Positions 1 to 64,000 of a stretch of DNA of 64,000 nt are shown piece by piece. Location: the NCBI RefSeq assembly GCF_000315625.1, contig NW_005434650.1:338005-402004 (forward strand), written 5' to 3'. A program made the translations under genes and the position numbers. The notes below the pieces were generated by a model that was not told where the DNA came from, made no database searches, and was given only the letters and a program-made list of their open reading frames with translations. Positions within the stretch are counted from its first letter, which is position 1. Each line of letters starts with the position of its first letter. The stretch is from Guillardia theta CCMP2712. Lineage: Eukaryota > Protista > Cryptophyta.

Positions 1-330
1 CCATCATTTCTGCCTTCCTCGCGCACGCTATTTTTCTTCTGTTCTTTTATCTCTTCTCGAACATTACTCATGGCAGCTCTCTCCTTCACTTTCTGAACTC
101 CTTGTCCCGGAGCTATGCTGTGGCTGCAATTACTGCAGAGTTCAGCGTGTCTCCAGACTGCATTTTCACCCATGATAACCTTCCTCAGCCTATCTCTCAT
201 ACAGCAATAGGGTTTTTTGCTCATTCTCACTCACTGAAGCTTCTTTTGATGTCTTTCATACATAGTAGCTTTGTTCCTTGCTTTCGCTGGAAATCGCCAT
301 GCTCAAAAATTAATTAGCTCGATGATCATT
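1..330 (-). CDS. Possible 5' part of a spliced coiled-coil/charged protein running off the window
   Basis: Minus-strand reading near 1-60 gives REEIKEQKKIACARKAEMM; no recognisable domain; extent uncertain. Confidence 0.25.
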
Positions 331-1246
331 CGAAAATCGTTTACCTCACTAGAAATTTCATCGAAACAAATTGACATTAGCTTACCTTTATTCTGGTCTA
401 AAAGCGGGAATTGGTACTTATCCATTATTATTTTGACCGACTGCTTCCAACCGGCTAGTACCCACCTTAAATAGCTGAAAGTACCCACCAAAATATAAGC
501 TTTTTACCGGCTTCGAAAAAGTCAGTAGATGAAAACGTTTTTAAAATTGAAAGATTTCCCTTTCGATTTTTGACGTTTCGATATGAAGAGACAAGAGGTG
601 GAGAGAACTGGAAGGGATCTTTATCGCAGTTTAAAATGTTTTCCTCACCACCCCTAAGGATCAAGGGTAGGTTGGGACTACCCCATTTTTACAAATTTTG
701 AACACACCCTACCTACAACTTTATACGAATTATTTATGTTGTGTGACCGGTTATGAGATACCCAGCCCCACTTATTGTATACCCATCGCAAAGCACCACC
801 CCTGGTCCGTCAGTGCGGAATTTCCTGTATAAAAGATAAACCCAATAGCCCGTTCACAGCCTCCTCCTCCTCAAAGCCACTCACTCTCCCCGCTGACCTT
901 CACCTCTGTTCTCCTTTCTGTTCCTATCAACTCTCAACCCTCGCAGATACCATCATCTTCTCGTCCAATCAACCTCTGTCGTCCTGACTCTCTATCCTTG
1001 CTCTCCCTGAAGCTCGTCAACGTCAAGTCCCTTGGCTTAGAACCTGGAACCCCCTCTGCCGTTCTTTTCTGCCCGATCGTCAATAACTATCTTGCATCAA
1101 ATCTGGTCTTTCTCTCGAATGATCTTTGCCCTGGATTCATTGGTGAAAATTGAGTGCAATTAGATCAAGCGTGAGAAATTGAAACGTTTCTATCGTCAAC
1201 CAGCTGTGCTGCTTTCATAAGTTCCTGACAATAAGATCAACTTGCT

Positions 1247-1714
1247 ATGGTTTCTTGCAAGCAAACTGATAGTTCTCTTGATGAAGAAATTGCGAATATG
1301 CAATGTTCTTCTATGGATATTCAAAATTTCATGGGCGATGTTGACGTCATGGAAGAAATCGCGCTTGCGGACGCGAGAACGGATATCCCCGAGAGCAAAA
1401 CCAAAGGGAAACGCAGAGTGCAGAGAGCATGTGATGCATGCCGAAGAAAGAAAGTGAAATGCGAGGATACACGTCCATGCTCTAGATGTATCGAAGATGA
1501 TGATCATTGCCTGTCCAGCACAGACTTGAAGAAATCTCAGGAATCAACATGCAGCGACAACAAACCCCGCTGTCCCGTTTGCGAGGAATCTGCAAGCGGG
1601 TCACCAAGACCATGCTGGCGATGTGTTATTACAGGGAATGCTCCTGTCGACGAATTTAGCCTCGGTGGTGGTCCGGATGTACCACAGGACAACCTCTGTG
1701 ACGGACAAGCCTAA
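1247..1714 (+). CDS. Zn(II)2Cys6 binuclear-cluster DNA-binding protein
   Basis: RACDACRRKKVKCEDTRPCSRCIEDDDHC fits the Zn2Cys6 pattern; a second degenerate cluster CPVC...PRPCWRC follows; intronless ORF. Confidence 0.8.
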   Translation: MVSCKQTDSSLDEEIANMQCSSMDIQNFMGDVDVMEEIALADARTDIPESKTKGKRRVQRACDACRRKKVKCEDTRPCSRCIEDDDHCLSSTDLKKSQESTCSDNKPRCPVCEESASGSPRPCWRCVITGNAPVDEFSLGGGPDVPQDNLCDGQA

Positions 1715-2437
1715 GACTTGGAGCCGTCGTTGTGTTGTGTTTGAATATTACGTCCATCCTTTTATGTGCATGCGTTATGCTTACATATGACTAAGATTGA
1801 CATGGTTGTACTATACATCAAAATAGAAAAAAACCTCAACATGTCCAGTCAATCCATACCCGCACATGCACCATCTCTGGCGTTGTATGCCTCTATCCAC
1901 ATTCCTTGGCATTCCGCACTGGTTCTTGCAGGCACCATTACACTCTGTTGAACGTTGAAGTTGTTGAGCTTTGGGCTGCACGCTGATATTCAGGATTAAC
2001 CTACATCAAATTACGTCAGTGTTGCACGCACTTGCGCAACATCGTATCGGCCGTGCACTGGACGCCGCTGAGGACGATCATTCGCATGATTCTGCTTATC
2101 ATTCCCAGAGGAAGCCGAAGATGAATTGGTCCGTCACAGGACACAGGAGGGATAGTGAGGGGGGGCGACGCCAGGCAGCCAACTTCCTGCGCGACCTGTA
2201 CCTTGTCCGCTGCCCCTGCATTCCAGGAGCAGAGGACGGAAACGAAATTTTTACTACTGCAACGGGGCGTGACCTGAGACACACTGGTGGTTTCGGGTAA
2301 CACCGGGTCTGCTAGCTAGCATTTCATGCAGCACGGTACCGCACGTGAAGCTGTGAGGGGAGGACGAGGACGAGGAGGAGCGTGAGAGAAAGTGAGACGC
2401 ACGAAAAGGAAGAGCTGGACAGAAGATACAATCACGT

Positions 2438-2489
<52 letters not shown>

Positions 2490-2500
2490 AAGCAGGCAGG
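2438..2500 (+). repeat. (GCAG)n microsatellite upstream of DNMT2
   Basis: About 12 perfect AGGC units read directly, then a short imperfect tail. Confidence 0.95.
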
Positions 2501-2557
2501 GGACTCTACAATTGCAGGAAACAAGATAAGGGAAACGGGAACTTTTGGAGAGGAGAA

Positions 2558-4413
2558 ATGGCTGATGAGGGAACAAAAAAACATTCAATCCTTGAGTTCT
2601 TCTCGGGTATCGGAGGCATGCATTATGCAGCTGAAAACTGGTCTCGTGCGTCCTCTTCTTCGAGATCTGTGGAGATTGTGGCAGCGTTTGAAGTCAGCGA
2701 CGTATGCAATCTGGTTTACTCGAGCAACTTTGGAGAGAATCCGATACAAAGATCCATCGAGCACCTTGACGCCTCGTATCTGGATTCTTTTAATGCCGAT
2801 ACCTGGCTGATGAGCCCGCCGTGTCAGCCATACACCTCTATGGGCAAGCAGAAAGATGACCAGGTAAGGATTCAAGTAGTGGGAAGGTGTTGACCAGCTC
2901 TCAGGATCCTCGCGCTCGCGCTCTTCTTCATCTTTGCCAGGTTGTGCAAGACATGCAGAGACCTCCCAACTTCATTCTGCTTGAGAACGTCAACAACTTC
3001 CAGCACAGCAACAGTCATGACCGATGGCTTCAAGCGCTGGGAAGCATAGGTAGAAAGAGCATGTGCTTGCCTCAAGTTTGTTTGTTGAGCTGAGTTGAGA
3101 CTGAAAGGTTTCATGGTCCATGAGTTTTTGCTCTCCCCGACACAGTTTGGGATTCCGAACGAAAGGATAAGGTGAAGCGGAAATGGACCCTTGGCTGGTT
3201 GAAACGCTAACAGGTACTATGCTCTTGCCCGACGTATCGGGAAATCTTCGTGGAATCCAGACGACATTGGAAAGGTGAAGGTAGGAGGAACCTCTTGATG
3301 AGTTTTGAAAAGCTTTTGTACAGTTGCTTCGATACATCCCTGGTCGGGAAGATGTAGTTTGTGCAGCAGAGGAGGTCGAGGAGGTTGCAGGTGAAGACAA
3401 GGAGGAGGATAAGATGTCAAAGCATCGGGAGGGAGGACACGGCTTGATCTACGTGGACCTCAACAGAACGAGGGCAAGCATGTTCCAGCATTGCAAGTAG
3501 ATTTCCCATGAGCAACTTTCTGCAAGTTAAGTTTAATCTACAGGCCAATTGCAGCGTATCTTGACGAGTCCAGCCAAGTTGATTTAACCCCTTACATGGT
3601 TGCCGACAACGATCTCATGAAATGGAAGGTACTGCTGCCTCATCTCTTCTATTGCTCTCCCTCCATCCATCCCTCTCTCCCTCCCTCCCTCCCTCCCTCC
3701 CTCCCTCCCTCCCTCCCTCCCTCCCTCCCTCCCCTCCCTCTTTTCATTTCTTCTCTTCTCTTCTTCGTTTCTCTCATAGTGCCCCTCTCCAAGCTGCTCA
3801 CTGCACATCACCTTCCCTCCTCTACAACTTCAACACTCCATGCTCCTCTCCTCTCAGCACGGGCTGCAGGGCTATGTTTTCGACATCGTGACTCCAGAGT
3901 CTCGTCGATGTTCTTGCTTCACAAAGTCATACTCCAAGGTAACTTCCTTCCTTCGTGCCCTCGTGACTTCGCTCGCAGTATATCAGGGGAACCGGCTCGT
4001 TGCTGTCTACCAACTTCTACGACGAGGAGGGGAGGTTGAAGAAAATGAACTTCATTGTCCTGCCTCACTCTGGCTCGTCAAGGTGTATCTTCGACGTAGA
4101 GGATCCATGGAGCATTCAGGATCTCAACGCTATGCGGGGCCTCAAGCTTCGGTACTTCACCGAGGTAACGTGACAAGCACAAGACAGCAGCTGTTGAGGT
4201 TTCAAGCAGACTGAGGTGTCAAGGCTGATGGGATTTCCGGAGGAAAGGTTCAAGTTCCCGCAAGAGATGCTCTACCCCAAGTCGCGATTGGGTGAGGAGA
4301 CGGAGGGTCCGCAAGCTCGAGCGTGACGGGTTGCAGGTTATCGCATGTTGGGGAACAGTCTGAACGTGGAGGTGGTGGCGTCGCTCTTGGAGTATCTCTT
4401 CAAGGAAGATTGA
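2558..4413 (+). CDS. TRDMT1: tRNA (cytosine-5) methyltransferase DNMT2, multi-exon
   Basis: C5-MTase motifs in order across exons: LEFFSGIGG (I), MSPPCQPYT (IV), LLENV (VI), QFGIPNERIR (VIII), DNMT2-diagnostic CFT (SCFTKSY), LRYFT (IX), YRMLGNSLNVEVV (X); stop TGA at 4411-4413. Confidence 0.92.
3656..3740 (+). repeat. (CCCT)n microsatellite inside a DNMT2 intron
   Basis: Direct reading; lies within the long pyrimidine-rich intron starting GTACTG at ~3629. Confidence 0.9.
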
Positions 4414-4470
4414 GGGGTGAGAGGAAGAGTCTCAACGACACGGGAGAGCAATTAGAAGCCGTGATTGCCG

Positions 4471-6184
4471 TCAGCATTGAAAAAAGATCATCACTGCTAC
4501 TGTCACGTTGTCTTTGGATCCCCGCTCCAACGCCTGCTCGTTGATCATGACCCGCCTCCTCCTGCATGCTGCCTACCGTAGACGCGATCTCTCGTGCAGC
4601 TGCACGAGCCGCTCGCTCCCCTGCCGCGACCTTGTCGCCCATCACATCCTGCAACGGACGTCATACGACTAGCCCGATGAGGACACCATGAACCTCAGCC
4701 GGCAGGGCATGACGACGCGCAAGGTCGACCGCCTCCTGGTTGTTGAGAACATCCCAGACCTGGTCGAGTTCACGTTAGCCCTTACGAACGATGTCGATGC
4801 GTCATAGCAACCCCGTCGCATCCGATGATGAGGAACTCGTCATCAGCTTCGCTCACGTGCTCATCAGTCCTGCATCGGCTCGCTCGCCCTCCCTCTCCAT
4901 ACCGGTCAGCTTCGTGCTCGTCACGTCTGGAGTCCCTTCAACGTAGGAGACGGGGACCTGAGCTGAGATCAGCGGGGGGGGACAAGGGGGGAAGAGAGAA
5001 GTATTGATGACCTTCCACGGGACATCGCCGAGAGCTCTTGATACCGCAAGCCTGAAACGAAGCATCATGCCAGTCGTAAGATGAGGAGCTGAGAGATATT
5101 CACCCGCGAAATGCTGCGATGCCGCTGCCGCCTATTACCCTCCAGCATCCTCGCCATTCCACCTACGAGTGTTCAATTTTCGCTGGCGCTCGAGGCTGGA
5201 GGAACATACTCTGCCATCCAAGCTCTCGATGCGAGCTTTCTCTGACGGAAGGTCGGGCTTGTGATCCTCTGAGAGCGCCTGACATACTCAGATGAGCCCC
5301 AGCAGGCCACGGGACCTTCACTGGACCTGTGCGAAGCCATTGCGGCAAAGAACTGCTCGACTATCCCCCAGGTTGGCGACGTGAAGAACGTCTCCCAGCA
5401 GGAGGGCAACATTGGCCGTCGAACCTGCAACAAGAAGAATCAGCAGCCATAGGAGCGACAGGCTCACATGCCTCCGCTCAGACTTCCTTCCATCGTTAAC
5501 GACATGATCTCTGAATCTAGTTTCTCGAACGCGTTTATCAAAGACTTCTTCACTGCCTGTTCTTAGCGTGAGCAGCTCTAAACTCGCAGTCACTTGATGC
5601 ACCTGGGTGTCAGGAGTGAGAGGGCTGCGATACCATGCTTCCAGCGCAAGCAGCGCCGGCATCCTTCCAGCTGCGTAGTCAGAGATCTGCGATCCGCTAT
5701 GCCCATCAAAAACAGCACAGAAAGCTCTCGCTCCTGAGAGCTTCTCTTCGATCGACTTGGGATAGAAGTCAGGCACGAGGACATGCTTGTCCTCCATCTG
5801 CGGTCTCAACCCCTGTTCCTCTGCAGCTCCCATACACACCAACTTGCATCTGAACGGCAGGTTCGTGGCAGGCGCGGGTGCTGACGCGCATGCCTGCTGG
5901 ACCTTGTTGGCGGCGATGTGGTCGAGCTCGCCGAGGAGATCTTCAATCTCGTCGCCTACGTCACTTTGATCCCAGCTCGCCTCCCTCTTGGGAGGTGCAG
6001 GCGCCTTCAACAGGACGGAAGGGACGGCAGGAGCGGGAGGAGCGGAGGGAGCGGAGGGAGCGGAGGGAGCGGGAGGAGCCTGATGTTTCGGGGTGTTGTT
6101 GATTGTCTTCCATGGGCGGATGGGAGAGCTTTCGATGTCATCTAGCTCTGACAAGAGTTTGTCGTATTCGTTTTCTTCTTCCAT
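4471..6184 (-). CDS. PP2C/PPM-family Ser/Thr phosphatase, multi-exon
   Basis: QGLRPQMEDKH, AVFDGHSG, GSTANV, HVANLGDSRAVLC, LAVSRALGD, C-terminal ALERGSKDNVTV; Pro/Ala-rich N-terminal linker encoded by 9-bp repeats at ~6030-6080. Confidence 0.92.
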
Positions 6185-6438
6185 CGCTGCACTAGCGCGC
6201 CATTCCCTGTAGGATATCTATCAGACTCCTCCCCCTCCTACCCTTCACTGTTCCAAGTCCTTCCTCTCCTCCCTCTCCTTCCTCCCATCACCTGACTGTT
6301 CGCCTCCCTCTCCTCCTCATCTCTCTCCACCCTCTCCTCCCTTGCTCCACTCATGACATGATTCCGCCCCCGGTCAGGGCAAACATTGACCACCCCTCCG
6401 GAATGTCCCCTCCTCCCCCTCCTTGCTGCTCGCTCACA

Positions 6439-6447
6439 GCCCAGCTC
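6439..6447 (+). repeat. Left target-site duplication GCCCAGCTC
   Basis: Identical to 10420-10428 and abuts the left TIR. Confidence 0.9.
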
Positions 6448-6462
6448 CACGGGGGTGGAACT
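6448..6462 (+). repeat. Left terminal inverted repeat (15 bp)
   Basis: CACGGGGGTGGAACT; imperfect match to the right end continues about 8 bp inward. Confidence 0.93.
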
Positions 6463-6651
6463 CCTCTTTTACCGGTATTAGGACGGGTACTTTTCCAATC
6501 CTTTTTACAGGGGTGGGGTAGTAGAATTTGTTGGGAATCGCAATGGCGATCCCGCGACAAACTGTTTCGAGGATGAATATCTCAAGAATGAAAATCTGTA
6601 CAATGCAAAACAAACATTTTGTATTTAGAGATACATACAAATTGTCATTCT

Positions 6652-9600
6652 CTATACTTGTTCGCTTTGTACACGTCTTAATTTTTGACATTTTGTCCTT
6701 TCTATCTCTTCTTCCGTAGACTTACAACCAGACAAAGTTCGTAAACCCTGAAATCTAGGCATTTGTCCTGTGAATCCTCCTCGTGTATCCAAAGATTGAG
6801 TATGTATACGTTTCCGAGATCGAGGTTGGGACCTGCACTCATTCTCTTTGTCCCGTGTTCCTTCCTCTGCGTTGAAAAGCGTCTTCTCCCCGCGTGGTCT
6901 GCTAAGAATGATTCGCTTTTTTGAGTGGTCATACACAAAAGGCAGATTGGGATCGAATTTTTTTGAGAGCTCAGTGCATGCTTTGTTGAATTTCCTCAAG
7001 AAATCTTTCTTGTTCAAATGACCTATCAAAGACCAGAGGTTTTCAACGCTGTCTGTGCAGAGCGTCCGTGCATTGAAGTCATACTCCTTTTCACCCAACA
7101 CACCTTTGTTGTTGCTCAAATAACTCTGTATCTGTAGATGTGTGTCCATGGCTACAATCAGTCCTTCGAAGGTTACAGATGACAACCCCCTCATGTGCCT
7201 CTTGCCCACCCTCATCCAATCCACATCTCTTAGAAGCCAGGTTCGAGCTCTAAGAATGAGATTTCTTCTTTCAGACTTGGTGAGGCCTCTCTCGTCGAAA
7301 GCTCTGTGAAGGCCGTTCATTGCTTCTGCCATTCTTGCTGTTTCAATGTGTCCCTCTGCATTCAGAAGCGATATGGCCTTGCTGCTGAACATTTTTAACA
7401 TGATATCCACTGATTGAGGGTCCGTGCACCCATCGACTTCCAGCTGCGTTAGCCATGACGAATTCTTCTTGGAAATATCAGTGTACGCAGCATGCCATGT
7501 TTTAGCCTCTTGCTGTGCAGTCGGGTTTCTCCCCGAGCCAACCGTGTGCCTGACATTCTTCAGTAAATGATTGATACATGGCGCAAAGAAAAGTAGCTTC
7601 TTCGTGGTTGGAGAGATAACAGGGTTTGACAGGTACTCGTTGAATTGAAACCTAATCTTGTTTGGATCAAATTCTTCCAATCCATCTGTGATCAATCGTT
7701 CGAGCTCCCAAGGCGTGAATTTGGCTGTTTCATTCTCTGCAACCCCTTGTTGTATAATGCTATCATATCCATACCGTCGGCAGAAGATGTGGATTCTGCT
7801 GTACATCTCGTTCAAACAGGCCTTAGTTCTGGTGGCAGGAGAACACTGCAATTTCTTTTCTCTCTGGACCTGCCATATCAATTGGTTCCTCCTCAAACTC
7901 AAGACGAATTTCTCTATTTGGGCAAACTCTGCAGTGTTCATGTGCATTATTCCAGATCGAGTTCGAATTGTCACTTGGGACAAGTCAGGTCCATCATATT
8001 GGTTCATATTCAGCAAATTGCATTCTCTCTCTACTTCCTGTGCAGTAATGGCTGGTTCAAAGTCGAATACGCATGAAATGTATGATGCGATCTCTGAGCA
8101 TATCTGTGATATGCTCAGCTTCTGGGCCTCTTGTTTGATAGCCTTCACCTCCGTTATGAATGTGCTTGGATTGTTCACGTAGTAATTCCTGTATATGCAA
8201 GAAAACTCGCCGTCAAAAGACCAGACATTGAAAATAATTCCACGCTCGTGAGCCTCCTTTGTAACGGCTTCCAATATTCGAAGACCTTCAGAGGCACTTA
8301 AACTTTTGGTTGAAAAACCAATGTACATGGGGACAGGGGGTGTGCTCGCACATCCATCTTGTGCAACCACACTGATGGCATCTTCAGCCAGTTCAGCAAC
8401 TGTATGCTTGTAAAATTTCTCATTGTACTTGTACAACTCGTTTTGAAGTTCTGATTCGTTGACAGGCAGATCGCCATTCGCCATTCCCTCCAGTTTTCCT
8501 ATCAATCGAGGAATTTCTACATCCATCTGTTCACAGCCTTCAATTACTGTCTTGAGGTAACGTTGATGTGGTGTGAACCTGACATCCTCTGGAGATTCGC
8601 CTCCGGTTCTATGCTTGGCAACAAATGCATTTCGAACCTTCTTGTATGCTTGCTCCATATCACTCTTCCTCTGATGCACACTCTGTTGATCGGATCTCAA
8701 CATGCCAACCAGCTGTTCGCTGATATAGTGTTCTGTCTTTCCTGTCAAACAAAACTTTTCCTTGCGATCTTCAAGCAGGTCAAGTCGCTGAGCCAAGTCA
8801 GGTTCATGACTTGTTATACCCCCCAGATCTGCTTCACATTCCTCAAACACAGAACAAAATCCTGCATTTATCATTGTTTTGTCGATCGCACAACAGTTCA
8901 CTCCAGTCTGACAATGCTCAGGATTCATTCGACGGAATTCATCCATCATAAATGTGCACACTCTGGACCTATCATTGCCATGCAGTTTCATGAGATGCCT
9001 ATCTCGTTTCTGAAGAGTGGATGTGGATGGCAGAGGTAAGTTGTGTAACATCTGGTCCGCATCAAAAGTTCCAGTATTTTTGTTCCCCGGCCCTGTGAGC
9101 AAGCGATATAGACCTGAGGTGCCGACATTCCAAATTGATGCAGCGAAACTCATGACTTGCTCAGAGTATCGCATGCCTCTAGTGTCCTTTGTTCGAAAGC
9201 CTTGTCGTATCCAGTCGCTCACTATGAATGGCATGATGGGGTGTTTGCTCTTCATGCCATCTCCTTCCTGACTGGCGAACATTACGACATCTGAAACTAT
9301 GTCGGGAAGCTCAGCAGAACGGAGGTTATCCATCGCCCTTTCAACATGGCAGATGGTGAGAAAGCACTTGGCAGTAGGACTTTCGTCATTGGATTCTTCA
9401 AGAGACTCATGCTCTTCAAGAATGCTTCGGATGAAATCACGTCTATCCTCCAATGGCATTGACTTGAAGTTCTCGCACATTGTATGTGCGAGGAGAGCGA
9501 ATGCTGTTTTGATATTGCTGTTCTGGTCTTGGCCAATATGTTCAGGCCTTACATACCTGCATGTGGCATGTCAGTGCTCTGGTGCATTCCAGCTCGCTGG

Positions 9601-10194
9601 TTACCTTGAGTGATAATCGTGTATTTGCTTTTGTAGCTCGTCAACAGTGTCATAGTGCGAAGTGGCCCAATGTCTGATTTTCTTACACAATGCCTTTTGC
9701 TTTTGCCGATGATTCTTTACTTGAATTCGAAGCTTTTGCGCGTCTATGTGCAGCTGGAATTGATCATGATGCATTTTGGCATCTGCTCCTTGTTGAAACG
9801 AGGTGAAGTAATGAAGGAAACAATTTTTGAAGCCCTCTGCATTCTGTCCAAAGAGGTCACCTAGAAGCGTCAACTTTGCTCGCACATGAGAAGTGTTGAT
9901 GGTGTGCTGGCTCAGCTTGAGATAACTAGCCGCTACTTGTAGCAAGCTATCATCCGCGTCGCTTATCTTCAACGTTGCGTGCCCGATGTTTTGCAGAAAA
10001 TGTAACAATTTCAGCACCAATGCGTCAGTGAACACTGCATAATCCTGTACAGTTTTCAAGTCGATGTCTTTGAAAGCCCGTCGACAACGTGAACAAGCTT
10101 TGATGCAGTGTTGAGGGATCGTCCGAATACTGTTCGTACTGTATCTCGTCTTACAAATAGGGCATTCCTCTCTGTCTGCTGTCGTCTTGCTCAT
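6652..10194 (-). CDS. P-element/THAP9-like DDE transposase, 2 exons (10194-9605, 9556-6652), ~1,164 aa
   Basis: A 48-bp intron at 9604-9557 (GTAACC...CTGAC...GCAG) joins ORFs 9601..10314 and 6652..9480 in frame. P-like motifs: RYSEQVMSFA...LYRLL...LPLPSTSTLQ; AIDKT (D1); SFDGE (D2); CINHLLKNVR; QSVDIMLKMFS; TDSVENLWS (E). An alternative ATG exists at 10314. Confidence 0.85.
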
Positions 10195-10404
10195 GGCAAG
10201 GATGCAGTGCAGATTGCCCGCCAAAATTCGGATTTGAATTTCTCCCCATGGCGCGTCATAGATCTTGCATCGTTGCCTTATACCCCCTGCATGACCACCG
10301 CCCTCGATGTGCATCGCGGTCGATGGGAGGGGTATTTAACTGAAAATTAGTACCAGGTATGGGCTAGAGGCAGTGGTTGGCCCGCGGATGAGATCGAATA
10401 TAGT

Positions 10405-10419
10405 AGTTCCACCCCCGTG
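10405..10419 (-). repeat. Right terminal inverted repeat (15 bp)
   Basis: AGTTCCACCCCCGTG. Confidence 0.93.
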
Positions 10420-10428
10420 GCCCAGCTC
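10420..10428 (+). repeat. Right target-site duplication GCCCAGCTC
   Basis: Identical to 6439-6447. Confidence 0.9.
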
Positions 10429-10569
10429 CCTACCCCTCCCTTTTCCCTGTCCTCTGCCTCTCACTGAACATGTCTCCACGCCCTTCCCCTCCTACTCCTT
10501 CCTCCTCCCCTCTCATCTTCTAAAGCATGCTGAGTTGCAACACAAATTCCAAGACAAGGCAGCACTTGC

Positions 10570-13500
10570 GTAACAAAGAATACAACTTTCATTGACAAGA
10601 ACATCGGGGGCTACACGCGTGTAGGGAGATCGGAAGTATCCTTCACCCTGCTCGGCTCGGCCGCTTCACCTCGCTCCACAGGACTGGAGTGTCTCAAGTC
10701 ACTCCCTGTCTCAGTCTAGTCGCCCTCACCTTCCGTCGTTTTCCGTGCGGCTGTCGAAGGACGCGTGGTAGTTGCCATTCGTCTTCCATTCCCGCAGGAA
10801 CTCGTCCAGCGGTGTGCTCACGCGGGGAGGAATAGAGAACATGGAGGAGGAGGCATACGAGTTGGCGCTCCGGATGTCGAACAACCCGAGCATCTGTCAG
10901 CTCAGTCACCCTTCAATTCTCTTGCCCTTCCAAGTCCCCGCACCTTTGAGATCACAAAGTCCGTCTGCCGCTTCGCATAAGTGTTGGGTGGAACGCAGGA
11001 GCCGGCAAGACCCTGCAGGTGCCATTGACATGAGCCGGAGCAAGGCAGTCTTCACCTTCCCCAGCATGAGGTTCGCGCAGAACTCAGCTTTCTTGCGCGA
11101 GTCCCTGCAAGATGTGAGTGAGCATGGGCAAGGCGACGAGGAGAAATCGGCGCTCAACCATGGAATCAGGAAGTCGATGATGCCGATGAAGTAGATGAAC
11201 CTTCCGTTCTCTCCTTCTTCTAGATCTCCGCAGATTGGTCCGTGCAGCCCTTCCCATCCTGCTAAAATCTTGAGCATGACCCAACAGGATCTGCAGCGAC
11301 CTTTCAATCTGTCTATTCTCGCTTCTCCCTCGAAATCAGTGAAGACAGATAGGAGGTTGTGTCTTAGCTTTCTCTGAGAGATTCGACGGTCAGTCAAGCC
11401 TGATTCAAATTCCTTGAGAGAAAATAACCTTAGACGGTTTTGTTGCTTCATTTTCTGGAATGAAAATTCTCAGAAGAGGAGAAGACCAGAGCAGCAGAGC
11501 AGCTTACTTTTGTTCTGAGCAAACTTCTTCTTCTCAATTACAAATCTTTGGTTGCATGTCAAAGTCACGTTCAGTCAGCTAGACCAAGCACCTCTTCTTG
11601 AGCTCGTCGAAATCGATTTCTTCCTTCTGCTGCTGGGTCATCGCAGGGGCGGAAGAAACTCGAGTGAAGGAAGGGAGCTCTATATCCAGGTCATGGTGAG
11701 CGTTTGTATGCACCTGCCACGGGGGGGGGCTAGGAAATTTGTTGAGATTGCTCTGAATTTGCGTGACGTAAGTTGGATTAAAAACAAAAACGAGGAAGTA
11801 AAATTTCCAACCAGGCTGGAACGATTTGCATCTTCAACATTCTCCATTTCGGAGATCTCGTTCATTCCGTTTGGTGTCAACCTTGACAGGTCATCGAGGT
11901 CCCTCTGGTCATCAAGTCAGCGAGTCCACCCTGGTCGACCAGCACGTCTGGATCACCTTGATTTGATACGGAATATGCGCGCTCGGCAAGCAAGAATCAA
12001 CCTCCTGAGCAGGGTGAGGAATGGAAGGCTGGCTAATCATGATGCCTGTACCTCAGACAAGACTGCATGACCCTGATTGCTGATCTCCAAGTCGGTTGTT
12101 CTTTCAAGAGAATTTCTCACCGAGGTGTCAGCAGGGGCTGCTAAATCAGAGATTAGATGGCGAAGATTTCTTATCAAAAATTGTTTCAACGTGATGTCTG
12201 TCCATTCTGGTTCACCAGTGGCTTGGGCTTCAAGTCGTCTAGTTTGATGGATGAAGTCCCAGCAAACACTATTCGAACTTCAATTCGTTGTAACACAAAC
12301 CAGGAACAAGTAGCAGATACCTTTGTGACTGAACGTTTGCGCGAACTTCCAGGGTTTCTTCTCCTGGCCTGACCATATGGGCTTTACTTCCTGTTTGGAT
12401 GCTTCTTTCATGTTCTTAATCGCCCGAATCAACGGAAGAATTTTCTTCCTCAGGATTCCTAGATGTTGAGATCAGTGTCTGCTGACCTCAACCCACGCGC
12501 ATTTACCTTGTAAAAGCTTAACCCCTCTGAATTTTACACCCTCATCATTCGACGCTCGATCATGGATTCCGATGAGGATTGAATAATCTAACACGCTTTG
12601 TTTCTTCAAGAAACGTGAGTCTTCTTCCAAGGCGTATGCCTGTACAAACACGCCCTGTCATTGTATGTGCAGAATAATTCCAAAGTTTCGAACGCACCAA
12701 TGAGCGTTTCAGCCCAACAGGTAGATGTATTTCCATCTTTTCGTTGATCCAATCATTATCTTTTCGAACGGAATCGCTTGGGTTGGAAGTTCTTCCATAC
12801 GTGCTGAGATGTTTTGTCAGCATGTTCGATATCGAAATGTTGTTGAGTACGATCTTACCTTCCTTTTACATCATACTGTTTGTGAAGTCCAAGATCTCCC
12901 GTGTCGAATACGCTGAGAGCAACAAAGAAAAACTTTGGGACTTGGTCCTTGCTCACAGAAACACGATATAATCCACATATTCTCATCAACAAAGATGGTT
13001 TCTGACTGATATGATTGAGATATTCAGGAAGCATCTTTATCATCTTCATCGCTTCTTTCCGCGAAATCGTCTTGATCAAAAACTTTCCTGAAAACCTGTC
13101 AATACTTTTTCACCTCATCGATCAGAGCACCATCGTGTGAAAAAAAGAATAATTCGCCCGATTTGCTATTCGTCTCGAACTCAATGAATGAGAAACTTGT
13201 TTTTGCAACAGATTGCTAGAAAAACATTAGAAGGATATGCGATGAAGACCTCATCTCGCACCTTGTATTCTTGACTTGAAACTTGGCATAACTTTCTTAC
13301 TTCTTGAAATAATTCTGGAGCTAGCTCTACAAACCAAAGGTCCTGATCATCGCCAAGCAGATGCTCCTGAGAGAATTTCGTGCCTTTGGAGGGTAGATCA
13401 TACTTCAGGGACATTGCAGACAACGCCAACATAACGAGATCAGCAGAGAATTCGGTCTCGCAAAATTTGCGCACTTCTTGCACTAGAAGCTTTTCAGTAT

Positions 13501-14266
13501 TATATCCGTAATCTCTCAATTCGCTGGCAACTTCGTGCACAAATGGTCCAAGACCATACATACAGTGACGGTATAACCTAAGGCCTTCGGCTAGTTTTAT
13601 GGAGCAATCCAAGCCAACAATCATTGCATAGGCTAGTCGATAATTTCTGCTTTCAGCATCGACCTTCTGAGCACCCTGCAAGTTTTTGGGTCTGCTTTTG
13701 AGTTTCGAGGCAACGTGAGCTGATGGCTCCTTTCGCTCATTGGCCCAGCTCATCCTCCGGGAATGCATGCTCCTTGACTTAGAGAACGGGCTCGAAGTTT
13801 TGAACCTTTGCCAGTCACCTTGCAAGACCTCCAAACACTTGTTAAGAATCTCCTGAGGTCCGTCTGTGATCGAGTAAAATTGGTCGTCGCTCCTACACAA
13901 TTGTTGATGTAACAATTTGATGTATCCCAAAATGGCAGTCTGATGAACAGTTCCAATGCTTGTAAACAAATTTCGATTCATGTACGAATGGACGAGCTGG
14001 ACCAGAAACATTCTTCCACAAAAAGTATAGAGTCTCGTGCAAGTTCTGAAGAACTGTTCCTGTATTTCAAGAGAATGACGGGAATCAATTCGTGCGTATT
14101 CCCACATTTCATCATCGATGGTCCAAACAATGAACTCGGCCATTCGTATACTGTCGTCCAGTGGTATTCGACCAGCATCATTTGCGTCATCGTCCACTAG
14201 CTGCTTGTTAGCAAGGCAACATTGAGGTACACACTTTGAAACACAATTCAAAGGTGGGATCTGCAT
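10570..14266 (-). CDS. Phosphatidylinositol-phosphate kinase (PIP5K family), multi-exon; ends approximate
   Basis: KSGEL/FFFSHD near 13135-13165, IKTISRKEA...LPEYLNHI, LMRICGLY, YDVKG, and C-lobe FIYFIGIIDFLIPW; long low-complexity insert between the lobes. Confidence 0.85.
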
Positions 14267-15643
14267 GGTTCTAATACAACTATGAAATCCTTAGATGAAA
14301 TCTTTACAATTCCCCGTTGCTATCAGCGCCGAATACATGAACGCTCGCAGGAGGAATAGTGTACAGGATTCCAATCTCCTACTTTCCACCATGCCTTGGT
14401 TTGCGACCCTTGCTATGCGCCATCAGTTCGCATTGCTTCGGGCGCCATAGCCCCCCAGTACTATCTAAAGATACCCCACCCCCATGTGACAAGAACCTAC
14501 CCACCACCCCATGCTGACAGCCGTGTTTCCTCACACTAACCCTACCTACTTCTACAGTCATGATTCTCTTCGGACCGACCCCTCATCTCTGACAGGATAC
14601 CCCCCCCCCCCCCCCCGGTAGTAACTTGTGGTGGGGCCTGCTAGTTAGGTTCAATATCCAGACTACCCCTACCCCTGTACCAGGACTACTCCCCGTAACT
14701 TAGGTCGATACAGTGACCCCTACAAGATCAGGCAAAATGACCGGTCTGGAACCAGCAAGAGCGACAAGATACCTACACCCCCAATATCCGCACCACCCTA
14801 CCATCACAGGTCGAAGAAACCCACCCTACTCTACCCTACCTGATTAAGAGGTGCGGACTCTCAGAGTCATTTGTCCTCGAATCGCTGCCTTCCCAGTGAC
14901 TTCCATTCAACCTGCTGTCTAGCTTGGGTCCATGCCTTGCCAGCGTTGCTGGCTGTCCGTCTGTTGCTTGAGTCCTTCCTTCTATCCTCCCGCGTCTCTT
15001 TCACTTTGATTCTCCTCGTCTTGCTCACTTTTACATCTGTCTTGCACGCTTGCAATCTGTCTTTGGATCACTTCACTCGGTTGATCTCTATTTGAACATC
15101 CAACAGTCATTTTTGGTAAACAAAAAGACTATGTAGGCAAGCAATCTTGCTCGTCAAGAAATGCTCTTTTTGGGAATTTTGTAATGTGCACTATTACTAG
15201 TGCAGTTTTTGTTAGGTTCTCATTTCCTTACAGCACTCTGCGTTCATAATCTGAGATTATAAAACACCACTGTGCATTTGCTATCTCATTTTCATGCAAA
15301 ACGATCAGAAATTTGATCAGAATGTTTGATCAATCAAAGAATGATTTGATGTCGTCTTGCATCTTCTGAGCTATGTTATGAGGTTCTCGAATGCGTGAAA
15401 AAACTAAGCGAGCTCAATTCTGGTCCCATCATGTGCTCAAGTCAATTGTCACTGTCTGTAGAGTCTGAGACTTGACTCGGTTTTAACTGCATGTGAAGCC
15501 TTTGCTGCCAGTGCTACTGCACCGCTATGTCAGAAAGTTGGCAAGCACTAATATCAGCATCTATGGCGACTTAGATTCACCTCTCATCTCAGCAGAATCA
15601 AGCAAGAGAGATTTCACAAAGAATGGCATTTGGTTTTTCCAAT

Positions 15644-17313
<1,670 letters not shown>

Positions 17314-17489
17314 TATCACGATCAAGATCTCATCGCGAACGTGGGCTGTCTTGTCGGTCTGTCTTGAGATGGAGAGAAGAGAGTAGAAGATGGTAGACGT
17401 TGAGACTCTTCATATCACAGGGGCTGAAAGTGCAGCGAGAACGCCTTCATCGGAATCAGTTTGGAATCTAGTAGGTCGGTACTTCCGAT

Positions 17490-17705
17490 CGGACCGTCAC
17501 CAGTCGCGGGGCAGTCGCCGGGCCCGGCCGACTCGAAAGAATCCTTGCAATTCAAGGCTGGCCGGCGGGGCCGGCCGGGCGGGGCCGCCCGGTCACGGCG
17601 CGGCGGCGTCACCGTCACGGCGGCACTGTGGTGATTCAAGACCGTGACTGACCGTGCCGTGCGGCGGCCGCACTGGCTCGGATTTTACTTGACCCGGCGC
17701 CGCAT
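17490..17705. promoter_or_regulatory. GC/CpG-rich island in the divergent intergenic region between TTLL9 and the giant gene
   Basis: Dense CCGG/GGCC and repeated GTCAC/GTGAC words; function inferred from position only. Confidence 0.35.
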
Positions 17706-18352
17706 TGTTCTTCTACAGCTGCAATGAGGTAACTGCGTTTGCTTCGGCTTGCCTTTCAAATTTCAGTCAATAAAACAATATCTTACCATACTGTTTGTCG
17801 TCACTTTCCCCGGAGCTTAGGCCTACCGTAGCCTTGGTCCGATCACCGGGTGCTGGCTAGCACTCGGAGCCGCATCGCAGACGGTTATAAAGTTAACGGT
17901 ATTATAACGGTTGTCAATCAACCATCAAACGTATTACCCCCACCCCACAGTTCCCTTCACATGTGTAGAGCCTACCCTCCTTTTTCAGTGATCGGTTGTT
18001 GGATAGTGCCAGGGCGCTCAGGGGTGGGATGGAGGGGGTGGGTGGTTCCCCCAGGATCACTTATGCAGATCGATGTGGTATGGGTGGAACTGAGTGGAAG
18101 GAGGAGGGGAGGGGAGAAGAGCAAGAGAAGCAGAGGATTTTGATAGGTAAGGACAACTTCAAAGGGGGCAACTTGACGATATAGCGAGTCAGCGATCAGC
18201 AAGGAAGGAGTGATCGTCAGCGCGAAACAAACAACATTGCTGTTTCAGGAAACGTGGAATGCGATTTGATTGAGGCTTCATTGTTTCCTAGGAGTGGTTG
18301 CTCTTGTTTCATTCATAAGCGTCGATGATCCACGAAAGGATTGCGATCTGAA

Positions 18353-21300
18353 ATGGGTACAAGCTGGCGCTTGAACGTAGTCAGACCTTGGTCTTGGACT
18401 GCTCGAAGAACTGTGATTCTGATATGGAGCCTGTTAGCTGTCCTTCGCGGATGCGGCTCAAGTGGCGAAGATCTGGAGTTGAAACCACCAACGTGTTTGA
18501 TAGTATCGAAACTGAGATCAGAGATGAAGTCACGGGAAATAGAGAGATATCGTTTGGACGGCAGGATACAAGGAGGGCCGCAGGTAATCTATGTGGACGT
18601 CTCCACAGGTGAGCGTAGACGCAATCTGTTCCTATTGCTGTTGTCTGACTGTCTTCCATTCATCGAAAAGCTGGGGGTCTGCAAGCACGATACTTTCATC
18701 TCGACCAAGAAGCAAAGTTTGATGTGCTTTCAACAACCAAGGCGACTGACAATTTCAGATTGTATGCGTCTGTTAGAGACAGTGATGGGACCTGTACTGA
18801 CGCGTCTTCCCTTCTTCTGGAATCTATTTCAGTATCTCTATCTACAATGTACATATCTTTGATCAAAATGTCGGACAATTGGGAATCATTAAGTTTTCCC
18901 CTATCGAGCATCGGCGTTTATCCCATACAGCTCTCGGTGCAACCTTCTTGTGTGCTGTCGGCATCCTATTACAACGCTGAGTCTATTCTGCAACTTAGTT
19001 TGAGACAAAGCCGTTGCATTCAGAATGGAACTCTTAGCATTAATCTTATGAATCAACCTTCTTCACTGATTCTCAACCACGCTCAAGTGCGTTGGCTGGG
19101 ATTTTTCAATCCATCGGAAAGTGATTCCTACACCTTTCATGTAGCATTGTCTGATGTTTCAGAACGAATTAAGCTTTGGATCGATAGCTACTTGATTATC
19201 GATCAGTGGCATAGTCTGGCCAACGAGAACGTTAGTGGTTCTTTTCAATTCTGGACAAGCAACGTTCTTTTCCAGCTACAAATCGAATATAAGCAGCCTT
19301 ACGACTCCCAACCCGCAAGTTTAAGTTGGGCAAGAAGTTGCACGAGACATGCTCTTCAACTTGAATCAAACTTGTGGACCAGTTTGCGGACGGCTCAGAA
19401 CTTTTCAGTAACACCGGGAGCGATAAGCCCGAGATATTCTCATGCAGTTGGTGCTGGTTTGACATGTGCGACGATTGGAATATCATCAACTTTGCTCATA
19501 AGGACACGCGACCAATTCAACAATCCAACTGTTATTGACCAGAATGCCCTCTTCGAATATGAGCTTATCAGAGTTGGCACCTCCCTGAATTTGGGACGTT
19601 CTAATGCAACACTAAGGAGGCGGATAGATACATGCTATAACAAGTCAGATTGTACCTTCTGGATAAGGCATTCACTCAGTGGTTTCTACACACTTTCGCT
19701 GATTTTAAAGTTCCAAGATGGAGAGTTTGTCGTTCGGCCTACTCCAACGCAGTTGTATGTTCAAGGGCCTTACATCTCTGATCGACAATTCAAAATACAA
19801 GCCGCTCCGACATGTATAGCTGGGATGGAGTTTTCAATCGCCATCGTGGAATTCTCTGACTCCCTAATCGTTTTGCACAACATCTCTTTTAATTGGAAAC
19901 TCTCGCGATATGTAGATGATCATTCAGAACTTCTTGTCACTACGTCTCATGGTGAAGCACAAAGTTACGAAAGCATTGCATTTTGGATTGCTCAAGGCGG
20001 CTATTATCGGATCGATGTGACATCTGAGTTAGAGAGTGTTGTTAATAGTCCATTTTACTTCACTTGCATTGACTGTCGTGCTTGTTCGCATCAGGTTCAG
20101 ATAAGAGGAGATGGTCTCACTGTGGCCACGGCCGGAAGTGAAGCGCAATTTTTTGTGTCTTCCACTTCAGAGTCGTTTGACTTGACCGATGTGAAATATG
20201 CTGTGAAGATAAGTGTCATCAATCAGACCAAGATATTCCCGTCAACCAACATTCGGGGCAATCTCAGCCTTGTATCTTGGTTAGTAACGCAGAGCTCGTC
20301 ATATGACCTACAGGTGGGTGCGATGGTTCCAAACTATGTGTTGGCAACGTATTATGACGCTCATGATGCTTTGCAAACGAACTACAGCGGTCACATCTTT
20401 CAGAACTGCACAAGGAAAATGTTAGACAATTCATCTTCACCTGGCTTGAACACAATCCAATGGAAAAGTTACATCCAAGGGCCATTAATAGGGGAGATTT
20501 ACGTGATGCTCGATGTTGGACAAAATGTAGACTACGTGAACATCACAATCGATGGTCATCCTTACTTTGATACATGGATTTTAAGAGATCAAAAGCTGTC
20601 ATCAAAGCCTGTCACATTCAACAACTTGTCACAGTGGCATGAAATCGATTTTTACACCATTCAGCGATCGATCGATTTCTGCCTTGATCTGAAATGGATT
20701 CCAACCCTGAGAGATATCAAACTTTACAAGGATTTTGTGCATTACAGTTTTTTCGGTTTGACTCAGTATTCTCATTCAGCTTTGGTTTATCCTGCTGCAG
20801 TCTGTGGATTTTCTTCACTAATACGAGGTTCTGGATTGTCGATTTCTACTGCTGGAATGTTGTCCTTTTTCAAATTGGAGACGAGAGATGAGTTTGGAAA
20901 TTGTGCTGACTCTCAGTTGAACATTTCAGACATCGAACTGCTGATAGACAATCGCAAGATTGAGTTAATAGGGTTCAATCGTTCTTTTGCATCGCTGTGT
21001 CAGTACGATGCTTCATATGCTGTGAGTCGAAGTGGTGAATTTTCAACAAAGATCAGCCTGATTCTGGAGAATGGCTTATGGGCAACTTACTACATGGATC
21101 CAATTCTTGGAAGACCATTAAGGGTCGAATGGAACGAAAACGTCAACTTGAGCACAAGTATTTACAGCATGAATGATTTCAAGAGTGTTAGGTGGGAAGG
21201 ACAGTTAAGATTGGAAAGCGATGCAAAGATTTTAACGTTGAGAAAGAATGCTGCATCTGTGTTGATACAGGGAAATGATGATTGTGCATCTGTCGTCATA

Positions 21301-24300
21301 GATCGTCAAGAAGCGATCGATCTTTGTCGAGATCAGAGGGGGATTTCGAACAGTCATGGTGAATATGAGTTCAGTGATAAAGCAAGTCAATTGTTTGAGA
21401 TCGAGATACGATATCAATCACTGTCAAATGAAAAGATGAATTGTCAGCTGGGCTGGTCCACACTTAAGAGTGCTCCCGAGATCATTCCCAAAGGAGCCTT
21501 TCGAGGTGCAGTTGCTATTTTGAATTCCCTTCCAGTTACAGTCTTTCCATATCCTGAGCTATTTCCTGCACTCGTGACACATGGAGATGGAATAACGCTC
21601 GCAACTGCTGGATTTTCGTCTCAATTTTCACTCAGGTCTTTTGACCGGTTCGGCAACTTGATGAATGATACCAGGATGGTCATGCTTCTTCAGATGGCTG
21701 ACGTGGCAGATTCGAAGCTAGTCTTCTTGGATCCAGTCGAAATTCCTTACTATGCGTTTAGAGTTGAAGATTCTGGTGACTACAATATGTATATTACCTC
21801 CTATCAATTGGGAAATTTGATTGCTACGTTCTACGAGCAAATAGATGGCATTTCAGTCGAAAGTGGTAATGTTATGCTAAATTCAGATACATGTTTATGG
21901 GCCATACAGGACATTCAAAGCCTCTTCCCTCTATGCGTCTCTTGCGATTTTCTGGTTGAGATAACTGGTTACCTGAGCTTTGATGTGGTCAAAGAAGGAG
22001 TTTTGCAAGCCCATCTTCCAACAGTCGATGATAGGATAAAGCTTTGGATAGATGGAGAAATTTTGATTGATCAGTGGAGTAGTCTCAGCAACCTGCAACT
22101 GTCTACTCCTTTCCTTCATTTTGCGAATAGATCCATACAGAGCTTTCGAGTTATGCAGAACCATCCGAATGTAACTGAAGGCCTTTTACAATTAAGATGG
22201 TATAATGCAAATCATAGTGGAGAATGCATCACCACAAATAGTATTCTTACGCCTTATCCAGCATCACCTAGCGAATTGATAGCAGTGCTGAAGGTCAATC
22301 CATCCATTGTATGCAGCACACTGTCCATCATGAGCGGACGGGGATTGAGTCTTGCAACGAAAGGAAGTTTTAGCACATTTGCGATAATCATGAAGGACGG
22401 TTTCAACAATTCCATTTCACCACAAGCTTACGACTTGATGTTGAATTCTTTGGGTCATAATTTGCATCCCACTTTCCTTGGGAGTCTTGATGAAGAGTCA
22501 AGATATGGGTTTTTGCCGCAAACCGTTGGGTTTGGAGCAAATGTTTCGTTCAATTACCTTACGAAGGGACTGCAGGCTACATACTACATTGATCAAAATC
22601 CTTCGTATGAACTAGCACAGCATAACTCATGTTTGCTGGATTCAAATCTGAATTGCAGGAATTTCAATTGCACACTCCTGCTGTCCGGATACCTGCAGTT
22701 TCCAAACGAAGGAACAATTACGATGTTGAGTCAAGCATCAGGTTATGAAAATAGTCTTGAACTTTTGATTAACCAAGTCGCTGTAGTGAAGCAATCAGCC
22801 TGTTACGGCATTTGCGATTCATCTGGAGATTTTTTGAGCTTAGGCTCAGAGCTGTATAAAGTTGAAGTGACGTACACGTTTAGAAACTCATCAGGAGCAC
22901 TTCGTTTAGGTTGGAGAAATTTTGATCGCTATGGAGCTATGACTGAAAGTCGCCTAACATGTACCAATTTCTTCTTGGTCGAAGTAGATCAACCAATAAT
23001 GACTAGCTTTGCTGTCTTTCCAGCATTGGAGGATTCTTTGGAATGTGATTCCCAAATTCATTTTCCCAGCATAGCTGATTCTGGTGTATCATTTCAAATT
23101 TATTTAAAATCGTACGGTGATTACTGCGACAACCTGTTCGCGAATCTTTCCCGTGCAGTCTTATTGCTACAAAACCTCGAGAACAATGTTTCGGGGGGTA
23201 TACTAGTCACTCTTGTAAAATCAGAGAACGTTTCAATCTCAATTACAAGGAGTGGGCAGTACTCGACTTCTTTATTTCTGACGGTGCCAGGTGGACTTAT
23301 CGCTTCTTATTTTGACAAGATGCTTTGTCATGAATATCCTTGCACACCAGTTTCAACATCATTAGAGCCTTCGCTGATGTTCTTGTGGAGCGATGAGAAC
23401 CCAATCATTAAGAACGGGTCGTTCAGCACCAATTCTTATGCTTCTGTCCTTTTCAAAGGATATCTACTTCCAGAGTTTAGTGGCAGTTTGACATTGTTCT
23501 TGACCACCAGTCATGAGATCGAATCACGAAGATGTAATTGGTGTCACAATTCAGCTCAATTGTTTATTAATGACATACAAATTTTGAATTCTGACTGGGA
23601 CTCGCAAGGTCCTGAGTTCACTGCAACCTTGAATGTTGTGGAGAATCAGTTTTACAAGTTGGAATTGTTTTACAGGCAGTACGTCGGAAATGGTACATTA
23701 AAACTTGAGTGGATGAGCGAAAATGTACCCAGAGGGCTGATTCCTTCATCTCGCTTGTACTTTCCCCATGAGTTCTCCAAATTCCGTTCGAAAATTTCAA
23801 TTTTGCCAAGTAATTGCAACCTCCGTAATTCACTAGTCACATACACTTCAATTCTGACTGCAGGATTGACTGCAGACTTCACAGTATCTTGCTTTGATCA
23901 GTTTGGTAATCAAGCCTCAGCAAACTTTCCATTCCTTCTGAGTGATGTTGCTTATCAAGGAAACTCGATAAAGTCGTCAGTACTACTGAGCCCGAAAATC
24001 GGGACCAACACAGCTGTTGGTGGTTTAAATGTTTCCAAGGCGGGGCTATCGAATATATCGGGTTACCTTTTGCTTCCGGGGATTAGCGTTTTGACACAGA
24101 ATTGCAATCATACGGACTCAGCGCTATGGACGAGTGGAGTGAATGCATCATTCGAAGACTTGTTTTTTCATACCTGCACGTTCCCATTCATTACAATATG
24201 GAGTGGGTATTTGCAATTCACGACGAGCGGAGTACATACGTTTAAGACGGATCTTGGGGTTGGATCAAGCGACCGAGTGAGGTTGTGGATAGATGAATCT

Positions 24301-27300
24301 CTCGTCATTGACCAATGGGCGAGTTTAAATGTGGTGAGTCCATCAACGGTTTGGAATGTCGAGGCCAATGGTACATACGTAGCATTTGTGCTGGAATATT
24401 TCGCATCAACCGATGCATTTAAAATGACGTTTTCATGGAAGTATAGTAATTTTGATTGGGAGATCGTGCCAACAGACTATCTGCTTCATGGAGAAATTTT
24501 ACCTTTGGCTCCATTTTTGATCTTGGTTCTACCAGGGGTTGCATCGCAGAGGTCTATAGCTGTCGGAGACGGATTGACTTGCGCAACATCTGGCTTACAA
24601 TCATTCTTCACAATACAGGCCCGTGATAGCTTTCTAAATGTTGCGACACTTGGCGATGACTCATTTTACATTCATTTCCAAGAGGATTTCAAACTTCTTC
24701 AAGTTCAAGTTTTTCAGATAAACGAATCTTCATCACAAGTCTCGTTTACTCTTGGTGGATTTGATGGGTTCTCCATGCTTGGGATTTACGTCGATGGCAT
24801 TAGTCACATTTCTGGCAGTCCATGGGAAATTCGAGTGAAACCCGGTAATTCCTTGTTTTTTGCATGAACGAGGATTCTAACAGGTGATGCAGGTGTTCTG
24901 GACTTGATGTATAGTGAGATTGACCTTCTTACCACACTTACAGCGGGGATATATTCCCAGTTTTTACTTTCTGCAAAGGACAAATTCAATGTCACTACTT
25001 TAGAAACCAACCCTGCATTGCTAATAGCAAAATTCGATTTGAATGACGGAAGTGGGAGCTCATCTTTTATATCAACATTTCAAAATCTGAGTGCTGGACA
25101 ATATGCGGCTTCCATAGGCTTCACCAGGAGTGGAAAGTATCTTGCATCTGTAGGAAAGCTGACAGGTTTGCATTTCCTATTCCTTGATAGATTCGTGATT
25201 TCATGCGCAGGGTCGGGTCTGTCTGCACATGTTTATTCAGGCTCAAATCATTTTCTGTCAGTGAAGGAGAGCATTTCACTTTCACTTGACGGACCGCCGA
25301 TTGCTGAAGTTGAATGGAACAGTGCATTTGAGATAATTTGGAATGGTTTCATCATCCTTCCTTATGAAGGGAACGTCACCTTTCAATCCGTCCTCACCAA
25401 CAACCAGGACAGAGTGGCAATTTGGATGGACAATCAAATCATCTTTGACCAATGGTCAAGCATCGACAAGTTGATTTCATCTTGGAATTTCTATTCCAAC
25501 AGAATAGATTCTAGCCACCCAATCTCGGTCCGATTTTCGCATAGGTACGGCTATTGCAAGTTTGACATCAAGTGGTCGTGGTCTGGAGTAGATCTGTACT
25601 CCATTCCAGTCACTCAGCTTTTCAGTCAAATCTCACACATCCAAGGCTCTCCTTTCGATGTGGTCATAGTGCCAGGTAAGAACTACATGACAGGTCCGAT
25701 TTCTGACATCTTGTCCAAGGCTTTCCAAGGGCAACTGCAACCTTCGGGAGTGGGTTGACTATTGCTGTCGTTGGGAATGTTGCGACTTTCATTGTGGTCT
25801 CTAAGGACGTCTATGGAAATCCAAGGGTGAACTCAAACGATTTGATTGTGGTCAGACTACTTCAGAATCGATCAGGAACGGTGAATTCAATTTACCCATC
25901 CCAATCCATTTCAAAGAACAATGAGCTGTATTTCGTAGATTACGTTGCTCTGACAAGTGCAGGAGTTCTTCAGTTGTATGCAAGCGTGTTTAGCCAAGGT
26001 ACTTTTGCAATGAGATTGATCTGACTCAGACTGATTATCTCACAGTTGGCTTGTTTGCTACTTATTACGACCTGAATGACGATCCCAGCAAGGTGCAGAT
26101 TTTGGAATCATTTTCCTCGAGCGCTGCAAAAGGCCTTGGAGATACCAACTCTACATTGAGAGTCAATATGCAAGGATTCCTCTTTAATCTTTCTTCTGGG
26201 GAATACGCCTTCAATGTAGGCCTAGGGCAGGACCATGAGCGTGTAAGGATATGGTTAGATGGTATGATACTCGTGAATGAGTGGGACAGCTTAACGGGCA
26301 TTCAGACATCATCGTCCTATACCCTGAATTCAGACAAAAATATTGTCGAAGTCCAGGTAGAGTACAAGTACGATTTTGCAAGTACAGGATTACAGATCAT
26401 GTGGATGGGTCCTGGTTTCGGAATGAAAGTCATGCAATCCATCTTCTTTGATGGCGGTGTGGTTGGAAGTCCGTTCGATCTTCACATTGTCACAAGCTCA
26501 ACTTCAGCAAGCACAAATCTCTCACTAGTCTCTCAATTTGGATCAGCAAACTATAATCTTCTTCTAGATTTGATTCCAATTGCGCAATTAGATTCACCGG
26601 ATGGCGAAGCACTCACTTATCAATTGCAGATCAGAGATGCTTTCGGAAATATCATATTTCCGAATTGTGAAAGTGGTGTTGAAACTTTCTGCTCTCTTCT
26701 ACCGATCATGGTGAGCATGGAAAGTACCAATAATCACAAAGCATTGGGAACTAGATCCATTTTAAATGGGAACATTTTCTACTCTTTTGTCATTACTGTT
26801 TCAGGATTATACTCAATCAAACTTGAACATTTCAATTTCAATTCATTGCAGTTTGTGACCAAGACTTCTGGAAATAATCTCATTCTTGGTTCCTCTTTCG
26901 TTTCATCCATCTTAGATTCTCCTGCGCTGCTTGAGAAGTATCCACAGGTAAACACCCTGTCTGGCTTTATTGTTTCAAGAAATGCTGGCCTCATCAGATT
27001 TGGACTTCGAACAAGCACGAGAGCCCAGCTCTACATCGACAATGAACTAGTAATTGACTTCCCTGGATATTCTCAAGGAAACGAATCGTTCGGTCAAAAG
27101 TGGTTTCCATCCAACTTTCCTTTGTCCATGTTGTTGGTTCATCAAGTGACTTCTCAAGCTGATACTGATCTGAAACTTGTTTGGAGTTATGGCTTGTCAC
27201 CATTTTCCAGCATACCAGTGTCAAGCATGTATTATCAAGCAAATCTCGCAAGAGCTTACAGGGAATCTGTCCTGATCTCACATTCCCTTTCTGATTTGGT

Positions 27301-30300
27301 TGGGTCTGTATTGTTTGGGGATGGAATGTCACTTGTTGTAGCGAATACAGAATCAAGATTTCATGTCTTAGCAAGAGATAGTTTCAAAAATACTCTTTGC
27401 AATTTCAACCTTGATTTGCATCTGTCTTTGAGTGTCGGCGGGATAGACGAGCATGAACTTCAACTTCTGCCTGTGAGTGATGGGACTTTTGATGTGTTTT
27501 ATCCTGCTGCAATCTTATCTGGATCACAAAATCTAGTTTTGAGTCAAATGATAGAAAATTCCATAAGTAGCACCTTCTACGATATAGTGACATACAATCC
27601 TATTCTGACAGACAATCATATGAATCAATTGACGAACATTATCATGGAATCAACTTGGACAAGTCTTCGTACGATTGACTGGCTTCAGGCTTACATCATC
27701 AGGTGGCTTGGATTTGTAAGGCCATCTAAAGCAGATGATTACATCTTTTTCCTCAAGCTTCCCTCGGAACAAGACAGAGTCAAGCTCTGGATAGATTCAC
27801 AGCTAAAAATTGACATGTGGAGCAGTCTAAGCAATTTAGAGCTTTCAGCAGATCATGCGTTTCAAACTGCAAATCAATACCGTAGTGTTCAAATTCTGCT
27901 CCGAAAAAACATCTCATCCAATGCAAACGGGACATTTCAATTGCGATGGTATTCTTTGACTTCATCACAGAATTCATCAATCATAATCTACTCCAGAAAA
28001 GAAGTGATAAATTCTTCTGTCCAAGTCCGAGAATCTTGGACACATTGCTGGTCTCAAAATCCTACGTCAATAGGAGGAAGCATCATTATCTGCAGGGGGA
28101 ATGCGTTCAGAGTAGAACGGACTTACCTACTACAGTTTGAGCAAAGTTTGGAGCAACGTACGTTGCCATCACGACCGATCAATGGCACACATGTCTCTTT
28201 TTTGTTGCCTCCCTTCCTGCAACCTTTCGAGTATGTGCAGTTGATTGCACTTCATGATGAGACAGTCGTACAACCAGCAAACGAATGCCAGAATCTTTTA
28301 CAATTTTCAGGTAATTTTGATTCTAGGATTTGAATTCTACTGACATTTGCCAAGGTGTTCTGTTGTCTATCAAACCTAAGAAGAGTTTGACAGGTGGTTT
28401 TGCATCTGTCACAGTGTATGGAATAGGTTTGCAAGCCTCTCCGATCATCCTTGAAATAGTCCGTGGCCCTTCCAGCAATAGTTCTTCCAATTATCTCCCT
28501 GTTGTGCAAGAGCGGTTCGATAATTCCCGTATTTCTTTTTCAGTGCCAGGACCGAAACAGGATCTGTTCTATTTTTCGAGCCTAACTGGAAATGGCTTAT
28601 ATGCTACCTTCTATCAATCAGCAGAATTAGTCCTCCCACGCTCGTCTCGCATCGTTCCTGACATCGATTTTTCATTTGCGTATCGCGAACCCCTTCCCGG
28701 CAGCTTAGAATATGGGGCATCAAGTATTAGATGGTCTGGTTTGTTGAGATCCGATGCTCCAGCTTTGTACACGATACAATTGTCAACATTGGACGTTGAT
28801 GAACGAGTTAGGCTCTGGGTGGACAATGCTTTGCTGATTGACTCATGGGATAGTTTGACAAGCCAAGAGGAAACCGCTCTATTTCGATTTTCTTCGAACA
28901 AATATCATTATGATATTAAGGTAGAATATCAACAAACCAGTGGCAGCTTTGGGCTGAAGCTCTTGTGGAGTACAAATTCGCAAGTGCAAACAATTATCCC
29001 TCACGAGAACCTGTATCCACCTGGTGATTTCCACGAAGCTACAGTAAGTCTGGCCTCTGAAAGACAGGGAATCTTTGCGACATACTACAACCTAGATGGT
29101 CAAGAACCTCTTCATGCAGTTTGGTATCCTGAACCAGTTCTCGATATTTCACTCCAAAAACCTGGAATTGGTGTCATTCGATGGGAAGGATTCTTAAAGC
29201 CGTCATTTTCAGAGGTTTACACATTTACCGTAGCATTGAATGACGCGAGGGATCGAATAGAACTTTGGATAGATCAAGCGATTCTCCTTCGACAGTGGCA
29301 ATCCTTAGACACAGCGGAACCTGAGGGAACCATTTTCTTTGATTCAGCTACTCGCGCCTATCAAATTGAGATATTCTACAAACCAGCACAAGACAAAAGC
29401 TTCTTTGAGTTGTATTGGAAATCGAATTCGCAGATGTACTCAAGAGTGGATAAACAATTCTACATCCCAAGCGTCCCTCAACTGTCTGACGACATGCAGC
29501 GACAAGTGGTAGGAAGTACCGACTTTACGTTTTCAGGTACATAGGATATTGCTTGATTTCTAAATCTTCCTTATGCTCTTTTTTCAGGAACTCCAAGTAT
29601 CACCGCAGTGTCACCTCTCTTTGGGCCAACAACAGGTGGTATTCTGGTCACCGTATATGGATTGAATCTTGGTCCATCAAAGACGATGATCCAAGCTAGA
29701 GTCGGGGGTACAAGCGCCCTTATATCAGCGCAACCCACGCAAGAAGTCTGTAAGCTACGATTGCCATCTGGTGTTGGAAGAAATTTGGAGTTGTACCTCA
29801 ATGTCGACGGGGTTGAAGGTTTTGCAAACCCTCTCTTGAAATTTTCATACTCTTTCCCAAACTTTCAGTCAACAGGAACAAGCACTTTCTGGCCTGGCAA
29901 TCTTGAAAGCAATTTCCCCACCACTGGGTCGGTCAGTTTCACTTTGTCAGGCTCCGGATTTGGGACACAGGACTTCTCAAGCACCTCTCGGTTCGGTCAT
30001 AGCGCTATTGAAGCTTCTAGGTGGACTTCAGATTCGACCATTGTTTCCTTGATTGCTGGAGGCGTTGGAGGAACAACGGAGGGGGTTATCACAGTGGCAA
30101 GGCAATGGAATACCAGGACATTTCTCTTCACCTTCGATCGTCCTTCTCTCTCTGCTTCGCTGCCTTTGAACAGAGCTTCGACGGGTTCGTCAATCTTGAC
30201 GCTCTTTGGAGGAAATTTTTTCTCGAACAACATCTCACCGAAAATTCGATTATTCCCAACTGGGACAGAAAGCAGTTTTTGGATATCTGACTCAGCAATA

Positions 30301-33222
30301 CGTGGTATTACCGCTGCAGCAGGGAGTTCTTCTAAGCAACAAATAGTAACAATTTTGATTCAGCACTCCACTATTTCGGAACAGTTTACCATGGACTTTC
30401 CCCGTGCCTCCAGTCCGAAAAGAGCAAATATTCCCTCAACCGGGTCATCTGCGATAACATTGCAAGGTATGAACATGCGAACTTCTTCTATGACAGCTTC
30501 TGTTTCATGTGGAATGTCAATATCTCAGGCAACCAGATGGCAATCGGATACAAGCTTGATCAGTCTTGGACCATGGCTCTCATTCAACTCGTTGCGTTTG
30601 AGTGTTACCTCTACCCAAAATGTTGGAACATCCACTTCTATGGTATCGCATGACAATTTTGCAGCAAGTGGGATTAGACCTACAAATGGAATTGGAACAG
30701 GAAGTTCTTACATCTCGATCTACGGATCTTCCCTTGTTGGGTTTGCGTTTACCGAATTTGCAAGGGTTGGTTACAGCGCTTGCGAAAGATCTAATTGGTT
30801 AAGCGCTACATCTATTCGTTGTTTCACATCGGCATCAATCTCTTTCTCGCAGAAAGTGATTGTAACAATGGGAGTCTCTGTGGGTTCGAAATCTAGTTCC
30901 CTGTCGTACATCATTCCGAGCCTACAACTCGTCTATCCGATCAACAATCCTCCAGAAGGCAAGATTCTTTGTACTGTCGAGGGCGAATTTTTTGGGATGT
31001 TTGACGATTCCCAGCAAGGCAGGCTAGGTGGTTCTTCCTGCGAGCGGTCCGTTTGGAAAGCAGACACATCACTATACTGCAAATCTCCCGCCGGAATCCA
31101 GGGTACTAGGCAAATAGTTGTTTCATCTGGGATCCAAGATGGTAGTAGAACTGAAATTTTCTCTTATGATATAGAGGGAATCACAAAGACCATTTCTGCG
31201 AACCTTGCTACCACTGGTTCTGTAAGATTCACAATTTTAGGATACAATTTTGGGTTTCAAGATTATACGCAACGAAAGCGGGTTGGATTTTCTGCAACGG
31301 AAATAACTGTGTGGACGTCAGACTCCTCGGTAGCTTCGTTGAGTCCAAGTGGAATTAAACGAAGTCATTCGTTGACTCTGACAGTAGGAGAGCAGATTCG
31401 AAGACTGACAAATACACGAATAGTCACTTATGATCAGCCCAGTGTCAGTACTATGAAAAGGGCAAATTTGCCCTCAACTTCGTCTATCCTCTTGACTGTT
31501 CTTGGTGCAAATCTAGCTAATGCAGCATACAGCACAAACGTACGACATGCAACAACAAGTTGCGAAGAGACTGTGTGGTTCTCAGACACATCCACAATAG
31601 GAAGAAATGCAGCAAATGCACAGTTCACAAGATTGATTCTGATGACAACAGGTAGCGAGGTTGGAACCACCACTCAAATTTGCAGCATAGATACTGTAAT
31701 CATCACTACAAGCACAAAGATCAACACACCGTCCACTGGCGCGATAATAATGACTGTGGCAATAAGGATACAAACTACTTATGACATTTCCGAAAAACTA
31801 AGAATCCATCACACGGCAACCTCAGCAAGTCAATGGATTTCACAAACAAGCGTGAGGTGTCAGACAGCGGCGGGGGCAGGAGGGACGGGGCGGGTAGCGG
31901 TGACGGTAGGAGAGAGGGAGGGGAGCGGGACGGAGGCTTGGTCAGCAGACGCGGGGACGGGGAGCGGGGCGGGGCGAGGGAACGGGGCGGGGACCGGGAG
32001 CTGGAGCATGACGGTACAGGGCGGGGGGCTAGGGCTCGGGGACTACTCGGGAGAGGGGCGGGAGGGAGGCACGGGGTGCGAGGGGACAGAGTGGGAGTCG
32101 GAGACGAGCGTGAGGTGTCAGACAGCGGCGGGGGCAGGAGGGACGGGGCGGGTAGCGGTGACGGTAGGAGAGAGGGAGGGGAGCTTGACGGAGGCTTGGT
32201 CAGCAGACGCGGGGACGGGGAGCGGGACAGAGCGAGGGAACGGGGCGGGGACCGGGAGCTGGAGCATGACGTCATTTGGATCAGGTTTCGGCTTGTTTTC
32301 ATCTTCTTTGGCCATTCGTGCTGGGTTTTCGTCATCGCTTTCATCGTTTTGGCTGAGCGATTCTTCTGTGCGATGTTTGACAAGTGTTGGTCAAGGGTCA
32401 AGTTTGTCTTTTTTGGTCTCATCTGCTGGTTTGTCACAGACGTTGTCTGATCTTATTTCATTTGACATTGCTGTTGTATCTTCCGGAGCTCCTTTGAATT
32501 CTCCTGCTGTTGGTGGTTCTGTGGGCACTGTGTTTGGTGGCATATTTCATTTTTCCAGCGCTACTCGTTACGGATCTACAGGATCCGAAAGAACTGTTTG
32601 GCTATCAGACTCTGCTTTAGTATCCGTGGCTGGGAGTGGTGTGGGTGGGAACCTCACAATTTATGCTACATGTTCCGTCCTTTGGGGCTCGCTATCAGAG
32701 AGTTTCACTTTTGATTCTCCCATTTCTGCCATCAAACCTTCGAACAGACCAGTGATTTCCTCTACAGGTTTCATCACTTCCGTCTTCGGAAAGGATTTCG
32801 GATCATATTCGGTATGCGCAGCTGCTAGCACCGGTAGTACGGTTTCAGAATCTACACTGTGGCTGTCAGATTCTGTCGTGCTGAGTCGATTAGCATCCGG
32901 TGTCGGGTCGTCGATTCTTGTTTCAGTGTCAGTCGAAAATCTAGTGGATAGCTTGAGCCAAGCCTTATCCTTTGACAATCCACGAATTCAAACTTTGCGA
33001 ATGGCAGCGAATTCAACCATCCTAGCTGAGGCTTGGAATCTTGGAATCTATGATAGCTCCACAAAAATGCGCATTGGTCACACGTCCTGCAGACATACTA
33101 AGTGGATCTCAGATTCTTCGCTCTTATGTGGGCTACCGAACGAGCTCCCTGGGCAATTGAAGGTTGTCCTCACTTGTTCACAACAAGCTGGAACAAACCT
33201 AATATTCAGCTCAATTGCATGA
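18353..33222 (+). CDS. Giant (~4,800 aa) putative secreted or surface protein: alternating PA14-like and filamin-like domains, IPT/TIG domains, and C-terminal ~86-aa repeats
   Basis: Co-oriented ORFs separated by ~40-60 bp GT-AG gaps; hydrophobic N-terminus (VILIWSLLAVL); ~13 copies of the PA14-like RWxG..P....YTF......R..LW.D...IDQW; filamin-like GxGL..AT.G....F....RD.FGN; IPT-like AVSPLFGPTTGG..VTVYG.NLG; repeated W.SD.S..C units. Confidence 0.75.
31849..32271 (+). repeat. 258-bp (86-codon) G-rich tandem duplication, ~1.6 copies, in frame
   Basis: CGTGAGGTGTCAGACAGCGGCG... recurs at 31851 and 32109. Confidence 0.92.
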
Positions 33223-33589
33223 ATATGCTAGCACGAAAAAAGCCATTCGATGGCGATTAGGACTACGAATCTCAAGAGGAGGCTTAGAGTTAGTATTCCA
33301 ATGCACCAATACGCTTTGTGCATGTTATTAAATCTTCTTCATGTGTATGTTGCCATGAAACATAATTAATGTTGGACTTAGTAGGAGCTGAATGCGCGTA
33401 ACATGTAACATCACAGATATGACGATTCCTATGAAGCTCCTTGTGACGGGCGCATTCCCTTCCTGTGATCACACTTGAGTAAAATCTTCGATATCCGACT
33501 AACATCACTTGACCCTCAACTCTCGGTTGACCCGCAACCTACGTAATTCTCAAGTCAACATAGCTATATATTAATACCAGGCTGTTACA

Positions 33590-36271
33590 TTCCCCATAAA
33601 TTGTCATTCAAGCTTCCCAACTGCATTGAAACAGTCATGATCCACGCATTTCGAAAGACATACGAATGCCTGATCTTTGAGTTTGAGATTCTCAAGCGAA
33701 ATGGAGTCAATCGTCTGTCTGCAGGCAGCATTTCAAAATAACTTGCAGGTCGAAAAAGCGGAAAATTACGCTTGCTCATCAGATTTCGCCTCAAATTCAA
33801 GCTTCAAGCAGGTAACTTCTGCAATTTGCCTCCTCAACGATGCTTCCCGCTGGTCAAATTTCATCAACTATGCAAAAGAAGATACTCATCTGAATCACCC
33901 GATTTTGTTCTTCTATCTCTTTTTCTCGCATTTCCAGTCTCTGTAGAAATGATGATTTTGTGGTAATCACAGTAGTGTTCTACCTCACGAAGTGCAGTGA
34001 ATTCCCTCTCCCTTTGTCAGTAGTCAAGCAAGGATGATTGATGAAACAGAGCATAAGAAACGTACTTAGCTTGAAGTTGCTTGGTCATCCTTGTAAGCTC
34101 ACCATGCTGCCCACAATCAATTCAACCACAGACAAAGGAACAACATACCACTTGGTTTTGTTCGACTGCCTTTGTCTCAGCCAAGTTCTTGGTTTGGATT
34201 GCATCACCAAAACGGAGTTTGCCTTGTTTCAGCACAAAAATACCTTGTAGTAATCCCTTGATTGGGTGATTGATTCAATATCTTAAACATGAAAATCAAA
34301 CCCTATACAGATGAGGAGAGAAAACGAAGACGACCTACCATTCTTGAGAACCGACACGACGTCTCTATGCATTCTGATTGGAATATCAAAGTCGTCATCC
34401 CCAGCAATCATAGATAACATTTTGCAGTTAACAGGCAATTAAGAGGGAATGATTACCTCGTCAGGGATTCGATGGTCTCATCATGTCTGTTGTTCATCTC
34501 ATCAATATTCTACAAACCATTTTTCATCTGCAAGATCCACAAGCAAAACCGAGGAAAGGACCTTTTGATTCGATGCTTTGATCCTGGAAATGTCATCTCG
34601 AAGCTACACCAGACCAGAATGCTTTAGCAAAAGCAGGATTCGGGTTTTTTTTACCTGCAATTTGATAGTTTCATTTTCTCTCATGGCCGTCTACTTTGGA
34701 ATCAGAATTCAATTAAGTCTGTGAAGCATATAACACCTTCCAATCGACTTCAATAGTGTTCTTCAAAGTTTCGCAATTTATGATGAGATCCTGATAAAAA
34801 ACTTACTGGCATCAAAATCGTTGTTATGTCTACCTGTTTTTCTTGTCGCTCTTTCTCCAACATTTGCTGATCAAAATAATTCATTGAAGAAACATGGGAG
34901 GGCTGTTGATACCGTAGTGAAGCTCAACTTCTCTTGAATTGCTGACAACTCATCACATTTGGCATCCAAATCACACTGCACTGAGTCATAACACGAAAAA
35001 GACATGCTCCAACTCGCCTGGATGTGTTTAACTTTTGATCGCAACAGATCAACTTCTTTCTCTGGGTTATCTAAGAAGCTGCACCCGAATTGAGACAGTT
35101 CTCACCATATTTCCTTGCATTCCTGACATTTTCTTGGTGTATCTCATTATCTTTTTCCCAGCGAATTTGACCCTGCCTGATACCATAACATTAAAAAATG
35201 GATTTAGATCATTTCTCATACTTCAATTCGACTTCAATCTCGCTGCACCTTGCTTCTGATTCCAGCAGCTGCAAACAGATAATCTGATCACATGACACCC
35301 CGTCAACCAACAAAAGTCAAAACTTTTTCATTAGCTCTGCTGAGGCGCCGGTGCAATGCATCATTCTCTTCAGTGAGATTCTATCCAAAATGCTCAAAAT
35401 TCAGACATTCAGAGCCCTGAGAGCTTTTAGGGATCGCACTTGGACTGTCTCGTGCACGTTTCGTCTGGCGCCAACAGCTTCTTTGAAATAAGATTCCTTG
35501 AGTTCTCCCTTCGAAAAACATGAGTTATTTGAGGACCAATGTTCAACCCCCTGCGTGCCCTGTATAAGAGAAAAGTACCTCCGCTTCTAACTCTCTTCGA
35601 AGTTTCTTGTTTTCGAGGATCAATCGATCTGATTGCTAAGATGTTGCAAGCAGAATGATGTCAAAAGCAATAATAACAACATCAGAAACTCTCAGACCCT
35701 CTGCATGTCCTCCAGCGAATTCTGAGAATAGTTAAACAGTTCACAATATGATGTTGTTTCACCTGCAGTCTCTCGATCTCTTTGGAATGAAATGACGTCA
35801 ACATGCTGAGTCGCCCCTGCAGCACATGAGCTTGATTGCTATCATTCTTGATGCTTCTACTTCAGAAAGCGGCGATCTGATTTCGATTCTTTCCGCTGTG
35901 ATCAAAAAGTATTATTCTGTTTCGTTTCTTTAAAACTGAATGAATCTACCGGGAGAAGTGCTTCTGTTGGAATTCGAAGAATGGAAACTCGAGTGAATCT
36001 TCCAGCACAACTTGTTTGTCAATGCACAGCCACAGGGTTTGAAGGAACCTCACGTTTTTGACTCTTCATTGCTGACATTGGTGGTGTAGTCATGGGGGCT
36101 ATGTACCAGTCAAGTCATAGGAAAGCATGGACCGATGGGAGACCTCGTTGAAAACTTCCCAAGGACTCTCAGGATTCTTTCAGCCTCCTGCAGGACACAC
36201 TCAGCGGATGATGTCTCCAGCCATCTTCTTGTACCTCCACTGAGCTCTCCATGCTCCCTCCTCGCCGCATT
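33590..36271 (-). CDS. Hypothetical coiled-coil protein with many tiny exons; boundaries approximate
   Basis: Regularly spaced minus-strand splice signals (plus-strand TACC/CACC...CTG) and E/K/L-rich short exons, e.g. MESSVE|EAERILRVLG and ILENKKLRRELEAE. Confidence 0.45.
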
Positions 36272-36782
36272 TCTTCTGTGTTTGACCCAAGGCCCTCGTC
36301 CCCTCGCAGTCTGCCCGCAGCTGAGGCAGACCAGGAGGCAGACCGTGCTTGGAGTCAGACCCACTGGAGACCTGAGTCCAACGGTGCCCGAGTCAGTATG
36401 ACCAGCCCGACGCCGGACTCATCGATCAGTTCGATATATGTCGAAAGACGTTTGTTCAGAAAATGATCAGAAAACTCGTTTTCAAGTCCTCACATAGAAG
36501 TTTCTTTCTCTGCCCTTGGATGTTCAGCGCAGCAGTGATGTCACGAAATCGAGTTTTGAGTAAAGCCGCCCTGAGCGGAAACCGCTACTTGAACCACACG
36601 AGCGGCTGCACGCACGACGAGGAGGGGAACAAGGATCATGTGAGACAGCAGCAGCGCAGGCCGCTCCTGCGAGGAGACAGCAAGACCCATGCGAGCTCGA
36701 TATCAAATGCTTTAGTCAATGAGCCTGATGGTTTCGTGAGGCGGACTCACTAGGTATATTGCGTAGGGCCGAGTGTGGTGCA

Positions 36783-38897
36783 ATGCCTGGTCAAGGAGAG
36801 GAGAAGCGACGGAGGGCTTGGGGTGCTCGTGCATGCGAGGCTGGGACAACCAGTGGAGCTTCATCTCACTTGCTGTCTCCATCTCATGGCTCGAAGACTT
36901 CAACTTCACCTGTATCAGGAGACTCTGGGTCTTCCCAGTCATGCCCGCAAACCCAACTTTGTTCCGGATTTCAAGGGGATCACGAATCATCAAATCAATC
37001 TTCGTCAGCCATGACACCTGCAGGGAAATCAGATGACGCGAAGAGATGTCCCGAGCTCATGGATTCGCTAAAACAAGGTTTATACTTCGCTCAACAGAAG
37101 TTGAACAGCCTAGAACGCAAACATTCTTTGTTGAAATTCGATGTAAACGACGTCTGCAAAGATTTTTCAATGAATACAGCTCGGATCAAAGTTTTGAATT
37201 CACGAGTAAATGCAGCTTATCGCGAGGAAGAGAAAAAATGGAATCGTTGCTTAGCAAATGCTGTAAAGAGAGCTGACGATTTCCAAATCAAAAACAAAGA
37301 ATTGCACGAAACAATCCAAGACTTACAATTACGATTATCTCTGAAGGAAGACGAGTATAAAGAAGTGGTTTCAGAACGGGAGGTTCTACGAAAGAGCCTT
37401 CGAAGTTTGCAAAGGGAGCAAATGGCATCGAACGACCAAACTAACAGGGTGAGACGGCACTCACTTTCGATTGTTGAGAACATGAACTTGGCCAAGGGGC
37501 TTATCCTTGACGTCGGTATTTTCATTCAAGAAGACATGAAAGCATGTATTCATGAGTTGAATGATCTTGTCGAGGATTTCAAGAAAGAAGGTGTGGATAC
37601 TAGCATGCCGTTAGTCAAGAGCATGTCTAACACAAGCAGCGAGAAAGAATCAGATCTTGACATATCTCATGAAATACAAAGAACGCATCAAGTATGCATT
37701 TACATCACGGACATCAAAGGGGATATGCAAAGGTTCAGGAGGACAATTGCTGCCTCGATGTATGTGAATTTTATGGACAAGGAACAAATGGAGCTGACTA
37801 TTGACGAGGGCGCACAATTAGTGTATGGTGGGAATGCTTTTCATTCAGAATCAAAGAGTCTTGAATTTGTGAAATGCATCCTATCAATCAAGCAACGATA
37901 TCCACAACAAGTTCACTTGCTCCTCGGACACGATGACCTGAAGCTTCTGAAAAATCAACTTGTTCACAGCGACGAGCGATATTTTCTCTTGCACGATTAC
38001 TTGAAGTTTGCAGACGTTGGTTATCGTTTTGGAGAAACATTGTTTCTGAATTGCAAAGTCACTTCCAAGATTGCTGGAATTGTTCCAGGTCACCATGTGA
38101 ATAGTTTGGGTCCACATGAGTGGATCAAGGAATTGAATTCGTGGGTGAACAATGAAATATCGGAGGTCTTTGAACAACATAAATCAGTCGTGAGCAGGGG
38201 TTCAATAGTTGAACGACTCTCGTCCTTCTTATATACAGAGGGTTCTACACATGAGATGCTTCGTATTCCTCGATCGACGCAAATATACTTTGTTCAGGGT
38301 GGTATTACAACGCTCATTGGAGTCAGCCCGGTTAATATTCATTTTCCATGGGCTCCTGATCAAAGCTTGCTCTGTGGTATCTTTGCGCCTAATTTACACT
38401 GGGGAAATTCGAGATTTGCAATCAGGTTGGAATGGAATGGTTTGCCCACATTACTCGGAACAACACCTGACGAGAAGGAATTCGCTTTCGAAATCGATGT
38501 AGAGGGAAATTCCATCGGTGCAGGTGACTACCACGGGAAACAATTGCCTGACGGGAGATGCATCTTTGCGTCAGAGAGGGACAGAGAGGGTCAGAGACGA
38601 TTTCTGGTCACCACGATACCATCGGAGGAAGATCTTTTGCGGAATCAGCTGCCAAAGACTGATACAATCGAGGCAGAGCTCCTGAATCTATTGTCTGACC
38701 CACGACTAGCTGAGGAGCGATCAGCTGAATGGACCGATAAGAATACTCTTAGTGAAATGCAGCAAGACGTACGGTCTTCGCTGAATTCTGCCCACACTGA
38801 AATGTTTGGTAGGAATCGAATAGATTACCAGAAGAAAGTACGATCATTCCGTCGCAAGAATTCCAGAAACAACTTAAAGCCAAAAATGATCAGGTGA
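36783..38897 (+). CDS. Coiled-coil plus degenerate calcineurin-like metallophosphoesterase-domain protein; a short last exon may follow
   Basis: ~700-aa ORF; motifs YITDIKGD, LVYGGNAFH and KQRYPQQVHLLLGHDD occur in metallophosphoesterase order. Confidence 0.6.
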   Translation: MPGQGEEKRRRAWGARACEAGTTSGASSHLLSPSHGSKTSTSPVSGDSGSSQSCPQTQLCSGFQGDHESSNQSSSAMTPAGKSDDAKRCPELMDSLKQGLYFAQQKLNSLERKHSLLKFDVNDVCKDFSMNTARIKVLNSRVNAAYREEEKKWNRCLANAVKRADDFQIKNKELHETIQDLQLRLSLKEDEYKEVVSEREVLRKSLRSLQREQMASNDQTNRVRRHSLSIVENMNLAKGLILDVGIFIQEDMKACIHELNDLVEDFKKEGVDTSMPLVKSMSNTSSEKESDLDISHEIQRTHQVCIYITDIKGDMQRFRRTIAASMYVNFMDKEQMELTIDEGAQLVYGGNAFHSESKSLEFVKCILSIKQRYPQQVHLLLGHDDLKLLKNQLVHSDERYFLLHDYLKFADVGYRFGETLFLNCKVTSKIAGIVPGHHVNSLGPHEWIKELNSWVNNEISEVFEQHKSVVSRGSIVERLSSFLYTEGSTHEMLRIPRSTQIYFVQGGITTLIGVSPVNIHFPWAPDQSLLCGIFAPNLHWGNSRFAIRLEWNGLPTLLGTTPDEKEFAFEIDVEGNSIGAGDYHGKQLPDGRCIFASERDREGQRRFLVTTIPSEEDLLRNQLPKTDTIEAELLNLLSDPRLAEERSAEWTDKNTLSEMQQDVRSSLNSAHTEMFGRNRIDYQKKVRSFRRKNSRNNLKPKMIR

Positions 38898-39105
38898 ACC
38901 AAAACCCAAGTTATTTTGCTGGACTCACCGCTACCTGATACTTTGACAGATCGAATTATTGGCCCGGCAACTTGAAGAAATCATGCTCAAGCTTTAAAAT
39001 GGCAATCTAAAGAAATATTCTTTTCCTTGCAACATTTTGTGTTTATTCAATTCTCATCGAATCACTTTTGGATATCACCACTCCAACCTGCAATGAATAA
39101 GAGCT

Positions 39106-41806
39106 CTAATCAGTGATGTTCGCAAATCGTTGCTTCTGCCTTTGACGAAACATGTCACTTCCCTGCACCAGAAGTGAGGTTGACTATGTATTCAAACATC
39201 CAACCAACCTGAGATTCATCTCTCTTCCCTTCGTCTCCATCATGCCCCCTGTTACGTTTGCTTCCTCCGCTTGAACGAGGAACAGGCTGACTTCCTGGGA
39301 TAAGACTGACATGAAATTTAGTAACATAAACCAGCTAAAGAGAACAATCAGCACTCACTTTCCTGGCGCTACCGACATTGTCTGAGGAGGCTTGTAAAAC
39401 TGGGGAGGAACGATCAACTGATGAATAAGCGACAGAATCTCATCTGGATTGGGAGAAACAGGAAAGGGGCCGGATGGAAGCTGATTGAGAAGCTCCTGAA
39501 CAGCAAGGGGGATTGGAGGCAAGGGAACTGATGGCCGTTTGTGATCCATGGAGCTCGACTTGCTTGGTTTGTCTGAAGATCCACCTTTTTCTTTGGCATT
39601 GGAATCAGGATCTCCTTTCCCACTTGATCCTGAACCCTTCGACTTTTGTGAAGACAAAGTAGCTGAGTCTTGAGTCTGAATTCCCAAAAGATCTCTTTCG
39701 ATAGAGCTACACGGCCAAAGGTTCGAAAAGCGAAACCTGCACGCAAGCTGCGCAAGACTTTGGCTGCCTTGTCTCTCTGGATAAATCATAGCCCGTCTCT
39801 GCTCCAACTTGTGTATCGCTGACAAGTCGCCTCGAGAATACTCAAAATCCACGAAGCGGTCCCATATCAAAAGCGCTTGCTGGCGATCAAGACTGTTCTC
39901 ATCGGCAAGCACTTTCTCAAAAACAACCCTTGTATTGTTGTCGTCATTGAAAGAAGCCAAGAAATCCAAATACTGCAACACAAATTCAACTTCGCATGAA
40001 TAGTGTTTGAGTCCCATTTCAAAAATATTCCGAGCGACCTGAGCATCCTTGTTCGAGTAGTACTCTCTAAGTGCTGCATCGCAGTACACATGCCAGCTAC
40101 ATCCCTGCGCACTCTTGCGTGCCTTCTTGAAGATGGTGCGAGCTGCCTGAACACTTTCCGACCGTCGAGCAAATCTCATGTAGTGAATAAAAACCAGCGG
40201 GGAAGGTTGCAATTCACACAAGTTTTCATATACATTTTTAGCCTCTGTAATGTTGCCACGCATTTCATGTTTTTCTGCCAAAGCGAAATGAAGCAACAAA
40301 CTGTTCGGAATCATCAAAATCCCCTTCTCCAACGTTTTTATTTCTCCACTCAAGTCTCCGATCTCTCCATGCCAGTTTCCCGCTTCGTACCAGATTTCTG
40401 GATATAGAGGTAAATACGACAAACACTGATTGAAGGTGAACGCAACTCGTTTCCTGAGGTCTTCCGAAGGCATCTTCTGAGGATTCGAACGCTCAAAAGA
40501 GATAAGCTCTTGCCAGGCTTTGAGATTTTGTTTCTCCTTATTTTCGCCTGTGTACGGACCAGGAAACTGAGGATTCTGAACTGCATCCCTCAGCTTCTTC
40601 CTCTCCTTGTATGCCACTCTTGCTGCTTTATGCTTGGGTTCGAGATCACGAATAATTTGCTCCGCCATCTGCAAATTGTTTGGATCCAATGTCTTTTCCC
40701 ACTGTTCATATTCCGTCCATAACTTGTCCACAGAATGCATCGGTACTTGCAAACATCGATGGTATGCTCTTCGAAGCTGATTCATCCGTTGAGTATTTTC
40801 ATATTGGTTCGACACCTTACAGCTGCGTAAGAATGCGATGTACTCGCTCCATAATGAGTTCGATGAAATATCTTGGCCGACAGCGTCAACGGCTCTTTCA
40901 AATGCCTTTAGAACTTCAGAATTGTCTTTGGTCGACTGCATGGTGACCGATGTAAAATGAGTAAGGTACGATCGCCAGAGGTCCACATGAGGACAGTGTG
41001 GAAGACCACGTTTCAGTACTTCTATCGCTTTCTTTTTGTCATTGTCAGCCACATACTGGTTTGCATAAGCAAGCCAATGCCTACCAGAAGTTGGAAAGAC
41101 CTCAAGCAGTCTTTCGTAAATCTCTACGAACAAATGCTTCATTGCTCCGCTTTGCACTTCACTCACTAAGACCTTCCAAGCTTCAATGTCATATTTGTTT
41201 CTTTGAACCTTCGAGTTCGCGTCCTTCGCCCTCTGCGTGTATTGATCGAGTGACGGTGCTGGAGCAGCTTGCGGTTCAAAACGACCATTTCCCAGGAGTC
41301 CAATCATTTGACTATTCTCTGCTTCATTCTCTCTCTTGACCTTGACATCTGCTTCAGGCTTTGCTACTGCTGATTCAACTGATGGATTTCCAGGTTTTGT
41401 TTTCGGAGCTTGATTGTCACTGGTTTGGTTGGAATCTTGCTCCTTTTGATCCGGTTGTTTCTGTGTTTCGTTTTCCAAAGTATTCCCCTCGCTGATTTTT
41501 TCATCCGCAGTCGTATTAACAGATTCTTGTGTAGAGGAAGTCTCATCTGCTGGTTCGGGAGCCTGCGAGGAGAGAGCGGCTAGCACATCTTGCGCCTCAG
41601 CAACTGATGGAACCTGCTGTGACTCGACGGGCACATCTTCGGATTTGACTTCCTGCTTATCACTTCCGTGATTCGGCTCTGTACATCTTAATGATCAGAA
41701 CCAACTGGCACTACATGAACAACAAGATCGCACCTGGCACATTTTCATCTTCCACCGTCACTTCGATTTCTTCGTCATGTTGCTCGGCGTGGTCATCGTT
41801 CTCCAT
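39106..41806 (-). CDS. CSTF3: Cleavage stimulation factor 77 kDa subunit (Suf/Rna14), HAT repeats
   Basis: YERLLEVFPTSGRHW, VDLWRSYL, LRRAYHR...PMHSVDKLW.EY, FERSNP, YMRFARR, ARNIFEMGLK, DDNNTRVVFE; C-terminal DMFRQRQKQR then stop. Confidence 0.9.
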
Positions 41807-42661
41807 GTCAGGAACGTTTGGCCTATCACGAAGTGAAAGAAGTCAGAGACTAGACCGATACCTTCTTGACTGTTTCAAATCACAAACATTGCTCTTGCAT
41901 CAACGTTTTCTTCAAGTATCAGCTCAATCCTAGACCTGCTGCATGTAGCTCTCCTGCATGCGTGCTCTTTCTCCTCTACTCCCTTCTCCCTTTCCTCTAT
42001 CCCCCTTTTCTATCTCTCATCTCCCTGAACATGGTTCTGAGATATCTGTCCTCTACCCCTTCCTGTGTCTTCCTCTCCTGCGTCCCCCTGTTCTTCTCCT
42101 CTCTGCCATCCTCTTCTCCCTGCATTTTCTCACGCAATCACCATTACCCCACCCTACCCTTACCCAGATTTTCATCCAACGTGGCTTTACTACCCCTCAT
42201 AGGACCTGTCCGAGTACCTCTGGAAAACAGTAATTGTTGACCCCACCCCGACAAATTCTTGTAACGGTTATACCACATGACGGTTATGGTTCTAGTGACC
42301 AACCCTCGAAGAACAGAGCGCTTCAGATGAAAGAGGGGGTGGTACTCGAAATGAGTCAAGCAGGGGTGTTAGATGGGTAAAAGTAGGGGTAGACGAAGGT
42401 GTGGAGGATAAGGCTATGGTTTGTGGCACATCAGAGCACATGGGAGATGGGAGGAAGGAGGAAGAGATATGTCAATTAGAGAGAACAAGCATGGCATGAA
42501 CATGTATCCTGATGACTGCTAGAACATTCAGATGGGTCCAAACCCAAATGTTCGACATGAAGCTTGCGAATGCAACCAGTCAATCTGCGCTCTCTTCATG
42601 ATTCGGATTACTTGATCACTGCAAGTAGCACTACCATGTTATTTTCAGTAGGCGTAGGGTC

Positions 42662-45600
42662 ATGAGCTTTCTTCCAAACTTGTTTACAAGAGCAAACTCA
42701 TTGGGCCAAGCGAGCCAGTCAAAGAGTCGGCCTTCCGTCCGGAAGGCATGGGATGAAATCGATGACTCCTCCGACGATGAAGATGAAATTCGCGTCGGAC
42801 AACAACACACAATCGATGTGCTTAAAAAGGATAGGATTACTGATTCAAGACGACGAAAAAATATATCGTCAGCGTATGGTATGTCTCTTCACTGTCTCGT
42901 GCCTTTTTGATTATTCTCTTCTGAGTATGCTTCAGGTTCTGGTTCACCTTTTCAGGATTTTGAAACACCAATGTCTTCACTTCAAAGCAAAATCGTGCAG
43001 CAACCTCTTCAATCAGATAAATGGCAAGCAGAATCCAATTTTTTTGATGAAGACTACAGCAAAATACTCGTAACATTGCGGAAGTATGAAAGAGATCTGG
43101 AATGTCAAGAGATAGGATCCTGTAGAGATTTTCTTCAGAAAACTGATCGATACTTAGACGGTTCTTCGAAAGCTGACAAAGCTTTAATGAAGGCACGCGT
43201 TTTGGTTTGCAGCAGTAGGCTTCTTTTGGACAAAAATCTCGAAAGTGCAATCCAGAAGGGGAATGAAGCAATATACCAGATCCTCAATTTATCAAATATG
43301 GAATTTGATTCAGATTTATGTCATTCATTGGAATTGTTAATGGGTGGATTGCAGAACCATATCAATCATTCACAGGACCCAGATGAAAGGCTTTCGATTC
43401 TGAGCAATTTCGTGAAAGGTTATCTGGCTTTGCGGAATAAAAATGTCTTCGAGGCCTTGGATTACATCCAAAGAGCGAAAGATCTTTCTCGAATTGTAAC
43501 GAATGGAAAAGTCATGGAAACCCAGTTGACAAACTTTGCGATTTCGCTGAGGAACAATTACAAATCAGTCAATTCAAGGTCACTGGTGCCAGAACATCGT
43601 TTGAGGAAAAACGTGTCTGAGCATCCTGATCTCACATCTATCAATATTGGAACAAACAAAAATGATTCAAAAGTCAAAAGGAATACATTCGACCAAAAGT
43701 TTGATATCTCCGATGATTCTGATGAAGATGTCACAGTCCAGCAGAACTCTTCGCTGATCACACGAACGAGTTCTTTGATTTTAGATGGTTCCAAGTCAGC
43801 CAAAAAGGTGAAAGAAAAGGCGTTACCGTCTCTTTTAGAGAATAACCATCAGAAAGCAGTCAAAAGATCATACATGAATCCAACAAATACGGTGATATCT
43901 AGAACTTCTAGTGAATCGCACGAGGGTTCATTCCGAACTGGGTCGCCTTTTTCACTCCAATTTGGGTTGGGTTCTCGAAAGACAAATATTTTCCGACATA
44001 TTGATGGATCCGTAAAGGAATCAAGCGCGACACTCATTCAGAACTGTTTTCGAATGTGGAGATCTCGCAAAAAAGTGACTCAATTACGGCATTTTCACCA
44101 AGCTCGGTATTTGACATCATCGGATTTGACATTAAGATTCAATTCAACGATTGTTCATAGGCATTCAAACATGCAAGATATACAACAAAAGGTCTATGCC
44201 TCTACTGTCATCATAACGAAATTGAAACGATCTCTCCTGCAGAGGTCTTGGATTGACAAGTATAGCTCACGTCATCTTTTGCTTTCAATGTTGCAGAGAA
44301 ATAATCCTCGAATGCGGTATTTGCAATTGTTAGCAGTTGCAAAACTTGAAGGCTCAATCAAAGCTCATTTGACATATCGTCGCTATCCAATTCAAGCATT
44401 TCTGATGCTCAGACAGGTGACAAGTCGGAAAATTCTGCGTTGTAAATACATTACAACGATATCGCAACATAGAGTCGTTCAAAGCTTTGCCAGAAGGAGC
44501 ATTGAAAGCCGAAGATTTGCACAGATGATTGTAGGATTTACAAAGATATATTTTTCAGTATTTGCGAAGGGACTTCGGAAACAGTTTCTGGAGAACTATG
44601 AAATAATCGTGGTACAGGCTCGGTGCAGACAACGACTACAAGAACTTGAATGGAAGCATTTTCTGCAGCAAGCCAAATTAAATCATATTCAAACTCTACA
44701 AGCTAGACTGAGAACCACTTCTCTGCAAACTCAATACCAGAGGCAAAGGAAAAGCTCGATCTTAAAGGCGACAGGCCGGAGGGCTCTAGCGCGAGGACGG
44801 TACGCCCGGGAGGTAACGAGGCAGCTGGTCACGGCTTGGCTGAGGAGGACAGAGGCCAGGAAGAGGTATGCAGAGACCAAGAGTCAGTGCAGGAGGCTAC
44901 AGGCGTACATGAGGAGGGCGTTGTACAGGAGGGCCCAAGCAGAGAGGAGGTCAGCAGCAGAGAGGCTGCAGGCGTACATCAGGCAGCAGGCGAGGAGGTC
45001 ACGAGGCACGAAGCAGCTGGCAGCCGCAAGGGCCGAGCGGGCATGTCAAGTGCTGCAAGCTGCGGGCCGGCGGCGAAGGGTCCGCGAGAACTACCAACGG
45101 GCAGTAGGGAGCATGCTTCTGCAAGCCACGAGCCGGCGGGCTCTAGCGCGAGGACGGTACGCCCGGGAGGTAACGAGGCAGCTGGTAACGGCTTGGCTGA
45201 GGAGGACAGAGGCCAGGAAGAGGTATGCAGAGACCAAGAGTCAGTGCAGGAGGCTACAGGCGTACATGAGGAGGGCGTTGTACAGGAGGGCCCAAGCAGA
45301 GAGGAGGTCAGCAGCAGAGAGGCTGCAGGCGTACATCAGGCAGCAGGCGAGGAGGTCACGAGGCACGAAGCAGCTGGCAGCCGCAAGGGCCGAGCGGGCA
45401 TGTCAAGTGCTGCAAGCTGCGGGCCGGCGGCGAAGGGTCCGCGAGAACTACCAACGGGCAGTAGGGAGCATGCTTCTGCAAGCCACGAGCCGGCGGGCTC
45501 TAGCGCGAGGACGGTACGCCCGGGAGGTAACGAGGCAGCTGGTAACGGCTTGGCTGAGGAGGACAGAGGCCAGGAAGAGGTATGCAGAGACCAAGAGTCA

Positions 45601-47803
45601 GTGCAGGAGGCTACAGGCGTACATGAGGAGGGCGTTGTACAGGAGGGCCCAAGCAGAGAGGAGGTCAGCAGCAGAGAGGCTGCAGGCGTACATCAGGCAG
45701 CAGGCGAGGAGGTCACGAGGCACGAAGCAGCTGGCAGCCGCAAGGGCCGAGCGGGCATGTCAAGTGCTGCAAGCTGCGGGCCGGCGGCGAAGGGTCCGCG
45801 AGAACTACCAACGGGCAGTAGGGAGCATGCTTCTGCAAGCCACGAGCCGGCGGGCTCTAGCGCGAGGACGGTACGCCCGGGAGGTAACGAGGCAGCTGAT
45901 CACGGCTTGGCTGAGGAGGACAGAGGCCAGGAAGAGGTATGCAGAGACCAAGAGTCAGTGCAGGAGGCTACAGGCGTACATGAGGAGGGCGTTGTACAGG
46001 AGGGCCCAAGCAGAGAGGAGGTCAGCAGCAGAGAGGCTGCAGGCGTACATCAGGCAGCAGGCGAGGAGGTCACGAGGCACGAAGCAGCTGGCAGCCGCAA
46101 GGGCCGAGCGGGCATGTCAAGTGCTGCAAGCTGCGGGCCGGCGGCGAAGGGTCCGCGAGAACTACCAACGGGCAGTAGGGAGCATGCTTCTGCAAGCCAC
46201 GAGCCGGCGGGCTCTAGCGCGAGGACGGTACGCCCGGGAGGTAACGAGGCAGCTGGTAACGGCTTGGCTGAGGAGGACAGAGGCCAGGAAGAGGTATGCA
46301 GAGACCAAGAGTCAGTGCAGGAGGCTACAGGCGTACATGAGGAGGGCGTTGTACAGGAGGGCCCAAGCAGAGAGGAGGTCAGCAGCAGAGAGGCTGCAGG
46401 CGTACATCAGGCAGCAGGCGAGGAGGTCACGAGGCACGAAGCAGCTGGCAGCCGCAAGGGCCGAGCGGGCATGTCAAGTGCTGCAAGCTGCGGGCCGGCG
46501 GCGAAGGGTCCGCGAGAACTACCAACGGGCAGTAGGGAGCATGCTTCTGCAAGCCACGAGCCGGCGGGCTCTAGCGCGAGGACGGTACGCCCGGGAGGTA
46601 ACGAGGCAGCTGATCACGGCTTGGCTGAGGAGGACAGAGGCCAGGAAGAGGTATGCAGAGACCAAGAGTCAGTGCAGGAGGCTACAGGCGTACATGAGGA
46701 GGGCGTTGTACAGGAGGGCCCAAGCAGAGAGGAGGTCAGCAGCAGAGGAGGCTGCCGGCATACATCCGGCCGGAGCGAGGAGGTCACGAGGCACGAAGTC
46801 ACCTGGCAGCCGCCCGGACAACCGGGCATGTCAAGTGCTGCAAGCTGGGGGCCGGCCGTTAACGGTTCACGATAACTACCTATCGTGCACGTTGCTAATG
46901 CTTCTGCCTCTTCCCAGCCGGCGGGCTCTAGCGCGGGACATGTGCTGCGGGAGGTAACGAGGCAGCTGATCACGGGTTTCCTGAGGAGGACAGAGGCCAG
47001 GAAGAGGTATGCAGAGACCAAGAGTCAGTGCAGGAGGCTACAGGCGTACATGAGGAGGGCGTTGTACAGGAGGGCCCAAGCAGAGAGGAGGTCAGCAGCA
47101 GAGAGGCTGCAGGCGTACATCAGGCAGCAGGCGAGGAGGTCACGAGGCACGAAGCAGCTGGCAGCCGCAAGGGCCGAGCGGGCATGTCAAGTACTTCAGA
47201 GTTGTGTTAGAAGGGTCAGTGTTTCTTCCTTGTTCATGCAGTATTATGGTTGCATTGTTCTTCAATCATCGGTTCGTCGTTTGATTGTTGCGAACAATGT
47301 GGGCTGGGTACGAAAAGTTGCTGCTAAAAAGCATCACGACATGGTTGGACTGGAGTCAAAGCTATCCAAGGGAAATTGGGAAGTGGATCGAAGTTCACTT
47401 GGAAACGCCTTCCGGTATGCCAAGTATGGGAGGTACAGAGAGCTGGAGAAGGCAATACAAGATTCTGAAGTGTCTGTCGATGACCAATATGGACCCAAGA
47501 ACAACACTCTGCTCTGTGTGGCTGCAAGCCACGGACATCTGGTTCGTATTTGTATATTGATTTCTATTTGAGATTCTTCTGACTTTGAAGCTGCAGAGAA
47601 TTGTGAAACTTCTTTTGAGGAACAAGGCTGACATCAATTTCCAAAACAGTGAAGGGAACTCGCCGATGCATCTAGCAAACATCTTTAACTACAAAGAACT
47701 TGTCAATTATTTGATCTCCAAGGGAGCCAACAAGGAGCTCAAGAACAAGCGAGGTCATTCTCCGTTGGAAGAATCCGTCGATGGACCTGATGAAGCTTCT
47801 TGA
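42662..47803 (+). CDS. Large protein with an IQ-like repeat array and C-terminal ankyrin repeats; apparent -1 frameshift at ~46940
   Basis: First intron ~42879-42935; IQNCFRMW and repeated LQAxxRR motifs; ankyrin NTLLCVAASHGH and GNSPMHLA. Confidence 0.75.
44780..47192 (+). repeat. 357-bp (119-aa) coding tandem array, ~6.75 near-identical copies
   Basis: CTCTAGCGCG anchor at 44784, 45141, 45498, 45855, 46212, 46569 and 46926. Confidence 0.97.
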
Positions 47804-47857
47804 ATGTAAACATGTAAGTGTATCGTATGTATGTAAATAGATCAAATAAAATGTTTG

Positions 47858-50800
47858 TTCCTACCTGTCGCATCCGAATTCGCTGAATTCGTACTCTCTG
47901 GAGTCTGCACCTGTCCCTCGCCCAGTCCTTCAATAGAGTCCTGTCGAAACAATTAATCTGCCCGAACCACTGGGCGACCTTCTAAATCATCACAGAGTTT
48001 ACTTCTCGAGTATCTGTGGGACTTGTAGACGATGTTATCAAGTCCACGGATTCAGCCTACGAATATTTAGACACCTGCAGGATATTTCTTGCCTTAACCT
48101 TTGCTCCGACATTTTCCTCAGAGCCAGAATTTCCACCATCGCTTGTTTGAAAATATCCACTGATCACACCTGTCTCATACGCTGCAAGACATCTCAGCAA
48201 AGACGAGGCCATACATTTTGCAACATGCACCCGGAGCCCATGTAGACGTGGTGATGGCAAAGCACTTGCCCCTCAACTTCACATTCTCATGATCCATAGC
48301 ATACCACACAAAGGAGCGACAAATCTAAGAAAACCATCAGTCAACCAGATCTTGAACACGTGTCAGAACTCACTGCGCAAGTTGCCCTTGATCGGTGGTC
48401 TTGAAGTCCATTCCCCACGAATTCAAACCCTTGACATCCTTCGACTGCAGATAATTTAACCAGGACCACTTTGTTTTGCATGGACGTACTTGCTTTGGCT
48501 GTCATTCGCCAACATTCATCTGCACATTTGGTCGCTCCTCCTGCAACAACCAATCCGCCATTTGTTCCTCTTTCCTGATCTTTGATGGAATCGTCCCAGA
48601 ATGTTCCAAGATACTCGTGTTTCTTTGTAAACACGGGTATCAGCGCGTGTATGTTGTTCGTGTCCTGATAGATGAAGAATGAGCCCATGGGATAATCCCT
48701 GGGCACCAACAAGTGAGATCAAATTCTCCATCCGAGGGATCAACCTGCGTGAGGGAGAAGGAAGCCATGCGCTCGAATCAGCAATGCGCCACAGAGCTCG
48801 ATTGACAGACACCTGCACTTAAAAATTCATTTTGGTTCACAAGATACACGACACCAACTTTGACAGCCTCCTTGGCCAGCTCAATCATGCTCTGAGCCTT
48901 CTTGTATGCCCAGATCTGTTCCTCGTGAGTGTCGTGTTGCTATAGTGAAAGGGCTTACTTGCACAGCTTGTCCCTGAGGCGACCGCACTATACTGACAAT
49001 CTGTTTTTGAGTAGCCAATGCGACCTACACGAGGGGTGTGATCGATGGAGAAAGTTGTCCATGCCCGCACCTGCATTCCTACAGTCGTTGCAACGTCTAA
49101 AGCATTGCCTATGAAAACAATGCTTACAAATGGGCAAGACCACCGACAACAAGGCAGAACCTCCAATGACGGCGATTTCCAACGCCTTTTCTACAGCGTG
49201 TTGTGCAGCCTTTGGGCAACCTCTTCACGTTACAGGCATCCAGACCCAAAACTGACCTGATCCAAATACTGTCTTGATTGATCGAACATGCGAGGTGTGT
49301 GCTTCAACAGAGCCTGCTAGCACTTTAATGTCTCACTTTCTCAGCAGCGATGACCTTGGTCGTGTCGCTCACAGCGGCTATGGCTTTGTTTGCTGACACA
49401 AACGCATCAACTTTGTCACCAACTCGACCGGTAGTGTCTGAATCAATCCAGAATCTTTACCTGCTTCAAGTTTTTCTGGGCTCAGCGTGCATTGCTCACG
49501 ATTCCCAGTTGATTTCTCAATGGCTGTGCAAAAATAATAGCCGAATGCCTGCCAAGACGTTGAGTGAGACACCCAACTTCATCTTTGCGAGTGTTTCCGT
49601 ACTCGCGCTAACTTCGTGGCTGATTTGAAGACCATGCCCACTACAACATCTCAGAATTAACTCCCATAGCTTGTTCAATTACCGACGCCCTTTTCATCCC
49701 CACGGTAAGCAACCAAGCCCTGACAACTCCATCACCAGGACACAGTTGGATGGTGTCACCACTCACTCTCGATGACGATTCCTCCTTGCCTTCACTTTGC
49801 TTTGGTATAATGTCGGGGTGATGTGCTGATGAACCTGCAGTTGACTTCCCAGAGCCATCATGCTCAAAGTTGTTCTGATGGTCGGCATCCTTTGATATTG
49901 CAGCAGCGTCCTGGGAGGGCTGGTCCTTCACCGAGGATTCCGGCTGAGCATCGACCACCTGTTGTCCTGTGTTGTGATCCTCAGCTTCAGGTTCCGATCT
50001 TGAAGGAGGTTTCCTTGAGAGCTCCTCTGCATCTGTACAGACTTCCCGTGACTGCTTCGCTCCATCAGCTACCGTAGGATCCATGGCTCCTGAGGTATTT
50101 TGAAGAGTTCCATCGTCACTGTAATGCACTGCTTCGTCCTGCAGCTCCGTAGGTGAGGTCCTTGCTTGCTCACTCTCCAAACGAAATCTGCTGGAATCTC
50201 CTCCTCCCATTGACAAGTCTTCCTGTTCTTCTTGCTGTACTGCATGGGATGTACCTGTCGTATCAACATGTCACAGCTTGACATCGCATAGCACGAGAGG
50301 GATTCAGCTGATACTTTCTTCTATGGAAGCTGCCATTGCGCTAACATCTTGTGCAAAGAATAAACAAAAATGAGACATGAACAAGCATCAGGAACTTTCT
50401 TATCACCCTGGTGCACAACATTAGCAGGTTGTGGAAAGGACCCAATGGTTGATGGCACTGCAGCCGGAGAACCTACGGGTAGGGTGAATGAAGATATCAC
50501 TCACAACAAACAAGAGCACCTTGGCAGTAATGACAACCAAGAAAACTCACGACTATCAACGACAGGTAAATCTGAGAATCGGGTAAGCGATTGCTTTGAT
50601 TTCAACTTGCACACCTGAACGCGGTGTCTAGCCATGTTTCAATCAACTTCTGATGATCATTCTTCAACCTCTTGCGTGACGACCCGTGTGGATAACTTTA
50701 TCTTTCCATCCCGCAAGAGAGCACCAGGAAATGAAGCATTCTATGATGAAAGCTTCAAGATCCAAATAAAGTGAATGTAAGATCACACGACAACATTGCA

Positions 50801-51131
50801 AGCAAGAAACTTGGTGCTCAGGTAGCTCAAGCACATCGACACTACCCTCCACTTTCTCTCCGCATAATCAATATCTTGCACTGGGTTCGTCTCTATGGTA
50901 TTCTTCCTCTTTCCCTTGCAATCTGAACCCTTTGGCCCTGTCATCGCAACATCCTGTTGAATCTACCTTCTCCTTCTGACCTTTCCTCTCTCTCCCTCCC
51001 CACCATGCTCAACCTCATCTTTTCGTCCGCCTATTCTGCTCTTATGTTCCTTTTGAAAGCCATCGCTTCCCTCTCATCTTCTTCTCCACCGACATTCCAC
51101 GACATCGTTTCGAGCCGCCCGCCACTGCCAT
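47858..51131 (-). CDS. Hypothetical multi-exon protein; boundaries approximate
   Basis: Co-oriented minus-strand ORF pieces (49641..50216 acidic low-complexity; 48341..48712) with splice signals; no domain recognised. Confidence 0.45.
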
Positions 51132-51243
51132 GGAACTCTCCCATTTGATCACCCACCCCTACCCATCTTTTGGCACAAGGAAAGGATTGGCAACCACCGG
51201 TCATCGAAGTATTTCAATTTTAAGCGAAAGGAAAAACCGTTTG

Positions 51244-51299
51244 AAGTTACAAAGTTACAAAGTTACAAAGTTACAAAGTTACAAAGTTCGGAAGTTCTA
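51244..51299 (+). repeat. (AAGTTACA)5 plus 2 degenerate units
   Basis: Direct reading; immediately followed by GC-rich GTGACCGGGTGACGTCAGTCAGCCGCGCGGCCCGGCCCGG. Confidence 0.9.
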
Positions 51300-51820
51300 G
51301 TGACCGGGTGACGTCAGTCAGCCGCGCGGCCCGGCCCGGCAGTTTCATCCAACTCATCCATCCACGTACCCCCTTGACCTACCGTGGGTCGTAGTGGGTC
51401 AGATCACCCCATCTTCTCTACAGAATTGTTGGATTTGAGCTGGTAGGGTGTTATGAAGGGGTGGGTAGTCTCGCTCTAAGGATTCCTTGCTTTCTATGGG
51501 CCAGTGGTATCCCGCATGAAGGGAGAGCGACGATGGCGAGAGGCGGCAGGGAGAACAGGAGAGAAGACAGTAAACGTCACAAAGGATACGACCAAGTGAA
51601 GCGGGGCAAGAAGGGACAGAGGAGTTGTGAGAGCAAGAGACGGGGCTAGGGTTCGGGGCTGGTTTAGAGTACCTCAAGCCAAGTGCGTTTGATGAGGGAG
51701 AGCGAGAAGAAACAGAATGATTGAACGAGCACCAGCAGTGACTCCTTTTCTTTTTGTTTTTGGCAGATCGATGTATATTGATCAAGAACCAGTGTTTTAG
51801 CGCTAGGGTGGATATTGGAT

Positions 51821-54146
51821 ATGCCGAAGATGCGCTTTCTTCTGCCTATTATACCTCTACTTCATTCTCTAAGTGTCTTTGCGCTGGATATCGCAGGGTA
51901 AGGAATTCGCTGTTCAAGCTAGTGGTCTGATTTGGTTTTGCAAGTGGAGTAAGCTCTAGTTTCATCGAAAGCAGCGAGGGATGGTCAAAAGTGGGGAAGG
52001 ATAGTGGAAGCGTTAAAATCTCACATGCTCCTCTCATGCTCAGCGGAAAGGACGATGGACCAAATAGGTGACGCAATGAACTGAGTTGTCTACGATAGTC
52101 TTTAATCCCCAGCAAAGTTGGTGGTTCGCGGCACCGGCAAGTTTCATCGGCGACAAGTCAAACTTTTACGGGGTAGGTCTTTCCCAATGTGTTGGTGTTA
52201 CATTTCTTAGTCCTGCGTAATTGAACAGGGATCGCTCGAGTACAAGGTTGGATTTTGGGGATACAATGGAGATTTTCAGAGATCTTCTGTGAATGACAAG
52301 TGGGACGTCGTCCTTGTCTCCGACAAGTTGAAGATCGGCCTGCTCGATGTTCTGCCTCCTCTGGCATTCCTGCACCAAGTTCAGGTCTTCCGAATGCTGT
52401 TACAAGATTTCAATCATCCAATCCTGAGCAGATTAACCTGACTGAGAGCTCTGGTTGGCTTCTAGAGAGCTCAAAGAGAGCTCCGACGAAGCAAGAATTC
52501 AAGAATGTGCTTTCCAAGTTGTCCGGGATTTGGTACTTCCCCTCTTCATTTCTTTCTTTTTTTAAGTTCTGATGAGGTTTCTAGGATACGTGGAGGATAT
52601 TATGCAGGAGGAGAAGAGGTGTACCTCATGGGTGTAAAACTGAACAAGAGAGCTGGGGATTCAGGAGATCTCGAAGAGGATAGGAAGAAAAAAGAAGCTC
52701 ATATGGAAGAGCATCCGGATGGGGAGAGGGAAGCGAAGCTAAAGTTCGATTTTGAGGCAATTTGTCTAATTGGTTCCATCGACTGTCTGACATTTCACAG
52801 CTTAAGGGCAGTGAGGGAGTACTTGGCTTCGACTCAAAAACGTTGTATTTCTTGAGCAAGAATACAATGCAACCACGAAGCGTTCCCTTCAGGTGATGTC
52901 AGAAGCTTGTTCCACTGTTGTGTGATATGCTAATACTTTGAAAATCTTTGAAACAGTGACATCACAAGCGTGGATGTCGGAAGTGACGATATCGTACAAA
53001 TCTATGGACCAAACCACAGGGTTGTGATGACCGCTGGGAGATTCACTTCCTATAATGTCAGTCAGGTCAGTACAAAGATACAAGTTACACCAACTTCTGA
53101 TGCCACTTGAATACCATAGCTTGCAAAATTCTTCGAGACAGTGAGGAAGAAGACCGACGAGGTCAAGAAGGTTGTAGAAACCACATGTGACACTTTTCGA
53201 AGCTTATTCATCTCCTCTCAGGGGTCAGATCGCGCAAACGATCGAGGAAAAGATAGTCCAAAGTACGACGGTAGAGGAAGTAAGCAGGAATCATCCACCA
53301 AAAATGTCGAAGGCCAGGAACAGAAGAGAAGACAGACGGCCCCTGACGAACAAGGACAAACGTTTCAAGAGAAACAAGAACGGGAGACGGAAAAGAAGCG
53401 ACCAAAGAAGCAGGCGCAATACGAAGAAGAGCATGAAGATATCGCAACAGAAACTCCCAAACATGAGAGAACATCAAAAATACACAAACACACTGAAAAC
53501 TTGCCAAGAGATAATTTCGATGATGCAAATATCAAGAGGTATGACGACCTCGTTGTTTCAAGACTTTGTGCTAAGAATAGACAGCTTGCAATACCAGTTT
53601 CTGTCTGGAACTGAACGAAAGCGAGTTCTCAAGGTATTCATGCTTTTGTTGTAGTTTCTTGGCGATGAAAATCTCTCAGATGGAGAAGGAGTTGGACATT
53701 AATTCTCGAGCGATCTACAAGCGTCTCGAAGGCGGAGGAGGATTGCTTCTTCTCACGTCCGATGCGCTCATTATCATCCCAGCAGATCCAGGTGACTGGC
53801 AAGGCAAGAACATACTTGACCCGATGACCTGCGAGAGCAGATGGCAAGAAGAAGAACAAGAAGACATCGTTGCACAAGATCACACTTGACAATCTGATCA
53901 GTGTAGAACGAGAGGGGTATGAATGCTGAATGATGCAAAGATGCTCCAGAATGACGTTACACATGAGCAGAAGCTTTGTTGAGATCTATGACAAGCGAAA
54001 GAATGATCCCATTCGGGTCAACATCAAACATTTTCCCTTTCAGGTTTGGAATCGTGGAGGTTGCTCACTCATGTCAACCTTTAACTGGCATGCAGGAACT
54101 CATGGATCTCTTGGACGACATTGCTAAGATCATGAGGCTAGTATGA
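51821..54146 (+). CDS. Putative secreted protein with a laminin domain IV (laminin B)-like module, multi-exon
   Basis: Signal-like MPKMRFLLPIIPLLHSLSVFA; SSFIESSEGW; WWFAAPASFIGDKSNFYG|GSLEY; TKQEFKNVLSKLSG..IRGGYYAGGEEVYLMGVKL. Confidence 0.7.
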
Positions 54147-54266
54147 AGCATTTGATGCTCTCAGGAAGAATACAAACTTTTTTTTCGATCATACTCAAAC
54201 AATCACATAGAGCCAATCTAAAATCATGCGGTTGAAATTGAATAACCATGACAAGGCATGCTGTCA

Positions 54267-55200
54267 TCAACGGTTGCCCAACACCTTTGCGAATCGCCTG
54301 TAGTCCAATACCCCCTTTTGAACCTTGCCAACAACTCAAGTCATTCCAGCACTCACAAGTAGAAGAGGATTCTCACTTCGCATGCCTCTGCGGCCTTCAG
54401 AATCTCATCAACCTCATCGTCCTGTGACGAAAAAAAGTCTTTACAAAGCTCACAACTTCAACAGGGAAAGCTGCTCACAGTCAAAGGCTCCCCGAAGTTC
54501 CTCATTACAGTTCGAAATTCTTGTGTGGAAATGGTTCCGCTTCCATCTCTGTCAAAAGCACGAAAAGACTGCAACAATGCTCATCTCAACGAGTCAAACA
54601 ATTCCTCTGGTAAACTACCTCCAGCAATTCAGCTTCTGTTTCTGGCTGTCGAAAGGGGCGCGCCATGACATTGCCTGGCAGGGGGTCAAGTTCGTACAAG
54701 AGAATAGAGACACAGGCAAAGATTACAAAACGCGTTGAAGTCAATGTTGCCTTCCCCATTTGGGTCGACCTGTTCAAGGAGTTTTATTACATAACAAGAA
54801 CCCTCAACAGGAGGCTGGTTACCTCTCGGAGAAGATTGGTCATCTCATCCTGTGATGGATTCTTCCCAAGTGCGCGGATCAATTGGCCGAGCTCTCTCGT
54901 GTTGATTGTTCCTGTGTCCTGTCAAACAGGCTGAACCCAAAGTCAATTACGCCCACCTTGACCAGGAGGAAGATGTGGATCTGCAAAGCACGAAAAGGCT
55001 TCTCTGATACGCATACAATGTTAGAGTTGAAAAGACAATGCCGCCGCTGCGCTCAGATCAACTTGATCAGAACACTTTCTATCGCCACTTCAGTAACCGA
55101 GATCCATTCTGATGCTACCGCATGGTACATGCCATCTCGTGCAACGCGCTATCTTCCTCCTCTCTCACCTCCACTGCTGCAGTTGTTGCTGCTGCGCCAT
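54267..55200 (-). CDS. Calmodulin-like EF-hand protein, multi-exon
   Basis: Spliced translation: WREAFSCF...GTINTRELGQLIRALGKNPSQDEMTNLLRE|VDPNGEGNIDFNAF...SFRAFDRDGSGTISTQEFRTVMRNFGEPLT|DDEVDEILK...GVLDYRRFAKVL. Confidence 0.85.
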
Positions 55201-56104
55201 GGCGGGACTGGTCTTCAAGGGTGACCTGGTCGGAGAGGCCCTCTGGAGGCTCTCAGTACACCCCTGAAAGTACCGGTACTTGAGGTGGGTGGTGAGACTA
55301 CCGGTGTATTTGAGGGATAGTGAATAGGCTAGCTCATGGTGGGTTGGACTCATTGTGTAAGGTTATGGACCTCTTCGTTCGCATTTGAACGAATCAAAGA
55401 TCCAATTCTGCATCTCTCCATACAATTTGAAAATACAATATATGGTTTGGATGAAAATGTCTCAAATATTGGGATCGAACGGAACTTAAAAATATGTTTA
55501 TTCCTTCCGTGGTACAAACTGTTGTCTGATTTAGCACTTTTTTCTGTTTATTTATAACCGAACAGGTCGCTATTAGTACCACTAGTTTTTAAACCCATAT
55601 AAAAATATTTGTAAAAGGCTGGCTACTTGCGGGAGATGCAGGAGATGCCTGCAGCACTGGACAGGCGAGGGAAGGAGGAGGAGAAGCAGAAGGAGGAGGA
55701 ACAAAGGCTGATGTATGTCATGGTGATGTGAAAGATAGATGTCGATGAAGAGGATGAGACTCTGATAAGAGGTGGTGGATGAGAGAAGCCCGGTAGTTGG
55801 GGATGATTTTCATGTGTTCAGACGTACAGGTAGATTGTCGCCGAGACAAGCGAGAACGACGTGTACGAATCGGTGTTTATGGTATATTTTGCCGACAGAG
55901 GAAACACTCGTACCAACAGCCATTAAAAGACCTTCTGATATTCAAGAAGGACAGGAGGAATAGAACGTTGTATGAAGTGACTGAGGCTCGAGGAGCATTA
56001 ACTATCGCAAGTTGTCTGTCTTGAAATGCTGATTTTTCGTGCAGCTTTATGGCGGTTTACCAGCTCTTCTTTCATGTTTAAACACGTCTAGTGCGCGTCC
56101 GTCA

Positions 56105-59007
56105 ATGCCGAGGTAAGAAAGAATTTATTTTCACGGTTTCAGATGTGAGCGAAATGGCAGGTTCAACATTGACGCCACACTTCAAAGATCTCTCAATACC
56201 TGGTGAGAGCAATGTTCGCTCACCAAATGAATGAAATTTGGTTCTGCAGCCTCTTCCATGCTGCTCATGACGGCTATGATGTTGTCTCCATCATCGAGAA
56301 GGGAGCCGATCCAATGGCATCCGGTACGATTATCTTCCATTCCACTTTACAAGACTGATCGGCGAATACATTGAAGATCTTGATGGCCGTCGTGCTGTAC
56401 ACTATGCTGCCATGAGTGGTCATACTTTGAACGTGATTGCGCTGGCTGCCTACGATGCCGAGATCGATGTTCGCACAAACAACGGAAGGACAGCGCTACA
56501 TGGATCATGTTGGAATGGACACACACAGACAGCGTTACAGGTTTGCCTTCTCGTAACTGACTTCATTGTATTCACGTTCTGTCCAGCTCGTGGAGATGGG
56601 TGCAGATCATGCGATCCGAAGTACAGATGGAGCGACTCCTTTGATGGATGCAGCTCGAAACGGGTACGGAGTTTCTGACGTCTGTTTGCAAGGTTCTTTC
56701 TTAACCGGCTCTGAACTCTGGGCATTTGCAGGCATTGTGAAACTGTTACCGCACTTGTCACGATTGTTGGAGCTGATGTGGGTGTACGGGACGTTTATGG
56801 AAGAACTTCGCTGCACTTTGCGGTGAGGTACCACAACGATGCAGACTGCCGGATGACGGATCAAACAGGCCTTGAACGGTCACTCAGAGATGGTGAAATG
56901 TCTTTGCAATCTCGGTGCAGGTCATTTTTCATTTTGACTGTATGCCATTCAATTTCTGATTCATGACGTGCAGATATTGAATCACAAGACAACGATGGAT
57001 GTCGTCCGTTGCATTTCGCTGCATGGAACGGGTCTGTCAACTTCTCTGTTGACATGTATGTTTATCTATTTTCCTACAGACATCATGATACTGTCCGAAT
57101 GCTGCTAGTGTTGGGAGCCAATGCTGCATGCATGGACTGCAATTGCTCAACACCGCTGCATGATGCTGCGTTGGGAGGCAGAACTTGTGAGCTTTGCATG
57201 ATTATGGTAGTTTGCATGACCATGTCTGACAGGTTCTGCTTCGATTCTACTGGATTTTAAAGCTGACTTAGAAGCGCGGAACAATAGAGGAAGCACTCCT
57301 CTTCTGTCGGCAGCTTCTTCGGGACATGTAGAGACTACGAAACTGCTGTTGGATGCAAAGGCAGATGTCAATGCTGTGAATGACGACAAACGCTCGGCCC
57401 TTCACTTTGCCACTTGGAATTGTCATCCTCGTGCTGTCTTGTTACTGTTGCAGTACGGAGCAGACATGCGACTTGCCGGAGAAGACGGAATCACAGCTTC
57501 AGACGGCATCTGCCACCCGGATTTTGATTGGCCTCCAGATATCCTTCAAGAACTTCATACTCTGCGTCTTCCAAACAGCCCGATGCACACTGCAGCAGGA
57601 ATAGGGGATAGCAAGCGAGTATCTAACTTGGTGAGTATTGGAGTTGATGTCAATTGCCCGAATGACGTCGGAGATACTCCGCTGCACTGGGCTGTTCGCA
57701 ATCGTCGCTTGCACACGAGTACAGTTCTGTTGGAACTTGGCGCAGATGTCATGAAAAGCAACCGTTTTGGTGTTACAGCATGCAAAGAAATGCTAACCTA
57801 CATGGACAACATGCAACAAGAATGCCTAGAAAAGAAAATCCTTGAAATATCCAATCAAAAAGGTTCATTGGTCAAGTTGCATAGGAGAGGGAATGCCGTA
57901 AGTACGAGATAGTTTGCTTGTCATTCCTGAACTTGAATGCAGAAGAGACGGGACCCTTCCCCCGCTTTAGAGCCCCACGCAAGCTCAGTAATCCTCAAGG
58001 AAGGGGGAGCAAAAAGTTCTGCAATTCCTCCAAGGGCTCCAACTCCCACAAAGAAGAGTTCTCTTGCATCGTCATGTGGAATCAAAGCAAACAAGGGCTT
58101 CTCATCGTGTGGTATGAGCTACTCTGCAAAAGCACGGGTAGAACATGCGGAAGGTGAAAGTCTGACAGGTTGAGCAAGAATTGTATTACAAGCGCCAGCT
58201 GCCTTCTGACTTGTTCGGTTCGGCAGGTACATCTACATCTCTCGGACAGATTCCACGAGAGGATGAGGAGAGCGTCTGCGTTCCTGGTGTGCCATGAAAT
58301 ATCAACACTGGGGAACTCACATATTATGGTCAGGGCAACGAGGAAAATCTCACTCGTTTGCACTGAACAATTGTGAGCATATGGTCTCGTTGGATACAGA
58401 TGCCAATATGCCAGAAGTTTCAACCTGTCCTTCCAACCAAACCAGCGATCGCAGGTATATGAACCCACTCTTAATTACAAAGCCCTCACCTATTTGTTCA
58501 GTTCTCCTCCACCTGAGACGCAAAATCCTGGCGACTGTAACCCTGACGATGTGCACAATCTCTCTGCCCTGCCACAAGAATCGCGAGAGACGCATCCCAT
58601 TCGATACGCGTGCATGCAAGTCGATGCCTGGGCCAGTCACATCCCTGGCATGAGGATCTGGCAGTCGTCCAAGGAGCAGAGCTCCAAAATGACTCAGACG
58701 TGGAACAAGCTCTTAGGAATTGTGACGGGTGAAATCATCTCAGGAGACTACAAGGGTTTAGGGAACACCTTACAATCCATCGCCCCCTTCAAGGTGAGGA
58801 TGTCAAGAGCAATGAAAGTGTACCATCGACCTAATATAGGCTCACAGGTTGACCCATGGGTGCAGAAGAAGTACAGGTACTTGGAGGATGGAGTGATCGA
58901 CTGCGCCAACAGGCATGCAGCTGTTCTGTTCCTCCTACTCCTCTGAGCTGCTTCCAGGTGGCGCTCGCGAGCAAGTCTGGTGGCTCGTGTGGGCGGCATG
59001 GCAGTGA
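56105..59007 (+). CDS. Ankyrin-repeat protein with an unrecognised C-terminal region, multi-exon; ends approximate
   Basis: GRTALHGSCWNGH, GATPLMDAARNG, STPLHDAALGG, GSTPLLSAASSGH, RSALHFATWN, GDTPLHWAVRN. Confidence 0.8.
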
Positions 59008-59099
59008 ACATGGTGTCAAACATCTTCCAGAGGAGGAGCCACAAGGGCGGTGCTGTTGTGTCCAAGGATTAGGATGCACATTGTCACACTATGACGTTG

Positions 59100-60519
59100 A
59101 AGCGACACGTGTATAGTATTCGAAACCGGAGGCAAGAAACCAGCTGTATCTTACACACTGATGATTAACCCAATTACAACTTGACAAGCCCATCATGCCA
59201 CCTTCGATCATCGCTCTTACTAAGCAAGAATCGGGTTCCTGCTGTTTACTTCCTCCCTTCACGCAAACTCCACCCGAGATCCTGCCGCTCCCCCGTTCAT
59301 CAGACACGCCCACACGTTACCAGCTGGTTGGAAGCGTCAACTCGCGTCAATCTGCATCATCGTGACTTACGTCTTGCTGTCGGTGCCACTGACTGCGACG
59401 ACATGCTCGCTGATGTCTTGCCAACGGTGGAACGGAGAGAAGAAGCGTTGCTCAAGGCAGTGGTAATCAGACCTGAAGATTCTTGATGAGCCGGTCTGAA
59501 GGATGCGACCAGAAGCAGGGAGTGGGTTCACATCGTCAAGAGGACACTCAAACCCGCTGAACACATGCCCTCCATGCACACTCGCATGCAACACAAGCTC
59601 AAAGTACACTGACGAACCTGCACATCGAGCTGCTCTGGATGGGATCGTTCTCGGCAGGCCCTGTACACAAAAGTCACCGCTGTGAGGGTCCTCCATCACA
59701 CTATTGAGCTCACCTCAGCATAAGCCTTGTCTTCCGCAAAAATTTCCGATCCCTGAGGTGGACGATAGACTGTGCCGGATTGCGGCACTTGGCTCCACTG
59801 GAGAGCTTCTTCTCCCCTTCGCTCTCGCAGCAGCTCTCCCACAAGCCTTTCTGCGTCGACCTGCACCCACTCTCACTCTCGATGCAAACAGGAGGGAGCC
59901 AAGTAACGACCTGCCTGCGACGAGCATCAGCTGCTTGATCCTTCGCTTGTTCCACCTGCGCTCGCATCCAGCAGTCGTTCTTTGCCATGGCAATCACTCG
60001 CTTTTCCAGTACTTTGGTCCTTGCTTCTTGATATCCTTCTTCTCCTTCCTTCAGCCCCCGCATGTCTTCATCTTCGTCAATGTGTGTAGCCTGCAGGGCA
60101 TAGTGCTCGGCCCTTTTTGCCTCCTCCTCGAACTTTCGGTGAGCTGAGAGATACGCCTGACTCTGAGCTTCCAGAGTGGCAACTTGACTTCTGAGAGTGT
60201 TGTTCTCCTCCTCGAGCCTCCCGTTCCTCTCTTTCATCGACCTCAGCTGACCTTTGAGCTGTAATACTTCAACGATCAGCTCCTGAACGTCCAGTCCTCC
60301 ATCCTGCTCAGTCTCTTCCACTTGTTCCGACGGTGCAACAGACTGGTCCGGCTGGGGGAACGAAGGTGGAAGAGTTGGAGGAGGAGCATTCCGAGATGAG
60401 AGTGAGGATGGAGAGGAGGAGGATGGAAGTGGGGGGATGGAAGAGGAGAGGGAGGAGGAGGAGGGCGGGGGAGGGGAGGCGGGGGCGGAGGATCCTCCAT
60501 AGCCATTCGAGAACGCCAT
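59100..60519 (-). CDS. Hypothetical protein with a Pro/Ser-rich N-terminus and coiled coil; 3' end uncertain
   Basis: ORF 59710..60582: ELIVEVLQLKGQLRSMKERNGRLEEENNTLRSQVATLE. Confidence 0.55.
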
Positions 60520-61278
60520 TGCGCAGGTTTGGTGCGGGGGGAAAGGTTCCCTAGAATACTTCCTAGGACCTCTGGTGGTCATGGATTATGACTGTGGTCT
60601 TAGGAGGTAATTGTACAAGGTGCTAAGGCCCTTTGTGTAGCAGCAAATGAACCTGTTCCTAAGACATGTTGCTATCCCTCGTTGGTATCCATGTAGGACC
60701 AACATTGTACTTTAATCCTAGGACTCGGATCCATGTGCTACCTAGGACAAGCTATCTATTGTTTCCCATAGCACTGGTATACGACCGACTAGTAGTAACT
60801 TTCATAGGCCCACTACGACCACCTTCAACCCTACTCCAGCCAATGAGGGGATGCAGTTGATGGTCGGGAAGGGGGTGGGGCAATCGAGTCAGGAGGGGTG
60901 CTTGTCCCTGTAACCTACTCACGAGAAGGGGTAGGGGTGGGAGGGTTGTAGAAAGAGGACTGAAATGCCAAGGCGCTTGTCAGAGCGCTAAGTGGACGAA
61001 CGAGGAGGAGGAGGAGGAGGAGGGACGAAGGAGGATAGCGAGGAGAGATGGAAGTTCGGAGTAGAGCGAGCGAGGGGGAGATGCGAGGAAGAGAACCAGA
61101 TGAGGGTGAACAAAGGAAGATGAGAGGAGGAATGGAGGACCATGGTTACAGTGAACAAAGAAGAGATGAGAGGAGAATTGAAGCAGGGTGAACCAAGGAG
61201 AGACGGAGATAAATGAATGCAGAGGATCCGAAAGCTGTCTATTTACCTATTTACTCTTAGCTCACAGAGAAGCAGTTA

Positions 61279-63261
61279 ATGGCGTCACCGTCAGCCGGGT
61301 CTCTGCCCAGCTATGGCTCCTCTCCACCTCTACTTAACACTTCTGTTCAAGTGAGCGAATCAATGTATCTTGTTTCAGCAATTGAAACAGTAAAGCAGGC
61401 CATGAACATGAATACATATGCTGTATCTCCCACGAATGCTGCTAATAACAACATGATGCAATACAACATTCAACCAAAGTATGCGACTGCTCAGATGTAC
61501 AACAATTTTCAGCAGGTACAGCCTGTACAAACAGTTTCAATGCGAGCAATGCCCTACAACAGCATGCAGGTTTGCCTTTTTGTGGACCTTGTAAGGTTCA
61601 TTTATTGTCTTGACTGTAAATCAGGTTCAACCCATGACCACAGCCGTGATTCAAAATCGAAGTGTTATGGTGATCTTCCATGCCATGCAAAGCTTGAGCT
61701 CATCAACCTGTTTGAATCTACTAGCCAGTTCAAGACAACACTCAACCTAATGTTGTGAATGACCATTGCAAGAATTGTTCTTCGTTGAAAAGTGAGAATG
61801 AGATGTTGATGGAAGAGATTGGGCATCTCCGAGTAAGAACTTGTCAGACACTGCGAACGCATAGTTCTTACTTTCCATGGGCACACAGCGATTGTTGGAT
61901 AATGAGCGGTCGAAATTGCCGATGGAGAAAGTCATAGTGAAGGAGGTGAGAGAGTGATAAGGTTGTTAGTGATACTTATAGCAACTCCTAGATTCCTGTG
62001 GAGAAAGAAGTTATTCGTGAAATTCCAGTTGAAAAAGTCGTCGTCAAGGAGGTAAGGCTGGCGACTTGATCTTGATTTCCTTTGCACATTCTTGTCTTCA
62101 TCACCCCCGCTCCCTCTCGCTGGCTTGTAGAGCTGAAGCTATTTGCAATGTCAGGTTCCCTTCGAAGTGGAGAAGATTGTCACCCGAGATGTGGAGGTCC
62201 TGATCGACAAGATAGTGATCAAAGAAATCATCCAAGAGATTCCAGTCGAAAAAGTCGTACAGAGGGAGGTGCGCAACCCACGACTTTAGGTTTGAAAGCG
62301 CTGAATGAATTGAAGGTGCCGGTTGAAAAGTTCTTTGAGAAAGTGTATGAGAAGCATATCGAAGTCCCAGTGGAGAAGGTGGTAAATGTGGAAGTTCCCG
62401 TCGACAGAATTGTATACAAGGAAAGGGAGTCTCCCCCTCCAGAACGTGAGCATTGAATCTCATCCTTGCTTTGATAGAGCTGACTTATATCACAAGGTCG
62501 AATGGTTGGTATCGGACTGATGCTCGAGCGACTCTCAAACGTTGTTTCTTGTTTAATGCTCCGCAACTCTCTAAGGGTTTCGGCGTCACAGGAATACTAC
62601 ACCTACGTAGAAGAGATCGTCCCTGGCTTTGCGGCAGACCTGAGCGGCCAGATACAAGTGACTGGGATGTTCAGGATGTTGCAGCCCCTCACTCTCCTTG
62701 TCTCAGGTCGGTGACATCGTCTTGTACGTCAACGACATCTCCCTGGAGGGGATGCCCCTCGACGACATCAAGCAGGCAAGCAGAATGATGTCTAGACCTC
62801 CTCAATAACGCCTGGTAACTCCCAGCTCACCGTCGGACCTGAGGGGACGGTGTGCTCCTTGAAGTTAATGCGCGGCGAGGAGTAAGGAGTAGGGCTGGTT
62901 GCCGAAGACTGACTCATGTTTCATTCAGACTGTTTGCTGTCAATCTATTCCGAAGGAGTGCTATGTCGTTGAACCCAAACAACTACGATGCTGCACTAAG
63001 GGTGAGAGAGACGAAGAAGAAAGTATCTGCTTGTGTTGGTTGACCCTAGACACATAGATCACGAGCTTTGAATCGTTTCAAGAGTCTGAGAACAACAGCT
63101 ATCAAGAGAGGGACCATGACCGCAGCAGGTCATCTTCGAATAATACGAACTACAACGGACAAAAAGGTTTTTCTTTGAATGATCCGAGATTTACGTTAAC
63201 CGTGCAGATGATCGCAGAGTACGCATTTCGTTTTGAACCACGTTATGACTTGAACATCTAG
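61279..63261 (+). CDS. VPV/IPVEK-repeat (articulin/epiplasmin-like) protein with a PDZ domain, multi-exon; 3' end approximate
   Basis: IPVEKEVIREIPVEKVVVKE and VPVEKVVNVEVPVDRIVYKE; PDZ VGIGLML...VEEIVPGFAADLSGQIQ|VGDIVLYVND...|LTVGPEGTVCSLKLMRG. Confidence 0.75.
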
Positions 63262-63319
63262 TGCCAACCATTAGCTGCTGCATTTATTGAGTACTGAGAT
63301 AGACTGTATTCATTCTTGT

Positions 63320-64000
63320 TCACTTTTCATTACAAGTTTGGGGTCGGAAGAACGAAACAAGACTAGCAACTATTGCTAGTCTTGAAACCACGATGATTGC
63401 GCCGACTGATATTTGACTCGTCAAAGTATAGCCCAACCATGACACACTTACTTGTACAACTCCCATCAATGCAGGACCAGAGTAGGAGAAGTTGGTCCGG
63501 ACAAACTCGCATCTGGTATGGATATCAGATTTCAAATTTAAAGGCAAGAGGCTCGCTCACGGAGGAATGTACATGATTCGCTGATCTCCGTCGACTCCCA
63601 GCCCAACCCGGTCCCTTTCCAACAAATACTCGATGAAACCGTCTGTGGCACGAAATGAAACACTGCAACAGTCCCTCTTCTCGGTTTACCATAACCTGCT
63701 TGATCGTTCGGAGTGCAAGGCTGGAAGTATAAGATGGAAGCAGTTTCAAGAGTTACAAAGTTGCTCAGCTTCAGGTCACTGTCAGGACAGCTAACGCGCA
63801 AGGAACAGGCTTACATGTGCTATGGGAAATCGTCGCTCAACCACCAAATGAGCAGATATCTCATGACATTGCTGCCCCCCCACGTTGTAGATGTTCAAGT
63901 CACACACGACTTTTCCGCTCTTAAAGAGTGTTGACTGCCATGATGGAATCGACGTTATGATCGGGTAGATACTGCAACAAGCATGTCATGGAACAACTTG
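63320..64000 (-). CDS. Possible 3' end of a membrane-protein gene entering from beyond the window
   Basis: Hydrophobic terminal exon (VSVSWLGY...[20 protein letters not shown]); family not recognised. Confidence 0.3.

Follow-up and report, generated by a model that had tools for sequence, protein, structure and literature searches.

The P superfamily of transposons comprises P, 1360, Galileo and THAP9, with target site duplications (TSDs) of 7-8 bp and a THAP domain, a C2CH module, for DNA-binding; the insertion domain typical of P transposases is a GTP-binding domain in Drosophila, and the terminal consensus of P was reportedly given by Yuan and Wessler in 2011 as CANRG. MuDR elements usually exhibit a TSD of 9 bp (8-10 bp across MULEs), Transib/RAG1-like elements a TSD of 5 bp together with ends of the CACNGTG type, and hAT elements a TSD of 8 bp and a C-terminal dimerisation domain in the transposase. 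ISCth4, an IS256-type transposase, we take to be a solved prokaryotic relative of MuDR. P-type transposons have been recorded mainly from animals, with sporadic fungal records (PMC5751038). Within P, a copy from D. buzzatii is flanked by the 9-bp TSD CTAGTAGGT, and BuT5, a MITE of the D. buzzatii P element, exhibits TSDs of 8 or 9 bp, with 9 bp found in 13 of 17 copies (PMC3698922). Kolobok, considered to lie near P, hAT and MuDR, has a DDE transposase with a C/DxxH signature and is defined by a TTAA TSD and 5'-RR...YY-3' ends (PMC9587614); the C/DxxH signature is common to MuDR as well (PMC3706591).

Here, we analysed a stretch of 64,000 nucleotides from Guillardia theta CCMP2712 (the window) and found an element that is very probably an autonomous, recently transposed class II (cut-and-paste) transposon with a DDE transposase of the P-element/THAP9 fold; judged from the predicted structure, it appears to be a divergent new family within the known P type and not a novel kind of element. 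The transposon spans positions 6448-10419 (3,972 bp, read directly from the window; Table 1) and is bounded by perfect 15-bp terminal inverted repeats (TIRs) of the form CAC...GTG, located by repeat search and direct reading, the right one being the exact reverse complement of CACGGGGGTGGAACT. The perfect 9-bp duplication GCCCAGCTC flanks the element on both sides, so that the TIRs and direct repeat reported by an earlier, sequence-only reading of this DNA were both recovered on direct inspection. With CACGG...CCGTG the element exhibits ends of the 5'-CA...TG-3' type, as in the P superfamily. Across the genome, the TIR pattern occurs 27 times exactly and 24 times with one mismatch, compared to 8 occurrences of a reversed control pattern; a scan of the subterminal region for repeated motifs revealed none besides the TIR-like CAGGGGTGG.

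Table 1. Features of the Guillardia theta element (positions refer to the window).
Feature	Position	Strand	Evidence
Left TSD copy, 9 bp, GCCCAGCTC	6439-6447	.	9-bp duplications in 9/9 complete family copies
TIR CACGGGGGTGGAACT, end downstream of gene	6448-6462	+	sequence; genome occurrence counts
3' untranslated/subterminal region	6463-6651	-	element's peak RNA-read depth within 6498-6646
Exon 2, residues 198-1164 and stop: predicted RNase H-like core, P-type insertion domain	6652-9556	-	model residues 196-868 match the fold of 6pe2_A
E1035 codon, motif DSVENLW, candidate third catalytic residue	7042-7044	-	E in 49/54 aligned homologues
C857-x-x-H860 codons	7567-7578	-	
D645 codon, motif WSFDGEF, candidate second catalytic residue	8212-8214	-	D in 42/43 aligned homologues
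D422 codon, motif CAIDKT, candidate first catalytic residue	8881-8883	-	D in 13/14 aligned homologues
Intron, 48 nt, GT..AG	9557-9604	-	sequence; retention would bring in an in-frame stop
Exon 1, residues 1-197: zinc motif, possible helix-turn-helix, long helix	9605-10194	-	
C11-x2-C14...C34-x2-C37 codons, putative four-cysteine zinc motif	10084-10164	-	kept among subfamilies
5' subterminal region with putative promoter and 5' UTR	10195-10404	-	position only
TIR, AGTTCCACCCCCGTG on + strand	10405-10419	-	sequence and repeat search
Right TSD copy, 9 bp, GCCCAGCTC	10420-10428	.	sequence

A search of the Guillardia theta CCMP2712 genome identified four full-length copies (C42, C36, C24, which is the window copy, and C80), each lying in different flanking sequence and bearing a perfect 9-bp TSD of its own (CAGCACGAT, CAGGACCCC, GCCCAGCTC, CAGCAGACC). 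Five further complete copies come from two sister subfamilies (36-55% protein identity) that share these termini, with the perfect 9-bp TSDs CCGACCCCC, CGAATCCAA, GCACTGGCC, CCTTGGCAT and GGCAGGCGG. The duplications vary in sequence and have a G+C content of 70%. Because all nine complete copies show perfect 9-bp duplications, a 9-bp TSD with CA...TG ends is the right parse; the other parse allowed by the window copy, a 7-bp TSD with 16-bp CC...GG ends, is ruled out since the copies differ in the nucleotide directly flanking the CAC end. The sequence-only reading had taken the 9-bp TSD as a departure from P; however, TSDs of 9 bp are on record within the P superfamily (PMC3698922). The TSD lies at the upper edge of the range known for P, and its length alone is weak evidence of novelty given the 9-bp TSD of the D. 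buzzatii P element.

The element carries a single two-exon gene on the minus strand with an in-frame coding sequence of 3,495 nt (1,164 aa). The uninterrupted spliced transposase proposed earlier is upheld as a gene model. The position of the intron is the same in two sister subfamilies (L031 and L034). D422, D645, C857-x-x-H860 and E1035 all fall in conserved columns of the homologue alignment (D, D, H and E, respectively); D422, D645 and E1035 are the candidate catalytic residues. As read from the alignment, this order corresponds to a DDE triad with the D/CxxH signature, with C in place of D. In the structural model, D422 lies on the first strand of the core (residues 218-226 of the exon-2 piece) and D645 on a strand with a pLDDT above 90, whilst the family motif vEnfF around E1035 aligns with VEHFF (E531) of the P transposase in the profile alignment. 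At the N-terminus, in the position that THAP occupies in P transposases, the protein lacks this domain and instead exhibits the putative zinc motif CxxC-x17-19-CxxC, the four cysteines of which are retained in subfamilies just 36% identical. Confidence in the predicted N-terminal structure is low (pLDDT 58), and residues 45-135 gave weak winged-helix-like matches (Z up to 7.6) that are within noise.

The relationship to P is most apparent from the predicted fold. The AlphaFold model of the large exon (mean pLDDT 70, core mostly above 85) matched the P-element transposase 6pe2_A with a VIA Z of 28.0 and an rmsd of 3.2 Å over 316 residues, covering chain residues 204-569 and hence both the RNase H and the insertion domain; the next-best folds were Transib (Z 12.6), RAG1 (11.7), Hermes (10.7) and the IS256-type ISCth4 (8.6), far below P. 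Foldseek likewise ranked 6pe2/6p5a first, and feature and shape searches of the ESM-Atlas retrieved THAP9/P clusters. Also in favour of P, PF21787 is found in 4 of 59 remote homologues. In sequence, the family profile A1 found 6p5a in the PDB at an E-value of 5e-5, with CxxH placed on DTPH (the xxH on H342 of the P transposase), PQSVxxxxxxFS on KQKVxxxxxxFS and the E motif on E531. Family profile A3 had no PDB match at E ≤ 1, a phmmer search of PDB sequences with the protein returned noise only, and Pfam identified no family at E ≤ 1 in exon 2, only noise in exon 1 and no THAP domain at E ≤ 1; in view of the A3 and Pfam results, the tie to P is fragile at the level of sequence, and the relationship mostly rests on predicted structure. 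PF21787 had no match across the Guillardia genome, although control genomes gave none either. Word-indexed protein searches retrieved nothing beyond Guillardia proteins and the mollusc YqaJ clade, and a search for related loci with alignment A5 gave no confirmed relative. Thus, an RNase H-like DDE core split by a P-type insertion domain, on which the C/DxxH signature lies, is indicated by the predicted fold and weakly by sequence, and the earlier description as P-related but atypical fits the results: Pfam gives no match, the THAP domain is absent, CxxH replaces DxxH and the TSD is constantly 9 bp.

These same peculiarities could also mean that the element belongs to a separate lineage of superfamily rank, outside the curated P superfamily (P, 1360, Galileo, THAP9) and sharing only the P fold, which we regard as a possible but less probable explanation. 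Its kin would then be, again tentatively, CxxH-type marine metagenome proteins with helix-hairpin-helix domains and, more distantly, mollusc YqaJ-transposase fusions. Consistent with this are the absence of a Pfam P-family domain, the four-cysteine motif in place of THAP and the nearest homologues outside Guillardia, which are metagenomic proteins with 26-33% identity over the last third only, the CxxH variant being common to them; moreover, only 4 of 59 remote homologues are reached by PF21787, the TSD is constantly 9 bp and the loci of two remote relatives likewise end in CAC...GTG (around two further remote relatives, L053 and L054, nothing convincing was found in the search for TIRs). Against it stands the very strong fold match to P, in which core and insertion domain are both covered; in addition, what ranks as a superfamily is decided by convention, and 9-bp TSDs as well as CA...TG ends already occur within P (PMC3698922).

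The 9-bp TSD, together with the C/DxxH signature (PMC3706591), would also be expected of a Mutator-like element (MULE/MuDR). We consider this highly unlikely: Pfam gave neither a MULE nor a Transposase_mut match, the TIRs are short and start with CA, and ISCth4 reached a Z of only 8.6 against 28.0 for P. Equally improbable is a Transib/RAG-like or hAT-like element, as suggested by CAC...GTG termini resembling Transib ends and RSS heptamers and by a 5-bp duplication with CACAGTC ends at the locus of one remote relative; the scores of Transib, RAG1 and Hermes fall well short of that of P, the TSD is neither 5 nor 8 bp, and the hAT dimerisation domain PF05699 is absent according to Pfam. Membership of Kolobok was considered and rejected, the TSDs being 9 bp long, varied and 70% G+C and the ends CA...TG. 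That the copies represent a domesticated gene, a segmental duplication or an assembly duplication, for which the lack of an empty site or polymorphic insertion in assembly and reads could be cited, is hardly credible and is refuted by the structure of the copies, the homology of which extends precisely to the tips of the TIRs and no further, each site having a different 9-bp duplication, and which include deleted derivatives and a miniature of roughly 420 bp, whilst the five coding differences of C80 are all non-synonymous, so that this copy shows no sign of purifying selection.

For the preferred reading, a recently mobile P-type transposon, the copies are informative in further respects. Three of the four full-length copies are 100% identical across 3,972 bp and the fourth differs at 6 bases, in agreement with the earlier claim of a recent element, and the presence of TIRs, TSDs and a complete 1,164-aa ORF in all four likewise upholds the claim of an intact autonomous DNA transposon. 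DNA-run read depth over the element is approximately 11x that of the flanks. Many internally deleted copies exist besides the full-length ones, with junctions showing a 4-nt overlap or 2-16 nt of filler; in two older deleted copies the duplication matches at 8 of 9 positions (C5) or is 8 bp or shows a 1-bp loss (C69). The empty-site check proposed earlier gave no support: no empty-site pattern for the window locus was found in the assembly and no read joint skipping the element in four sequencing runs, nor did a search for the excision-footprint pattern CACGGGGG-N(0-30)-CCCCCGTG return a match. RNA reads cover the window element sparsely, with a peak at 6498-6646 (run X24, depth 13, first mate on the + strand), and the MMETSP transcriptome contains transposase paralogues. 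No spliced sense RNA across the 48-nt intron was seen in the reads, only unspliced RNA (run X6), and the sole spliced RNA-like contigs are antisense to the transposase gene, with apparent splicing across 8410-8465 and 9117-9164. The element may be active at present. As a separate observation, one RNA-like contig adjoins the left end with a flank ending in CTCGGTG; searched as a 30-mer and as a 17-mer, this flank has no match in the assembly.

If the mechanism follows that of P, the zinc motif and the helical region near the N-terminus would bind the element ends and an oligomer would bring together both 15-bp CAC...GTG termini, whilst D422, D645 and E1035 would hold the metal ions for excision and strand transfer to target DNA. 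Strand transfer at a 9-bp stagger, followed by repair of this stagger, would generate the 9-bp duplication, and interrupted repair of the vacated donor site could yield the internally deleted, non-autonomous copies. Catalysis by the transposase and the roles of individual residues are likewise proposed by this analogy. The Guillardia transposase retains the fold of the insertion domain and the Q-x-V...FS motif (fold match and profile alignment); GTP may be a cofactor.

Perhaps, though we advance this only with caution, the Guillardia family belongs with its CxxH marine relatives to a deep branch of the P fold that has so far gone undescribed, in which THAP has been swapped for a four-cysteine zinc motif and the stagger fixed at 9 bp, the element still being mobile in G. 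theta cultures. A family that is intact and seems to have been active until very recently would, in a cryptophyte, widen the known host range of P and suggest that the sequence underlying the P fold can drift far and that THAP can be exchanged. To set against the 8-bp spacing in the solved strand-transfer complex of P, it would further provide a second and cleaner example of a 9-bp stagger. Since three autonomous copies are identical and their ends short and defined, the element is a candidate basis for insertional mutagenesis in this model alga.

Comparison with known systems reveals that Mutator/MuDR shares the 9-bp TSD and C/DxxH with the Guillardia element, the fold of which is however much closer to P, with no MULE domains and short TIRs. 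Kolobok shares a DDE transposase with the C/DxxH signature but differs in its TTAA TSD, RR...YY ends and usual zinc finger between C/DxxH and E, which the Guillardia element lacks; no Kolobok structure turned up among the solved-structure matches. The D. buzzatii P element and BuT5 likewise exhibit a 9-bp TSD and short non-autonomous derivatives, but belong to a recognisable insect P element with mixed 8- and 9-bp TSDs and 3-bp TIRs with sub-terminal repeats, whereas in Guillardia 9/9 complete copies have a TSD of 9 bp, together with TIRs of 15 bp. Compared to Drosophila P and human THAP9 (6P5A, 6PE2), the Guillardia protein exhibits CxxC...CxxC instead of THAP and CxxH where P has DxxH, appears to have no evident NKxD-type guanine motif at the aligned place, has about 400 additional residues, to which a long helical hairpin and a disordered stretch inside the core contribute, falls under every Pfam P-family threshold and derives from a cryptophyte alga. 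Shared between them are the predicted core and insertion-domain fold, the residue order D...D...C/DxxH...E and the motifs HLLKxxRN, Q-x-V...FS and vEnfF as well as CA...TG termini, short TIRs, a single intron-bearing gene and internally deleted derivatives.

Searching the 87-Mb, 669-contig G. theta assembly with the 3,972-bp element as query revealed four full-length copies, located on contigs C42, C36, C24 (the window copy) and C80, together with numerous partial copies and a further, more divergent group (~70% identity). The copies on C42, C36 and C24 show no base differences from one another, and that on C80 differs from them at 6 positions; the four are flanked by perfect 9-bp target-site duplications (TSDs), CAGCACGAT, CAGGACCCC, GCCCAGCTC and CAGCAGACC, respectively. 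Genome-wide, the 15-mer terminus has 27 perfect matches and 24 with a single mismatch, compared to 8 matches for a reversed control pattern, and pairing of these ends revealed two sister subfamilies (C3, 4,036 bp, and C7, 2.3 kb; C20, 3.3 kb, C83, 2.3 kb, and C172, 3.3 kb), all five copies of which have perfect 9-bp TSDs. The TSD is thus exactly 9 bp in 9/9 complete copies (4 full-length, 5 from sister subfamilies), with a G+C content of 70% versus ~46% for the whole window and no evident consensus among the nine sequences. Two older deleted copies show slight deviations: the C5 TSD matches at 8/9 positions, and that of C69 is 8 bp or has lost 1 bp. Homology between copies stops precisely at the CAC/GTG tips and the nucleotide adjoining the outer side of the tip differs among copies, which excludes the alternative parse in which the ends would be 16-bp CC...GG repeats and the duplication 7 bp long. 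The sequence-only reading had preferred CAC...GTG terminal inverted repeats (TIRs) with a 9-bp TSD, and the flanks of the other copies confirm this.

Features of the element and its surroundings (window coordinates)
Feature	Position	Strand	Remarks
Left TIR, CACGGGGGTGGAACT	6448-6462		read directly
Right TIR, exact reverse complement of CACGGGGGTGGAACT	10405-10419		read directly; pair also found by repeat search
TSD, GCCCAGCTC	6439-6447 and 10420-10428		directly outside both TIRs; read directly
Exon 1	10194 (ATG) to 9605	-	
Intron, GTAACC...TGCAG	9604-9557	-	48 nt; in-frame stop if retained
Exon 2	9556 to 6652 (stop)	-	
288-aa ORF	5318-6184	-	element lies ~250 bp upstream
Tandem array, 9-nt unit (CGGAGGGAGC-like)	6007-6088		at least 7 copies; just left of insertion, within start of 288-aa ORF
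G+C-rich block, 2 kb	45001-47000		64-65% G+C versus ~45% background; strong positive GC and AT skew

Junctions in the deleted copies bring together distant parts of the element, which either overlap by 4 nt or are separated by 2-16 nt of filler. In the P and Ac/Ds systems, such junctions arise when gap repair following excision is interrupted, and by analogy the same process would have produced those seen here. A 424-bp miniature copy with both termini present was also found (L033, G000:C11:1091652-1092075): the final 8 nt of the terminus (CCCCCGTG) are repeated at the start of its right flank, which may be the scar of an earlier event, and no clean 9-bp TSD follows.

The minus strand of the element contains two long ORFs, which on removal of the intron join in frame into a CDS of 3,495 nt encoding 1,164 aa. 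Exon 1 shares only 34-37% protein identity with the sister subfamilies, yet ends at the same point (...IHDY-x-x-K/R), followed there by a GTAAG...CAG intron of unlike sequence: the retained exon end and intron place lend comparative support to the gene model, and the uninterrupted spliced transposase proposed from the window holds as such. In the C80 copy the ORF is still open and 5/5 exonic differences are non-synonymous, the pattern that neutral decay would be expected to leave once the copy had inserted. Expression evidence for the element is limited. Transposase paralogues are present in the MMETSP transcriptome, and one raw RNA run gave sparse reads piled up at 6498-6646; assuming the usual strand convention for the library, this interval corresponds to the 3' end of the gene. 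In run X6 (presumed RNA), the sense intron is unspliced and two plus-strand GT..AG joints lie antisense to the transposase (8409>8466 and 9116>9163); contigs from this run omit 56 nt (8410-8465) and 46 nt (9117-9164) of the plus strand, with spliced depth at least equal to unspliced. This suggests that spliced antisense transcripts run through the element, perhaps because transcription of a host gene reads through into one of the copies; such transcripts are possibly relevant to silencing.

Read depth over the centre of the element was ~11x that of its flanks in one DNA run, a ratio higher than the assembled copy number of the central part, which the genome search puts at roughly six to eight. 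Both DNA data sets contain the window insertion, with contigs spanning 6447/6448 and 10419/10420. An empty-site allele was found in neither reads nor assembly: no reads joined the two flanks of the window insertion, and the assembly contained no empty site for this locus and no terminal excision footprint. The recency claimed by the sequence-only reading therefore rests on copy identity, not on observed polymorphism, and on the basis of the three identical copies the element was copied very recently. Run X6 also yielded a 2,590-nt contig extending from the left tip of the element (6448) into 627 nt of flank ending CTCGGTG; this flank is absent from the reference assembly (searched as 30-mer and 17-mer) and could reflect an insertion site that is new or was left unassembled, or else a transcript that is chimeric.

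A Pfam search with exon 2 returned no match, and a word-indexed protein search matched only Guillardia proteins. When 1.8 billion representatives were scanned exhaustively with HMMER, 72 matches were obtained; those outside Guillardia covered only residues ~636-880 of the exon-2 piece, with identities of 23-33%. Among 59 aligned homologues, YqaJ domains occur in 12/59, helix-hairpin-helix motifs in 6/59 and PF21787, the TNP-like RNase H N-terminal domain, in 4/59. Conserved columns follow the order D...D...C/DxxH...E, with residues numbered on the full-length protein: D422 (13/14 aligned homologues), D645 (42/43), H860 (55/57) and E1035 (49/54). The best PDB match to the homologue-alignment profile was the Drosophila P-element transposase 6p5a (E 5e-5; next 0.03), placing CxxH on D339-T-P-H342, PQSV...FS on K-Q399-K-V401...F408-S409 and the E motif on V-E531-H-F-F. 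A second, trimmed profile found no match in the PDB, and the sequence link to P is thus treated as weak.

Structural evidence for the P link, drawn from a predicted model, is much stronger. For the 965-aa exon-2 piece, AlphaFold produced a model with a mean pLDDT of 70, in which the core (residues ~200-510 and 640-870) is mostly above 85. Foldseek ranked the P-element transposase structures 6pe2 and 6p5a top (probability 1.00), and VIA-align superposed model residues 196-868 on 204-569 of 6pe2_A, core plus insertion domain, with Z 28.0 (rmsd 3.2 A, 316 residues), followed by Transib (Z 12.6), RAG1 (11.7), Hermes (hAT; 10.7) and ISCth4 (IS256 type; 8.6). ESM-Atlas feature and shape searches each yielded THAP9/P-transposase clusters. 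Given these rankings, the predicted fold singles out P among solved transposases, in agreement with the P relationship first proposed. No solved Kolobok structure was among the structural matches; the TTAA duplications and RR...YY ends that define Kolobok are both absent from the element.

Exon 1 encodes a CxxC-x17-19-CxxC motif (C11, C14, C34, C37), kept in subfamilies 36% identical, which differs from the C2CH pattern of THAP; Pfam found no THAP domain. The N-terminal region is modelled poorly (pLDDT 58): residues 45-135 gave weak, uniformly winged-helix-type matches (Z <= 7.6, within the noise range of the tool), and a long helix spans residues 137-180. We infer that this region combines a zinc motif with a coiled coil and possibly a helix-turn-helix, an arrangement that would parallel in function the THAP, leucine zipper and HTH of P.

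CAC...GTG ends also occur at the loci of two remote relatives, L051 and L052, an observation that is anecdotal since each is single copy. L051:1671-12755 (metagenome contig encoding P0024) is an 11-kb unit containing a remote transposase relative, with 59-nt TIRs (95% identical, starting CACAGTC/CACGGTC) flanked by a 5-bp TAGCC direct repeat: putatively, an enzyme of P-fold type enclosed by ends that resemble those of Transib. L052:445-5725 (metagenome contig encoding P0015) holds a CxxH relative with helix-hairpin-helix and, upstream inside the unit, a 560-aa ORF; its 20-nt inverted repeats start CACCGTAG, with no target duplication visible. A large mollusc-centred family (P0018, P0086-P0101; Batillaria, Mytilus, Ruditapes, Solemya) carries a Guillardia-type transposase in fusion with a YqaJ-like recombinase/exonuclease domain, and only one member, P0018, reaches PF21787. 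In the literature searched we found no description of this mollusc family, nor a paper describing the Guillardia family.

A 9-bp TSD is unusual in P elements, yet documented: it is known for the D. buzzatii P element, and BuT5, a MITE of this element, has TSDs of 8 or 9 bp (9 bp in 13/17 copies; PMC3698922). The Guillardia element is nevertheless atypical, as had been suggested. Compared to canonical P, its transposase diverges in sequence below every Pfam threshold, exhibits CxxH (common to the nearest metagenomic relatives) in place of DxxH, has THAP replaced and carries ~400 extra residues, and its host is a cryptophyte. The original interpretation thus holds overall: among P-fold cut-and-paste transposons, the element represents a new, divergent family, arguably a deep branch that is itself new, but not a new kind of element.
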